Shown: piece by piece, positions 1 to 64,000 of the stretch | Position numbering within the stretch: position 1 is the first letter of the stretch | Layout: the number at the start of each line of letters is the position of its first letter | From: an uncultured Chloroflexia bacterium | GTDB lineage: Bacteria; Chloroflexota; Limnocylindria; Limnocylindrales; CSP1-4 | Assembly (NCBI GenBank): GCA_963743815.1 | Contig: CAVURB010000002.1 | Coordinates: forward strand, 76,014-140,013 | DNA length: 64,000 bases | Reading direction: 5' to 3' | Made by a program: the position numbers and the translations under genes | Notes under the pieces: model-generated | The model's input: the letters and a program-made list of their open reading frames with translations, nothing else | Told to the model about the DNA's origin: nothing | The model's database searches: none

Positions 1-713
1 TCGACCGCGAGCATCGCCGGGCCCAGCGGCAGGGTCGCTGGCGACCCGAAGAGTTCGGTGAGGGTCCCGCCACCGGTCAGGTCGCGGTCGCCGACGAGCC
101 CCACGCTCGTCCCGCCACGGAGCGCCGCCAGGAGCTCGCGACGGGCCTCGCGAAGCCCCACGATGCGAAGGCCCATCGCGCCCGCGGGTCCGCACGAACC
201 AGTCCTGCAGGCCCGGGTCGTCGATGGTCTCCATCGGTCCCACGGCCCCGCCGACGCGACTCGCCAGCAGGAGGCCGGGGAGCTCGATCGCCCCGAAATG
301 GAGGCCCACGAAGATGACCGCACCGCCGCCGAACGCCTCGTCGACGATCTCGGGCGTCTCGATGAGCATCCGGGTCGCGATGTCCTCCGGGCGGATCGCC
401 GGCGTCCGGGCGACCTCGAGGTAGTACCGGGCCGCGTGCCGGTACGCCCGCCGCACCAGCCGCTCGAGGGCGCGCGGATCCGTGGCGGCGGCGCGGACCT
501 CGGCCGGCCCGCGGTCACGTGCGGCGAGCACGACGGCCACGCGGCGGAGATTGCGTCGGGCCTGCGCAGCCCGGTCCGGCGTCGCGCGGTACCAGAGGTC
601 ACCCGCGAGCTCGGCCAAGCGGACGAGCGGACCCTCGGGAGCCGACAGGCGACCCACGACGCGACGATCAGGGCGCGACCGCGCAGGCGTCCGACGAAGG
701 CGGTGCGGGTCAC
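1..713 (-). CDS. Lysophospholipid/PIM (PatA/HtrB-like) acyltransferase no. 2; runs off the window edge, frameshifted
   Basis: Manual minus-strand translation gives RRAYRHAARYYLEVAR...VGLHFGAIELPG...VGLVGDRDL...LFGSPATLPLGPAMLA, which are acyltransferase H-x4-D/E and DRD motifs. The GTG start overlaps the upstream TGA (GTGA at 710-713). Confidence 0.75.
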   Translation of the reverse strand, partial: MTRTAFVGRLRGRALIVASWVACRLPRVRSSAWPSSRVTSGTARRRTGLRRPDAISAAWPSCSPHVTAGRPRSAPPPRIRAPSSGWCGGRTGTRPGTTSRSPGRRRSARRTSRPGCSSRRPRSSTRRSAAVRSSSWASISGRSSSPASCWRVASAGPWDRWRPSTTRACRTGSCGPAGAMGLRIVGLREARRELLAALRGGTSVGLVGDRDLTGGGTLTELFGSPATLPLGPAMLAV

Positions 714-1766
714 GGCGCCGCGGCGATCGACGTCGTCGATCCGGCAGCGGTGCCGCCGGCGCGGGCCCGGGTCGGCGATCGCCGGCCTGCATCAGCCGCG
801 CGCGTCGCTCCAGGTCGGCGATCTCCGCCAAGTCCGCCGGCCAGATCGGCTTGAAGCTGTACCACTGGTCCGGCGCCGCCCCGATATTCGCCGCGAGCGC
901 GTCGGCGATGGCCTGGGTCGCGCGCTGGAGCTCGGCAGGTTCGGTCGACGCGACGTCGATCGGATCGGGCCAGGTCACGAGGAACGTGTCGTCGGGCTGG
1001 CGCCGGATCGTGATCGGCAGGATCCGCGACCCGGTCTTGCGCGGCGAGCGTCGCGGGACCGGCCGGAAGGGCCGTCCACGCCCCGAACAGGCGCACCGGG
1101 ATCCCGTCCGCGCGATAGCCCCAGTCCACGAGCAAGCCCAGGATCTCGCCGCGACGCAGCACGCCGAAGATCTCGCGCAGGTTGCGCCACGGGATGAGGT
1201 GGAACCCCCAGGCCTCGCGCTGACGGCGCAGCAGGTCGAAGAGCTCGGGGAACGACGAGTCGTCGGCGACCACGCTGATCGGCATGTCGTGGCCGGCGAT
1301 GGCCGCGCCGACGGCCTCGTTGCTGCCCATGTGGGCGACCACGAGGATCAGGCCGTCGCCGTCGGTCGTCGCCCTTCCAGATGCCCTTGACACCGTCGAA
1401 GTCGAGTCTCGGGGACCAGGGCAGCGACCTGATCCGGCGGAAGTGACGGCAGGCGCATGAGTTCCACGAGGTAACGACCGTAGGCACCGTAGGCACGCAG
1501 GGCCACCCGACGCACCTTCGGGTCGTCGGGTGGCAGACCCAGCACGTGCCCGAAGTTGCGGTTCGACCAGCGTCGCTTGGTAGGCCAGGCGAGATACGAG
1601 AGCTGCGCGCTGAGGCCGCGCGATCGGCGCGCGTGGGCCGTGCGGGCAGGATGGCGAGGAGCCGCTCGGTCACCCGGTACCCGACGACCGCCAGACGCTC
1701 GACGACGCGGGGGCGACTGCCCCCGCGTCGATGCGGTGCCTCGAGTCGGCGCTCGCCCTGGGTCAC
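710..1766 (-). CDS. Lysophospholipid/PIM (PatA/HtrB-like) acyltransferase no. 1, frameshifted
   Basis: Pieces lie in ORFs 975..2129, 1348..1545 ([14 protein letters not shown]) and 710..1393 ([33 protein letters not shown]). The GTG overlaps the ino1 stop. Confidence 0.8.
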
Positions 1767-3004
1767 GACGCCGCGGTCGCGACCTTGGCCTTGTTGCCGG
1801 CGAGCTTGCGGAGCTTGCGCTTGACCGGCGCCTCGGTCCCCACGAGGGTCTCGTTGTCGTCGCCGCGGATGAACGCTTCCACCCGGTTGAACGCGATGTC
1901 GTCGTGGATCTGCTGGGGCGGGCTCTTCATGAAGTAGCTGCTCGGGGCGACGAGCGTGCCCTTGAGGCCACGATCCAGGCCGAGCTTCAGGCAGCGGATC
2001 GCATCCGTGATGACGCCCGCGCTGTTGGGGCTGTCCCAGACCTCGAGCTTGAGCTCGGCGTTGAGCGGCACGTCGCCGAAGGTCGTGCCCTCCATCCGGA
2101 TGTAGCACCACTTGCGGTCGAGCAGCCACGGCACGTGGTCGCTCGGGCCGACGTGGACGTCGTCCGGGTCCAGGTCGTAATCGAGCATGGAGGTGACGGC
2201 GTTGGTCTTGGAGATCTTCTTGGACTCCAGGCGCTCGCGCTCGAGCATGTTGAGGAAGTCGGTGTTGCCGCCGAAGTTGAGCTGGTAGGTGCGATCCAGG
2301 CGGACGCCGCGGTCCATGAACAGGCGGGTCAGCACGCGATGGCTGATGGTCGCGCCGACCTGGCTCTTGATGTCGTCACCGATGACCGGCAGGCCGGCCT
2401 CGGCGAATCGGCGCTGCCAGTACGGCTCACGACCGATGAAGACCGGGATCGCGTTGACGAAGGCGACCCCGGCCGCCAGCGCCTGCTCGGCGTACCACTT
2501 GGTGGCCTCCTCGCTGCCGACCGGCAGGTAGGAGACCATCACGTCGACCTCGCGCTCCTTGAGGATGCCCACGATGTCGGCGGTCTCGCCGGGCGCCTTC
2601 TCGATGATCTCGGACAGGTACTTGCCCAGGCCGTCGTGGACCATGCCGCGCTCGACGGTGACGCCGGTCTTCTCGACCTTCTGGAAGACGTAGGTGTTGT
2701 TGGGCTTGGTGTAGATCGCGTCGGCGAGGTCCTTGCCGACCTTGTTCTTGTCGATGTCGAACGCCGCGACGAAGTCGATGTCGCGGACGTGGTAGCCGCC
2801 CAGGTTGACGTGCATCAGGCCCGGGACGAAGTCATCGTCGTTCGCGTTCTCGTAGTAGTAGCGGCCCTGGACGAGGCTGCTCGCGCAGTTGCCGACGCCG
2901 ACGATCGCGACCCGGATCTTGCCGTCGCCGCGCCGTCCGGCGCCCGCCCACGTGTTGGACGGCGTCGCGCCGTTCTTGCTGCTGCCGTTGCCGTTCTTGC
3001 TCAC
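1763..3004 (-). CDS. ino1: myo-inositol-1-phosphate synthase
   Basis: [55 protein letters not shown]. Likely GTG start at 3004 after a GGAGA RBS. Confidence 0.95.
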
Positions 3005-3686
3005 TGCTGTTCTCCGTTGCTCCCGGGTGACTGGGCTGGTGGGGACTGGTCGTTGCATGGAGGCGGATGCCTGCTGGCTCGCCTGCGAGCGGACGTGGAG
3101 GATCCGCTGGATCACGGTGATGGTGGCGCCGATCGAGATGATGATGAGGGCCCATTCGAGCGCCTTGATGTCCGGCGCATCGGTGAGGATGAGACCGAGC
3201 GAGAGGATGACGAGCCGGATCTCCCGGGGCATGATCCCGACGGCGGCCATGCCGGTCCCTGACGTGAACCCGAGGCCCTCGGACTTGGCCCGGACGTAGC
3301 TGACCATGAAGGCGGAACCCATCGCGATCGCGGCCAGGATCGGCACGCGCGTATGGCCGCCCAGCTCGCCGCCGATGATGATCCCGGTGTAGACGATCAC
3401 CTCGCCCCATCGGTCGAAGACCGAGTCCATGAAGGCGCCGAGGCGACTGACCTTGCCCGTGGCGCGGGCGAGGGTGCCGTCGAACATGTCGAAGGCGCCG
3501 CCGATGAAGACGATGATGCCCGCCGATCGTGAAGCGCTCGAGGGCGACGAGGCCGGCACCGGTGACCGTGATCGCGAACCCGATCAGGGTCAGCATGTCC
3601 GGCGTCAGTCCGAGGCGGCCCATCCCGAGGGCGATCGGTTCGAAGATGCGCTTGACGCGGGCGCGCGTATCGTTGGAGATCGTCAT
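3005..3686 (-). CDS. pgsA: CDP-alcohol phosphatidyltransferase (phosphatidylinositol-phosphate synthase type); frameshift near 3520
   Basis: N-terminus [12 protein letters not shown], then DMFDGTLAR...[10 protein letters not shown] (CDP-alcohol motif) and [12 protein letters not shown]. Adjacent to ino1. The 3' end is uncertain because it reads through into ino1. Confidence 0.85.
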
Positions 3687-3697
3687 GCGGACGGCCG

Positions 3698-4030
3698 TCA
3701 GCTCGCGATGCCGAGGATCGCGCGTTCGCGCTCGGCGACCTCGCCGAACGCTTCGGCGCGCAGCGTCACGACCGTTTCGCGACCCACGCGGCGGGTGTCC
3801 ACGAGTCCGGCGACGCGCAGCCGCTTGAGGTGGTGGCTCACGAGCGGCTGGCTCAGGCCGACGTGGGCGATGAGTTCGGCGACGCTCGCCTCGCCATCCG
3901 CGAGGCGGCGGACGATGCGCAGGCGGTTCACGTCGGCGAGGGCCTTGTGGAAGGCGCGCAGCTCGCGGAGCTCTTCGGGTTGGAGCACGATCGACGCGAT
4001 CGTGGACCGGAACCGGGCGGGCGTCGGCAC
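3698..4030 (-). CDS. ArsR/SmtB-family transcriptional regulator with no cysteines
   Basis: KALADVNRLRIVRRL...SVAELIAHVGLSQPLVSHHLKRLRVAGLV. Confidence 0.9.
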   Translation of the reverse strand: MPTPARFRSTIASIVLQPEELRELRAFHKALADVNRLRIVRRLADGEASVAELIAHVGLSQPLVSHHLKRLRVAGLVDTRRVGRETVVTLRAEAFGEVAERERAILGIAS

Positions 4031-4074
4031 GGGGTGGGGATCTCCGGGGTCGCGGCGGTCGCCGCGGGCGTCGT

Positions 4075-4106
4075 ATCAACGATGGTTGATATCAACGGGC
4101 GTTGAT
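4075..4106. promoter_or_regulatory. Two tandem palindromes ATCAAC-N4-GTTGAT, probable ArsR operator
   Basis: ATCAACgatgGTTGAT at 4075-4090 and ATCAACgggcGTTGAT at 4091-4106, overlapping the -10 and start region of the arsR promoter. Confidence 0.75.
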
Positions 4107-4133
4107 GCTACGGGCGAGCGCGGGCGGTGTCAA
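4105..4133 (-). promoter_or_regulatory. sigma70-type promoter of the arsR-pgsA-ino1 operon
   Basis: TTGACA (4133-4128), 17 bp, TAGCAT (4110-4105) on the minus strand. Confidence 0.75.
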
Positions 4134-4147
4134 GTACGCTCCGCAAC

Positions 4148-5779
4148 GTGATCGACTGCCCGCTCCAGGCTCGTGCTGCTCGTCGTGTTCGGGACCGGCG
4201 TGTTCCTGGCCGGCCTGGAACTGATGATCACGGCCGTCGCCTTGCCGTCCATCCTGGCGGACCTCGTGGACCCGGGTGGGACGTCCGCCTGGGTCGAACT
4301 GCGCAAGGCCAGCTGGATCGTCAACGGCTATCTGCTCGTCTACATCCTCACGATGCCGCTGGCGGGCCGCCTGGCGGACCTGTGGGGAGCGCGTCGGCTG
4401 TTCCTGGGAGCGCTGGCGGTCTTCATCGTGGGCTCGGCGCTGGCCGGGGCGGCCCAGGATCTCGACCAGCTCATCGCCGCACGGCTCGTCCAGGCGGTGG
4501 GCGGCGGCGTCCTCGTCCCGGTGGGAACGGCGGCCGCGGCGCATCTCTACGACGGCCCGGCTCGAGCTCGGGCGCTCGGGGTCATCGGCGCCCTGACGTT
4601 CCTGGGCATGGCGGCCGGGCCGTTCCTGGGTGCCGCGATCCTGGGCGCTGTCCACCCGGAGGACGCCCTCATCGCCGCCGGTCTGGGCGGCTCCACCCTC
4701 GAGGACTGTCCTCGCCCCGGCGTGGCGCTGGATCTTCTACGTGAACGTTCCGATCGGGATCGTGGCGATGACCCTCGCCTGGGCCGCGTCGGACGGGTGG
4801 GAGACGCCGCGTCGATCCGGACGAGTGGACATCCCGGGGGCCGTGCTCTTCGGCATCGCCCTCGCAACAGGACTCCTGGGATTGACCCTCATCGGGGCGA
4901 CCGAGATCGCCGGCACGGACCTGGATCCCGGAACGGTCTCGCTCGTCCTCGGCGCCCTTGCCCTCGTCGCGACGGTCGTCTCGGTCGTTCGCGCGCTCCG
5001 CCTGGCCGACCCGTTCCTCGACGTTCGGCTGTTTCGCAGCGTCCCGTTCAGCAGCGCCGCGCTCGTGTCGTTGCTGACCGGCTATGCGTTCGCGACGGCG
5101 ATCATCGGTGGAGCGGTCTTCGTGGATCGGGTCCTCTACGGCGGACCGGACGAGCAGCGGCTCGCGCTGGGCGCCCTCGCCGGCGCCACCGCCGTGGGCG
5201 CGTTCGCGTCCGGGTTCCTCGTCCGGTTCGCGAGCTATCGGCTCGTGACGGTCGTGGGGCTCGCGCTGAGCATCGGCGGACTCGTCGCGATGTCCGGCTG
5301 GTCGCCCGAGACGGACATCACGGTCGCCGCGGGCGGCCTCGCGGTCTTCGGCCTCGGGTTCGGGCTCAGCGTGACACCGCGATCGACCGCGGCCGTCGAG
5401 GCGGCCGGTCGGCGGGCGTTCGGCGCCGCCTCGTCGGTCGTCACGGTGGCGCGGATGATCGGCATGGCGGTGGGACTCGCCATCCTTACGGCGTACGGGT
5501 CTACGACCATCGATCGTCTCTCGCAGGATGTCTACGCGACGCCCGGATGCCTATCTCCAGTACATCCCCGAGGAGCTGCGCGACCGACCGCTGCGCGATC
5601 CGCTGGTGGTCGCGGCGCTGGAGGCGTGGGCATCGCGCGAGGCTGCCGCCATCATGGTCGGGCTGTTCCTCGTGGCGGCCGTCGTGACCGCCGCGGCCGT
5701 TCCACCGGCGCTCGCACTGGGTGGTCGCGAGCGTATGCTGGCCGACGATGACAACGGTGAGTCGGACCTCATCCTCTGA
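4148..5779 (+). CDS. MFS transporter (DHA2/EmrB-like), frameshifted
   Basis: ASWIVNGYLL...PLAGRLADLWGARRLF, ARLVQAVGGG and WRWIFYVNVPIG across ORFs 4173, 4630 and 5528. Probable GTG start at 4148, 7 nt after TACGCT. Confidence 0.85.
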
Positions 5780-5807
5780 GCGGCCCACCGGTCGCGCCGG
5801 GGAGCCG

Positions 5808-6802
5808 ATGACGCGGCGGCTGGCGCCGGTCACCTCCGGGACGCCGGGCCGGATCCGCGTCGCCGCACTGACCGGTGACACGCTGCGCGAGACCGAGGGC
5901 GATGTCGGCGCTCTCCCGACTGCCGGAGTGGCTCGAGGACCCCGCCACCACGCTGTGGGTGGACCTCAGCGACCCGTCACCCGCCCAGGTCCAGGCCGTC
6001 GGCGCGGCGTTGCGGCTGCACCCGCTGATCGTCGAGGACGTCCTGGAGGGCAACCAGCGCGCCAAGATCGAGTCCACGGACGGCGTCATCCACCTCGTGC
6101 TGTTCGCGCTCACCCATGGCAAGCACTTCGTCGCGAGCGAGATCGATCTCGTCCTGGGGCTCGGGCTTCCTGCTGACCGTCCACGACGCGGCCTGGGATC
6201 CGCGGACCAGCAATCACCTGCGATCCGGCCCGGGCCCGATGATGGGGCACGGCCCCGACCATCTCCTCTGGGCGATCAGCGACGACATCGTGGATGGCTA
6301 CTTCCCCTTCGTGGACGATCTCGGTGACGCCATCGACGCCGTCCAGGACCGGGTCATCGAGAAGGCCACGCCCGAGGTCCTGCAGGACCTCTTCGAGCTC
6401 AAGCGTGAGCTCATCGAGGTCCGCCGCGCCGCGAGCCCGACGCGGGAGGTCTTCAACCAGCTGACGAACCGCGACCTGCCGCTGATCGATGCCGAGGAGA
6501 TCGTCTACTTCCGCGACATCTACGACCACGTGATCCGCCTGACCGACGAACTCGACAACTATCGTGAGCTCGCGTCATCCACGCTCGATGTCTACCTGAC
6601 GCAGATCAACAACAACCTGTCGGTGATCATGAAGCGGCTCACCGGCGTCACCGTCATCCTCGCCGGGATCGGGGCGTTCGCCGGCATCTTCGGGATGAGC
6701 GAGGCGACCGTGGAGGCGGGGAACTTCTGGATCGTGACGGGCGGGATCATGGCGGTCGCCGCGGGCGCCGCCGTCGTGCTCCGGCGGATCGACTGGATCT
6801 GA
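5808..6802 (+). CDS. corA: CorA-family Mg2+/Co2+ transporter, frameshifted
   Basis: LWVDL, LHPLIVEDV...QRAKIE, YFRDIYDH, NNLSVIMKRLT, GIFGMS (variant of the GMN motif). Confidence 0.85.
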
Positions 6803-6811
6803 CGCCGTCAG

Positions 6812-7506
6812 TCAGCCGCACTCCACGGGATCGGCCTCGGGGTGCGCGTCCGCCGGATCGGCGACTTCGACGGACAGCGGCTCGGCGATGACCTGGGTCT
6901 TGCCCGGCGTCCCGCGCGGGCCCTCCGAGGTCTGGAGCCACGAGCTGCTCGGTAGTCGGCACCCAGGGCGTCGATCAGGTCGCGCTGATCGCGTCGAACG
7001 TCCACGACCTCGTACAGGAAGCGGTAGTCGTCGCTCGTCCAGACTTCGACGACCATGCCCCGCTGTTCGCGCTCCGGCGTCTCGAGGAGTGGGAGGAACA
7101 TGCCCTCGCGTGCGTGAGCGAAGAGATAGGTGGCGCGATCCTGGCCGGGTTGGCTGAGCTCCTTGAGGTACATCGCGACGTCGCAGTACGGGTAGCCGTC
7201 GGGACCCTGGATGACGGGCAGGTCGATGTCGAGCGCGGCGACCCGGACGCGCGTCGCGACCCGATCCGGGTCGGCGGTCGGCGTCGCGCTTGGTGCTGAC
7301 GTCGGAGCCCTGCGGGTGGGAGCGTGATCAAGGCGCGACGGGGTCGGCCTGGCCGTGGCGCCGCTCGTCGGGCGTGGCGACGGCGTCGGTTCGGCGGCCA
7401 TCGACGCGGTGTACGTGAGGAGACCAGCGGCGAGCATCGTCACGCCGGCCGCGGTCAGGAGCGCCGGCAGGAATCGCGTGCGGATGCGCTCCGGGACGTC
7501 GGTCAT
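6812..7506 (-). CDS. Membrane-anchored sortase-fold protein (class D/F-like) with Ser at the catalytic Cys position; frameshifted
   Basis: N-terminal TM and Pro/Thr linker, then RVRVAALDIDLPV, YLFAHAREGMF, FLYEVVDVR. The reframed C-terminus reads WLQTSEGPRGTPGKTQVIAEP...VECG*. Confidence 0.7.
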
Positions 7507-7577
7507 GGGAACGGAATGCTAGCGCGAGCCTCGTCGGCACGCTCCGGGCCGCTCGTACTGGTACCCTCCGCGCCAGC

Positions 7578-8253
7578 ATGTGGGCTCGCCTTTCCATCGT
7601 CGCCGGGTTGATCGCCGGCATCGCGGCGGCGGCGCTGGTCCTCGGGGGGATCCTCGCGTTCGCCCCGGAGCCGGTGCCGGCCGTCACGCCTGCCCCGCAA
7701 CCGTCGGTCGCAGCGGCGTCGCCGTCCGCCGGACGCCGGACCGTCCGCGACCGCCGCCGCGAGCGGTTCTCCGGGCGCGTCGGCGGACCCGCCGGGCGGG
7801 TCCGGCGCGTTGTTCGGCGTCGGGGAGCCTGCGCCGGCGCTGGTGGTCCCGCAGGTTGGCGGTGGCACCATCGACCTTGCGAACCTGCGCGGCCAGCCGG
7901 TCTGGGTCAACTTCATGGGCACGTACTGCCCACCGTGCGTGGACGAGTTCCCGCTGATGAACGGATTCGCCGCCCGGTATGCGGACGACGGCCTCGTGGT
8001 CCTTGCGATCGATGTCAAGGAGGAGGAAGGGATCGTCGCCGCGTTCGCGGACCAGCTGGGTACGACCTTCCCGCTGGGCCTCGACAGCGACGGCTCGGTC
8101 GCCGATCGGTGGGGTGCCGCGCTGGCGCTGCCCGTCCACTTCTGGATCGACGAGGACGGGATCGTCCGCGACGCGGCTCTCGGTGGCATCGGGCCGGACA
8201 TCATGGCGCGCGGCCTCCAGTCGATCATGCCGGACATCACCGTCACGCCATGA
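7578..8253 (+). CDS. Membrane-anchored TlpA/ResA-like thiol-disulfide oxidoreductase, frameshifted
   Basis: N-terminal TM; GQPVWVNFMGTYCPPCVDEFP; LPVHFWIDEDGIVR. Confidence 0.88.
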
Positions 8254-8263
8254 CGGACCGGCG

Positions 8264-9163
8264 GTGACGGACACGCCCCACGAGGTCTCGGATCCGGCCG
8301 ACCTGGCCGCAGCGCTCGATCGACTGGTCGCGGCGCACCCGCCGATCCTCCTGGTGGTCGATTTCGACGGCACGCTCGCCCCGGGGTCGCGTGATCCGGG
8401 GGCGGCGCACATCGACCCCGTCGCGCAGCGCGCGATGCGCACCCTGGCGCGGATCGGGGCCGCGCGTCCCGGTCGCGTGCATGTCGCGGTCCTCACCGGT
8501 CGGACGGTCCGCGACGTCGCCGCAAGGGTCCGCGTCGGGGGCGTCGAGTACCTCGGTGATCACGGCCTGCAACGCGGCTGGCTGCCCCGCGGCGGCCACG
8601 TGACCGCGGTGTCGGTCGGCATCGAACCCGGCTTCGACCGGCATGGTGATCCGGCGGAACGGCTGGCTGTCGGCGTGGCCGAGGAGCTCGGCCGGCCGGC
8701 GTGGCTGTACGTGGAACGAAAGGGACCGTCCGTGGCATTCCACGTCCGGCAGGCGGACGACGTCGCGACCGCGCGGATGGCCGTGCTGGCCGCGATCGAG
8801 GTCGTGGAGCGTCGCGATGGGCTGGAGGACCATGGCCTCGAGCACTACCGGGGCCGTTCCGTCGTGGACCTGCGACCGCGCGACGCGGGCGGCAAGCGCG
8901 AGGCGGTGGAGCGGCTCATCGCACGCCACCGGCCCGGCGCGATCATGGCGCTCGGGGATGAGTTGAGCGACGTGGATGCGTTCGAGGCGGTCGTGGCCGC
9001 GCGGGTCCGGCCGGATCGGCCCGTGGTCGGGGTGAACGTGGCCGTCCACGGGTCGAGGCCGGCTCCGGCGGAGCTCAGCGCCCTGGCCGATATCCACGTC
9101 GCTTCTGCCCGGTCCGTCGCGCATCTGATCGCCGATCTCGGCGCGCGACTGGCGACCGGGTAG
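8264..9163 (+). CDS. otsB: Trehalose-6-phosphate phosphatase (HAD family)
   Basis: LVVDFDGTLAP, VLTGR, GDHG, VERKGPSVAFHVR, GKREA, LGDELSDVDAF. Confidence 0.88.
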   Translation: MTDTPHEVSDPADLAAALDRLVAAHPPILLVVDFDGTLAPGSRDPGAAHIDPVAQRAMRTLARIGAARPGRVHVAVLTGRTVRDVAARVRVGGVEYLGDHGLQRGWLPRGGHVTAVSVGIEPGFDRHGDPAERLAVGVAEELGRPAWLYVERKGPSVAFHVRQADDVATARMAVLAAIEVVERRDGLEDHGLEHYRGRSVVDLRPRDAGGKREAVERLIARHRPGAIMALGDELSDVDAFEAVVAARVRPDRPVVGVNVAVHGSRPAPAELSALADIHVASARSVAHLIADLGARLATG

Positions 9164-9169
9164 CGCCAA

Positions 9170-9188
9170 GCGGGGGACCGCTCCCCGC
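9170..9188. terminator. GC-rich hairpin between convergent otsB and nuoN
   Basis: GCGGGG(G)A-ccgc-TCCCCGC, with no clear U-tract. Confidence 0.35.
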
Positions 9189-9196
9189 GCTGCTTC

Positions 9197-10669
9197 CTAC
9201 GGGGTCGTGGCGATGGCCGCGGCGGCCTCGGCGACGATGTCGAGCAGCGCGTTGGGGAAGAGTCCGAAGACGACGGTCAGCGTGGCTGCCGCGGCCAGCC
9301 CGCCCCAGAGCAGGGCGCCGTGCCGAAGTGCGGGTGCGTCACTGCTCGGATCCCGCATGAACATGTAGACGACGACCCGGAGGTAGTAGAACGCGGCGGC
9401 GGCGGCATTGAGCACGGCGATGACGGCCAGGATCGTCAGCGGCCCGCCGGCCTCGACGGCGGCAAGGATCACGTACGCCTTGCCGAAGAACCCGGCGGTC
9501 GGCGGGATGCCCGTCAGCGACAGGAGGAACAGCGTCATGAGGATGCCCAGGATGGGCTCCTTGCGTCCCAGGCCGGCGAACGTGTTCAGCGAGGACGTAA
9601 CGCCAGAGCGCCTCTGGAGTGCGGCGATGATGGCGAACGCGCCCAGGTTCATGAACGTGTACGCCGCCCCGTAGTAGAGCAGGCCCTCGAGCCCGTCCTG
9701 CTCCCCACCGGCCCAGGCCGCAAGGCCCACGAGCATGTACCCGGTGTGGGCGATGGAGCTGTACGCGAGCATGCGCTTGACGTTGTCCTGGGTCAGCGCG
9801 ATGAGGTTGCCCACGGTCATCGTAAGCGCGGCGAGGACGATCATGACCGGCAGCCACACGTCGGCGAGCGGACCGAGGGCCTCCACGAACAGCCGCAGGA
9901 TCAGGGCGAATGCGCCGATCTTGGGCCCGACCGAGAGATAGCCGGTGATGGGCGTGGGGGAGCCCTGGTACGCGTCCGGCGTCCAGTAGTGGAACGGGAC
10001 TGCCGCGATCTTGAACGCGACGCCGGTCGTCATGAACGCCAGTCCCATGGCGAGGCCCGGCGAGAGCGGTGCGGCACCGGCGACGATCTCCGCCAGCGCC
10101 TCCGCGACGCCGTCCACGCGCGTCGTTCCGGTCAGACCCCACACGAACGCCAGGCCGAACAGGAAGATGGCTGAGCTGAACGACCCGAGGAGGAAGTACT
10201 TGATCGCGCCTTCGGTCGAGTACGGGTCGGACTTGTGATACCCCGCCAGCAGGTAGCCAGGCAGGACCATGAGCTCAAGGCCCAGGAACAGCAGCAGCAG
10301 GTCCGCGGAGCCCGCGATGAGCATCGCGCCGGTCATCGCGAAGATGAGGATGATCGCGAACTCGGCGATCGGCAGGTTCCGTGGGAGCAGGTAGTCGGGC
10401 GCGAAGAGGATCGTGAGGACGACGATCGCGATGAACAGGACGTCGAGGAACGTCGTCAGCGCGTCAACCGTGTACGAGCCGCCGAATGCCGTGGCCGGCG
10501 TGGCACCGACGACGATGGTGATGACCGCGGTGATGCCCAGGCCGATGAGCGCCGTGGCGATGGCGATCGGCGAGCGGCCCGGCCAGATGAGGTCGACGAT
10601 CAGCACCGCCGCCGCGGTCAGGACGCCCGCGATGAGCGGGGCGATGGTGACGAGATCTTCGGCGTTCAC
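9197..10669 (-). CDS. nuoN: NADH-quinone oxidoreductase subunit N
   Basis: EGAIKYFLLGS, FKIAAVPFHYWTPDAYQGSP, KRMLAYSSIAH, GIPPTAGFFGK. Confidence 0.96.
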   Translation of the reverse strand: MNAEDLVTIAPLIAGVLTAAAVLIVDLIWPGRSPIAIATALIGLGITAVITIVVGATPATAFGGSYTVDALTTFLDVLFIAIVVLTILFAPDYLLPRNLPIAEFAIILIFAMTGAMLIAGSADLLLLFLGLELMVLPGYLLAGYHKSDPYSTEGAIKYFLLGSFSSAIFLFGLAFVWGLTGTTRVDGVAEALAEIVAGAAPLSPGLAMGLAFMTTGVAFKIAAVPFHYWTPDAYQGSPTPITGYLSVGPKIGAFALILRLFVEALGPLADVWLPVMIVLAALTMTVGNLIALTQDNVKRMLAYSSIAHTGYMLVGLAAWAGGEQDGLEGLLYYGAAYTFMNLGAFAIIAALQRRSGVTSSLNTFAGLGRKEPILGILMTLFLLSLTGIPPTAGFFGKAYVILAAVEAGGPLTILAVIAVLNAAAAAFYYLRVVVYMFMRDPSSDAPALRHGALLWGGLAAAATLTVVFGLFPNALLDIVAEAAAAIATTP

Positions 10670-12337
10670 TGCACGCCACCTTCCGCGGGGGTCGACGGCG
10701 TGGCTGTGCCCGCGGCTCCGGCCTCACCGCGCATGAGCGCCCAGAGGACACGCGCGAGGATACCGACCACCACGAGCCCGATCAGCAGGAGCGTGACCTC
10801 GCCGCCGATCGCGATCACCGTGCCGGCCTCGGCGGCAGCGACCGTCGCCTCGACCGTGCCCTGGACGAGGTCCAGGAGCAGGCCCGGCTGGACGCCGAAG
10901 ACCACGACGAGCGTGGCGAGCGGGATGAGCGTGAGGATCTCGACCGGTTCGATGTCGGTGAGGTGGTCGCCGAGGCCCTTGAGGAAGTCGGAAAGCTCGC
11001 CGAACACGATGCGTCCATACATGAAGAGCAGGTAGCCGGCCGCGAGGACCATCACGGTCGCGGCGATCGCCGCCGCCCACGGACTGACCGCGAACGTCCC
11101 GACCAGGGTCAGGAATTCCCCGACGAATCCGGACAGGCCGGGCAGGCCGGCAGAAGCGAACACGAAGAACCCGAACAACGCGGCATAGACGGGCGTTCGC
11201 CCGGCGAGCCCGCCCATCTTCGCGATGGTCCGGTCGTGCGTGCGTTCGTAGATAACCCCGACGAGGAGGAAGAGGGCACCCGTGATGAGGCCGTGATTGA
11301 TCATCTGGAGTACCGCGCCCTGGATGCCCTGCTCGTTGAACACGAAGATGCCCAGGGTCACGAAGCCCATGTGGCTGACCGATGAGTACGCCACCAGGCG
11401 CTTGAGGTCGGGTTGGATGAGCGCCACGATCGCGCCGTAGATGATCGCGATGAGCGAGAGCACGATGATCGCCGGCGCGAGTGTCTGGGCAGCGTCCGGG
11501 TAGAGCGGTAGCGCGAACCGGATGAAGCCGTAGCCACCCAGCTTGAGCAGGACGCCGGCGAGGATCACGGAACCCGCCGTGGGCGCCTCGGTGTGCGCGT
11601 CCGGAAGCCACGTGTGGAACGGGAACATCGGGACCTTGATCGCGAAGGCGAGGAAGAACGCGAGGAATGCCCCCAGCTGGAGGGCGGAGGCGAACCCGCC
11701 ATCGGGGCTTGCGGCGAACTCGCGCAGCGTCTCGAAGTCGAAGGCGCCCGACCCACGAGCCGGTCACGGACTGGTAGGCGAACGCCGTCGCGAGGATCGC
11801 CACGAGCATCAGCAGCGAGCCGACGAGCGTGTACAGGACGAACTTGATCGTCGCGTAGATGCGGTTCGCGCCGCCCCAGATCCCGATGATCAGGTACATC
11901 GGGACGAGCACGATCTCCCAGAAGATGTAGAAGAGGAACAGGTCCAGGGCGAGGAAGACGCCGATCATCCCGACCTCGAGGACGAGGAAGGCGATCATGT
12001 ATTCCTTGATCCGCGTCTGGATCGGCTTGAAGCTCGCGAGCAGGCAGATCCACGTCAGCGTCGTGGTCAGGACGACGAGCGCCGCCGACAGCCCGTCCAC
12101 GCCCAGCTTGTACTGGATGCCGAACAGCGGGATCCAGTCGACGACTTCGACGTACTGGAACCCGGCCTCGGCCGGGACGAACCGGGCGAGCAGGACGAGC
12201 GACGCGACCCAGGTCGCGAGCGCGAACGCGAGCGCCACCGGGCGCGTCACCGACGAGGGCAGCACGGCCACCACCAGGGCTCCGACGAGCGGGAGGAAGG
12301 TGATGATCGAGAGGATCGGGATGCCGTTGAGGTCCAT
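10666..12337 (-). CDS. nuoM: NADH-quinone oxidoreductase subunit M; frameshift near 11750
   Basis: DLFLFYIFWEIVLVPMY, FPFHTWLPDAHTEAPTAGS, KRLVAYSSVSHMG, GLPGLSGFVGEF. Confidence 0.94.
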
Positions 12338-12340
12338 CGC

Positions 12341-14332
12341 CTAGTTCCCCGCCAGCAGCAGGTACGCGCCGGCCATGACGATCAGCCCGATGGCGATGCC
12401 CAGGGCGTAGTTCTGGACCCGACCGGTCTGGACCTGGCGCAGGCCGCGACCCGACTGCACGGTCGCTCGGCCGATGCTGTTGACCGTGCCGTCCACGACG
12501 TTGCGATCGAACCAGAACAGCGCGTCCGCCACGCGGCCGCCGATCACGATGAACAGCAGGTGGTTGAGCTCGTCGAACCACCACTTGTTGAGCGAGGCGC
12601 GATAGAGGAACGGCACCTTGGCCGTGAGCTCGCGGACCTGCTCGGGTCGGGCCGGCAGGTGCAGGCCGGCGATGTCCGTCCCGAACAGTCGCCACGCGAT
12701 CGCGATCCCGAACGCGGCGATCCCGACGCTCGTCAGGATGAGGATGCCGTCGATCCCGAAGAGCTCGTAGGCCACCTCTTCGTGGCCCAGTAGCTCCAGG
12801 CCCTCGTGGAAGACCGGCTCGAGCCAGTGGTGGATGGTGCTGTCGCCCAGTGGCAGGCCCAGCGCCATGCCGAGGAACACCGATGGGATCGCGAGCAGGA
12901 TGAGCGGGATGGTCATGACCCACGGGGATTCGTGGACCTTGTCCCAGACCGCCTTGGGTCCGCGGAACTCGCCCCAGAACGTGAGGGCCATCAGCCGGAA
13001 CATGTAGAAGGCGGTGAGTCCGGCCACGATCCAGCCGACGGCCCAGACCCACTCGAAGTGGAGCTTGAACGCCTCGCCCAGGATCTCGTCCTTGGAGAAG
13101 AACCCGGCCAGCGGCGGGATGCCCGCGATGGCGATCGACCCGATCAGCATCGTGATGTACGTGATCTTGATCTTCTTGCTCAGGCCGCCCATGTTCCGCA
13201 TGTCCTGCTCCTCGTGGACGGCGTGGATCACCGACCCCGAGCCCAGGAAGAGCAGCCCCTTGAAGAATCCGTGCGTCATCAGGTGGAAGATCGCGGCGGT
13301 GAACGCCCCAACGCCCAGAGCCGCGAACATGTAGCCCAGCTGCGAGAGCGTGGAGTACGCGAGCACCCGTTTGATGTCCGTCTGGGTCATCGCGATGCTC
13401 GCGGCAAGGATGGCCGTGAAGATGCCGACGGCGGCAACGATGACCATCGCGTCCGGGGCCGAGGCGAACAGCGGATTGGCGCGCGCAACGAGATACACGC
13501 CGGCATTGACCATCGTCGCGGCGTGGATGAGGGCGGACACCGGGGTGGGGCCCTCCATCGCGTCCGGGAGCCAGACGTGCAGCGGGAACTGGGCGCTCTT
13601 GCCCATCGCGCCCGCGAACACGAGGAGCGCGACCACGAACAGCGGGATCGGGTTCGCGCTGCCTTCGTGGAGCAGGATCTCGATCGATTGGCGGATGTTG
13701 AGCGTCGCCTCACCGGCCGCGCCCGTGTTGATGAAGATCGCCATGATCCCGAGCGCGAACCCGACGTCGCCGACCCGGTTGACGATGAACGCCTTCTTCG
13801 CCGCCAGCATCGCCGACCGCTTGCGGTACCAGAACCCGATGAGCAGGTAGCTCGATAGCCCGACCAGCTCCCAGGCTACGAAGACGACGAGCCAGTTGTC
13901 GGCGAGGACGAGCAGGAGCATCGAGAACATGAACAGGTTCAGGTAGGCGAAGAACCGCCAGTACCCGGGGTCGTGGCTCATGTACCCGATCGAGTACACG
14001 TGCACCAGCAGCCCGATCGTCGTGACGACGATGAGCAGGCATGCCGTCAGCGGGTCGATGAAGATGCCGACGTCAACCTGGAACTCGCCAGCCGGGATCC
14101 ACGTGAAGAGCGGGATCTCGTAGCCGTGGAGGTCGTCGGTGCCCTCGATGAGCGGCGCCGTCCCGGTGAGCACGCTCACGACCAGACCCATCGCGATGAC
14201 CCACACCACGAAGATCGCGAGGACCGGGAACCAGTGCGCCTGCTTGCCGAGGCGGCGACCGATGAGGGCCGTCAACGAGAAGCCCACCAGCGGCAGGATC
14301 AGCAGGAGCGGGGCCAGCGACTCCAGGCTCAC
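12341..14332 (-). CDS. nuoL: NADH-quinone oxidoreductase subunit L
   Basis: [54 protein letters not shown]. Confidence 0.97.
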
Positions 14333-14640
14333 TGGCGCATCGCGTCGTACTCGTCGACGAGCGGCGTCTTCTTGTTGCGGTAGATCGCGATGACGATCGC
14401 GAGGCCCACGGTGGCCTCAGCGGCGGCCACGGCCATGACCATCAACGCGATGACCGACGCCTGACCACCCAGCTCGGGGATGAAGGCGCCGAACGCGATG
14501 ATCGAGAGATTGACCGCGTTGAGCATCAGCTCGATCGACATGAGCATGCTGATCGCGTTGCGCCGCGCCAGGAAGCCGAACGTGCCGATGGCGAACAGGA
14601 TCCCGGACAGGACGAGGTAGGCGTCGAGGCTGTTGCTCAC
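14329..14640 (-). CDS. nuoK: NADH-quinone oxidoreductase subunit K
   Basis: [33 protein letters not shown]. The GTG overlaps the nuoJ stop. Confidence 0.95.
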
Positions 14641-15230
14641 GACGGCCCACCCGGTTCGCGCTTGGCGAGGAAGACCCCGCCGATGACGGCCGCGAGCAGG
14701 AGCACGCTCACGATCTCGAACGGGAAGACGAAGTCCTCGAACAGCAGGGCCGACATGTCGTCGGTGGCGATGCGGACCCGCTCGCCGACCTCGCCCCAGT
14801 CGGTCGCGCTGACGGCGAGGGCGATGACGACGGCGATGATGACCGAGGCGATCGCCGCCGCCCCGGCCTGTGTCTGGAAGACGAGCCGTGCCGGCGCGTC
14901 CTTCGTCTGCGTGAGCATGATCGCAAAGAGGATCAGGACGCTGATCGCGCCGATGTACACGATCACCTGCGCGGCGCCGATGAGCGGCGCCCCGATCAGG
15001 ACGTAGATGCCGGCGAGGGCCCCGAAGCAGACGATCATCGCGAGGCCGCAGCGGATGATGTCGCGCATCGTCACGACCAGCAGTCCGGACCCGATCATGA
15101 TCGAGGCGAAGATCCAGAACAGGGCATCCTCCCAGTCCTGGCCGAGGAACACGAGCATCAGCAGCGCGATGCCGAGCACCGCGCCCATGACGGCGAGGCC
15201 GATGACGATCGGGATCAGCTTCTGCAACAC
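14637..15230 (-). CDS. nuoJ: NADH-quinone oxidoreductase subunit J, with an extra N-terminal TM segment
   Basis: [37 protein letters not shown]. Confidence 0.93.
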
Positions 15231-15241
15231 GGGCGTGGCGG

Positions 15242-17890
15242 CTACTCGTGCCCGCCGGGGCCGAGGGCGGCCACGGCGCCATGCCCGTCGCCATGGTCAT
15301 GCCCGTGCCCGTGGCCGTTCCCACCCCCCTGGCCGCTCCCCGCCGCGATGCCGGTGATGGACGGCGGCAGCACCGGGAGCATCCGCGAGCTGTCGATGAA
15401 CCGGCCGTCGGCGGCGGCGCGGGTCGCCCAGTCGCGCTCGCGGCGGATGTAGGTCACCTCGGTCTCGCGATCGATGGCAGCGAGCGCCATCAGGTCGATG
15501 GTCGGGTTCGCCCGACCGGTGTGGGCGAGCTCGATATCGGCGCCGTCACGCAAGGCGTCGTACGGGCATGCATCCACGCAGATGCCGCACAGGATGCAGC
15601 GGCTCTCGTCCACTTCGTACTTCTGGAGGACGCGCGGCTTGGGCATGAGGGCGCCCGTGGGGCACGTCTCGGCGCACCGTCCACACGACACGCAGGGCGT
15701 GTCGTTGAGGCTCATGTCCAGCGGCGTCGTGACGAGCGTGTCGAACCCGATGCGCATGAAGTCGTAGCACGCCGCCCCGACCACTTCGGAGCAGACCTGG
15801 GCGCAACGGCCGCAATCGATGCAGCGCGACGGCTCGCGCAGGATGAACGCGTGCAAATCGTCGCGGACGTAGTCGTGGTTGATGCCGGTGAACCGGTTCT
15901 CCGTCACGGACCGATAGCCCGCGCCCTGGTGGTACTGCGGCTCGAGGGTCCGCAGCGTCGTGCCGTACTCGATGCCGAGACGGCGCAGGTCGCAGAACCC
16001 GATCGCCTCGCACGTGCACTGGAGGCAGCGCGTGCTCTCCGCGACGGCCGCCTCGCGCGTGTACGGGAGCTCGTACTCGATGTAGCTGTGGTTCCGCTCC
16101 TCGGCCTCGAGGGCGGTCATCCGGTAGCGCGGCTCCTTGACCTCGGCGGTGAACGGCACGATGGAGAGGAACTCGGGCTGCGGCTCCGCGAGCGTCTGGC
16201 GGGTGCGGATCGCAGACAGGTCCAGGCCCTTGAGGAAGGCGTCCACGGCATAGGCCGCGCGCCGGCCTTCGGCGATCGCCTGGACGACCGTCGCGGCGCC
16301 GATCCGGACGTCGCCCGTGCCGAAGACGCCTGGCCGCCCGGTCTCGAAGGTGACCGCGTCCGCCTTGAGTCGGTGCTGCTTGGTCGCCTCGGGCCCCTCG
16401 GAGCCTGGGCCGATCCAGGTGAGGTCCGGCCCCTGGCCGATGGCCAGCAGGACCCGGTCGCACGGGATGATGAACTCGGTGCCGGGGGCGGGCTCCGGCC
16501 GACGGCGTCCGGACGCGTCCGGGGCACCCAGCTGCATCCGGATGAACTCGACCCCGGTGACGTTGCCGTTCTTGTCCACGACGACCCGGGTGGGGCCAGC
16601 CTGGAAGATCGCGGTGACGCCTTCCTCGATGGCTTCGTGGACCTCGCCGGCCGCCGGCATGTCCTTCATGTCGCGCCGGTAGACGAGCGTGACCTCGCTC
16701 GCTCCCTGGCGGACCGACGTCCGCACGCAGTCCATCGAGGTGAACCCGCCACCGATGACGACGACGCGCTTGCCGGCGTGATCGGGGTACTCGAGTCCCA
16801 GGGTGGCGGTGCGCAGGTACTCGAGACCGTCGAGGACCTCGGCGGCGTCCTCGCCCGGGATCCCGAGCTTGTTGGTGTCGTAGCAACCGATGGCGATGAC
16901 GACCGAGTCGAAGCCCTGGTTCGTCAGGTCGTCGAGGGTGAAGTCGCGACCCAGCCCGGCGTTGCAGACCATCTTGCCGCCGAGCCGCGTGACCGACTCG
17001 TACTCCGCCTCCAGGACCTCGACCTTGGGCAGGCGGTACTGCGGGATCCCGTAGCGGAGCATCCCGCCCGGCGCCGGGTCGCGCTCGAAGATCGTGACGT
17101 CGTGCCCGGCGAGGAGCAGGTAGTACGCGGCGCTCATGCCGGCCGGCCCCGAACCGATCACGGCCGCGCGGCGACCGCTCCGGACCTGCTGTTCGAACGG
17201 GACGGGCGGGTCCACGCCGTCGTCCAGCATGGACTTGAGGACCTGGTCGCCGGCATAGCGATGCGAATCGCGGATGGCGATCGCCTCGTCCACCTCGTCG
17301 CGCCGGCAATGCTCCTCGCACGGGGCCGGGCAGACGCGCCCAAGGACGGACGGGAAGGGGATCGTCCGCTTGAAGATCCGGGTGCTCTCGCGCCAGTCGG
17401 CCTCCGCGTTCGCCTTGAGGAAACCCGGGATATCGATGTGGCTGGGGCACTTGTTCTGGCAGGGCGGCAGGCAGTAGGCGTTGTGGTCGCTGAAGATCAG
17501 CTCGAGGTTCGTCCGGCGCAGCCGGCGGACCTCCTCGGTCTGGGTCTGGACCTTCATCTCGGGTTCGCAGACGCGCGAACAGGAGATCGGCGGGTGCTCC
17601 TCTCCCTCCACTTCGACGACGCACATCCGGCACGCCCCGAAGCCCGGGAGCTTGGGCTCGTAACAGAGCGTCGGGATCTCGATCCCGTTGTCGCGGCAGA
17701 CCTCGAGGATGGTCTGACCCTCGAACCCTTCGACGACGCGGCCATCCACCTCGATGCGGATCCGCGCCGTGGACTGCGGGCGCTGCGGTGACTGGGTCTC
17801 GAGGAGTCGCTCGGCCAGCGAATCCGCGTTGGTCCTTGCTGTCGTGGCGGGGACGGGGCGGCCTTCGGGACGGGCGAGGGTATCGGTCAT
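15242..17890 (-). CDS. Multidomain Fe-S flavoprotein: NuoG-like N-terminus, inserted GltD/NfnB-type FAD/NAD(P)H domain, 2x[4Fe-4S], C-terminal half of NuoI and a His-rich tail
   Basis: IPTLCY...GACRMC...ISC ([2Fe-2S]); [15 protein letters not shown]; [12 protein letters not shown]; GSGPAG; GGGFTSMD...YRR; [11 protein letters not shown] and [12 protein letters not shown]; [26 protein letters not shown] coupled to the nuoF stop (TGATG). Confidence 0.9.
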
Positions 17891-19182
17891 CAGGGGGCCT
17901 CGGTCGCGGCCGGCACGGGTCGGCTGGCGGGATCGAACTGGGAGCTGAAGTATCGCATCCCGCTGGTCAGCGGAAGGGTGGCCAGGCGCTCGTGGTCGCA
18001 CAGCGCCGACGCGACGATGTCGTGGGCGAGATCGGTCGCCAGGACCGGATCGGTGGGTCGGGAGAGGCCCGCCTCGCGGCGCCCGACGATCTCGGCGAGG
18101 CGTTTCGTCCCGATGCGGCACGGGATGGACTTACCGCAGGCCTCGCCCGAACAGAACCGGGTCAGGACGCCGACCAGTTCCACGAGATCGGTCCGGTCGT
18201 CGACGACCATGACCGAGCCCGACCCAAGGTGGGCGCCTGCCGCACGCAGCCCCTCGAACGTGTATGGGGTGTCGAGGGCATCCGGTGGCAGCAACCCGCC
18301 CGACGGTCCGCCGACGAGTACGGCCTGGAGCGACCGCTTGGCCGGCAGCTTCCCACCGAGCGCGACCACGTCGCGCAGCAGCGTCCCAAGGGGCACTTCG
18401 GCGATGCCGTCGCCGCTCGGCGTCCGGAGCTGGACGAGGACGGTGCCCGGGCAATCGGGCGCACCGATCGTCGCGAACGCTTCGGCGCCTTCGCGGATGA
18501 TCCACGGGACGGCGGCCAGCGTCTGGACGTTGTGGACGACGGTCGGCATCCCGAAGAGCCCGCGCTCAGCCGGGTGGGGCGGACGCTGCTCGGGCTGGCC
18601 GCGCTTGCCTTCGAGGGCCTTGAGCAGGACGGTCTCCTCGCCCAGCATGTAGGCGCCCTGGACCGGGCGGACCGTGATCGCAAGGTCGAACCCCGAACCC
18701 AGGATGTCCGTGCCGAGGAACCCCGCGTCCACTGCGGCGTCGATGGCCGCCGTCAGTCGTGCGATGACGTCGGTGTCCTCCGCGCGCACGGCGATGAACG
18801 CCTCGCTTGCTCCGATCGCGTAGGCCGCGATGGCGACGCCTTCCACGACGGCGAACGGGACGCGCGCCATGAGCGTGCGGTCGGTGTGCGAAGCGGGATC
18901 GGCGCCGTAGCCGTTGGCGACGACGTAGCGTCGTGGAGCGTCCGTCGCGCTCGCCGTGCGCCACTTGTCGCCCGCGGGGAAGCCGGCACCGCCACGGCCG
19001 CGCAGGCCGCTCGCGCCGATCTCCGCGGTCACCGCGGTCCCGCCTAGATCGCGGACCGCGCGGCGCAGCCCGGCGAACGCGCCCGCGGCGACGGCCGCAT
19101 CGAGGTCGGTCGGATCGGCGGCGTCAGCACGCGCGAGGAGGACCGTCGGCCAGCCGGCCGGCGTGGGGAGGAGGTCGGTCAT
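17890..19182 (-). CDS. nuoF: NuoF-like FMN subunit with degenerate motifs
   Basis: SGLRGRGGAGFP, GAYMLGEET, GLFGMPTVVHNVQT, VGGPSGG, LGSG, EACGKSIPCRIG. ATG at 19182. Confidence 0.88.
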   Translation of the reverse strand: MTDLLPTPAGWPTVLLARADAADPTDLDAAVAAGAFAGLRRAVRDLGGTAVTAEIGASGLRGRGGAGFPAGDKWRTASATDAPRRYVVANGYGADPASHTDRTLMARVPFAVVEGVAIAAYAIGASEAFIAVRAEDTDVIARLTAAIDAAVDAGFLGTDILGSGFDLAITVRPVQGAYMLGEETVLLKALEGKRGQPEQRPPHPAERGLFGMPTVVHNVQTLAAVPWIIREGAEAFATIGAPDCPGTVLVQLRTPSGDGIAEVPLGTLLRDVVALGGKLPAKRSLQAVLVGGPSGGLLPPDALDTPYTFEGLRAAGAHLGSGSVMVVDDRTDLVELVGVLTRFCSGEACGKSIPCRIGTKRLAEIVGRREAGLSRPTDPVLATDLAHDIVASALCDHERLATLPLTSGMRYFSSQFDPASRPVPAATEAP

Positions 19183-19184
19183 GC

Positions 19185-19862
19185 CTATGCCCGCGCCGGG
19201 GCGCCCGGGCGCCCGTTCCCGCCGAGCGCGGCATCGAGTGCGGCCAGGTAAGTGGATTCGGCGGGCCGGTGCGCGGCGACCGCGGCGGCCTGCGCGCTGG
19301 CCGTCTCGGGTTCGAAGCGCAGGTGTGCGTAGTAGCTCGCCGTGCCGTAGATCATCGCGTACCACGCGCCACTCTTGTGGCTGATCCGCTTGAGCGCGGC
19401 GACCGGCAGGTATCCGTAGGCGGCCTGTGTCGACTCGAGGATGGCGAGCATCTGCGCTGGGTCGTGGTCGTATTCCTCGAGGACGGCGTCCACCAGCGCC
19501 AGGTCCACCGCGTCGAACGGCCGGTAGGCTGGGTCGGGAACGGGCCGGCCCGATCGTCGCAGGGCGCTCTCCTCGCGCCGCTCGCCGTACGTCTCGGGGG
19601 CGCCCCAATGGACGTGGTAGCGGCCGCGCGTGTCCATGCCGCCCATGTCGATGCACTCGATGGGGCACGCCTGCGCGCACTGGAAGCATGTCTCGCACTT
19701 GAGCGTCCCGTACTCGTCGTAGAGCAACTGGAGCCGGCCGCGGAACTTGTGCGGCACGTCGAGTCGCACCTCGGGGTACTTCACCGTGACCTTCGGTTCG
19801 AAGACGCGGCGAAGGGTCACCGCCATGCCCTTCATGATGCCGAGGCCCGGGACGATGCTCAT
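19185..19862 (-). CDS. Fusion of the NuoI N-terminal half to a NuoE N-terminal helical domain lacking [2Fe-2S] cysteines
   Basis: KGMAVTL...TVKYPE...FRGRLQL...KCETCFQCAQACPIECI (only one Cys motif), then LAILESTQAAYGYLP...IYGTASYYAHL. Confidence 0.88.
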   Translation of the reverse strand: MSIVPGLGIMKGMAVTLRRVFEPKVTVKYPEVRLDVPHKFRGRLQLLYDEYGTLKCETCFQCAQACPIECIDMGGMDTRGRYHVHWGAPETYGERREESALRRSGRPVPDPAYRPFDAVDLALVDAVLEEYDHDPAQMLAILESTQAAYGYLPVAALKRISHKSGAWYAMIYGTASYYAHLRFEPETASAQAAAVAAHRPAESTYLAALDAALGGNGRPGAPARA

Positions 19863-19872
19863 GCCGAGGTCC

Positions 19873-21213
19873 TCAACTCTTGACCACGACGATGGCCGCG
19901 GCCGTGACGAACAGATTGAGCAGGGATGCCGGGAGCAGCCACTTCCAGGCGAAGTCCATGAGCTGGTCGACGCGCACGCGCGGCAGCGTGCCTCGCATCC
20001 ACACGAGGACGAACACGAGGGTGTACGTCTTGAGCATGAACCAGAGGATACCGGCGACCCAGTCCAGGCCGATGTACGCCCACGCGCCGATCATGCCGAC
20101 GATGAACAGGTTGGCGAGGACGAACCCCGCGATGAGGGCCTGCCACGCCTTGATCCGTGAACTCGCGATCCAGAACGGGACGGCGAAGGCCAGGGTCAAT
20201 GCGACCGGCACGATCCCGATGAAGAGCAACAGGCCGATACCCCAGGTTCCGGGGTCGATCGCGAGGTCGAGCGGCCACGGCCACGGGAACGGCGCATTCC
20301 AGCCGCCGAGGAACAGCGTCACCGTCAGCGCCGCGATGATGAAGACGTTGACGAACTCGGCGAAGTAGAAGAACCCGAAGCGCATGCCCGAGTACTCCGT
20401 CGCGTAGCCGGCGACGATCTCGGAGTCCGCCTCGGTCAGATCGAACGGGGTTCGGTTCGCCTCGGCCGTCGCGGCGATGAAGAAGATCAGCGCCCCGAGC
20501 GGTTGCTGGAAGATGTACCAATCGGTGAACCAGCCAGCCTGGTTACCCACGATGGTGTTGAGGCTCATCGTCCCGGCCAGGAGCAGCAGCCCGACCACGG
20601 AGAGGGTCAGGGGGATCTCGTAACTGACGGCCTGAGCGGCCGCACGCAATCCCCCGAGCAACGAGTACTTGTTGTAACTCGCCCAACCGGCCATGAGCAG
20701 TCCGACGACGGACAGGCCGCCGATCGCGAAGAAGTACAGCAGGCCGAGGTTGAAGTCCGCGCCGTACAACCCCGGGGCGAACGGGATGACCAGCAGCGTC
20801 ATCACGCTGGCGAGGTAGACGACGACCGGGGCCCAGGTGAAGACGATGGCATCGGCGCCGGTGGGTGTGAAGTCCTCCTTCATGAGCATCTTCAGGCCGT
20901 GCACGACCGAGATCAGCGAACCATATGGACCCACCCGATCCGGACCGATCCGCAGGTTCATCATCGCGATGCCCTTGAGCTCCATGTAGCCGACGATGAA
21001 TGCGGTCGGGATCGTCATGAGCAACACCGCCGTCGCCGCGACCACGAATCGGACGATCGGGAGGTTCGCGGCCAGGATGTCAACGACGGCCTCGCCGAAC
21101 AGCACGATCGCGGCCAGCAGCCCGATCGAGAGTGCCAGCAGCGCCGGGATCGCCGTGAAGACGATCTTCCCGGGCAGCGTCAGCCGATTCCAGCCCCGCG
21201 CGAGGGTGGTCAT
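19873..21213 (-). CDS. nuoH: NADH-quinone oxidoreductase subunit H, enlarged (446 aa)
   Basis: RIGPDRVGP, NKYSLLGGLRAAAQAVSYEIP, AEANRTPFDLTEADSEIVAGYATEYSG, RGTLPRVRVDQLM. Confidence 0.95.
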   Translation of the reverse strand: MTTLARGWNRLTLPGKIVFTAIPALLALSIGLLAAIVLFGEAVVDILAANLPIVRFVVAATAVLLMTIPTAFIVGYMELKGIAMMNLRIGPDRVGPYGSLISVVHGLKMLMKEDFTPTGADAIVFTWAPVVVYLASVMTLLVIPFAPGLYGADFNLGLLYFFAIGGLSVVGLLMAGWASYNKYSLLGGLRAAAQAVSYEIPLTLSVVGLLLLAGTMSLNTIVGNQAGWFTDWYIFQQPLGALIFFIAATAEANRTPFDLTEADSEIVAGYATEYSGMRFGFFYFAEFVNVFIIAALTVTLFLGGWNAPFPWPWPLDLAIDPGTWGIGLLLFIGIVPVALTLAFAVPFWIASSRIKAWQALIAGFVLANLFIVGMIGAWAYIGLDWVAGILWFMLKTYTLVFVLVWMRGTLPRVRVDQLMDFAWKWLLPASLLNLFVTAAAIVVVKS

Positions 21214-21227
21214 GCCGCCACGACCCC

Positions 21228-21350
21228 GTGAGGGCGTTCGGACGAGATCACGCGAAGGCGCCGGCGAGCAGCGCAGCGAGCGCGCTCAGACGCGCGTGAG
21301 CGAAGCAGCGCAGACGGCAACGCACGCGTGATCCGTCCCAGTGTCCTCAC
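21228..21350. repeat. Imperfect inverted-repeat element of about 120 bp (REP/MITE-like) between nuoD and nuoH
   Basis: Left arm GTGAGGGCGTTCGGACGAGATCACGCG; reverse complement of the right arm GTGAGGACACTGGGACGGATCACGCG. The core has two AGCAGCGCAG copies. Confidence 0.6.
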
Positions 21351-22597
21351 TTATCGACGCCTCCCATGATGGGATCAAGGCTGGCCATGATGGCCATCGT
21401 GTCGGCGATCAGGTGGCCCGAGGTCATGAGGCCGACGGCCTGGAGGTGGATGAACGAGGGGTCGTGGATGCGCATCCGGAATGGCTGGTCCGTTCCGTCG
21501 CTGACGACGTACGCCGCGTACTGGCCGCGCGGGCCTTCGATCCCGGCATAGGCGCGACCCGGCCGGGGCCGAAGGAGGCGCGGCAACTTGGCCATGACCG
21601 GACCGTCGGGCATCTGGTGGAGGCACTGGTCGATGATCCGAAGGCTCTGCTTGACCTCGTCCATGCGCAGCAGGTAGCGCGCGAGGCAGTCACCCTCGGA
21701 GCGCGTCGGGATGTCGAAATCGAGCTCGGGGTAGACGCTATACGGGTGTGCCCGGCGCACGTCGAAGGGCACGCCGGTCGCGCGCAGGTTGGGTCCCGTC
21801 ATGACCATCCGCAGGGCGGCCTTCGAGTCGATGGTGCCGAGGCCGCGCATCCGTCGGACGAAGATCTCGTTCTCGTTGAGGAGCGCCTGCCCCGCCTCGA
21901 TCTGCTCGGTCGCTCGGCTCATCCAGTCGCCGAGGCGGCTCATGAACTCGTGGTTGAGGTCGCCGTTGACGCCACCGATGCGGAAGTAGTTGAACAGCAT
22001 CCGCTGACCGGTGAGGCTCGCGAGCATGTCCACGATCTCGTCGCGCTCGATGAACGACCAGAGGATCGGCGTCAGGCCACCCAGGTCCAGGGCCATCCAG
22101 CCGAGGAACAGCGAGTGGCTCGCGATCCGGTTGAGCTCGCCTGAGAGGACGCGGATGTACTCCGCCCGCCGCGGGACGTCCACATCGAGCAGCTTCTCGA
22201 AGGCCATCACGCCCGGCCACTCGCAGAAGAGCGAGCTCACGTACTCCAGCGGGTCCAGGTAGCAGATCGCCTGGTGGTAGTCGGCGTTCTCGCACAGCTT
22301 CTCTACGCCGCGGTGGAGGTAACCCAGGACCGGGTCGAGATCGACGACCTTCTCGCCGTCGAGCTTGAGCACGACCCTGAGCACCCCGTGCGTGGAGGGG
22401 TGCTGGGGCCCCATGTTGATGAACATCTCGCCGTCGCCGAGCGTGTAGAACTCGGCCTCGCGCTCGGTGCGCGGCGGGTACGGCGGCACGGGCTCGAAGA
22501 CGCCGAGGTCGCGGTCCAGGGTGACCCGCGGGTCATCGGCGGACTGGTGCGGGGTCTCGTGACGGTGGCCGTCGGTTCGAGGGGGCGTGGCGGTCAT
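21347..22597 (-). CDS. nuoD: NADH-quinone oxidoreductase subunit D
   Basis: NMGPQHPSTHGVLR, GYLHRGVEK, ELNRIASH, EGPRGQ, IADTMAIMASLDPIMGGVDK. Confidence 0.96.
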   Translation of the reverse strand: MTATPPRTDGHRHETPHQSADDPRVTLDRDLGVFEPVPPYPPRTEREAEFYTLGDGEMFINMGPQHPSTHGVLRVVLKLDGEKVVDLDPVLGYLHRGVEKLCENADYHQAICYLDPLEYVSSLFCEWPGVMAFEKLLDVDVPRRAEYIRVLSGELNRIASHSLFLGWMALDLGGLTPILWSFIERDEIVDMLASLTGQRMLFNYFRIGGVNGDLNHEFMSRLGDWMSRATEQIEAGQALLNENEIFVRRMRGLGTIDSKAALRMVMTGPNLRATGVPFDVRRAHPYSVYPELDFDIPTRSEGDCLARYLLRMDEVKQSLRIIDQCLHQMPDGPVMAKLPRLLRPRPGRAYAGIEGPRGQYAAYVVSDGTDQPFRMRIHDPSFIHLQAVGLMTSGHLIADTMAIMASLDPIMGGVDK

Positions 22598-22626
22598 CGG
22601 GTCTCGCTCGTTCTGTGGGTCGCGGG

Positions 22627-23175
22627 CTACGTGCCGGTCCGACGGACCAGCGCCGTCGCGGGCGCGTTCCTCGGAGTGTGGGTCCGCTCCATCGGCCGGA
22701 CACCGGCACCGGGCGAGCGCGCGGCATCGTCAGGCAGGTAGAAGTCCTTGCGGAGCGGGAAGCTCTGGTAGTCGGGCGGCATGTAGATGCGGCGCAGGTC
22801 CCGGTTGCCTTCGAACGTGATGCCGAACATGTCGTAGGCCTCGCGCTCCATCCATTCCGCGCCCTTCCAGAGGAAGGTGGCGGACGGGACGCGAGGGTCG
22901 TCCTGCGACAGGCCGTCGGCGATGACCCGCAGCCAGTCAGGGGTCGTCGGGCTCCAGAGGTGGTAGATGACCTGCATCGATTCGCCCGTATCCACGCCAC
23001 ACAGGTCGGCGAGGAACTCGAACCCGAACTCCGGCTCGTCGTGGAGCGCGGTCAGGACACCGACGACGTCGCCGGCCCCGATGCGGATCTCGGTCTCGTC
23101 ATGCCGCTGGCGGATGGGACCCGCGAGTTGCTCGGCGAACCGGGTCTCCAGCCGGGTCCTGAACGCGCGGTCCAT
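22627..23175 (-). CDS. nuoC: NADH-quinone oxidoreductase subunit C
   Basis: LADLCGVD, AEWMEREAYDMFGITFEG, FPLRKDF. ATG at 23175. Confidence 0.93.
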   Translation of the reverse strand: MDRAFRTRLETRFAEQLAGPIRQRHDETEIRIGAGDVVGVLTALHDEPEFGFEFLADLCGVDTGESMQVIYHLWSPTTPDWLRVIADGLSQDDPRVPSATFLWKGAEWMEREAYDMFGITFEGNRDLRRIYMPPDYQSFPLRKDFYLPDDAARSPGAGVRPMERTHTPRNAPATALVRRTGT

Positions 23176-23177
23176 GT

Positions 23178-23882
23178 CTAGACGTCCTCCGGGACGGTCG
23201 GGCCGATCGCCCGGTCCGGCCACTCGCCGCGGCGGTCCTTGATCAGTTGCTGGAGCTTCATCATCCCGTAGATGAGGCCCTCGGGACGGGGCGGGCAGCC
23301 CGGGACGTACACGTCGACCGGCATGACCCGATCGATCCCCTCCACCGTCGAGTAGCTGCGCTTGTAGCGCCCACCCGAACACGTGCAGTCGCCCATCGCG
23401 ACGGACCACTTGGGTTCCGGCATCTGCTCCCAGAGCCGCACGAGCGGACCAGCCATCTTGGTCGTCAGCGTGCCGGCGACGATCAGCACATCCGCTTGGC
23501 GAGGGCTGGCCCGGAACGGGAACATGCCCCAGCGGTCCATGTCGTTCCTGGACGTCGCCGTGGACATCATCTCGATCGCGCAGCACGCGAGCCCGGATAG
23601 CAGCGGCCAGAGGCTGTTCATCCGGATGAGATCGAGGACGTGGTCCGCGGTCGTCGGGATGACCTCGAGCATGCCGCCCCAGCGGGCGTCGTCTCGACGA
23701 CCGGCGTCCCCCGCCCCGAACTCGGCGAGGTGGGTGATGTCACTCGCGCGGCCACCGTCGTAGGCAGCTGGATCGGCGGCCTGCCAGAGCGTGTTCGGGA
23801 CGACGATCGGGATCGTCAGGTCCGTGGTGCCGTCGGTCGTGGCGACCGCCGTCTCGTCCGGGGATCCGGGCTTCAGTGCCAC
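23178..23882 (-). CDS. nuoB: NADH-quinone oxidoreductase subunit B
   Basis: [43 protein letters not shown]. Confidence 0.95.
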
Positions 23883-24229
23883 GTCAGCGCCCCCTTCCGC
23901 CAGGCGTAGGCAAGGCCCAGCAGCAGGATCGCGACGAAGATCATCATGCTGACCAGGCCGCCCAACAGGAGGTCCTGGAAGGCGATGGCCCACAGGTAGA
24001 TGAAGATGACCTCGATGTCGAACGCCACGAAGAGCAGGGCGTAGATGTAGAAGGAGAGCCCGAAGCGTCCGTGCGTGTCGCCGTAGGTATCGATGCCGGA
24101 TTCGTAGGGCAGGCCCTTGTGCTCGTCACCGCGATTGCGGTGAGAGATGAGCCACGCCGCGCCGATCGTCAGGAAGACGAACGACACGCCCGCGACGGCG
24201 AAGCCGACGACGTACCAGATCCCGGTCAA
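23873..24229 (-). CDS. nuoA: NADH-quinone oxidoreductase subunit A
   Basis: [38 protein letters not shown] start after an AAGGGAG RBS. Confidence 0.93.
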
Positions 24230-24341
24230 TTGAACTCCCTTCGAGCGGCGCACCCGTTGATCTGGGCGGTACGCGACTCGGACACGACGACCCTGGAGCG
24301 GCGGGCAGACGAACCCGCGACGGGCCACCTACGCCGCGGTC

Positions 24342-24350
24342 ATTCTAGCA
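24342..24350 (-). promoter_or_regulatory. Extended -10 promoter element upstream of nuoA
   Basis: TGCTAGAAT on the minus strand, about 110 nt upstream of nuoA. Confidence 0.5.
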
Positions 24351-24648
24351 GCGGCTCACGGCGCACCGAGGTGGCGATGCGTGCGCGGGCGCGCTCGCCC
24401 AAGGCGTCGGCTGCAGGGCGGCCGGATCGGCCAGAGGAGGTCGGCAGGGATCCGGACGGTCGACGACCCGGGGTGTCCCGGACACCGGGGTCGGGGAGCG
24501 GAACGCGCCGAGCGCGCGTGCAGGTTCACGTCCCGCTCCCCGGCGGTGGGCCGTGCGACGACCGTGTCGAAGCGTCGCGGTTGGGCCCGCCGAGCGGCAA
24601 TAGGGCATTCGCCCTAGTGGGGATGGATGAGGACGGGTGGGGTCCCGA

Positions 24649-25851
24649 TCAGGTCCGGCCGGGCATCCGGAAGCGGAACAGACCGAGGGGGGACCCGTCG
24701 ACGCCGGGCCAGTCGCGGCCGAAGGCCATGACCCGAAAGCGGCCCATCGCGGCCGGGTCCAGGAGGCGCATCAGCGACGACCGCAGGAGCGTGTAGGTCT
24801 CCATCGTGGTGGCCGGATCGGCCTGGATGGCCTGGAGCCGGTCCTGGATGCCGAGACCCATGAGCGCCTCGGCCTGGGTCGTGATGCCCACCGTGGTCAG
24901 GCCGGCCGCATGCGCCGCGCGCTCCACGGCGGTCACGTCCACGTGGGCCGTGAGGTCCTGGCGACCGATGAACCGGTACGGATCGTCGTGGACGTGGTGG
25001 CGGACGTACGCCCTGAGCGTGCCGTCGCGGCGACGGACCGGGTCGTAGAGCTCCGCGGCGGGGGCGCCGTAATCGATCAGCAGCAGGATGCCGCGGGTCA
25101 GCGGGGCAGCCGCCGAAGCGACCCAGTCGTCGAGGGCGAGGCAGATCTCTCCAGCCTGGCCGTCCACGAGCTCGATCCCGTCGTCGGCGAGGCGGGCGGC
25201 GAGCCCGGAGGTCGACGGTTCGATCTCGACGTCCGCGAAGGCGCCGCCGGCATCGATCGTGACCGCGATCTCGCGGAGGGCCGTGCCTCGTTGACGCACG
25301 CGGTGAACCGGCAGCGCGTCGAGGACCTCGTTGGCGATGACGACGCCCTCGAACGGCTCGTTCGCGGCCGCGGCGTCGACAGCGTCGCCGAAGCCGGCGC
25401 TCGTCAAGCGCTCTCCGAACGCCGCCACGCGGCGCGGATCCACTTCCACCGGCTGGTACCGGATGGCGGCCCGGAACCCGGGATCGTCCACGGCACCCAG
25501 CACCGACAGCGCCAGCGTTCCCGTCCCGGCGCCGTGCTCGCGGATCGTGAAGCGGTCCGACCGTCCGAGCCGCTCCCAGATCTCGCGGAGGCCGCTCGAA
25601 AGCGTGGCTCCGAAGATCGGGTGGAGCTCCGGCGCGGTGAGGAAGTCACCCTCGCGACCCGGCCGTGCCGCCTCCGCGCGGTAGTAGCCGCCATCGGGGT
25701 CGTAGAGGGCGAGCTTCATGAACCGCGCGAACCGCATGGGGCCGTCCCGGCGGATCTCGTCGCGGATGCGCTCGACGAGGCCGGCGTCCTCGCCCACATC
25801 GGAGAGGTCGGTCGGCGGGTCGCGGCGGATCCCGGCGCGAAGGTCGCTCAC
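24649..25851 (-). CDS. SAM-dependent methyltransferase, MidA/NDUFAF7 family
   Basis: GPMRFARFMKLALYDPDGGYY, GDFLTAPELHPIFG, EHGAGTGTLA, IANEVLDALP, LIDYG, GRQDLTAHVD. Confidence 0.9.
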   Translation of the reverse strand: MSDLRAGIRRDPPTDLSDVGEDAGLVERIRDEIRRDGPMRFARFMKLALYDPDGGYYRAEAARPGREGDFLTAPELHPIFGATLSSGLREIWERLGRSDRFTIREHGAGTGTLALSVLGAVDDPGFRAAIRYQPVEVDPRRVAAFGERLTSAGFGDAVDAAAANEPFEGVVIANEVLDALPVHRVRQRGTALREIAVTIDAGGAFADVEIEPSTSGLAARLADDGIELVDGQAGEICLALDDWVASAAAPLTRGILLLIDYGAPAAELYDPVRRRDGTLRAYVRHHVHDDPYRFIGRQDLTAHVDVTAVERAAHAAGLTTVGITTQAEALMGLGIQDRLQAIQADPATTMETYTLLRSSLMRLLDPAAMGRFRVMAFGRDWPGVDGSPLGLFRFRMPGRT

Positions 25852-26900
25852 GACCGGCCGTCCTGTCGCAACGCGAGTCGCAGCCCTGGCCCGACAAGCG
25901 TGTGCCCGCCGAGGACGATCGGGATGGCCGCGTCTGCTGCCGCGCGCGTGAGGTCGCGCAGCCATGGATCCGCGATGCGCTCATGGAGCAGGAGATCGGA
26001 GGCGAAGCGGTCCTCGGCCGGTGGCCACGCGCGTTCGTCGGCGCCCAGGCGGTGGGCGAGCAGGACGCGCGTATCGACGATCGCGGCCTCGCCCAGGCGC
26101 CCGAGCAGCGCGCCGAGTGCGCCGGCTCCGTCGCGGTCCAACAGGGCACCGAGCACGCTCGCGGGTGGGCGCTGTCCGGCGACGCTCGTCCGCAGGCCGC
26201 GCTCCTCCACGAGCGCTCGTGTTCGCGCGGCTCCGACGCGAGCCAACCACGCCAGCGCATCGGGCGAGGTCCGCCCGCTCACGACGATCTCGCCCCGCGG
26301 GTTCGCGACGACTGCGCGAACCGCTCGGAGCCGCTCCTCGACGCGATCCCGGTCCGCGGGCGCGATGGCCGCCCGCCATCGACCCCCGAGCAGCACGAGA
26401 TCCAGCGGTCCATCGATATCGACGCCGAGTCGCCATCGACGGCGCAGGTCGGTGACCTCGACGCCGGCGACCTCCGTGAGCCACCGCGGGAGGGCGTTGT
26501 CGGACGCGAGGTCGGGGAGCGTCGCCAGGACGTCGCGGGCGTTCGCGATGGCCACGATGTCCGCCGAGTAGGCGTTGTTGGCCAGGGCGACCGGTCGGTC
26601 CGCGGCGGCCGTGGCGACGAACCGTCGCCGATCCGCGGCGGTCAGGAGCGGGACCGCGCCCGAGCCGAGGACGATGAGGCCTCCGGCGGGGTGGTCGAGC
26701 GCGATCTCACGCAGTCGGGCGCCGAACGTGCGCTCGTCCAAGGGGCCAGCCGCGATCCAGGCGCTCGTGGCACCGGCGCGGAGGAAACCTTCCCGGTGGA
26801 CCTCGGCGAGCGCCGCCCGGGCCGTCGCGACCGCGCCCGTCAGCGGACCGGCGGCGGACGGCGGTTCCGGGTGCAGGATGACGACCCCGACGTCGGTCAC
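25848..26900 (-). CDS. Conserved hypothetical protein with a CofC/GT-A nucleotidyltransferase-like N-terminal region
   Basis: FGARL, LGSGAVPLL, NNAYSAD, and LGVDIDGPLDL, which resembles the CofC-type DxDxxxDL motif. Coupled to both neighbours by GTGA overlaps. Confidence 0.55.
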   Translation of the reverse strand: MTDVGVVILHPEPPSAAGPLTGAVATARAALAEVHREGFLRAGATSAWIAAGPLDERTFGARLREIALDHPAGGLIVLGSGAVPLLTAADRRRFVATAAADRPVALANNAYSADIVAIANARDVLATLPDLASDNALPRWLTEVAGVEVTDLRRRWRLGVDIDGPLDLVLLGGRWRAAIAPADRDRVEERLRAVRAVVANPRGEIVVSGRTSPDALAWLARVGAARTRALVEERGLRTSVAGQRPPASVLGALLDRDGAGALGALLGRLGEAAIVDTRVLLAHRLGADERAWPPAEDRFASDLLLHERIADPWLRDLTRAAADAAIPIVLGGHTLVGPGLRLALRQDGRS

Positions 26901-27619
26901 GGCAGGCGCCGCGTCGGGAGCGTCGTCTCGACCACGATCCCGTCGCGCCGTTCGACCTTGTAGGCGAGGGCACCGTCACGTTCCGTGACGGCCTCCACCA
27001 GGACGCCGCCATCGAAGACGAGCGCCGCGCCATCGTCGGCGGCGTAGCCATCGGGCAGGTCGCCATCGGCGATGAGCCGGTGGTAGGTCGGTCGTCGCTC
27101 GGCCTCGCCGTCGTAGTGCGGGGAGTGGCTGCCGGCGATCAGCCCCAGACCACCGTGCACGGCCTGGAGCGGCGGGCCGTACGAATCGGTCGTTCCGGAT
27201 CCGAACCAGCAGATGGACCCGGCCGAGATCCCGGCGAGGACGACACCCGCGTCGTGGGCGCGGCGTAGCCCGACATCGACCCCGTGCGCGCCCCAGACCG
27301 CGAGCAGGCTCGCGGTGTTGCCCCCGCCGACATAGATCCCGTCCTGGTCTTGCAGGAAGGCGTCGATATCGGCCACGGTCCGGCTGAACAGGCCGAGATG
27401 CGTGGCGTTCGCGTGCCGGTCGAAGGCGGCATGGAAGCGGCCGATGTAGCCCGCCGCGTCGCCGGTGGCGGTCCCGATGAAGCACACGTTCGGTCGCGCA
27501 GCCCCGCGACGCCCGCGAGCGAGATCCAGGACGAGCCGGTCGATGCCGGTCAGGATCCGCAGGTCATCAGCGTCCGAGAAGCCGCCGCCGCCCATCGCCA
27601 CGATCCATCGTCGAGTCAC
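26897..27619 (-). CDS. pepE: Peptidase E (family S51)
   Basis: AMGGGGFS, FIGTATGD, IYVGGGNT, GISAGSICWF, PHYDGE. Confidence 0.88.
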   Translation of the reverse strand: MTRRWIVAMGGGGFSDADDLRILTGIDRLVLDLARGRRGAARPNVCFIGTATGDAAGYIGRFHAAFDRHANATHLGLFSRTVADIDAFLQDQDGIYVGGGNTASLLAVWGAHGVDVGLRRAHDAGVVLAGISAGSICWFGSGTTDSYGPPLQAVHGGLGLIAGSHSPHYDGEAERRPTYHRLIADGDLPDGYAADDGAALVFDGGVLVEAVTERDGALAYKVERRDGIVVETTLPTRRLP

Positions 27620-27642
27620 GGCCGGAGTGTACGGTTGCCGGC

Positions 27643-28275
27643 GTGGGAGAGCGACGACCGGGACGACGGATCCGAGCCTACGTCGGGCTCGGCGCGAACC
27701 TGGGTGACGCGCGGGGCACGCTCGCCTGGGCGGTGGCGGCGCTCGACCGCCTGCCGGGCGTCCGGGTGCGCGCGGTGTCGCGGTTGTACGCGACGGCGCC
27801 GTGGGGTGTCACGGACCAGCCCGAGTTCCGCAATGCGGTCGTCGCCGTGGACGTGGCCACGCCCGCGAAGATCGCCTCGGCCGAGGCCGCGGCGCTCCGG
27901 GTCCTCGCAGGGCTCAAGGACATCGAGCGCGATGCCGGCCGCCGGCCGGGTCGTCGCTGGGGCCCACGCGAACTCGACCTGGACCTCCTCGTCTTCGGCC
28001 GGCATCGGATCCTCGTGGAGCGGCCGGCAGCCGCTCGCTCGCTGGATGCCGACACCGATCCGTCGAAGGCGGCGCGTGCCCTCGAGGTCCCGCATCGGGA
28101 CGCCGGGGAGCGGCTGTTCGTGCTCGCCCCGCTCTCGGACGTGGCGCCGAGACTCGTCCCACCGGGGTGGTCGATGACGGTGGAGAGGCGCCGGCGCGCG
28201 GTGGCCGCGACCGAGCCACCGGATGCGGTCCGAGTGGTCGGGGATTGGGATCCGCGGTCGGGTCGCTGGCGCTAG
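27643..28275 (+). CDS. folK: 6-hydroxymethyl-7,8-dihydropterin pyrophosphokinase
   Basis: AYVGLGANLGD, YATAPWGVTDQPEFRNAV, RWGPRELDLDLL, VPH, RLFVLAPL. Confidence 0.93.
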   Translation: MGERRPGRRIRAYVGLGANLGDARGTLAWAVAALDRLPGVRVRAVSRLYATAPWGVTDQPEFRNAVVAVDVATPAKIASAEAAALRVLAGLKDIERDAGRRPGRRWGPRELDLDLLVFGRHRILVERPAAARSLDADTDPSKAARALEVPHRDAGERLFVLAPLSDVAPRLVPPGWSMTVERRRRAVAATEPPDAVRVVGDWDPRSGRWR

Positions 28276-29192
28276 GGGGAGACCACTCGGACGCCGATGT
28301 GGTCGTCCTGGTAGGTCGGCGGATCCTCGTAGTGGCGGTACGCCGAGCGGGCGACGAACTCGTTGCTGCCCCACCAGCCGCCCTTCTCGACCTTCTTGGC
28401 TCCCGTATCCGGTCCGGTCGGATCGGTCACTGCGCCCTCGGTGTGGGGGGCAAGCCAGTCCGCGACCCACTCCATCGCGTTGCCGGACATGTCGAGCGCG
28501 CCGACCCAGCTGACCCCGGTCGGGAAGCTGCCGACAGCGACAGCCGCGGTGCTATCGACCACGTTGGCCCTGGTCGGATCCCAGTCGTCGCCCCACGGGT
28601 AGACGGTCGATTCGGGACCGCGGGCGGCGAACTCCCATTGGGCCTCGGTCGGAAGGGCTCCGCCGCGCCACGTCGCGTAGGCCTCGGCCTCGTACCAGGT
28701 GATGCAGCGACGCGGCACGTCCGGGGCGTCATCAGCGCACCGCCTCGGGAACCCGTTGACGTCGAGGTCGCTGATCCACTCCCAGCCCTCGGTGGACCAG
28801 TAGGCCTCCGTGGTGTAGCCGCCGGCGGCCGCGAAGGCGTCGAATGCGGCGTTCGTCACCTCGGTGGTGTCGATCCAGTAGCCCGACGTCAGGGTCACCT
28901 CGTGTGCCGGCTGTTCGTTCGGGAACGCGCTCGCGACCCAGGATGGCGGCGGCGGATCGGCGGCCTCGAGCTCGGCGATAGCGGCGGCATCGGTGCCCAT
29001 CAGGAACGTCCCGGCAGGCACCCAGACCTGGGCCACGCCGGCGGCATCGGTCCGCGTCGCGCCAAGTTCGGGGAGTGGCGTCGGGGCGACGCTCGGGACG
29101 GTCGATGGCTCGGCGGGTGCGCTACCCCCCGGCGACCCTGAGCAGGCGGCGGCGATCAGCGCGATCGGAACGAGCAACGAGAGCAGACGCAT
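28272..29192 (-). CDS. FGE-sulfatase (SUMF1/EgtB/PvdO-fold) domain lipoprotein
   Basis: Lipobox IAAAC and Pro linker; VPAGTFLMG, TTEVTN, LPTEAQWEFAARG, DMSGNAMEWV, KGGWW, IGVRV. Confidence 0.88.
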   Translation of the reverse strand: MRLLSLLVPIALIAAACSGSPGGSAPAEPSTVPSVAPTPLPELGATRTDAAGVAQVWVPAGTFLMGTDAAAIAELEAADPPPPSWVASAFPNEQPAHEVTLTSGYWIDTTEVTNAAFDAFAAAGGYTTEAYWSTEGWEWISDLDVNGFPRRCADDAPDVPRRCITWYEAEAYATWRGGALPTEAQWEFAARGPESTVYPWGDDWDPTRANVVDSTAAVAVGSFPTGVSWVGALDMSGNAMEWVADWLAPHTEGAVTDPTGPDTGAKKVEKGGWWGSNEFVARSAYRHYEDPPTYQDDHIGVRVVSP

Positions 29193-29274
29193 GGGGGCTC
29201 CCCTGGGGGTTGGGGTCGTCGACCCGGTCATGACGGCAGAACGGCCCGCGCGGTTGCGTGGCCCGTGCGCCCGC

Positions 29275-29407
29275 CGCGCCCGCCGTGTACGTCCGTCCTG
29301 GTCTCCCCAGGAATCCCTCGGAACCTGGGCCGCGTGGTTTGGCCCAATTCGCGGCCAGGCCAGTCCCGCCTAGCTGCCACGGGACTGGGACGGCCGATGC
29401 GGGCGCG
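29275..29407. ncRNA. Candidate structured RNA (closing stem plus three hairpins), unassigned
   Basis: CGCGCCCGC/GCGGGCGCG encloses TCCTGG/CCAGGA, CCTGG(G)CCGCG/CGCGGCCAGG and CCAGTCCCG/CGGGACTGG in an intergenic gap of about 340 bp. Confidence 0.4.
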
Positions 29408-29529
29408 GTGAACGTGCACAGGATTCACCACAGGACTAGGAGGGACGATGGCCTCGATCCAGGGGCGGGACCCATCGACCGCGGGCCGCGGGACCTCGAT
29501 CCGGTCGCGGGGCCCGGCGCTCCGACGAC

Positions 29530-30529
29530 TCACCCAAGCCGCAGGTTCGGGATGACCTCGCGCCCGAAGACCTCGATGAACTCGGCCTGGTTGCGGCCCA
29601 CGTTGTGGACGTGGACCTCGTCGTAGCCCATGTCCACGTAGTGCTGGATATGTCGGGTGTGCGCCTCGAGGTCGCTGCTGATCAGCACGCGGTTCTTGAA
29701 GTCCTCGGGGCGGACGAGCTTGGCGATGCCCGCGAAGTCCTCGGGGTTCTTGATGTCCTGCTTGGGGAAGAAGGCCATCCCGCCGTTGGGCCACTCGACC
29801 AGCGCGTTCTCGGTGGCTTCCTCGTCGGTGGGTGCCCAGGACACGTGGATCTGGAGCATCTTGGGGGCCGTGGACGGATCCTTCCCGGCCTCCCGCGCGC
29901 CCTCCTCGAACTTGCCCCAGATCATGCCCATCTTCTCGTCGGCCGCTCCGACCGTGATGATCCCGTCGGCGAACTTGCCGGTCTTCTTGGCGTTGACCGG
30001 GCCGGCGGTGGCGACGTAGACCGGCACGCGCTGGTCGTCGGGCGGGCGGGTGTAGAGCTTGGCCCGCTCCAGCGTGAAGTACTTCCCGTCATGCCGGACG
30101 ACCTCGCCCGTGAACAGCTTGTTGATGACCTCGATGGCCTCGAACATCATCGCGCTGCGGATCGGGCACCTCCGGCCAGACCCCGCCGATGACGTGCTCG
30201 TTGAGCGCCTCGCCGGCGCCGAGCCCGAGATAGAAGCGTCCCGGGTACATCGCACCGAGGGTCGCCGCGGCGTGGGCGATGACCGCGGGGTGGTAGCGGA
30301 AGCCGGGACAGGTCACCGCCGTCCCGAAGCGGAGCGACGTGCGCTGGCCCAGCGCCCCCATGAACGACCAGGCGAATGCGCTCTGGCCCTGGGTGGGGGT
30401 CCACGGGTGGAAGTGCTCGCTGACCATGAAGCCGGCCTCGAAGCCGGCCGCCTCGGCCTGCGCGCACCAGTCGAGCAGGTCGGTCGGGTGGAACTGCTCG
30501 AGCATCGCCGCGTAGCCGATCGTCGTCAT
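29530..30529 (-). CDS. F420-dependent LLM-class oxidoreductase (G6PDH-like); frameshift near 30160
   Basis: GYAAMLEQFHP, VSEHFHPW, GTAVTCP, GLGAGEALNEH, ATAGP, ALVEWP. Confidence 0.88.
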
Positions 30530-31821
30530 GGTCGGGGGCTCCTGTCGCTGGGGATGGGGGCGGTGGCGGCAAGCGCGTGGGCCGCTCGCCAGGCGTCGTG
30601 CCAGCTGTCGTACAACGGCGCGGGTGCCAAGCGGATGATGTCAGGTTCGCGGACATCGCCGATGACACCGTGCTCCGCGAGCGCGGCGAGGCGGGTTGCG
30701 GGGTCGCCGACACGGATCGACAGCTGTGCCCCCCGGCGCTCGGGATCGCGCGGGGTGATGATCTCCACGTCCGGCACCAGGGCATCGATCAGCCCCTCGA
30801 GATACGCCGTCAGCGCCACCGACTTGCGGCGGATCGCCGCCATCCCGACCGAATCGAAGATGGCGAGCGACACGCGGATGGGCGCGAGCGACAGGATCGG
30901 CGGCGTCGAGATCCGCCACCCGTCGGCGCCCGGACCGGGCTCGAATCGATCGGCCATCAGGAACCGGGTCGACGGGTCGTTGCCCCACCAGCCGGACAGT
31001 CGCGGCGTCCGCGGGTCCGCGGCATGGCGTTCGTGGACGAAGAGCTGGGCGAGCGCGCCCGGGCCGCCGTTGAGGTACTTGTAGGTGCACCACGCGGCGA
31101 AGTCGACGTCCGCATCGTGGAGTGCGAGCGGGATGTTGCCCGCCGCGTGGGCGAGGTCCCACCCGGCGATCGCTCCCGCGCGATGAGCGGCCTCCGTCAG
31201 CCGGCCGATGTCGAGTGACTGACCGGTCGCGAAGTTCACGCCGGCGAGGAGCGTCATCGCAAGGCGTTCGCGGTGCTCGTGGACGGCCGCCTCGATGTCT
31301 TCGGTCCGGGTCGTCGACTCGCCGGTCCGCGGCCCCACCACGATGAGCTCGGTCGCCGGATCCAGGCCGTGGTGCCGGAGCTGCGAATCGACGGCGTACC
31401 GGTCCGAGGGAAACGTCGGGGCGTCGATGAGGATCGCCGATCGCCGGCCCTCGGGTCGATAGAACGAGGCCATCAGCAGGTGCAGGTTCACGGTCAGGGT
31501 GTTCGCCGTCGTCACCTCCGCGGGGTGCGCGCCGACGATCCGCCCGGTCATCTCGGCGAGCGACCGCTCGGCGTCCAGCCACGGCCGGTCCCCCGCGAAC
31601 CAGCCGTCCACCGCCAGGTCGCCCCAGCGCTCGAGTTCGGCGGCGACCGCCGCCGCGGCATCCCGCGGCTGGGCCCCGAGCGAGTTCCCCGCGAGGTACG
31701 CCTTGGGCCTTCCCGTCGCGTCGCCGGGGATGATGAATCGCTCGCGGATCGGTGCCAGCGGGTCCGCGGCATCCAGACGGTGCGCCGTCGCCTCGTCCGT
31801 CGCGATGGCCGGCGGGGTCAT
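30526..31821 (-). CDS. kynU: Kynureninase
   Basis: YLAGNSLGAQP, LTVNLHLLMASFY, FPSDRY, WDLAHAAGN, WCTYKYLNGGPG, GWWG. Confidence 0.94.
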   Translation of the reverse strand: MTPPAIATDEATAHRLDAADPLAPIRERFIIPGDATGRPKAYLAGNSLGAQPRDAAAAVAAELERWGDLAVDGWFAGDRPWLDAERSLAEMTGRIVGAHPAEVTTANTLTVNLHLLMASFYRPEGRRSAILIDAPTFPSDRYAVDSQLRHHGLDPATELIVVGPRTGESTTRTEDIEAAVHEHRERLAMTLLAGVNFATGQSLDIGRLTEAAHRAGAIAGWDLAHAAGNIPLALHDADVDFAAWCTYKYLNGGPGALAQLFVHERHAADPRTPRLSGWWGNDPSTRFLMADRFEPGPGADGWRISTPPILSLAPIRVSLAIFDSVGMAAIRRKSVALTAYLEGLIDALVPDVEIITPRDPERRGAQLSIRVGDPATRLAALAEHGVIGDVREPDIIRLAPAPLYDSWHDAWRAAHALAATAPIPSDRSPRP

Positions 31822-33201
31822 CGCGTCGATGTCAGCTCCGGGGCGCCGCCGACGCCCACCAGGCGCACGTCGTAGCCGGCCGCATCCAGGACGCTCGCCG
31901 CGATCGAGGCGCGCGAGCCCGACTTGCACAGGACGCTGATGGGCCCATCGCTCGGCACCTCGGCAAGGCGCGCAGCGAGCTCGCCCAGCGGGATCTCGAT
32001 CGCGCCGGGGACGCGGCCGTCGGCACGCTGCTCGTTCGCGTCCCGGACATCGAGGAGGTTGCCCGCTCCGCTCGTCGCCAGCTCGTCGCGCAGCGACCGG
32101 CCGGTCGTGACCGGGAAGGAGGCCAGCGATCCCCCCGCGTCCACCCACGACGTGATCCCGCCCTCCAGCCAGCCGGCGATCCGGTCATATCCGATCCGGA
32201 TCAGCTGGGCGGTCGCCTCGGCGAGGGCGTCCGTCGTCGGGTCGGGCAGGATGAGGACGAGCGGCGCCGCGAACGGCACCAACCACCCGACGTAGGACGC
32301 GAACGAATCGGTCAGTTCCACGTTCAGGGAGCCCGGGCAAGTGACCGGCCGCGAACGTCCGGCGCGACCGCCCGTCCACGACGTGCACCCCGGCCGCGAT
32401 GGCGTCGCGGACCCCGGCCGGATCCAGGGCCGGCACGACGGGCAAGGTGCCGAGGATGGGCGGCCCGGCTCGGTTGATCGGCGCCATATGGGCGTAGTAG
32501 GCGGGATAGGGCGCGAGTCCGGCCAGCATCGTCGAGCGGAAGATGGCCTCCTCGGCAGCCTGGAAGAGGGGATTGCGCATCCGCTCCGTCCCGATCGTGG
32601 AGGTGCGCGCCGCGTCCATCGGGCCTGCAGCGCAGAAGCTGCCGGATCCGTGGGTGGGCAGGACCCCCACCTCGTCGGGCAGAGCGGCCAGTGCGCGCAG
32701 CGACCGGTACTGGGCGGCGGTGAGCTCCTCGGTCATGGCCGGACCGAGCAGATCCGTGCGTCCGGCACTGCCCACCATCAGGCTGCCACCGGTGAGGATG
32801 GCGGTCGGGACGGATGCTCCGTCTGGCATGACGTCCCAGGCAAGGTGCTCCGGCGTATGCCCGGGCGTCGCACGAGCGACAAGCCGCAACCCTCCCACGC
32901 GGATCTCGTCGCCCTCGTCGGCAGCGCGGTGGTGGAAGTCGTATCGACCACGGGCAGGGGCGACGATCTCCACACCATCCGTGGCACGCAGCTCCAGCGC
33001 GCCCGACAGGTAGTCGTTGTGGACGTGCGTCTCGAGGACGTGGGTGAGCCGCCAGCCGCGCGCCGCCGCAGCCGCGCTGACCCGCCAGGCGTCGCGTGGG
33101 GGATCCACGACCGCGGCCTCACCGTCGGACGCGACGAGGTAGGTCGCGTTGCCGAGGCCCGGCGTCAGGACGATCTCAAGGTCCATGGTCTCGCTGCTCA
33201 T
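31818..33201 (-). CDS. MBL-fold persulfide dioxygenase-rhodanese fusion (CstB-like); frameshift near 32335
   Basis: ETHVHNDYLSG, TPGHTPEH, GRTDL, PTHGSGSFC, a pseudo-rhodanese domain, then LDVR and CKSGSRAS. Confidence 0.85.
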
Positions 33202-34277
33202 GGTAGTCCGGCGGCGAGCGTCGCGGCCAAGGCGAACCCGAGGCCGACGATGACCACCCACATCATCGTGCCCATCACCAGCGGCCGGGGGCCGACCCCC
33301 GCCATGGCCCGCAGGTCGGTCCCCAGGCCGACACCGGCCAGCGCGACCAGGATCAGGATCCCGGCGACCACGGACAGGAGATCGGCGACCGACCCCTCGC
33401 CGATCGACGCATCCAGGGCCCCGACCGACCGGAGGCCCGCGAAGACGACGAACCCGACCACGAACCACGGCACCGCGCGAGACAGCAACCGGATCGGATG
33501 GACCGCCACGGGGATCTCGGCCGAGCCGGACGCGGCCGCCACCCGGGCGTCGGCACGTGCCATGAGCCACGTCGCCCCGACGAGGACCGGCAGGATCGCG
33601 ATGTTCCGCGTCAGCTTCACGATCGTCGCCACGTCACCGGCCGGCGCCGAATACGCGTACCCCGTTGCGACGACCTGCGCCGTGTCGTTGACGGATAGTC
33701 CGGCCCACGTTCCGAAGACCGCATCGGTCAGGCCGAACGATCTCCCGATCACGGGGAGGAGCACGACACCCAGCAGGCCGAAGACGGTGATCGTGGAGAC
33801 GGCATAGGCCGTGTCCCGGTGCGGTGCGCGGACGATCGGCGCCAGCGCGAGGATGGCGGAGTTGCCACAGATCGCCATCCCGACCGCGATGAGCCACGCG
33901 AGCGGTGGCATCACGCCGACCCGTCGTGCGAGCCAGATCCCCAGGCCCAGCGCGACCGACACCACGACGATGATCGCGATGAGGCTCGAGCCCCCGGTCT
34001 CGACCACCTGACCCAGCGTGAGCCGGGCGCCCAGGAGTGCCACGCCGACGCGGAGCGCGACACGAGCCGCGACTGCGGCCCCCGCCGCGAGCGGCGCGCG
34101 GAGCGGCGCGACGAGCCCGACCAGCAGCCCGAGCCCGAGCGCCAGGGCGGTCTCGATCCCGACCCCGACCCAGGTCCCGAGGAGTCGAGCCGCGAATGCG
34201 ACCCCGATGCATGCCGCCAGGCCCGGCAGAACGGCACGAAGAGCCGGCGCCGCACCGCCCTCGTCGGTGGACGTCAG
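33198..34277 (-). CDS. YeiH / putative sulfate exporter (PSE) family membrane protein
   Basis: [57 protein letters not shown]. The open frame extends to a CTG overlapping the glpX stop. Confidence 0.85.
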
Positions 34278-35260
34278 AGTCGCACGCTCGGAGGCTTGTC
34301 CCGATCGAACATGTGGACGGTGTCGACGAAGCGAACCTGCTTGGTCTGGTAGGCCATGACGAGCGAGTGCGTCCGGGCCCCGCCGCCGAAGAACCGGACG
34401 CCCTGGAGGAGGTCGCCGGCCGTCACGCCGGTCGCGGCGAAGACCAGGTTCTCGCCGGGGGCGAGGTCCGCGGTCTGATAGACCCGCTCTTCGTCGCCGT
34501 GGCCCATCCGCGCCCCGCGCTCGCGCTCCTCGTCACTCCGGTATCGGAAGCGCGCCTGGATCTCGCCACCCAGGCAGCGCAGGGCCGCCGCCGTGATGAC
34601 GCCCTCCGGGGCCCCACCGATCCCCATCACGGCGTGGACGCCTGTGCCCGAGACCGCGCACGAGATGGCCGCCGAGAGGTCGCCGTCACCGATGAGCTTG
34701 ATCCGGGCGCCGGTCGTGCGGACCTCCGCGATGAGCGCATCGTGGCGCGGCCGCTCCAGGATCACGACCGTGATGTCGCTGACCTTGCGCCCTAGCGCTG
34801 CGGCGATGGCCCGCAGGTTCTCGGTCGGGGTAGAGCGGATGTCCACCTTGCCCGCCGCGATCGGGCCGACGCAGAGCTTCTCCATGTACGTGTCCGGGGC
34901 ATGCGTCAACCCGCCCGATTCGGACGCCGCGAGGACCGTGATCGCTCCAGCCTGGCCATGGGCGACGAGGTTCGTCCCTTCGAGGGGGTCCACCGCGATA
35001 TCGATCGCGGGCACGTCGGCCCGGGTGGCTGCGCCGGGCCGCCCGACCCGCTCCCCGATGTACAGCATCGGCGCTTCGTCGCGCTCGCCCTCGCCGATGA
35101 CGATGCGTCCGTCGAAATCGATCTCGTCCATCGTCCGGCGCATCGCCTCGGTCGCGGCGGCATCGGCCTCGTCCTTGGCGCCCCGACCCATGAACCGTGC
35201 GGATTCGATCGCCGCCGCCTCCGTGACGCGGATCATCTCGAGCGCGAGCAGCTCTTCCAT
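34274..35260 (-). CDS. glpX: Class II fructose-1,6-bisphosphatase
   Basis: [48 protein letters not shown]. Confidence 0.96.
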
Positions 35261-36808
35261 CTAGTGCCGGAAGTGCCTTCGACCGGTGAAGACCATGGCC
35301 AGGTGGTGCCGGTCGGCGACTTCGATCGCCATCTCGTCACGGATCGACCCACCGGGCTGGATGATGGCCGTGACCCCAGCCGAGGCAGCCGCGGCGATCC
35401 CATCCGGGAACGGGAAGTACGCATCCGAGGCCATCACCGCGGTCTTGGCGCGATCCCCGGCCCGGCGCAGGGCGATCTCCACGGACACCTGGCGCGACGC
35501 CTGGCCCGCGCCGATCCCGATCGTCGCCCCGTTGCGGGCCAGGACGATCGCATTGGAACGGACGTGGCGCACCGCGCGCCAAGCGAACAGGAGATCGGTC
35601 AGTTCCTCCAGCGTCGGCCGCCGGTGGGTCACGACCTGGAGATGCCCGCGATCCAGGCCGAGCTCGTCGAGACTCTCCACCAGCAGGCCACCGGCGACGC
35701 GCTTGAAATCGAGATTCGCGATCCCGTAGTCGCGCATGCCGTCGGTCGGGTTCGGTGGGACAGCGAGCAACTCAAGACCGGTCTTCCCGCGCAGGATGCC
35801 GATCGCCGCCTGGCTGAACCCGGGCGCCACCACCGCCTCGTACGAGTTCGCCGCGATCTCGCGCGCCGTGGCGCCGTCCAGCTCCCGGTTCACCCCGACG
35901 ATCCCGCCGAACGAGGCGACCGGGTCCGTCTCGAGTGCGTGCCGATACGCCTCGACGAGTTCGTCGTGGGACGCCAGCCCGACGGGATCGGTGTGCTTGA
36001 CGATCGCGACCGTCGGGGCCGTGTAGTCCTGGGCGATCCGGTACGCGGCGTCCAGGTCGAGCAGGTTGTTGAACGAGGGCCGGCTGCCCTGGAGCTGCGC
36101 CGCGTCGGCGAGGGTCCCGCTGCGGTGCGTGGTCTCGCGATAGAACGCCGCGCGCTGGTGCGGGTTCTCGCCGTAGCGAAGTTCGTCCACCTTCTCGAGG
36201 ACGATGGCGAGCCGGCTCGGGAAGGTATTCCCCGCGATCTGGTTGAGGTAGGCCGCGATCTCGGCGTGATAGGCCGCGACGGTACTGAAGGAATCCGCGG
36301 CGAGCCTCGCCCGCGTCTCGGCACTGACCCCGCCACGCGTCCGGATCTCCTCGACGACGGTCGCGTAATGCCCCGGATGGCCGACCGCCGCGACGCCCGC
36401 TGCGTTGCGCGCCGCGGCACCCAGGAGCGCGGCTCCGCCGACGTCGATCATCTCGATCGCCTCGTCGAGGCCCACGAGGCGCTCACCGACCGCGGGCGCG
36501 AACGGCTTCACGTTCACGATCACGAGGTCGATCGGCACGATGCCCTGGTCGGCCAGTTCCGCCATCTGCTCCGGGACGTCGCGACGGGCCAGGATCCCGG
36601 CATAGACCGCGTGGTGGAAGGTCTTGACCTGGCCGCCCACCGTCGGCTGGCCATCCGTCAGGTCGGCGACGCTGCCGACCTCGATCCCCTCGCCCGCGAG
36701 GAACTCGCGCGTCCCGTCGGTCGCGACGATCTCGACGTCGAGGCCCTGGAGGTCCCGCGCGAACTCGGCGATGCCCTCCCGGTTCGCGACTGACAGCAGG
36801 GCTCGCAC
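35261..36808 (-). CDS. purH: Bifunctional AICAR transformylase/IMP cyclohydrolase
   Basis: [53 protein letters not shown]. Confidence 0.96.
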
Positions 36809-36974
36809 CCGGGTCGTTCCTCCCATCCCCGCGCGGTCTGGCGGCGCCCACCCGGATGGCGATCGATCGCCCCACGTGGTGCGCGGCGGCGCCGGCCGCT
36901 CCGGCCGAGTATAGCGTCCGGCATGGCATACTCCGGGGGCTCCGACCCACCGACCATCGCAGCGTGAGGCACGC

Positions 36975-37421
36975 GTGACGCTCGCTCCCTGGGACTACCT
37001 CTTCGAGTCGTTCAGCAGCCACAACTTCCCGGACATCTTCCACCCGACGTGGATCGCGTCGCTGGTCCTGCTGGTCGTCCTCGCGATCCTCTACAACGTC
37101 CGGACGCGAGCGCTCCACAAGCACCAGCCCTACGTCGACCTCTGGGAATGGATGTGGTGGACCGGGCTCATCACCTTCAGCATGGTGATCATCGAAGCGA
37201 TCTTCATCTTCGACTACATCCTGGTCCTGCTGACCCAGATCATCGGCCTGGGAACGCTCGTGTGGATCCGCTTCGTGCGATTCCCGCCGATCCTGCGTGC
37301 CCACGAGCAGCGCCTCGCGCGCGAGCGCTACTACAGCAAGCAGAAGTTCGCTGACCCGGAGGCGACGATCCGGCGGCGCGGCGGACGCCGCCAGCAGCGA
37401 CCGCAGAAGCGCCGCCGCTAG
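36975..37421 (+). CDS. Hypothetical membrane protein (about three TM segments, basic C-terminus)
   Basis: Clean ORF with coding-like codon usage, hydrophobic segments and an Arg/Lys-rich tail. Confidence 0.7.
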   Translation: MTLAPWDYLFESFSSHNFPDIFHPTWIASLVLLVVLAILYNVRTRALHKHQPYVDLWEWMWWTGLITFSMVIIEAIFIFDYILVLLTQIIGLGTLVWIRFVRFPPILRAHEQRLARERYYSKQKFADPEATIRRRGGRRQQRPQKRRR

Positions 37422-37426
37422 CCGTC

Positions 37427-37904
37427 ATGCCCATCGAGATCCGACGGTTCGGCGTCGGACATCGGCGGCCCGATGGACCGCCGGGGACGACCGGCGTCAC
37501 GGGTCAGATCATCCACTCGGACGCCCGTGGGGTCATCACCGAGCTCGCGTTCGCGCGCGCGGCGCGCGTGGAGCCGCACACGAACCCCAACACCTCGTGG
37601 CTGGTCGTCATCGAGGGCGGCGGCTGGGTCGGTGTCGGCGATGAGCGGACGCGGATCGCTGCGGGTGAGGCGGCGCTCATGCCGGCCGATGTCCCCTACG
37701 CCGCGTGGACCGAGCATTCGCAGATGCGGGCCTTCGTCATCGAGTTCGCCGGCGCCGACGATCGAGCGGCACAGAAGATCCTCGATGGCGTGGCTCGGCA
37801 CCCTGGAACCAGGGTCCACCAGCGATGTCGCGCGCGCGGATGGCGCCCTCGTGTCCGACGGACAGGGCCTGCGGCATGACCCGACCGCCGGGGAGCCGGC
37901 CTGA
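37427..37904 (+). CDS. Cupin-domain protein; probable frameshift near 37795
   Basis: VEPHTNPN-x-WLVVIEGGGWVGVG...GEAALMPADVPYAAW. Confidence 0.7.
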
Positions 37905-37908
37905 GCCG

Positions 37909-39207
37909 TCAGCCGCCGTTCCCGCCGCGGGCTCGAGCGACTGCGACTCGTAGCCGCCGAACCCAGCCCGTACGGAGCCCTCGTCGAAGGCGTCGCCGTT
38001 CCCGATTGACCCGCCCGACCAGGCCAGGTGCGGCCGCTCGTGACTCGACCGTCACCGCGGGCGGGAACGCGGTCGCGGCCATCCGCGCATCGAATTCCGG
38101 GTCGGGCGGCGCCGTGCGATGGATGTGGTCCAGTCCGTGTCGATCCAGGAATGCGACGTAGGTCGCGAATCGCGCTGCGTGACCGCGGTTGAACGGCCCG
38201 TAGTCGGCCGACTCGAAGAGTTCGGCGGCGTCCGTGTCCGGCCGGACGTCTCGCATCAGGCGGTACGGGATCTCGTGATAGCGCACGAGTTCCAGCGTCC
38301 GGGAATCGTGCGCCAGCACGAACGCCGGGGTCCCCGCGATCAGCGCGGCGATGTTGCCGTGGATCCGCGTGCCGAACGAGAAGTCACGCGTCGCCAGGTG
38401 CTCGAACCACGGCCATGGATCGATGAAGAAGCGGACCTTCCCGTCCCGGAACAGCGGATGTGCGAGGTGGATCGGCAGCGGCTCGGTCGGATCGACCGGC
38501 GCCCCCGTGTCGCCCCAGAGCAGCCGTTCGAGCGTGGCCAGGTCCTGGGCGACGTACGTGAGGTCGGGATAGCGCTCCACGTGGTGCATCACGACCGGAC
38601 CCATCGCCTTGACGTAGGGGGAGACGTTGATCGCGAGGCGTGCGTCCGACGCCAGCGTTGATGCCCGCTTCTCGACGTGGAGTCCCTCGCCGCGCAGGAA
38701 CATCGACGGACAGCCGATGACGTCGACGTCGCGGAACCCGAGCCCGTTGAGGTAGTCACCCGTGAACTCGCCACGGACGCCGATCGTCGGTGCGCGGTCG
38801 AGGACCGCCGCCGCGAAGTCGCGCACCGAGCCCTCGATCTGGCTCAGGCGGGCCGGGTCGTTCTGGACGTTGGCCTGCGCCCCCACCCCGAGCACGACGA
38901 CGGGGATCCGCAGCCGACGGATCAGGCGGGTCATCCGGATGAGATTCGCCTCGAAACTGATCCGGAAGGCATTCGCCAATGGGACCACGTAGGCGTCATA
39001 GCGTTCGTTGATCGCGTCGGCCGAGCCCGGATCGGCGATGAACCCATCGACCACGACCCGCGTCTCAGCCGTCGCGAGGACCTTGTACGCCGCGGTCGAG
39101 AAGATGAGGTTGCCCGCGTTCTCGGCGATGAGGTTCTTGTCGAGCGTCTCCTCGGGCGACACGACCGCGAACGGGTCCTTGCGCGCACGAAGCAGGATCT
39201 CCTTCAT
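37909..39207 (-). CDS. Polysaccharide pyruvyl transferase family protein
   Basis: ENAGNLIF, PLANAFR, VVLGVGAQ, IGVRGEFT, IGCPS, GTRIHGNI, HDSRTLEL. Confidence 0.85.
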   Translation of the reverse strand: MKEILLRARKDPFAVVSPEETLDKNLIAENAGNLIFSTAAYKVLATAETRVVVDGFIADPGSADAINERYDAYVVPLANAFRISFEANLIRMTRLIRRLRIPVVVLGVGAQANVQNDPARLSQIEGSVRDFAAAVLDRAPTIGVRGEFTGDYLNGLGFRDVDVIGCPSMFLRGEGLHVEKRASTLASDARLAINVSPYVKAMGPVVMHHVERYPDLTYVAQDLATLERLLWGDTGAPVDPTEPLPIHLAHPLFRDGKVRFFIDPWPWFEHLATRDFSFGTRIHGNIAALIAGTPAFVLAHDSRTLELVRYHEIPYRLMRDVRPDTDAAELFESADYGPFNRGHAARFATYVAFLDRHGLDHIHRTAPPDPEFDARMAATAFPPAVTVESRAAAPGLVGRVNRERRRLRRGLRTGWVRRLRVAVARARGGNGG

Positions 39208-39252
39208 ACGACGCAAGCGTAGTCGGCGGCGGGCCCGCTCGCGCGGGCGGCC

Positions 39253-39894
39253 TCAGCGACGATCGAGCGCCGCACCCAGCTGGCTCAGGATCCGCGCGGT
39301 GGCACCCCAGACGGACAACCCATCGACGTCGTACGCGCCATACCTGAGCGGCCACCCCTCGATCGTCCGCTCGACGATGGAGATCGGCGCATCCGGCAGG
39401 AACCGGGCCAGCAGCGGCTCCATGATCCGCGCCACCTCGCGTGGATCGGGACGCATGACCGGCGCCCGTTCCGCGATCGCCAGGATCGGCGTCACGTGGA
39501 AATCGCTCACCGGGATCGAGAAGGCTTCGAGTCGGCCGGCGACGCGTAGCCCGATCGCTGCGGCATCGAGACCGACTTCCTCGACGGCCTCGCGGATGGC
39601 GGTCGCCTCGGCATCGGCGTCACCGGGTTCGGCCTTGCCGCCGGGGAAGCTCACCTCGCCCGAATGATGACCGTCGTGGGTCGCGCGTTCGATCAGCACG
39701 ACCCGCGCGTCGCCCCGGGCATCGGGATAGACCAGCACGAGCACCGCGGCGGCGCGTGGACGGGACGGCACCCGGGACGCCAGGGCGGCTGTCCGATCCA
39801 GCCCGCCGAGGACGACGGGCATGAGGACCTCGGCGTACGGGGGCAGGGGGTCGGGAAGCCGCGTTGCCCGTTCGACCACCGCCGCGAATCGCAC
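39253..39894 (-). CDS. Nudix hydrolase, CoA pyrophosphatase (NudL-like)
   Basis: AAVLVL, HSGEVSFPGGK, AIREAVEEVGL, VWGATARIL. Confidence 0.9.
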   Translation of the reverse strand: MRFAAVVERATRLPDPLPPYAEVLMPVVLGGLDRTAALASRVPSRPRAAAVLVLVYPDARGDARVVLIERATHDGHHSGEVSFPGGKAEPGDADAEATAIREAVEEVGLDAAAIGLRVAGRLEAFSIPVSDFHVTPILAIAERAPVMRPDPREVARIMEPLLARFLPDAPISIVERTIEGWPLRYGAYDVDGLSVWGATARILSQLGAALDRR

Positions 39895-39924
39895 CTCGTC
39901 AGACTCGGGCGGCGTGGACGCGGG

Positions 39925-42675
39925 CTAGTTGACGAGCTCACCGCCGCCGTCACGCGGACGGCGGGTCGATGGAAGGTCGAGGGGCGACTCGCCGGACGGT
40001 GCGCCGACGCCGGCGCCGACCGCTGCATCGTCACCAGCCGAGCGGGCATCGCGGCGGCCCGCGTCCGCGACGACCGTCGTGCCCTCCGAGGAGAAGACGA
40101 GCGCGCCGCTGACCAGGTCCGCGTCGCCGACGATCCGGTCACCGGGCCGGAACTCACCAGCCACGAGCGCGCGTGCCAGGGGGTTCTCGACGAGTCGCTG
40201 GATGGTCCGCTTCAGCGGCCGCGCACCGAACGCCGGGTCCGTCCCGTCGCGCACGATCAGGGCCTTCGCGGCCGGCGTGAGCTCCAGGACGAGGTCCTGT
40301 TCCGACAGGCGACGGCCGAGGTCCGCTACCAACAGCTCGACGATCGACGACAGGTCGTCGTCCGTGAGCGCGTGGAACACGATGACCTCGTCCACGCGGT
40401 TCAGGAACTCCGGACGGAAGTGCGCCCGGAGTGCCTCGGTCACGTCGCGTTTCATGGCGTCGTAGGCCGTGTCGCCGGCCCGCGCACCGGTCGCCGCGAT
40501 GGCGGCAGACCCGATGTTGCTGGTCATGATCACGACGGTGTTCTTGAAGTCGACGGTCCGGCCCTGCGAGTCGGTCAGCCGCCCATCATCGAGCACCTGG
40601 AGCAGGACGTTGAAGACGTCCGGATGGGCCTTCTCGATCTCGTCGAGGAGCACGACCTGGTACGGGCGCCGGCGGACGGCTTCGGTCAGTTGCCCGCCCT
40701 CCTCGTAGCCGACGTACCCGGGAGGTGCGCCGACCAATCGCGAGACCGCGAACTTCTCCATGTACTCGCTCATGTCGATGCGGACCATCGCGTGCTCGTC
40801 ATCGAACAGGAATGCGGCGAGCGCTCGCGCGAGCTCGGTCTTGCCGACACCGGTCGGCCCCAGGAACAGGAACGAACCGATGGGACGTCGCGGATCCTTG
40901 AGGCCGGCACGCGCGCGCCGGACCGCGTCGGAAACGGCCTCGATGGCCTCCTCCTGTCCGACGACCCGCTCGTGCAGTCGCTCCTCCATGTGGATCAGCT
41001 TGGCTGTCTCGGCCTCCATGAGCCGACTGACCGGGATCCCCGTCCAGGCCCCGACGATCTCGGCGATGTCGTCCGCACCGACCTCTTCCTTGAGCAGGGT
41101 GCCGGGGCCCTGGAGTCCCGCAAGGGCCGCCTCCTGCTCGGCGAGCCGGTCCGTGAGTTCCTTCTGGGTGCCGTACTTGAGCTGCGCAGCGGTGGCGAAA
41201 TCGGCTTCGCGTTCCGCCTGCTCGATCCGCACCTGGAGCTGTTCCAGGTCCGACTTCGTGGCGCGGATCGCCCCGATCGCCGCCTTCTCGGCTTCCCAGC
41301 GCTGCTTGAGGCCGCCGAGCTCCTCCTCGAGGTCCGCCAGCTCCTTCTCGAGCGCGTCGAGGCGCGCCTTCGACGCGTCGTCCGTTTCCTTGCGGAGCGC
41401 CTCGCGCTCGATCTCCAGCTGGATCCGCCGACGCTCGAGCTCGTCGAGCTCGATCGGCATCGAGTCGATCTCCATGCGCAAGCGGCTGGCCGACTCGTCC
41501 ACGAGGTCGATGGCCTTGTCCGGGAGGAAGCGTTCCGTGATGTAGCGATCCGACAGGGTGGCGGCCGCGACGAGGGCCGAGTCCGTGATCCGCACGCCGT
41601 GGTGGACCTCGTAGCGCTCGCGCAGGCCGCGCAGGATCGAGATCGTCTCTTCGACGGTCGGCTGGTCCACCAGGACCGGCTGGAAGCGCCGCTCCAGGGC
41701 GGCGTCCTTCTCGATGTGCTTGCGGTACTCGTCGAGCGTGGTCGCGCCGATCGTGTGGAGTTCGCCGCGCGCCAGCATCGGCTTGAGCAGGTTCGATGCG
41801 TCCATCGCGCCTTCAGCGGCGCCCGCGCCGACGACCGTGTGCAGCTCGTCGATGAACAGGATGACCTGGCCGTCGCTGTCCTTGATCTCCTTGAGGACCG
41901 CCTTGAGGCGCTCTTCGAACTCGCCGCGGAACTTGGCTCCGGCGATGAGCGCGCCCAGGTCCAGCGACCACACCCGCTTGTCCTTGAGCGTCTCCGGAAC
42001 GTCGCCGCGGACGATCCGCTGCGCGAGACCCTCGACGATCGCGGTCTTGCCCACGCCGGGCTCACCGATGAGGACGGGGTTGTTCTTGGTACGGCGGCTC
42101 AGGACCTGGACGACCCTGCGGACCTCGTCGTCGCGCCCGATCACCGGGTCCAGGCGTCCGGCACGGGCCTCCGCGGTCAGGTCGCGGCCGTACTTCTCGA
42201 GCGCGGCATAGGTGCCTTCGGGGTTCTGTGACGTCACGCGCTGACCGCCGCGGACGCTTTGGAGCGCCTGCAGGATCGCTTCCTTGCCGGCGGCGTGGCG
42301 CTCGAGGAGGGCCTGTGCCTCACCGCCCGCCTCGGCGACCCCGAGCAGGAGATGTTCGGTGGAGACGAACTCGTCGCCCAAGCGGCGCGCCTCGGCCTCG
42401 GCGCGCTCGACCGCCGCCTTCGCCCGCGGATCCAGGCTGAGCGAGCCGCCCTGCATCCGGGCCCGGCGCGCGAGGGCAGCGGCGATCTCGCCACGGAACG
42501 CCGGGAGGTCCACGCCAAGGCGGCGGAGGGTTTCGGCCGGGATCCCGTCGTCGGGCTCCACGAGTGCGCTGAGCAGATGCTCTGCATCCAGCACGGGGCT
42601 GTGGAGCCGCTGCGCGGTCTCCTGGGCGGCGATGACCGCCTCCTGGGCCTTCTGGGTGAATCGATCGAGTTGCAT
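39925..42675 (-). CDS. clpB: ATP-dependent chaperone ClpB
   Basis: Two AAA+ modules ([16 protein letters not shown]), a coiled-coil M domain, and [16 protein letters not shown]. Confidence 0.97.
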
Positions 42676-42676
42676 G

Positions 42677-43801
42677 TCAGGTCTCTCGAGTGCGTGGGTC
42701 GGGTTGATCGGCGAGTTCGATGAATCGGCGGGCGGCGTCGCTCGCCTCGTCGGACAGGGGCGCGGGCAGGATCACGCGTGCGCGGGCATACAGGTCCCCG
42801 TGGCCGGTGGCGCGGAACCGGGGCATGCCCCGGCCCGTGAGCCGGAACACGCGCCCCGACTGCGTACCTGCCGGGATCTTCAGGAGGACGGTCCCCTTCG
42901 GGCTCCGGACCGGCACCTCCGCCCCCAGGAGCGCCTCGCCAAGGGTGAGTGGCAGCTCGCGTTCGAGGTCGGCGCCCCGCCGGGTGAAGACCGGATCGGG
43001 CAGTTGTCGGACCACGACATGGATGTCTCCGCCACCGGGCGCCTTGCCGGTCAGGCGGATGCGCGACCCGGTGTCCGCTCCCTTGGGGATCGTGACCTCG
43101 AGGCGCTTGCCGTCCACCTCGATGCGGCGGGTGGTCCCGTTGAAGGCCTCGTCGAGGGTGATCTCGGCGACGGCCTCGGCGGCCGCGGGCCGGGATGCTT
43201 GCCGCGCGGTGGCGCGGGTCGCGGATCGTGTCGCCGTCGCCGTGCCGGCCCGCGTGCCACCGGCCGGTCCTGCGCCCGAGGTGTCAAGGCCCATCCCGGC
43301 AAGGATGTCCTCGAACGTGGGTCCGCCGGTCGCACGGCGGCCGCGCCCGGGACCCGAACCCTCGGCGGTCGGCTGCGAGGCACCGGCGAAGAACGCATTG
43401 AAGAAGTCGCTGAACTCGCCAGCATCGCCGGTCGAGTGGAACTCGTAGCGAACGCCGCCGGGTGCTGCGCCGTACCCGGTGAAACCGGCGAATGGGCCGC
43501 CCGCACCACCCCCGCTGCCGCCCGACCCGGGCCGGGCCCCCGCGCCGGCTCCGGCCGTGGCACCCGCGCGCGCATACGCCTCCCAGTCCGAACCCAGGCG
43601 GTCGTAGAGCGATCGCTTCTCGGGATCGGAGAGGACGGCGTTGGCCTCGTTGATCTCCTTGAACCGTCGCTCAGCCGCCGTATCGCCAGGCTTGGCATCC
43701 GGATGATGCTGGCGCGCGAGCTTGCGGAACGCCTTCTTGATCTCCGATTGCGTGGCCGTCCGCGGCACTCCGAGGACGGCGTAGTAATCCTGGAAATCCA
43801 T
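42677..43801 (-). CDS. dnaJ: Class B J-domain protein (CbpA-like, no Zn finger)
   Basis: [14 protein letters not shown]-rich linker, DnaJ C-terminal domain. Confidence 0.9.
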
Positions 43802-43818
43802 GGGCGCTACCGCGAGCC

Positions 43819-46311
43819 TTACTCGCCTTGAACGACGACCGGGGGTTGATCGGTCGGGGGAAAGTCCGATCGGCGGACGCGGGGCGTCGGCGCCGGGTCG
43901 ATGTCCTCATCACGCTTGATGACCTTGGGCGGCTCGGGTGCGAGCGCCTTCGGCTTGCGCCGGAGGGCTGCCTCGAGCACCTGGTCCATCGAATCGACGA
44001 GGACGAGCTTGATCGACTTGCGGATCTCCTCGGGGATGTCCCGCAGGTCCTTCTCGTTCTTGCGCGGCAGGATCACCATCTTCGCGCCCGAGAGGTGCGC
44101 GGCGAGGATCTTGCTCTTGAGGCCGCCGATCGGGAGGACCCGACCACGCAGCGTGATCTCGCCGGTCATCGCGACGTCCTTGCGGACGGGGATGCCGGTG
44201 AGGGCGCTGACGATCGCCAGGGCCATGGTGATCCCGGCTGACGGTCCGTCCTTGGGGATGGCCCCGGCCGGGACGTGGATGTGCAGGGTGTTCTTCTCGA
44301 AGACCTCGCGGTCGATGCCGAGCGCGCGCGCATTCGCGCGCGTCCACGACAGGCCGGCGCGAGCGCTCTCGCGCATGACCTCGCCCAGCTGACCCGTGAG
44401 GATGAAGTCCTCGCGGCCCTCCATGCGGGTCACCTCGATCGCGACGACGTCGCCCCCGACCTCGGTCACCACGAGTCCCGTGGCCGAACCGATCTGGTCT
44501 TCGGGCTCCAGCTCGCCGTACTCGAACCGCTGCGGCCCGAGGAACTCGGCGAGTTTCTTCGGATCGACGATGGTCTTGCGCTTGCGGCCCTCGGCGACCT
44601 GCCGGGCGACCTTGCGCATCACGTTGGCGAGCTCGCGCTCGAGGTTGCGGACACCAGCCTCATGCGTGTACGAGCGCACGAGCTCGGTCATGGCCGCGTC
44701 CGTGATCTCGATGTGCTTGTCCTTGAGCCCGTGGTTCTGCTTCTGCTTGGGGATCAGGAACCGCTTGCCGATCTCGATCTTCTCCATCTCCGTGTAGCCG
44801 GGAAGATGGACGATCTCCATCCGGTCGCGGAGCGCCGGCGGGATCGGATCCAGCAGGTTGGCCGTCGCGACGAACAGGACCTTGCTGAGATCGAACGGCA
44901 CCTCGAGATAGTTGTCCTGGAAGGTGTTGTTCTGCTCCGGGTCCAGGACTTCGAGCAGCGCCGAGCTGGGATCGCCGCGGAAGTCCATCCCGATCTTGTC
45001 GACCTCGTCGAGCATGAACACCGGGTTGTTGGAACCCGCGGTCTTGATGCTCTGGACGATCCGACCCGGCAGCGCGCCGATATAGGTCCGGCGATGTCCG
45101 CGGATCTCGGCCTCGTCGTGGATGCCACCGAGGCTCATCCGGACGAACTTGCGGCCCATCGCCCGGGCGATGCTCTTGCCCAGGCTCGTCTTGCCCACGC
45201 CGGGCGGGCCGACGAAGGCGAGGATCGGACTGCGGATCTCGTCGGCGAGGGTACGCACCGCGAGGTACTCGAGGATCCGTTCCTTGATCTTCTCCAGGCC
45301 GTAGTGATCCTCGTCGAGGATGCGGGCGGCCTCCTTGATGTCGAGCTGGTCGTCGGTCGAGGTGTTCCACGGCAGCCCGATCAGCCAATCGACATAGGTG
45401 CGGATGACGCCGACCTCAGGCGAGGCGGACGGGATCCGGCTCATGCGATCGACTTCCTTGATCGCTCGCGCCTTGATCTCGTCCGGCATGCCGGCGGCTT
45501 CGATCTTGTCGCGGAGTTCGTTGATCTCGGCCTGTTGCGGGTCGTCCTCGCCGAGCTCACGCTGGATGGCCTTCAGCTGCTCCCGGAGGATGTACTCGCG
45601 CTGGGTCTTGTCCATCTCGGACTTGACTTCGGACTGGATCTTGCCCTTCAGCTCGAGGATCTCGACCTGGTGGGCGAGGAAGTCCGTGACCAGCTTGAGA
45701 CGCTCCGCGACGTCGATGGTCTCGAGGAGTTCCTGGCGCTGTTCGGTGGACATGTCCGGGCTGTACGCGACCATGTCGGCCAGCAGGCCGGGCTCGGTGA
45801 TGTTGCGCGCGGCGACGGCGGCCTCGGGCGGGACCGGGGCGCCATTGGCGACGTACTGCTCGATCTGCGCCTGGACGGTGCGCATCAGCGCCTGGATCTC
45901 GAGGCCATCCGGGGTCTGGTCCGGCAGCTCCTCGATCTCCGCCCGGAGATAGGGGCTCGTCTGGGTGAAGCGGTGGAGCCGCAAGCGGGACTGGCCCTGG
46001 ACGATCGCCCGGACGGTGCCGTCCTGGAGCTGCACGACCTGGGCGATCTTGGCGAGCGTGCCGACCGTGTACAGCTCGGAGGGATCGTCGATGTCCTCCT
46101 GCTCGGCCTGGCGCTGGGTGACGAGCGCGATGGGTCCGCCTTCGGCGACCGCGGCATTGAGCGCGTTGACGCTCTTCTCGCGGCCCACCTGGAGCGGGAC
46201 GATCATCTCCGGGAAGATGACCGTCTCCCGGAGTGCGACGAGGGGCAGGTCGCGCCGACCTTCGATCATGGCGGGCTGCTCCTCGACCGGGGTGGACGGT
46301 CGCTTGGCCAT
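43819..46311 (-). CDS. lon: ATP-dependent protease La
   Basis: [48 protein letters not shown]. Confidence 0.97.
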
Positions 46312-46387
46312 CAGGGGTTCTCCTGTCGTTGGGTGTCGATGTCGGCGGGGCGGGGCCCCGCCGACGGGTGGATCGGCGGTCGGTCGG

Positions 46388-46786
46388 TCAACGGTCGGCC
46401 GTCGATCGATCGCGGGGTTCGGGGGACGCGGCGCTGGCGGCCGGAGCCGGTGTCGGATCGGACCGGCGGGTCGCCTCCGCGTCGCCCGTCCCTTCGGCGT
46501 AGAGTGCCTCGAGGATGCGAGCGCCGAGGCGCTCCTCCAGTTCGAACAGGATCCGGATCCCGGCGAGGTTGACGCCTCGTTCCCGGGTCAGGTGACGGAT
46601 CCACATGATCCGCCGGATGTCGTTCTCGCTATAGAGTCGGATGTTGGTGGGCGTCCGCGCCGGGCAGAGCAACCCCTCGTCCTCGTAGATCCGCAGGGTT
46701 CGCGGATGCGCGCTGACGATGCTCGCCGCCACGCTGATGACGTAGACGGGTCGCTCGGGGTCTCGTTCCGGACGGGGGGATGCCAC
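46388..46786 (-). CDS. hspR: HspR-like MerR-family heat-shock repressor
   Basis: PVYVISVAASIVSAHPRTLRIYEDEGLLCPART...RLYSENDI...GVNLAGI, located inside a chaperone operon. Confidence 0.85.
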   Translation of the reverse strand: MASPRPERDPERPVYVISVAASIVSAHPRTLRIYEDEGLLCPARTPTNIRLYSENDIRRIMWIRHLTRERGVNLAGIRILFELEERLGARILEALYAEGTGDAEATRRSDPTPAPAASAASPEPRDRSTADR

Positions 46787-46790
46787 TGGG

Positions 46791-47315
46791 TCAGGCCTCG
46801 CGCTCGACGGCGGTGTCCGGCGCGCCGTCGGTATCGGCCGGCGTGCCGTTCGTGGACTGGCCATCGATCGTCGGGCTGATGCGGATCTGACGCGGCTTGA
46901 CGGCCTCCGAGCGCGGGATGCGCAGGTGAAGGACCCCGTGCTCGAACGTGGCCGACGCCTTGTCCGGCTCCAGGCCGGAGGGAAGCGCGACGGCGCGACT
47001 GAACGAGCCGCGACGGATCTCGTTGATGAGGATCTCGCCCTCGCTGGCCTCCCGCTCGGAGCGGGTCTCCGCCCGGATCGTCAGGGTCCCGTCCTCGACG
47101 GTGATCTCGACGTCCTCCGGGGCGATCCCGGGGAGCGCCGCGTCCACGACCAGGGCGTCACCGGAACTGGTGATGTCGAGCGGAAGGACCGCGGGGCTCT
47201 CGCTGGTCAGGCCGAACGAGCGCGGTCGGACGAAACTGTCCTCGAAAAGCCGGTCCATCGCCGCTCGAAGCGAGACGAGCTCGCCCAGAGGCGAGGGACG
47301 GCGCACGATCGTCAT
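46791..47315 (-). CDS. Hsp20/alpha-crystallin small heat-shock protein
   Basis: MDRLFEDSF, ALPGIAPEDVEIT, GSFSRAVALP, ATFEHGVLHLRIP. GGAGG RBS. Confidence 0.93.
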   Translation of the reverse strand: MTIVRRPSPLGELVSLRAAMDRLFEDSFVRPRSFGLTSESPAVLPLDITSSGDALVVDAALPGIAPEDVEITVEDGTLTIRAETRSEREASEGEILINEIRRGSFSRAVALPSGLEPDKASATFEHGVLHLRIPRSEAVKPRQIRISPTIDGQSTNGTPADTDGAPDTAVEREA

Positions 47316-47382
47316 GTCATGCACCTCCTGTGCTGGGGTGTGTCGGGGAGTCCCGTGACTCCCGGATTCCGGACACAGGAGG

Positions 47383-47413
47383 ATGCTAAAACGTTGACAA
47401 TGGCGTTGTCAAG
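47383..47413 (-). promoter_or_regulatory. Heat-shock operon promoter with an overlapping HAIR-like palindrome
   Basis: TTGACA (47412-47407), 18 bp, TAGCAT (47388-47383). Palindrome TTGACAA-N5-TTGTCAA at 47394-47412. Confidence 0.7.
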
Positions 47414-47783
47414 AGTGTTGCGCGAATGCGCCATCGAGATTCGGCAGGAGCGCGAATCGGCCGGAGCCGTCCGGCCGCGCTCGCGCCAAGATTCCCACCT
47501 AGTCGCCTGGCGAATCCTGTGGACGTCGAATCCCTGGAGAGCGTCCCGCCGAGTCCCACTCGACTGCTGCGGAAGCAGCTGCGTCGATCCGTGCCCTATC
47601 TGGAGCGAATGACGCGCACCGTAGTCACCGGAGCACCAGGCGGGACGCTGGGAGCCATCGGCTGCCCCTGGTCGGCGCCCGCGCCCCGCCGCGTCGCCCT
47701 GCCAGGACTGCGAAGCCGCTGAACCAAGCGCTCGCCGCGCACGATCTGGTCGTCGCCTCGCCAGGTCCCGCGGCCGCAGGACC

Positions 47784-48464
47784 TCAGCCGGCGGCCGTTG
47801 CCTCCGGGTCGCCGATCAACTGCGCGTGGAGCATGTCCTCGCACTCCTGTCGTCCGATCGCGATGACCTTGTCGCCCTCTCGAAGGACGCTGTCCGGCCG
47901 CAGCGGCATGGCCTGCCCGTCCCGGATGACCGCGAAGAGCGAGCAGCCCTCGGGCATGTCCAGGTCGCGTGGGGCGCGTCCGATGGCTGGCGACCCCGCC
48001 TGCAGATGCGCCTCGATGATCTCGAGCTCACCCTCGCCGAGCGCCGCCAGGTGGAGCAGCTCGTGGACCGGGATGTCCTGCTCGATGGAGCCCAGGATCA
48101 TCCGCGTCGGGCTGACCAGTTCATCGACGCCGAGGTGTCGGAACAGGACTTCGTTCTTCGGGTTGTTGACCCGGGCGATGGTCCGCGGGACGTCGAAGTG
48201 ATGCTTCGCCATCTGGCAGATCACCAGGTTGTCCTCGTCATCGCCGGTCACGGCCGCCACCACGTCGGCGCGATTGCAGCCGGCCTCGCCCAGGTACTTG
48301 CCTTCGCACCCGTCGTGAGGGATGACGATCGATCCGATCTCGTCGGCGATCTGCCGCGCCCTGGTCGCGTCCTTCTCCATCAGGGCGACCTCGTGTCCGG
48401 AGTCGACCAGCTCCTTCGAGAGGTAGTACCCGACCTTGCCGCCACCCACCACCAGCACGAACAT
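47784..48464 (-). CDS. trkA: TrkA/KtrA-family K+ transport regulatory protein (RCK_N plus RCK_C)
   Basis: VVGGGKVG, AVTGDDEDNLV, RTIARVNNPKN, C-terminal TrkA_C domain. Confidence 0.9.
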   Translation of the reverse strand: MFVLVVGGGKVGYYLSKELVDSGHEVALMEKDATRARQIADEIGSIVIPHDGCEGKYLGEAGCNRADVVAAVTGDDEDNLVICQMAKHHFDVPRTIARVNNPKNEVLFRHLGVDELVSPTRMILGSIEQDIPVHELLHLAALGEGELEIIEAHLQAGSPAIGRAPRDLDMPEGCSLFAVIRDGQAMPLRPDSVLREGDKVIAIGRQECEDMLHAQLIGDPEATAAG

Positions 48465-48466
48465 CG

Positions 48467-48994
48467 TCAGGCCTCCACGACGGCGCCGGGCGCCGTCACG
48501 TTACTGGACCGGTCATCGAGACCACGGTCATGGTGGTGCTCGCCACCGGGATGGTGATGCCCCTGCGACGGCTGCATGCCGGTGAGCCCGGACGGCGGGA
48601 AGCCGATATGCGCATTGAGGGCATCGACCATCAGTCCGGTCCGACACAGCGTCGAGATACCGATCTCGGCGTAGGCGGTCGCGCGGAGCGGGTCGTTGAT
48701 CTTCGCGATGACGTTCTCGACCCCCAGCGCCTCGGCAGCCACCTGGGTCGCCATGATGTTGCGATTGTCACCCTCGGTGAGGGCCAGGAACACGTCCGCA
48801 CCCTCCACACCGGCGCGACGCAGGACGTCCTCGTCCGTACCGTCGCCGCGGATCGCGGTACCCCCGAACGTCGAGGGCAGCCGCTCGAAGGCGCGGGTCA
48901 CGATGTCCAGGATGACGACCTCATGGCCGGCCCCGTCCCAGAGCTCTGCGGCGGACGCGCCCACGCGGCCGCACCCGACGATCACGATCTTCAC
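48467..48994 (-). CDS. TrkA N-terminal (RCK_N only) protein with a His-rich tail
   Basis: IVIVGCGRVG, GDGTDEDVL, TEGDNRNI, AKINDP; tail GHHHPGGEHHHD. Confidence 0.88.
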   Translation of the reverse strand: MKIVIVGCGRVGASAAELWDGAGHEVVILDIVTRAFERLPSTFGGTAIRGDGTDEDVLRRAGVEGADVFLALTEGDNRNIMATQVAAEALGVENVIAKINDPLRATAYAEIGISTLCRTGLMVDALNAHIGFPPSGLTGMQPSQGHHHPGGEHHHDRGLDDRSSNVTAPGAVVEA

Positions 48995-49449
48995 GATGCT
49001 TCCTCGCTCATCGGCTCGCGCACGACCCAGACCATGCACGGCGCGTTCTGCAGGATGTAGGGGATGGTGCGGCCGATGGCGAACTCGCCCCCGAACCGCT
49101 TCCGATAGGGCAGGCCCACGACGAGCAGGTCGGCGTCCCGCTCCGTCGCTTCGTCGACGATCGCCGCGCCGACGTCGCGCGCCTGGAGCAGCACGGGCTC
49201 CATGTGCTGCTTGTGGCTCTCGGCGATCCCCTCGGCGACGTCAAGGACGCGCTGGACCTCCTCGGAGCGTCCGGCGATATCCGCATCGAGCGGGAGGGTC
49301 CAGTCGATCTCGACCACGTGGACGGCGATCAACTCCGCCTTGGTCCGGGCGGCCTGCGCCGCGACGAGCGCCACGATCCGGGCGTCGCTCGGGCCGCCGT
49401 TGAGGGCGACGACGGCTCGTCGAAAGACGGGCGATTCGGTGTCGGACAT
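48991..49449 (-). CDS. Universal stress protein
   Basis: AVVALNG, AVHVVE, AIVDEATERDADLLVVG, YILQNAPCMVWVVR. Confidence 0.9.
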   Translation of the reverse strand: MSDTESPVFRRAVVALNGGPSDARIVALVAAQAARTKAELIAVHVVEIDWTLPLDADIAGRSEEVQRVLDVAEGIAESHKQHMEPVLLQARDVGAAIVDEATERDADLLVVGLPYRKRFGGEFAIGRTIPYILQNAPCMVWVVREPMSEEAS

Positions 49450-49478
49450 GGGACGTCACGATACCACCGCGAGGGCGC

Positions 49479-51527
49479 TCAGTCGGGCGTCCGCTCCGGG
49501 CCGATCCCGCTACCGAACAGATCGGGATCCTCGCGCCGATAGGGGACGGCCACGACGACGGTCTGCGGACGCCCGAGCAGCACCGTGCGCAGGCGTTTCG
49601 CGGCCTGGTTGTAGAGGATCCGTTCCCACCAGCTGCGGGCGACGTACTCGGGGATGACCACGAACGTGATGGGCGATTCGCGATCGGGCGGCCATGCTGC
49701 ATCCAGCACGTCCAGGTAGGCGAGCAGCGGCCCGACGAGCGCCCGGTATGGCGACTCCACGACGACCAACGGCACGCCCGGCACCTGGCGCTCGAACGTC
49801 TCGCGCACGCGCAGCGCTGCCTCGGGATCGTCCGAGATGTAGACGGCCCGCACGTCGTCGCTGATGGAGCGTCCCACGTTGATCGCCTGGATGACGGCGC
49901 GCGTGAGTCCCGGGATCGGGACGACGACGCGCTCCTCGCGATGTGGCGGTGGCACGACGAGGTCCGGCCGGACGGCGAGCTCGATCGCGGAGCGGCCGTA
50001 CTGACGATGGATGAACCACATCATCCCGACGAGGAGCGGAACAAGGATCACGACGAGGTAGGCGCCGTCGGCGAACTTCTCGAACACGACGATGCCCAGG
50101 ACCACGCCGGTGAGCACCGCCCCGACGGCATTGATGGTGAGGCGCCAGTGCCACCCCGACTCGCGAGTCGTCAGCCAGTGTCGGACCATGCCGGTCTGGC
50201 TGAGCGTGAAGCACAGGAAGACGCCGACCGAGTAGAGCGGGATCAGCGCGTGCGTGTCGCCACCGAACGCCCACAGCAGGGCGAATGCGACCGCCGCGAG
50301 CAGGACGATCCCCCACGAGTACGCCAGGCGATCGCCGCGGAACGCGAACTGCCGTGGCATGTAGCCGTCCTCGGCGAGGATCGCGGCGAGGCGCGGGAAA
50401 GCGTTGAAGCTCGTGTTCGCGGCGAGGAACAGGATGAGGGCGGTGCTCGCCGCAAACGTGACGAACAGCACGGATCCCTCACCGAATGCGGTCTGGGCCG
50501 CGAGCGCGACGATGGACGGACCGCCCTCCTCGGTCGGTACCAGCCCGAACGCCACCGCGAAGACCGTCAGGCCCACGAAGAGGATGGCCAGGAGGATGGC
50601 CATCGCGGTCATCGTGTTGGCGGCGTTCTTCGATTCGGGAGGCTTGAACGCGGGCACGCCGTTGGCGATCGCTTCGACGCCAGTCAGCGCGACGGACCCG
50701 CCGGCGAACGCCTTGAGGATCAACAGGATCCCCAGCGTCTCGGTCCCGAACGGGACCGCGTCGGGGCGCGCCGGGACCGGCTCTGCCGTCCCGGTCGCGA
50801 TCCGGAACGCCCCGATCGCCACGATCGACAGCGCCAGTCCGACGAAGAGATACGTCGGGACCGCGAAGATGTTGCCCGACTCGCGAAGCCCTCGAAGGTT
50901 GGCGATCGTGATCAGCGAGATCGAGACCAGCGCGATCTGGATCCGGAAGTCATAGGCCGCCGGGATGACGGATTGGATCTGCGCGATCGCCGCCGCTGTC
51001 GACACCGCGACCGTCATCACGTAGTCGATGAGGAGGGCCGCCGCCGCGATGAGCCCGAAGATCGGGGCAAGGTTCGTTCGCGCGACGACATACGCCCCGC
51101 CGCCGTTCGGGTAGGAGCGGCAGACCTGCCGGTACGACAGCGACACGACCGCCAGGAGCACGGCGATGGCGATGGCGACTTCGATCGACACGAGGAGCGC
51201 CCCGGCTCCAGCGACGACGAGCACCCGGAGGATCTCTTCGGTGGCGTAGGCGGACGAGCTGATGGCGTCCGAGCTGAAGATCGCGAGGGCCTTGCGCTTC
51301 GAGAGGCGCTCGCCGATCTCCTCCTCGGTGGAGAGGGGGCGACCGAACACGACCCCCCGCACGCGAGCGAGGAACCGCGCCCCCGGCGTGAGCGGCACGT
51401 TCGCGGCCGGCTTGGCGATCAGCTGGCCCGGGCCCGCATATCGGAAGTACGGAGCGTGCGGGCGCTCCACGCGGACGCGTCGGTCACCCGCCTTCCGGCC
51501 CTTGAGCGGCCGACGGCCTCCGATCAA
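49479..51527 (-). CDS. KimA/YdaO-like APC-family K+ transporter, paralog 2
   Basis: FSSDAISSSAYATEE, YPNGGGAY, LTGVEAIANG, DTHALIPLY, ESPYR. TTG start inferred by alignment with paralog 1. Confidence 0.88.
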   Translation of the reverse strand: MIGGRRPLKGRKAGDRRVRVERPHAPYFRYAGPGQLIAKPAANVPLTPGARFLARVRGVVFGRPLSTEEEIGERLSKRKALAIFSSDAISSSAYATEEILRVLVVAGAGALLVSIEVAIAIAVLLAVVSLSYRQVCRSYPNGGGAYVVARTNLAPIFGLIAAAALLIDYVMTVAVSTAAAIAQIQSVIPAAYDFRIQIALVSISLITIANLRGLRESGNIFAVPTYLFVGLALSIVAIGAFRIATGTAEPVPARPDAVPFGTETLGILLILKAFAGGSVALTGVEAIANGVPAFKPPESKNAANTMTAMAILLAILFVGLTVFAVAFGLVPTEEGGPSIVALAAQTAFGEGSVLFVTFAASTALILFLAANTSFNAFPRLAAILAEDGYMPRQFAFRGDRLAYSWGIVLLAAVAFALLWAFGGDTHALIPLYSVGVFLCFTLSQTGMVRHWLTTRESGWHWRLTINAVGAVLTGVVLGIVVFEKFADGAYLVVILVPLLVGMMWFIHRQYGRSAIELAVRPDLVVPPPHREERVVVPIPGLTRAVIQAINVGRSISDDVRAVYISDDPEAALRVRETFERQVPGVPLVVVESPYRALVGPLLAYLDVLDAAWPPDRESPITFVVIPEYVARSWWERILYNQAAKRLRTVLLGRPQTVVVAVPYRREDPDLFGSGIGPERTPD

Positions 51528-51579
51528 CTCGACTCCGATCCGATCTGCATGGTGTAGACGCGCAACGCGACGCCAGGGA

Positions 51580-53595
51580 TCAGTGCTTCCGCCGGTAGGG
51601 CACGTCCGCGATGACGGTGTGGTCGCGACCCACGATGGCGGCCTTGAGGCGTTTGGCGGTCTGGTTATACAGCAACCGCTCCCACCAGTGTCGGGCGACG
51701 TACTCCGGCAGGACCACGACCGTGATCGGGACCGGCTTGTCCGGCGGCCAGGCCTGGTCGAGGACATCCAGGTAGGCGAGGACGGGTGAGATCACGGCCC
51801 GGAACGGCGACTCGACGATGACCAGGGGCACTCCCGGGATCTGGCGCTCCCATCGATGCCGAAGTGCCTCCGCGGCGTCGCCGTCCTCGGTCACGTAGAC
51901 CGCCCGGATGTCGCGGCTCATCGTGCGACCGAAGTTGACCGCCTGGATCACCGCGCGATTGATCCCGTTGACCGGCACGACGACGCGCTGCTCGCGGTGC
52001 GGCCCTTCCATCACGAGGTCCTCGCGGACATGCAGTTCGCGCGCCTGGGCTTCGTACTGGCGATGGATGAACAGCATGCCCGCCACGAGGACCGGGATGA
52101 GCATCAGGACGAGATACGCGCCATCGACGAACTTCACCGATGTCACGACCACGGCGACCACCGCGGTGGCGACGCAGCCGACCGCATTGATCGTCATGCG
52201 CCGCCGCCAGCCCGGCGATCGCTCGAGCCACCAATGGCGGACCATGCCGGCCTGGCTGATCGTGAAATCGATGAATACGCCGACGGCATACAGCGGGATG
52301 AGGGCATGCGTGTCGCCCCCGAAGATGACCACCAGCGAGGCGGCGATCAGGCCGAGGGCGACGATCCCCATGGAGAAGGCGAGCCGGTCGCCGCGAAACG
52401 AGAACTGGTGCGGGAAGAAGCCATCCTGGGCGAGCACGGCAGCCAGTCGCGGGAACGCCGCGAAGCAGGTGTTGGCCGCCAGGAAGAGCAGGAGCGCGGT
52501 GAACAGCTGGAAGAGGTAGAACCCCATGGAGTCGGCCCCGAACACCGTGGCCGACACCTGCGCGATGACGGTCTGCTTGACGGGTTCGTCGATCGGGACG
52601 ATGCCGAAACTGGTCGCCAGGAACGTGATCCCGACGAAGAGCACGGCGAGGATGACGGCCATCACCATGAGGGTCGTTCCGGCATTCCGGGGCTCCGGCG
52701 GCTTGAACGCGGGAACGCCGGTCGCGATGGCTTCGGTCCCGGTCAGGGCGACGGCGCCGGACGCGAACGCGCGCAGCAGGACCAGCGCCCCGACGGCCTG
52801 CGTGGTCTGGGTCGCGCTCTCGATCTGCTCGGGGCTGACCGTGCTCTCACCCAGGACGACGATCCGAAAGACCCCGATCGCGATCATCAACAACGCGCTT
52901 CCGAGGAAGAGGTAGGTCGGCACGGCGAAGATGTTCCCGGCCTCGCGCAGCCCGCGCAGGTTCCCGATCGTGATCAGCCCGATGGCCGTGACGCCGATCC
53001 CGACCGAGATGGGCGCCAGGGACGGGATGGCCGAGATGACCTGATCGACCGCCGACGAGGTCGACACGGCGACCGTCAGGTTGTAGTCGATCAGCAGCGC
53101 CGACGCCGCAACCAGCGACGGGAGCCGTCCGAAGTTGGCCTTGGATACGGAATACGATCCGCCGCCGTTCGGATACGCGATGCAGACCTGGCGGTACGAG
53201 AATGCGACGATCCCGAGCAGCAGGGCGATCGCGATCGAGATCGGAACGGCGAAGCTCAGGGTCGCGAGTGCGACGCCGGCGAGCAGCAAGGCTCGCAGGA
53301 TCTCCTCCGTGGCATATGCGGACGAGCTGATGGCATCCGAGCTGAAGATGGCCAGGGCCTTCTTCTTGGACAGCCGCTCCCCGAGCTCCTCCTCCGAGGC
53401 CAGTGGCCGACCCAGTACGACGCCGCGGATCCGCGCGACCAGCTTCGCGCCGGGCGTCGTCGGGATGCTCGCGGCCTCCTTGGCGGTCATCTGGCCGGGG
53501 CCGGTGTAGCGGAAGTACGGGGCATGGGGTCGTTCGACGCGCACGCGCCGATCGCCCGGTTTGCGACCCTTCAGCTCGCGTCGTCCGCCGATCAC
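51580..53595 (-). CDS. KimA/YdaO-like APC-family K+ transporter, paralog 1
   Basis: FSSDAISSSAYATEE, YPNGGGSY, LTGTEAIATG, DTHALIPLY, ESPFR, WWERLLYNQ. Confidence 0.88.
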   Translation of the reverse strand: MIGGRRELKGRKPGDRRVRVERPHAPYFRYTGPGQMTAKEAASIPTTPGAKLVARIRGVVLGRPLASEEELGERLSKKKALAIFSSDAISSSAYATEEILRALLLAGVALATLSFAVPISIAIALLLGIVAFSYRQVCIAYPNGGGSYSVSKANFGRLPSLVAASALLIDYNLTVAVSTSSAVDQVISAIPSLAPISVGIGVTAIGLITIGNLRGLREAGNIFAVPTYLFLGSALLMIAIGVFRIVVLGESTVSPEQIESATQTTQAVGALVLLRAFASGAVALTGTEAIATGVPAFKPPEPRNAGTTLMVMAVILAVLFVGITFLATSFGIVPIDEPVKQTVIAQVSATVFGADSMGFYLFQLFTALLLFLAANTCFAAFPRLAAVLAQDGFFPHQFSFRGDRLAFSMGIVALGLIAASLVVIFGGDTHALIPLYAVGVFIDFTISQAGMVRHWWLERSPGWRRRMTINAVGCVATAVVAVVVTSVKFVDGAYLVLMLIPVLVAGMLFIHRQYEAQARELHVREDLVMEGPHREQRVVVPVNGINRAVIQAVNFGRTMSRDIRAVYVTEDGDAAEALRHRWERQIPGVPLVIVESPFRAVISPVLAYLDVLDQAWPPDKPVPITVVVLPEYVARHWWERLLYNQTAKRLKAAIVGRDHTVIADVPYRRKH

Positions 53596-53614
53596 GCCTT
53601 CGGTCTCGCGGTGG

Positions 53615-54337
53615 TCACTGGCCGATCGAGAGACGATCCGCCAGCCGGCGGGGCAGCCCAGCCGCCCGGATCGCGGCCTGGACCACCGGGATGTCGTAGG
53701 GGACCCGGCGCCAGGTCACCACGTGGTCGTCCGTGTCCAGGATGAGGTAGGACGCGCGCGGATCCCCGTCGCGGGGCTGTCCCACGCTCCCGGGATTGAT
53801 CAGGGCCGTCTGCTCGTCGAGCGCGAGGACGGCCCCAGCCTCCGGTTCCACGATCCGCAGCCGTGGGTCGTCGTCGATGAACGCGACCGGCACGTGGGTG
53901 TGACCGTGCAGGCCGTACCGGGTCGTGAGCGCAGCCAGGTTGGCGCGGGCCACGCCGACCGAGGCCACGTACTCGCGGAGCGGATCGCGCGGACTGCCGT
54001 GGACCAGCGTCATCACCCCGATCTCGCGATGCACGGGCTGGGCCTCGAGCCATGTCCGCGTGGCATCCGACATCGTGTCGCGGGTCCACGCCGCGGCTGC
54101 GCGGGCATCCGGGTTGAACCACTCGATCTCTGGTCCGCCCAGCGCCGCCGCATCATGATTGCCGCGAACGCCGATGGCCCCCCGCTCGCCCAACCGGGCG
54201 ACGACCCCGTCGGGGTCCGGCCCATACCCCACGATGTCCCCGAGGTGCCAGATGGCATCGACCGCCCCCGCGTCGGCGAGGACCGCATCGAGGGCGACCA
54301 GGTTGCTGTGGACGTCCGACAGGACCGCGACGCGCAT
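53615..54337 (-). CDS. Metallophosphoesterase (calcineurin-like, YfcE/MJ0936 type)
   Basis: SDVHSN, LGDIVGYG, GNHD, VHGSP, GHTH, NPGSVGQPRDG. Confidence 0.9.
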   Translation of the reverse strand: MRVAVLSDVHSNLVALDAVLADAGAVDAIWHLGDIVGYGPDPDGVVARLGERGAIGVRGNHDAAALGGPEIEWFNPDARAAAAWTRDTMSDATRTWLEAQPVHREIGVMTLVHGSPRDPLREYVASVGVARANLAALTTRYGLHGHTHVPVAFIDDDPRLRIVEPEAGAVLALDEQTALINPGSVGQPRDGDPRASYLILDTDDHVVTWRRVPYDIPVVQAAIRAAGLPRRLADRLSIGQ

Positions 54338-54380
54338 CGCTCGTGAGCGTACCAGTCGTGGCGCACGCGACGCGGCCCGG

Positions 54381-55154
54381 TCACCACGGATGTCGCTTGC
54401 GAATCGCCGGATCGCGCGGATAGGCATCGGGGACGCGACCGCGGCGCGTCACGACCACGAGGACGTGGCCATCGAGCCCGGGCGCGCCAACCTCGACCAT
54501 CTCGAGCCCACCGCCACCCAGGGCGCGGATCGCTCGGGTCGCGGCAGCGCGTTCGGCATCCAGGTCGCCACGCTTCCACGCGACGAGTCGGCCGCCATCG
54601 GTGAGCAGCGGGAAGGCCAGTTCGACGAGATCCGCTAGGGACGCGACGGCCCGCGCGGTCACGACGGGCCAGCGCCCGCGATGCCGACCGTCGCGGGCGA
54701 GACCTTCGGCCCTCGCAGCGGCGACGCGGACGTGGTCGGCCAGTCCGACCGCGCCGACAGCCGTCGTCAGGAATGCGGCCTTCTTGCCGATCGGTTCGAC
54801 GAGGAGCGCATCGCTCGCCGGTAGCACCACGGCGAGGGGGATGCCGGGCAGACCGCCGCCGGATCCGAGGTCGAGGAAGCGCTCCGCGCCCAGCTCGCGG
54901 AGGACGCGGATCGCGGTGAGGCTGTCCACCGCGTGCGCGGTCGCGGCCGTGAACGGATCGCGGATCGCGGTGAGGTTGATCGCTGCGGTCCATGCCAGCA
55001 GCAGGCGGATGTGGCCATCCACGGCGGCCCGAGCCGCGCCGGAAAGGTCCAGCGACAAGCTCGTCAGCCCGGCGTCGAGGGCGCGGTGATACTCGGACGG
55101 AAGGGGTGGGGTGTCCTCGACGCGCGTCGGGAGCGGCTCACGTCCGCGGTCCAC
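54381..55154 (-). CDS. rsmG: 16S rRNA m7G527 methyltransferase
   Basis: INLTAIR, HAVDSL, DLGSGGGLPGIPLA, KKAAFL, RAE, VTARAVA. GAGGAGG RBS. Confidence 0.93.
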   Translation of the reverse strand: MDRGREPLPTRVEDTPPLPSEYHRALDAGLTSLSLDLSGAARAAVDGHIRLLLAWTAAINLTAIRDPFTAATAHAVDSLTAIRVLRELGAERFLDLGSGGGLPGIPLAVVLPASDALLVEPIGKKAAFLTTAVGAVGLADHVRVAAARAEGLARDGRHRGRWPVVTARAVASLADLVELAFPLLTDGGRLVAWKRGDLDAERAAATRAIRALGGGGLEMVEVGAPGLDGHVLVVVTRRGRVPDAYPRDPAIRKRHPW

Positions 55155-55159
55155 GCACG

Positions 55160-55326
55160 CCTCCTCGCGTCTTGCGTGCCAACCTCGAACGGCACCGCTC
55201 CCGGCGTCGACTCGTCTCGCACCATGGGCGCCTGTTCGGTCTTCCGCCGTCCATCCGGTTCGTGGCCGAGTCTCCTCGGGCCCCTCGTGGACCGCGTTAC
55301 CCTGCGGTTCGCCCCAGTGCGGGAGA
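55160..55326 (-). ncRNA. Candidate structured 5' leader RNA upstream of rsmG, unassigned
   Basis: Promoter TTGACG-N18-TAAGGT at 55359-55330, followed by a closing stem and hairpins with GNRA-type loops (GAGA, GGAA, GUAA). Confidence 0.4.
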
Positions 55327-55363
55327 TGGACCTTAGGAGTCGGCCCCCGGCTGCGTCAACGGG

Positions 55364-55406
55364 GTTATCCACCAACCGTCGCGCCGGCGGGCGATTCGTG
55401 GATAAC
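55364..55406. promoter_or_regulatory. Pair of inverted DnaA-box-like 9-mers
   Basis: TTATCCACC at 55365-55373 (+) and TTATCCACG at 55405-55397 (-), each an 8/9 match to TTATCCACA. Confidence 0.55.
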
Positions 55407-55763
55407 TCAGGTCGCGCGCGAGCCGCCCCGGACCGGTCGGCCGAGGGTCCGGCGGACGACGTCGATCACCTCGTCCACGTACTGCTCGGATTCACCGCGC
55501 TCCGCGGCAGTTCGGACGCAGCCCTGGACGTGGTCTTCGAGGACGAGGATCGACAGCGCGTCCACCGCGGCCCGCAGGGCGGCGGTCTGCTGAAGGATGT
55601 CGACGCAGTACTCCTCGCGTTCGATCATCCGCGCGATGCCGCGGACCTGTCCTTCCATGCGCGAAAGCCGCCGCATCAGTTGCGCGGTGTCCTTGCTGTA
55701 GCTGTGCCGGAAGTGGCTGGGATCGGGGGCCGGGGCTGGCCGCCGGCCGGAGGTGGTCGCCAT
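55407..55763 (-). CDS. csoR: CsoR/RcnR-family metal-sensing repressor with a Cys-His-Cys (Cu(I)-type) signature
   Basis: RRLSRMEGQVRGIARMIEREEYCVDILQQ...LEDHVQGCV. Confidence 0.88.
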   Translation of the reverse strand: MATTSGRRPAPAPDPSHFRHSYSKDTAQLMRRLSRMEGQVRGIARMIEREEYCVDILQQTAALRAAVDALSILVLEDHVQGCVRTAAERGESEQYVDEVIDVVRRTLGRPVRGGSRAT

Positions 55764-55773
55764 GCCCGCCATC

Positions 55774-55790
55774 ATACCCCCAGGGGGTAT
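55774..55790. promoter_or_regulatory. CsoR-type operator overlapping the csoR -10 box
   Basis: Perfect palindrome ATACCCCC-A-GGGGGTAT. TATGAT (-10, minus strand, 55776-55771) lies 7 nt before the ATG. Confidence 0.8.
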
Positions 55791-55856
55791 TCGGACGCAA
55801 TCGATGTCCGGCCCTGTCCAACCGCTCGGGCTGACGCTCGGGTAGACTGGCCGCCG

Positions 55857-56383
55857 ATGGACCCCAGTACCCCGTTCGCCCACGCCAGCGAGGCGGAGAT
55901 GGCCCGCATCCTCGATTTCTACGCGGTCCGCTGGGTCTACGAGCCCGAGACGTTCCCCATCCTGTGGAACCTCGACGGCGACGTCGTGGAGAGCTTCTCC
56001 CCGGACTTCTACCTGCCGGACCTGGACCTGTATCTCGAGATGACCACGCTTCGGCAGAAGCTCGTCCGCAAGAAGAACCGGAAGCTCCGTCGGCTTCGCG
56101 AGCTGTACCCGGCGATCAACATCAAGCTCTTCTACGCGCGCGACTTCCGCGCCCTGATGCTCAAGTACGGGAAGGTCGCCCTGGTCGATGGGCTGTCCGG
56201 CTCGTCCGGGCCAGGTGGCGCTGCCGTACGGCACGTCGGCTCGCTCCCCGATCGCATCGCGACCGACGCCGTGACGGACCCTCGGCGACAGCCGACTCCG
56301 AGAGCGCGCATGCGCCTCGTCCCGCCCGACGCCGTCCGACCCCGACGGCGATCGATCCCAAGGCACCCGCGATCCAGCGATGA
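55857..56383 (+). CDS. Conserved hypothetical protein, PD-(D/E)XK nuclease-like; 3' end uncertain
   Basis: FAHASEAEMARILDFY-x3-WVYEP...FSPDFYLPDLDLYLEMTT...KNRKLRRL. TAGACT lies 8 nt before the ATG. Confidence 0.65.
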
Positions 56384-56971
56384 CCGATCGAACGCCCGAC
56401 CTCAGCAGCGACATCGGCGACGTCCTCGTGTCCGAGGCGGAGATCGCGGCCAAGGTCACCGAACTCGGCGCGCGCATCGCGGCGGACTATCGCGGCCGTC
56501 CCATCACGCTCGTGTCCGTCCTCAAGGGCTCGCTCCCGTTCATGGCGGACCTGATGCGCGCGATCGACCTGCCGCTGCGGATCGACCTCATGGAGGTCAG
56601 TTCGTACGGTGGGAGTGCGACGGAATCCTCGGGTCTCGTGCGGATCCTCAAGGACCTGTCGGCGAGCATCGAGGGCGAGGACGTCCTGATCGTCGAGGAC
56701 ATCATCGATACCGGGCTCACGCTCAACTACCTCATCCGCTACCTGCGCGGCAAGAACCCGGCGTCGCTGCGGATCTGCACGCTCCTGGACAAGCCGGCGA
56801 GGCGACTCGTCGAGATCCCGGTCGACTACATCGGGTTCACGATCCCGGACCAGTTCGTCGTCGGCTATGGGCTGGACTACGGCGAGCTGCTACCGCAACC
56901 TCCGATACGTCGGGGTCCTGCGACCGGAGGTCTATGGCTCGGGCGAGGCGACCGAAGGCGGCGAGACGTGA
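56380..56971 (+). CDS. hpt: Hypoxanthine phosphoribosyltransferase; frameshift near 56888
   Basis: VLKGSLPFMADL, VSSYG, VLIVEDIIDTGLTL, LLDKP, FVVGYGLDY; reframed end YRNLRYVGVL. Confidence 0.93.
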
Positions 56972-56973
56972 CG

Positions 56974-57414
56974 ATGCATCGCCGGCCGCTGGGCCAGGGG
57001 CGGACACTCGCGGCGCTCGGCGGTGGGCTGATCGTCATCGGCTCCGTCCTGCCGTGGTGGCAGGTCGGCGGCGACGGCGGGGCTCCCTGCGGCGAGCGGC
57101 AACGGCCTCGAGGGCAGCGGCATCGTCGTGTTCCTCGTCGGCGTGGCAACGCTCGCACTCGTCGCCCTGCCCTACGCGGTGGGCGACCGGCCCACCTCGA
57201 TCGATCGATGGCTGTCGTACGCGGATCCTGGCCGTCGTGGGATGGCTGGGCCTCGGCTGGCGGGTCCTCGACCTGATGATGCGCGGCGCCTTCGCCTTCG
57301 ATGAGCCGGCGCAGGTGTTCACCAACGGTCCCGGTCTGTGGATCGCCGGTCTTGGACCTCGCCATCCTCTCGCGCGCCGTCTACCGGATGACCCGCGAGC
57401 CCGCGTACCGCTGA
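56974..57414 (+). CDS. Small membrane protein, frameshifted
   Basis: LIVIGSVLPWW and further hydrophobic segments across frames, ending GPGLWIAGLG...EPAYR*. Confidence 0.55.
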
Positions 57415-57560
57415 CGGCCCGGGGCGCCTGGACGCCGATGGCGGCGTTTGCGCCCTGCGCGTCTCGCTCACGCACCTTGGGGTGCGCTCGCTCCGGTGCT
57501 CGGGACGCCGCCTTGCCCTCGGCGCCCATACGCCCCGGGCGGCCCGGGGTGGGAGTCTCG

Positions 57561-58741
57561 TCAGCGGCTGGCCGAGGCCTCGTAGTAGTGCGCGACCGCC
57601 CGCCCGATCGGCCCGACCTCGAGGTACCACGTGCGGCTGGTGCCACGCTCCAGCCCGACATCAAGCCGGATAGATCCCGTCCGGTAGCCCACCCATCGGG
57701 GCACGGACGATGGCCCGGCCGGGGAGTCCGTCCACCGCGAGCCGAGCGTCGGCGTCGACCGGTCCGGGAAGCGGGTCGATGCCGAGGAGCCCGATGGAGG
57801 TGACCACCTCGCTCGGAGGTTGACGCCGACGGCGGCCGTCCGCCCGAGGGGGACCGGCCAGCACGATCCATCGGGATCCGTCGCGCGCCAGATCTCGGCC
57901 ACGCGCGCACGTCGCGTCGGCTTCGGCGCGACGCCAACCGCTCAGGATCCGACCAGACGACCACAGATTCGCGGCCTCGGGAAGCATGCGGAGCGTGGAT
58001 GGCTGGAACGACTGCGTCGTGCGGGTCGGCTCGCCGTCCCGCGACGCCGTCCCGCCCGCGCCCGACGCACCGGTCCGGACGGTCAGCATGACGGAGCGGA
58101 CGACGTCCTCGGGCTCGATGAGCAGGTCCAGCCGATAGAGGCCCGGGCTCCCAGGCGAGCACCCGCCCCGGGTCCATGCCGGACACGCGGCGCGCCACGA
58201 CCGCGACGTGGTCCACCGGCCACGGTGACGGCAGGTCGTCGAGGTCGACGCGGCGCGGAGATGCTCCGTCGACGAACTGCCACATGCGGACGTCGCGAGC
58301 GTGGTGTCGCGCGGGTGGACGATGGCGAAGGCGTCCAGGTCGTCGGTCGTCCCGAGGTCGACGACCGGACCGCTCACGATCGGCGGGCCAGATGCGAGGG
58401 CTGGGTCCGGACCGGCGGGCGCGGCGCTGGCGGCAGGACCGGCACGGTCGATGAAGTCGAGCGGCGTGCTCTGCTGGGCCGTCGTGACGATCGCCCAGGC
58501 GTCCGGTGGCGGGACGGTCCCGAACGCCGCGGGTCGTAGGTCCGACCGATCGGGGCGATGACGACGGGCGCTGGCGCGACGGCGACGAGCGAGGGCGGGG
58601 GCTGGCAGGTCAGCGGCGGGTCCTGGCACCCCACGGCTTGATCGCGGCGACGACGATCCCGATGACGACGAGGCTCACCACCCGTCCACGCCATCCATCG
58701 AAGGGCGATCGCGGTGCGGGGACACGGGTGAGCTCGGCCAT
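57561..58741 (-). CDS. Hypothetical membrane-anchored/exported protein with several frameshifts
   Basis: N-terminal TM (VVSLVVIGIVVAAIKPW), Pro-rich linker, and repeated PG-x-Y motifs across ORFs 57661..58629, 57035..58285 and 57561..57902. Confidence 0.45.
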
Positions 58742-58753
58742 GGCCGATCCTGG

Positions 58754-59467
58754 TCAGTCCTCTCCGAGGTACGCCTTGCGCACGGCCGGGTCCTCGCGCA
58801 GCTTGTCGGCGCTGTCGGCGAGCACGACCTCACCGGTCTGGAGGATGTAGCCGCGGCTGGCGATGCCGAGTGCCATGAGCGCGTTCTGCTCCACGAGCAA
58901 CACGGTCGTGCCCTGCTCGTTGATCGTCTTGATGATGTCGAAGATCTGCTCGACGAGGATCGGCGCGAGGCCCATCGACGGTTCGTCGAGGAGGAGGACC
59001 TTGGGCGCCGCCATCAGGGCGCGACCGATGGCCAGCATCTGCTGCTCGCCGCCGGACAGCGTGCCGGCCTTCTGGGCTCGACGCTCCAGCAGCCGCGGGA
59101 AGAGCTCGAAGACCCGGTCGTACTCGGCTGCGAGGTCGGCCCGGTCCTTGCGCGCGAACGCGCCCATCTCCAGGTTCTCCTGGACGCTCATCCGGGCGAA
59201 GACCCGACGGCCCTCGGGGCTCTGGCAGACGCCCAGCTCCACGATCTCGTGCGGACGCTTGCCGTCGATGCGTTCGCCACGCAGCCAGATCTCGCCCTGG
59301 CGCGGCCGCAGGAGCCCGGAGATGGTGCGCAGCGTGGTGGACTTGCCGGCCCCGTTGGACCCGATGAGCGTGACGATCTCGCCCTCGTCCACCGAGACGC
59401 TGATCCCGCGCAGGGCATGGATCGCGCCGTAGTAGGTGTGGACGTCCTTGAGCTCGAGGATGGCCAT
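58754..59467 (-). CDS. livF: Branched-chain amino acid ABC transporter ATPase
   Basis: GSNGAGKST, QSPEGRRVF, LSGGEQQMLAIGRAL, DEPSMGLAP. Confidence 0.94.
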   Translation of the reverse strand: MAILELKDVHTYYGAIHALRGISVSVDEGEIVTLIGSNGAGKSTTLRTISGLLRPRQGEIWLRGERIDGKRPHEIVELGVCQSPEGRRVFARMSVQENLEMGAFARKDRADLAAEYDRVFELFPRLLERRAQKAGTLSGGEQQMLAIGRALMAAPKVLLLDEPSMGLAPILVEQIFDIIKTINEQGTTVLLVEQNALMALGIASRGYILQTGEVVLADSADKLREDPAVRKAYLGED

Positions 59468-59470
59468 GCG

Positions 59471-60333
59471 TCAACTCTCCCCGGCCGCGCCGCGGCCCAG
59501 GTAGGCCTCGATGACCCGGGGGTTGGCGCGGACTTCGGCCGGGCGACCCCTCGGCGAGGACCTCGCCGTAGTCGAGGACCGTGACGCGGTCGCTGATCCC
59601 CATCACGACGCGCATGTCGTGCTCGATGAGCAGGACCGTGAGCCCGAGCTCGGATCGCAGGCGGCGGATGAACGCGGTCAGCTCGCGGGTCTCGCTGGCG
59701 TTCATGCCGGCGGTCGGCTCGTCGAGCAGGAGCAGCTTCGGACTGGTCGCGAGCGCACGAGCGATCTCGAGGCGACGCTGGTCGCCGTACGGGAGGTTCC
59801 GTGCCCAGGCGTGCGGCCGTGCCCCCAGGCCGACGAACTCCAGCAGTTCGTGCCCGCGCTCGATCGCCGCCTGCTCTTCGGCATGGTTGCGCGGCGTGCG
59901 CAGGATCGCGTCCCACCAGCGACTGCGGAGGTGCGGGTGCTGTCCCACGAGGACGTTGTCGAGCGCGGACATCGTCCCGAACAGCCGGATGTTCTGGAAG
60001 GTCCGGCCGATCCCGAGCTTGGTCACCTCGTGCGGCCGCATCGACTTCACCTTGCGGCCGCTCGTCGTGACGATCGGGTGGCCATCGAAGGTGATCTCGC
60101 CCGCGGTCGGCACGTAGGCGCCCGTGATCATGTTGAAGAACGTCGTCTTGCCCGCGCCGTTGGGGCCGATCAGCGAGACGATCGAGCCCCTGCGGGATGT
60201 CGAAGTCGACGGCATTGACCGCCACGAGGCCACCGAACCGCTTCGTGACGCCGCGGGCCTTCACGAGGATGTCGGCGTCGGCGACGTGGCCGGTCAGGAG
60301 GTCGGCGCCCGCCACGATCGGTTCGGCCGTCAT
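59471..60333 (-). CDS. livG: Branched-chain amino acid ABC transporter ATPase, frameshifted
   Basis: KRFGGLVAV, GPNGAGKTT, RTFQNIRLF, LPYGDQRRLEIARAL, IEHDM. Confidence 0.9.
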
Positions 60334-61857
60334 GACCGCGTCCCCGGGTCGTCGTTCGGCAGGTCGACGATCTCGGGTCCGGCATCGCCATCGTCATCGG
60401 GATGGTCATCGCCCGCGTCGTCCGCGCTGCGGCCGGCCTCGATCTCGGCGGCGATCGCCTGCGCCTCGGCCTCGGCCTCGATGGATGCCGCCTCGTCCTC
60501 GGCGGCGAGCGACGCTCGGAGTCGCTCGTCGGCGGCGAGCGCCTCGGGGTCGTCGATCAGGCCGGGTGACCCGATGCCCTGACCCGGTGGTGCGGTGTGC
60601 ATCTCGGCTGCGCGTTGCCGGCTTGGCAGGAAGCCCTCTGGTCGGAATCGCATCATCGCCACGAGCGCGATGCCGAACAGCAGGAAGCTGAATGTGGACG
60701 GGTTGATGTCGCCGAGTGCGGGATTGCCGGTCATCTCGCCGACATCCTTCAGGCGCTGGCCCAGGTACGGGAGCAGCGTCTTGTCCACGTACTGGACGAC
60801 CACGGCACCCAGGATCACGCCCCAGATGTTGCCGATGCCACCGAGGATGATCATCACGACCACGAGGATCGACGTGGAGAACTGGAAGAACTCCGAGGTC
60901 GTCGCTCCCTGGTAGGACGCCTGGAACGCACCGGCGACGCCGGCGAAGGACGCTCCCAGGCCGAAGGCCAGGAGCTTGGTGCGCACGGTGTTGACGCCCA
61001 TCATCTCCGCCGCGACCTCGTCCTCGCGGATGGCCATCCAGGCGCGGCCCATGCGGGATCGCTCCAGGTTGCGGGCCACGACGATGCCGATGAGCAGGAG
61101 GACGAAGCCGAGATAGACGGCGTTATACCCATTGATCACGCCGAACTTGATCCCGAGGAAGCTCGGCGGGTCGATCGGGTTGATGCCGAGCGGGCCGCCC
61201 GTCAGGTTCGCGTTGACCAACATGATCGGACCGAACACGAAGTTCACGTTGACGAGGTTCTTGAAGAAGATCGGCACGATCTCGCCGAACCCGAGGGTCA
61301 CGATCGCGAGGTAGTCGCCGCGCAGTCGCAGGGTCGGTGCGCCAAGCAGGAGCGCCGAACAGGGCCGCCACACCGGCGGCAGCGGGGACGATCAGCCAGA
61401 ACGGCAGATGGATCCCCGGGAACCCCGGCGGGACATCGCTGAACAGCACGAGCGACACGCCCGTCCAGCCCCAGTGCGGCGAGGCCAGGAACGCCGCGGT
61501 GTAGGCACCGAGCGCATAGAAGGCCACGTACCCGAGGTCCAGGAGGCCGGCGAACCCGATGACGATGTTCAGGCCGACAGCCATGATCGCGAAGATCAGC
61601 ATGAAGACGAGGACCGTGTCGTCCGGCAGCGGCAGCGGGAACGACCGGCTGATGCCCTGGAAGATCACGTCGTTGAGGACGGGATAGGTGAAGATCCCGA
61701 CGACGAGCAGCGTGAGCATGATCGTGCGTCGGCGATTGCGGGCGAGGGCTGCGCGATAGCTCAACGGCCAACTGGTCACGGCGTCGCCGAGCAGGCCGAA
61801 CCATCGACGGAGCCCGCCGGGGGCGTCGGGGCGGACCGGGGTCGTCAGGTGGCTCAT
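60330..61857 (-). CDS. livM: Branched-chain amino acid ABC transporter permease; frameshift near 61350
   Basis: GLNIVIGFAGLLDLGYVAFY, LRLRGDYLAIVTLGFGEI, GRAWMAIREDE, RPEG. Confidence 0.9.
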
Positions 61858-62786
61858 GCGCGGTCCGGCAGTTTCTGGCCCAGGAGGCCGGTGGGTCGGA
61901 ACACGAGGATCGCGATCAGGACGCCGAACACGATCGCGTTCGTCCATGCCGCCGAGAGATACCGGTCACTGAAGGCGTTGATCAACCCCAGGACGAGACC
62001 GCCGAGCACGGCTCCCTGGAGGTTGCCGATCCCTCCCAGCACCGCGGCGGTGAAGGCATTGAGCCCGAAGCGGAACCCGAGGTTCCAGACCGTCGTGTTG
62101 TTGTAGAGGATCTGGACCAGGCCCGCCGCACCGGCCAGCGCGCCGGCGATGATGAACGTGATCGCGATCGTGCGGTCCACGTTGATGCCCATCAGGCCCG
62201 AGGTGTCCGGGTCCTGGGCGGTGGCGCGCATCGCCTTGCCCTGGCGGGTCTTCCCGACGAACCAGCTCAGGACGATCAGCAGCGGGATCGTGACGACCGC
62301 CACGAAGATCTGCTTCCAGGTGAGCTCGAGGTTCGTGCTGAGGCCCAGCACCTCGGTGAGCACGTTCGTGTTGGGGATCACGTCGGGGAACCCGAGCGCG
62401 GACGGCCCCTTCCAGAGCAGGCCGACGTTCTGGAGGATGAAGCTCATGCCGATCGCCGAGATGAGTGGGGCGAGCTTGGGGGCATGGCGGAGGGGTCGGT
62501 AGGCGACCCGCTCGATCGAGACGTTGAGGATCGCCGTGAGGCCCATCGTGATGAGCAGGACCGCGGCGATCAGCAGGAACGTCAGCGCCGGGTCCATCCC
62601 GGGCACGACGCCAAAGGCCGTCAGGAGCGTCAACGCGAGCATCGAGCCGAGCATGAACACATCGCCGTGGGCGAAGTTGATCAGCTCGATGATCCCGTAG
62701 ACGAGCGTGTAGCCGAGCGCGACGAGCGCATAGATCATCCCGTTCGACAGACCGATGATGATCGTCTGCAGGAACGCGTCATCCAT
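61854..62786 (-). CDS. livH: Branched-chain amino acid ABC transporter permease
   Basis: YALVALGYTLVYGIIELINFAHG, GKAMRATAQD, AAVLGGIG, RPTGLLG. Confidence 0.94.
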   Translation of the reverse strand: MDDAFLQTIIIGLSNGMIYALVALGYTLVYGIIELINFAHGDVFMLGSMLALTLLTAFGVVPGMDPALTFLLIAAVLLITMGLTAILNVSIERVAYRPLRHAPKLAPLISAIGMSFILQNVGLLWKGPSALGFPDVIPNTNVLTEVLGLSTNLELTWKQIFVAVVTIPLLIVLSWFVGKTRQGKAMRATAQDPDTSGLMGINVDRTIAITFIIAGALAGAAGLVQILYNNTTVWNLGFRFGLNAFTAAVLGGIGNLQGAVLGGLVLGLINAFSDRYLSAAWTNAIVFGVLIAILVFRPTGLLGQKLPDRA

Positions 62787-62823
62787 GGAGTCGGCGTCTC
62801 CGTCGCATCAGGTTGGTAGAGCG

Positions 62824-62853
62824 GTGGGGGCGGACCGGGTGGTCCGCCCCCAC
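62824..62853. terminator. 13-bp GC stem-loop after the binding-protein gene (intra-operon terminator or mRNA stabiliser)
   Basis: GTGGGGGCGGACC-gggt-GGTCCGCCCCCAC. Confidence 0.6.
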
Positions 62854-62879
62854 GCTGTGACTACGGGGTGAGTCCGACC

Positions 62880-64000
62880 TCACTCAGGCGCTGCGAGCAC
62901 CTTCTGGAAGGCCGGTGGCCAGCTCGTCTCCACCTGGTAACCGGTGGCCTCGGCCAGCGTGGTGTCGCCGTCCTCCTTGATAGAGAACGTTCCGAGGAAC
63001 GATGCGAAGTCCTTGGTCGCGAAGACGGCCTTGAGGACCTCGTATCGATCGTTGGTCGCGGCACGCGTGAGCGCGTCGAGGGCGACCTGCGCGGCAGCGG
63101 CACCGTAGATGCCGTAGACGGGCGGATCGTCGCCGTTGTGCGCGGCCTTGTAGTCGGCCACCCACTGCTTGCCGGCGTCCGAGGTCTGCTCGTTCGGGCC
63201 GACGCCGCCGAAGGTCAGGTAGGTGCCGTTGCCGGCATCGCCCGTGCCCTCGTACCACGCCTCTTCGAAGACGCCGTCACCGGACATGATCTTGATGTCC
63301 GGCATCGCCGCCCGAAGGTCCTTCCAAAGCTTGCCCGTGTTCTGGCCCGTGATGGAGCCGATGTAGATGAAGTCGGCGCCCGAGTCCTTCACCTTCTGGG
63401 CGAGGGCCGCGTAGTCCGTGGCCTTCGCGTCGAAGCCTTCGCTCGTGCCACCGGCACTGACGACCTCGATGCCGAGCTGAGTCGGCGAACAGCGCCCAGG
63501 CGCGGGCGAGGCCCTTGCCGTAGACCTGCGTGTCGTCGAGCACGTACGCCTTGGTCGCGCCGAGCTCCTTCGCCCAGGCGGCACCCGCGCCACCCTGCTT
63601 GTCATCGGTGGCGATGACGCGCGTGTAGTTGCGGTAGCCGTTCGGGTAGTAGCTGTCCGGCTCGCCCGGCTCCGTCACGCCTTCGACCGACGTGGTGAGA
63701 CCCGGATACGTGTTGGCCGGGCTGATCATCACGAGGCAGGCCGCGTTGAGGATCGGGATGGTGAGCTTCGCGGCGCCGGAGTTGAAGTGGCCGATGAAGA
63801 CCATCGCATCCGGGTCATTCGCGGCGGTCGTCGCGTTGGCCTGGGCCACCGCGCCGTCCCAGTCGCCGTTGTTGGCGGCCGACGAGTCGTCGAGGTCCGT
63901 GTACTTGATCGTGAAGTCGCCGACGACCTTGCCGTCGAGCTGCTGCTTGATCGACTCGACGAGGGCGTTGGTCTGGGCCGTGTTCGAGCCCTGCCGCGGC
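62880..64000 (-). CDS. livK: Branched-chain amino acid ABC substrate-binding protein; 5' end outside the window, frameshift near 63480
   Basis: IGHFNSGAAK, MISPANTYPGLT, RVIATDDKQG, DDTQVYGKGLA, MSGDG. Confidence 0.85.

Follow-up and report, generated by a model that had tools for sequence, protein, structure and literature searches.

Gene order and anatomy

How might a complex I work when its NuoI is divided between two proteins, so that two of the clusters along its electron wire would need to be built between them? This question is raised by the nuo operon of the 64,000-nt window (the whole stretch of DNA analyzed here), which comes from Limnocylindria (phylum Chloroflexota), a group widespread in soil and freshwater. 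The open reading frames and their translations gave the order nuoA-B-C-D-H-X-F-Y-J-K-L-M-N, all on the minus strand (Table 1), in agreement with the initial annotation. X (225 aa) was separated from nuoF (430 aa) by a 2-bp gap, and nuoF overlapped Y (882 aa) by one base (TGATG). NuoI is encoded here as two complementary halves, with the genes of the input module in between. The initial annotation had also described the operon as lacking intact nuoI, nuoE and nuoG; this held for nuoI and nuoE, but nuoG cannot be called simply missing, as Y carried a NuoG-type N-terminal 2Fe-2S domain and 4Fe-4S motifs of the NuoG/HydA type. In the literature searched, no account of such a divided NuoI was found.

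Table 1. Genes, domains and motifs of the nuo operon, with positions in the 64,000-nt window
Feature	Position	Strand	Basis or remark
nuoA	23873..24238, start approximate	-	ORF and translation; same order in related loci
nuoB with N2-cluster Cys pattern	23178..23882, start approximate	-	Translation, including PGCPPRPE, which we take to be the N2 pattern
nuoC	22627..23175	-	Translation and tblastn synteny
nuoD	21347..22597	-	416-aa ORF
nuoH	19873..21213	-	446 aa; additional stretch close to C terminus
X: NuoI N-half and NuoE N-terminal domain without cluster	19185..19862	-	Profile and structure-sequence alignments
X residues 8-83: NuoI N-terminal helix and first half of ferredoxin fold	19614..19841	-	TIGR01971, 8e9g_I
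X Cys motif C56-x2-C59-x2-C62-x3-C66	19665..19697	-	All four Cys in 84/84 aligned sequences
X residues 118-187: NuoE-like N-terminal helical domain	19302..19511	-	9bov_C, 8oh5_A
nuoF, core only	17890..19182	-	Pfam Complex1_51K and NADH_4Fe-4S
NuoF N3 cluster motif, second Cys replaced (CGKSIPC)	18118..18153	-	Alignment of 74 sequences
Y: 2Fe-2S, GltD-like FAD/NAD(P)H, NuoG-type FeS motifs and NuoI C-half	15242..17890	-	
Y residues 42-118: NuoG/HydA-type 2Fe-2S domain	17537..17767	-	Pfam Fer2_4, E 1.9e-19
Y residues 125-560: GltD/NfnB-like, two 4Fe-4S motifs, FAD site, NAD(P)H site	16211..17518	-	
Y residues 618-748: CxxCxCx5C and two ferredoxin-type motifs, NuoG/HydA-like	15647..16039	-	
Y residues 750-800: NuoI C-half	15491..15643	-	TIGR01971, 8e9g_I, 8qby_I
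Y Cys motif C765-x2-C768-x2-C771-x3-C775-P	15563..15598	-	Present in 57/58 aligned sequences
nuoJ	14637..15230	-	ORF; next after Y in 57/58 loci with room
nuoK	14329..14640	-	
nuoL	12341..14332	-	
nuoM	10724..12337	-	
nuoN	9197..10669	-	

Against the NuoI model (NCBIfam TIGR01971, 121 positions), residues 12 to 76 of X matched positions 1 to about 64 (E 2.7e-13) and residues 753 to 795 of Y matched positions 71 to about 113 (E 1.7e-12), which is the complementary, non-overlapping coverage that had been predicted. The same division was seen in a solved structure: residues 6 to 79 of the 180-aa Mycobacterium smegmatis NuoI (8e9g_I) aligned to X 8 to 81, and residues 84 to 129 to Y 750 to 795; the Y portion also aligned to 8qby_I residues 93 to 144. 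The bit scores of the halves (50 to 52 and 40 to 47) fell far under the family cut-off of 113, and polyferredoxins were about equally good matches to the Y motif when compared motif by motif. When the last 138 residues of Y were scanned alone, the four best families were all NuoI models, so the last Cys motif of Y does lie in a stretch with NuoI-specific similarity, close to the 15480 to 15623 at which the C-half had first been placed. Profiles and a count of cysteines likewise upheld the reading of X as having only the first CxxCxxCxxxCP motif (C56, C59, C62, C66), with no Cys past residue 70, before it continues as a NuoE N-terminal domain.

That second part of X is short. Residues 125 to 186 matched solely positions 2 to 63 of the 145-position NuoE model, and the 2Fe-2S part of NuoE is therefore absent. 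The domain as a whole (residues 118 to 187; AlphaFold2 pLDDT 80 to 97) aligned to 9bov_C residues 20 to 89 (E 1.4e-13) and 8oh5_A residues 14 to 86. NuoI and NuoE are distant from each other in solved complex I, so their connection in X by a 34-residue linker implies a rearranged arm. The X family comprised 2943 near-length relatives at E<=0.001; its longer forms, 66 singleton proteins, were fusions with NuoH or NuoF, none of which carried a whole NuoI.

Residues 14 to 420 of NuoF aligned to residues 152 to 559 (of 630) of 8a6t_B, and the protein lacked the additional N- and C-terminal FeS domains of HydB, StnB and NfnB; its score was 341 bits, where the equivalog cut-off is 559. Position 352 was T, S or A in 67/74 sequences and C in 7/74. 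With the second Cys of N3 lost in this majority, the NADH branch may behave unusually. NuoH was matched by Pfam NADHdh in two pieces.

Residues 44 to 775 of Y aligned to 9bov_A residues 4 to 699 (E 3e-158) and residues 42 to 778 to 8oh5_C residues 2 to 702, a match to the first ~700 residues of the Stn/NfnABC transhydrogenase large subunit; the NuoI C-half begins where the formate-dehydrogenase-like domain of that subunit starts. In Y, a GltD-like flavoprotein domain is inserted among the NuoG-type 2Fe-2S domain and the NuoG/HydA-type 4Fe-4S motifs. The GltD-like domain was recognized by Fer4_20, Pyr_redox_2 and PRK12814 (E 2e-162) and modeled at a pLDDT of about 80 to 96 (AlphaFold2); among the NuoG/HydA-type motifs, Fer4_Nqo3 matched residues 683 to 748, and the cysteines of residues 618 to 748 were present in 57/58 sequences. 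Both motifs that StnC is described as carrying in the accessible text of PMC7483475, HxxxCxxxCxxxCP and CxxCxCxxxxC, were present. By its sequence, Y is a predicted StnC/NfnA-like flavoprotein of the NADPH type. The glycine motifs for FAD and dinucleotide and a YRR stretch showed little or no variation across 54 sequences, which argues for a live site while leaving its direction unfixed. At the FAD-proximal cluster, an invariant His (H210) occupies the position of Stn/Nfn Lys170, described as functionally important in the accessible part of the literature, and the potential of this cluster may therefore differ.

Conservation across Limnocylindria

The split was sought in related genomes, and the order H-X-F-Y-J was found in essentially all of 80 related loci; no intact nuoI was seen at this position among the relatives. 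Counting only loci with enough sequence, nuoH lay upstream of X in 76/76, nuoF followed X in 71/71 and Y followed nuoF in 59/60, and Y residues 753 to 795 were included in one hit at 58/60; one locus, L020, breaks off some 50 codons into Y. Identity of nuoD across the 80 loci was 73 to 94%. All Limnocylindria sequences derive from metagenome bins. Full-length X was found in 15/15, 2/2 and 15/15 genomes from the three families of the same class in the phylum sample, and the X family extends across the class and beyond.

An intact nuoI elsewhere was also looked for. The genome of the window itself (a 72%-complete bin) had no NuoI match at the family cut-off, and five long-read relatives (one a closed chromosome) had no intact NuoI and none reaching that cut-off. 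In each of the five, the two best NuoI matches were the two halves, ~4.2 kb apart, and a single NuoH locus was present.

Comparison with known complexes

Shared with canonical complex I (Thermus thermophilus 2fug, M. smegmatis 8e9g) were the eleven genes of the membrane and quinone modules, arranged as is usual, the presumed NuoB N2 Cys pattern, the FMN and N3 domains of NuoF and, once both halves were combined, all sequence features of NuoI. Unlike the canonical forms, NuoI was spread over two chains; NuoE was reduced to an N-domain lacking 2Fe-2S and joined to the NuoI N-half; the NuoG-type Y lacked the large C-terminal domain, had a GltD-like insert and ended in the NuoI C-half; the input genes lay between nuoH and nuoJ instead of nuoD and nuoH; and the N3 motif lacked its second Cys.

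With Stn/NfnABC (Bfu family; PDB 8oh5, 9bov, 9n5u), the trio shared its gene order (NuoE-like, NuoF-like, GltD/NuoG-like), the match of Y to the large subunit including both junction motifs, the match of X 118 to 187 to the small-subunit N-domain and that of NuoF to the B-subunit core. The differences were (i) the absence of C1 (the 2Fe-2S of the small subunit) and of B3/B4 (the N- and C-terminal cluster domains of the B subunit), and with them of the bifurcation site and ferredoxin exit as described in the available text; (ii) the absence of the formate-dehydrogenase-like domain that, in the same literature, builds tetramers; (iii) His in place of Lys170; and (iv) fusion to NuoI halves and encoding with membrane subunits. 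Stn clusters are reported from Firmicutes, Proteobacteria, Synergistetes and one archaeon but not from Chloroflexota in the accessible part of PMC7483475.

A conserved membrane/quinone core with an exchangeable electron-input part is also seen in 11-subunit NDH-1/Fpo types and mbx-like operons; the mbx-like operons from Thermotoga and proteobacteria are said to have a GltD-related flavoprotein in place of NuoI (PMC4758237, as far as its text was available). Here, unlike in these types, NuoI is retained but divided, the GltD-like domain lies within a NuoG-type subunit, NuoF is present, and hydrogenase-type Cys pairs were not seen in the NuoD translation when read by eye.

Proposed function and origin

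We consider it likely, at a probability of roughly 0.65, that the operon encodes a working respiratory complex I of Limnocylindria, the only one they encode, with NuoI built from X and Y. Physical reconstitution of NuoI from the two chains is, taken by itself, very probable. Of the two CxxCxxCxxxCP motifs, the first would come from X, together with the N-terminal helix, and the second from the C terminus of Y. A cluster in the 2[4Fe-4S] ferredoxin fold has three of its Cys ligands in one motif and one in the other. On this pattern, ligation of both N6a and N6b would span the X/Y interface, and clusters so built between two chains would hold the input and quinone modules together like a clamp. 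With their remaining parts, X and Y would contribute to an input module whose homologues are the soluble Stn/NfnABC transhydrogenases: the NuoE-type N-domain of X would anchor NuoF with its FMN and NADH site, and Y would bear the 2Fe-2S cluster, the GltD-like FAD domain with its NADPH-type site and the NuoG-type 4Fe-4S clusters. The side branch of clusters, which goes no further in Stn/Nfn, would in this complex connect to N6a, N6b, N2 and quinone.

The likeliest activity predicted from these parts would be the oxidation of NADH and NADPH by quinone, coupled to proton pumping but not to electron bifurcation; for NADPH as a second donor, the odds appear even. No bifurcation is proposed because the Bfu parts needed for it are missing: the minimal site is given in the accessible text of PMC11829005 as B1-FMN-C1, with exit via B3/B4, and the C1 domain was absent from X and the C-terminal domain from NuoF. 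The likeliest origin, at about even odds, is a single event in which a stnABC-like operon was inserted into nuoI; it would produce exactly the observed fusions, and the stn gene order would explain that of X-F-Y.

Co-folding of X 1 to 118 and Y 745 to 845 with two 4Fe-4S clusters lent weak support to reconstitution. The scores were 0.33, 0.36 and 0.33 against 0.00 for the best control, a level at which a prediction fails more often than it succeeds, except where the guess had been a likely one beforehand; partner pLDDT did not fall below 52, and contact agreement between runs was 78% or more. In calibration, 58 of 80 solved complexes passed the mark, as did 2 of 110 mismatched pairs, yet scores of 0.60 or less came from only 7 of the 80 and from both mismatched pairs that passed. 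As solved NuoI structures exist, the pass may reflect likeness to them.

Alternative explanations

That the halves form no NuoI fold, each binding one cluster or none and serving only for docking while electrons reach N2 by another route, is unlikely. Alternative ligands are possible in C70 of X (89% of sequences) and the conserved C708 of Y, co-folding support was weak, and single-chain models had low confidence in the NuoI-half regions of both proteins. C70, however, is missing from distant X relatives (e.g., L092), whereas no variation is seen in the four Cys of the motif; each of the two motifs closes with C-P, as in ferredoxin motifs whose fourth Cys belongs to the neighboring cluster; and the halves always co-occur, with no other NuoI found that could pass electrons to N2. 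There is some chance, if not a large one, that the GltD-like site of Y is no NADPH input but an NADP+-reducing output, fed either from NADH through transhydrogenation or through reverse electron flow that the proton gradient drives, or else a structural relic without turnover. The invariant H210 would fit such a role, and Stn/Nfn enzymes are described as reversible, with NADP+ reduction as their physiological role, in the available parts of PMC10482914 and PMC7483475. Against it stand the near-invariant glycine and YRR motifs and the presence of PntB in 5/5 genomes tested, which already serves as transhydrogenase. PntB also counts against the proposed two-donor complex, since an additional NADH-NADPH link is not obviously needed.

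The split as an artefact of misassembly, frameshift or pseudogene decay is hardly conceivable, even though the window comes from an incomplete bin and frameshifts do occur in long-read bins, as in the singleton fused gene calls and the broken hits at some loci. Gene boundaries and order agree among the 80 loci, which belong to different species-level genomes, a closed chromosome among them; the ORFs are unbroken, with high identity among relatives. An arrangement kept across a whole class and a family reaching beyond it argue against misassembly and, as the initial annotation had maintained, against indel errors. Very improbable, too, is a soluble Stn-like X-F-Y enzyme whose genes just happen to lie in the nuo operon of an 11-subunit complex with another donor. 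Y and the NuoE part of X do have soluble enzymes as their closest solved relatives, but X opens with a NuoI-specific N-terminal segment, the formate-dehydrogenase-like domain that mediates Stn/Nfn tetramers in the accessible descriptions is absent, and if X and Y were left out, no NuoI would remain for the Limnocylindria complex. In other Chloroflexota, X-F-Y lies away from most nuo genes, in a nuoB-X-F-Y operon; the same genomes have a separate nuoA-C-D-H operon that lacks nuoB and nuoI, a pairing that ties the trio to quinone-module subunits. Neither set has its own nuoJ-N, and in these organisms the module may operate in some other context.

A complex I operon with NuoI divided between two chains

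All eleven complex I core genes (A, B, C, D, H, I, J, K, L, M, and N) lie within one operon of this DNA (G+C, ~70%), I being present as two halves, and the gene order of the core subunits is also kept in related loci. The initial annotation had described nuoI as split in two, with the electron-input module between the halves, and that layout is present in the window at the coordinates tabulated below. X carries the N-terminal half of NuoI fused to a NuoE-type N-terminal domain, Y is a large subunit resembling StnC and NfnA (of the Stn and NfnABC transhydrogenases of the Bfu family) that ends in the C-terminal half of NuoI, and nuoF stands between them. X and nuoF are separated by 2 bp, and one base is common to the nuoF stop codon and the Y start codon. 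In translations read by eye, without a model, NuoB had what we take to be the N2-cluster cysteine pattern and NuoD lacked what we take to be NiFe-binding cysteine pairs. NuoH is long, and the Pfam model matched it in two pieces; residues ~317 to 364 could not be aligned to more distant relatives, which suggests a hydrophobic stretch inserted near its C terminus.

Coordinates of the features discussed (window positions unless another sequence is named)
Feature	Coordinates	Strand	Remark
nuo gene run	24238 to 9197	minus	order nuoA, B, C, D, H, X, nuoF, Y, nuoJ, K, L, M, N
nuoH	19873-21213	minus	446 aa
X	19185-19862	minus	225 aa
nuoF	17890-19182	minus	430 aa
NuoF residues 344-355, N3 cluster motif CxxCxxC...C	18118-18153	minus	second Cys replaced
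Y	15242-17890	minus	882 aa
Y residue H210	~17261-17263
C-terminal tail of Y	15245-15330		rich in Gly and His
Second NuoE/NuoF locus in the window's own genome	G000:C3 ~21175-22288
Second NuoE/NuoF locus in relative G002	L108 2887-8349		615-aa NuoE-NuoF fusion
Partial NuoI match in relative G003	G003:C2:75407-75718		49 bits
Break within Y of related locus L020	L020 ~12000-12300
Two extra genes between Y and nuoJ in locus L095	L095 14297-15543

The two halves were compared with the NuoI model NCBIfam TIGR01971 (121 positions; cutoff, 113 bits). X residues 12 to 76 matched positions 1 to 64 and Y residues 753 to 795 matched positions 71 to 113, which is the complementary, nonoverlapping coverage that the initial annotation had expected; scores were 50 to 52 bits for X (positions 1 to 65) and 40 to 47 bits for Y (positions 71 to 114). 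In separate scans, the nine best families for the first 100 residues of X were NuoI models, as were the four best for the last 138 residues of Y. The NuoI of Mycobacterium smegmatis (8e9g_I, 180 aa) likewise aligned in two parts, residues 6 to 79 with X 8 to 81 and residues 84 to 129 with Y 750 to 795. The likeness of the Y half to NuoI is modest at 40 to 47 bits, and the bare motif was matched about equally by polyferredoxins, which topped the PDB search for this half only because their repeats add up; judged from the sequences, it is the match across the flanks of the motif, together with its complementarity to the match in X, that singles out NuoI. Each half has one CxxCxxCxxxCP motif, so that the eight NuoI cysteines are present and kept, spread over two chains: the four in X were conserved in 84 of 84 sequences and the last motif of Y in 57 of 58. 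These counts cover the window plus 83 (X), 73 (NuoF), and 57 (Y) of the 90 loci L009 to L098, the others having ended at contig ends or fallen outside 195 to 300 aa (X), 415 to 470 aa (NuoF), or 780 to 935 aa (Y); four further loci, with internal stops, were left out of alignments A1 and A2.

When X 1 to 118 was co-folded with Y 745 to 845 in the presence of two 4Fe-4S clusters, scores of 0.33, 0.36, and 0.33 were obtained, whereas each of three controls scored 0.00; partner pLDDT was at least 52, and at least 78% of contacts agreed between runs. Of the solved complexes used for calibration, 58 of 80 reached the mark, as did 2 of 110 mismatched pairs; both of these pairs, but only 7 of the 80 solved complexes, did so at scores of 0.60 or below. 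The models thus lend weak support to an association of X with Y, which the initial annotation had proposed to check by co-folding together with NuoB and NuoD, and the pass may be explained by likeness to solved NuoI. In AlphaFold2 models of the single chains, the NuoE-type domain of X had pLDDT of 80 to 97 and residues 25 to 115 were below 50. For Y, the 2Fe-2S and GltD domains were confident and residues 620 to 882 were all below 50, a region that includes two ferredoxin-type motifs shown folded in the solved StnC.

The split is conserved and is not an artefact

Relatives of X were sought by a pattern scan in which each species was represented by one genome. Of the 150 found, the best 80 loci were kept, nearly all of them labelled as Limnocylindria, Limnocylindrales, Chloroflexota, or “Chloroflexia” bins, and one lies on a closed 3.1-Mb chromosome. 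A search of related genomes for the same split had been called for at the outset, and among these best 80 of 150 loci the order H-X-F-Y-J proved near-universal: where there was enough flanking DNA, nuoH preceded X in 76 of 76 loci, nuoF followed X in 71 of 71, Y followed nuoF in 59 of 60, and nuoJ followed Y in 57 of 58. X was also contained in 66 longer proteins, all of them singletons and fused to NuoH or NuoF, the pattern that frameshifts in long-read bins would give; none held a whole NuoI. The split nuoI is therefore not an artefact.

In the sole exception for Y (L020), the gene breaks off ~50 codons in, into unrelated sequence, reflecting either a chimeric assembly or a real rearrangement. 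Four loci (L030, L051, L013, and L075), 66 to 82% identical to the window in X, come from genomes titled Polarisedimenticolia, Eisenbacteria, and Anaerolineaceae (twice); these titles are probably binning or labelling errors rather than signs of spread to other lineages. No sequencing run contained more than 0.15 of the sampled words, and none of the matching runs listed is recorded as RNA. The four runs examined gave short contigs of relatives only, one of which (953 bases) spans the X/nuoF junction.

The only complex I of its carriers

No NuoI over the cutoff was found in the window's genome (72% complete), where the two best matches were X and Y themselves, or in five long-read relatives, the closed chromosome included; in each of the five, the best NuoI matches were two halves ~4.2 kb apart. 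Nor did any single polypeptide in these six genomes combine a score above the cutoff with both CxxCxxCxxxCP motifs. The search for an intact nuoI elsewhere in the genome, suggested by the initial annotation, therefore returned none over the cutoff. Each of the five relatives has a single NuoH locus. The split-NuoI complex is the only complex I of its carriers, as judged from NuoI in six genomes and NuoH in five. In G003, a partial match to NuoI positions 14 to 106 lies within a 600-aa open frame, outside the nuo operon and with no NuoH adjoining.

All five genomes tested have a second NuoE/NuoF locus, which was considered as a canonical nuo input module and rejected: in G002, the fusion protein adjoins a molybdopterin oxidoreductase open reading frame and an FeS protein that resembles NuoG and contains a molybdopterin Fe4S4 domain, neighbors that point to formate dehydrogenase. 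The second locus is probably an NAD-linked formate dehydrogenase.

An input module related to Stn and Nfn

Compared with complex I, the core is shared, whereas a single-chain NuoI and a canonical NuoE-F-G input module are both missing; of NuoG, only the N-terminal ~100 residues were matched. In X, the NuoI part is followed by a conserved 34-residue linker and a NuoE-like N-terminal domain (residues 118 to 187), whose best matches were 9bov_C and 8oh5_A, small subunits of NfnABC- and StnABC-type enzymes. X covers only positions 2 to 63 of the 145-position NuoE model and has no cysteine beyond residue 70, so the 2Fe-2S cluster is absent; no thioredoxin-like domain was found in X.

NuoF retains the FMN and N3 domains and scored 341 bits against an equivalog cutoff of 559. 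Its alignment to HydB, StnB, and NfnB is confined to their core, and it lacks the additional cluster domains of these proteins. The second cysteine of its N3 motif is Thr, Ser, or Ala in 67 of the 74 NuoF sequences of the group, being retained only in 7 distant loci of a nuoB-X-F-Y layout, and the upstream cysteine C344 is kept in 64% only. Loss of that second cysteine is the pattern of 3Fe-4S ferredoxins, and by this analogy the cluster beside FMN may be a 3Fe-4S center or have a noncysteine ligand.

Y residues 44 to 775 aligned to 9bov_A 4 to 699 (E = 3e-158) and to StnC (8oh5_C) 2 to 702 (E = 9e-139). This stretch comprises a 2Fe-2S domain, NuoG/HydA-type 4Fe-4S motifs, and a domain like GltD/NfnB that has sites for FAD and NAD(P)H and whose dinucleotide motifs are invariant or nearly so across 54 sequences. 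Both junction motifs described for StnC, HxxxCxxxCxxxCP and CxxCxCxxxxC (PMC7483475), were found in Y. In StnC and NfnA, Lys170 is an unusual ligand of the FAD-proximal 4Fe-4S cluster, and its mutation impairs Stn activity (PMC10482914, PMC11829005); at the aligned position Y has H210, which is His in all 54 sequences. The large subunit is thus held in common with Stn/Nfn; the bifurcation site and the C-terminal domain are not. StnC and NfnA have a formate-dehydrogenase-like domain of ~480 residues where Y has the NuoI C-half, and Y ends ~100 residues past the point at which that domain starts in 9bov_A and 8oh5_C. No molybdopterin family was among the best 25 of 36 Pfam families matched by Y. 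After the NuoI C-half, Y continues as a poorly conserved tail, which close relatives retain in part (consensus GNGHxGxGH) and distant ones lack.

Proposed mechanism and origin

The genetics are solid; the mechanism we infer as follows. Each cluster of a 2[4Fe-4S] ferredoxin fold is held by the first three cysteines of one motif and the Cys-Pro cysteine of the other. As X and Y carry one motif each, such cross-motif ligation would mean that N6a and N6b need both chains, each cluster being ligated by X and Y together. In NfnABC, a NuoE-like N-terminal domain anchors its subunit to the Rossmann fold of the NuoF-like subunit (PMC11829005), and X would by the same means tie NuoF to one NuoI half; the other half would be joined through Y to the NuoG-type cluster chain. 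In Stn/Nfn, electrons pass from NADPH to FAD and on through five clusters to FMN, with two further clusters forming a dead-end branch (PMC10482914, PMC11829005). The point of that branch is where the NuoI C-half is attached in Y, and the dead end may here have become the exit to N2 and quinone.

Bifurcation in the Bfu family requires at least a B1-FMN-C1 site, from which the exit is via B3/B4 (PMC11829005). Family scans and alignments found no counterpart of C1, B3, or B4 in X or NuoF, so Bfu-type bifurcation seems unlikely here. A pump accepting NADH at FMN and NADPH at FAD would be the most economical reading. The idea that X-F-Y replaces a missing transhydrogenase was rejected: all five genomes tested carry PntB. 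As to origin, a Stn-type operon inserted into nuoI would yield NuoI-N::NuoE, NuoF, and NuoG'::NuoI-C between nuoH and nuoJ, and these predicted products are the arrangement actually seen there.

Put together, the most far-reaching reading, to which we give roughly one chance in three, is that Limnocylindria and some other Chloroflexota have a proton-pumping complex I that oxidizes NADPH as well as NADH, and that its input module was acquired separately from the classical NuoEFG, when a stnABC-type transhydrogenase operon was inserted into nuoI. N6a and N6b, common to two polypeptides, would be the staple holding the module, and the flavin-adjacent cluster would perhaps be 3Fe-4S or non-Cys-ligated.

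Complex I is among the best-studied bioenergetic enzymes, and NuoI has, to our knowledge, hitherto been treated as an indivisible core subunit. We also know of no bacterium for which an NADPH-oxidizing respiratory complex I has been shown; an input module that is a stripped-down relative of bifurcating Stn/Nfn would, if the reading is true, point to one. Building both NuoI clusters between two chains would be a new way to attach an input module, and a naturally split NuoI would offer a ready-made system for studying arm assembly. Two enzyme families would be linked, the split complex having a working counterpart of the cluster branch that is a dead end in Stn/Nfn, and a plausible route would exist for grafting soluble flavoprotein modules onto membrane complexes. 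All this would matter for carriers that appear to be common and whose only complex I has the split NuoI. The initial annotation knew of no described complex I with this layout, and the openly accessible literature searched yielded no account of a split NuoI, of a fusion of NuoI with NuoE, or of an operon of this kind. The nearest mention found concerns mbx-like operons, where NuoI is said to be replaced by a flavoprotein related to GltD (PMC4758237).

Distribution and other layouts

In a phylum sample of 301 genomes, full-length X was found in all genomes of the three families of the window's class (15/15, 2/2, and 15/15). Outside the class, at least 13 genomes in five families encode a protein ~30% identical to X with both parts covered, and at seven loci there the X-F-Y trio is present, Y ending in the NuoI C-half. 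The complete genome G170 has an operon nuoB-X-F-Y with unrelated neighbors, and G216 has nuoA-B-C-D-H-X-F-Y. Four genomes with nuoB-X-F-Y also carry a nuoA-C-D-H operon without nuoB, nuoI, or nuoJ-N (L099, L100, L105, and L106 with L092, L090, L089, and L091, all Chloroflexota). Between them, the two operons specify NuoA, NuoH, and a complete peripheral arm, with no antiporter-like subunits of their own. Three genomes were checked for an ordinary 14-gene nuo operon, which G170 and G134 also have in one piece and of which G047 has the same genes in two blocks. In an unrooted NuoD tree (23 rows, no outgroup), the NuoD of nuoA-C-D-H groups with that of L094, a split-type locus within a nuo operon (support, 100/98), and the canonical paralogues stand apart from the split-type group, one canonical row being on a long branch.

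Existing annotation has not recognized the X proteins for what they are: those of Limnocylindria bear the name “ferredoxin” or “NAD(P)H-dependent oxidoreductase subunit E,” and close relatives of the X type found outside the class “hypothetical protein [Ktedonobacterales bacterium]” or “ferredoxin.” In the Protein Atlas, the nearest clusters, all Chloroflexota where the phylum is known, are called “subunit E family protein” or “hypothetical protein.” Related protein clusters number in the thousands, and partial matches occur in metagenome runs recorded as soil, rhizosphere, bog, and freshwater sediment, which, with four runs examined, is a lead rather than a habitat claim; carriers of the split NuoI appear to be common. 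In another family of the same class, locus L095 has two extra genes between Y and nuoJ, one for a 134-aa protein and one for a 281-aa protein that by eye resembles a metallo-beta-lactamase fold.
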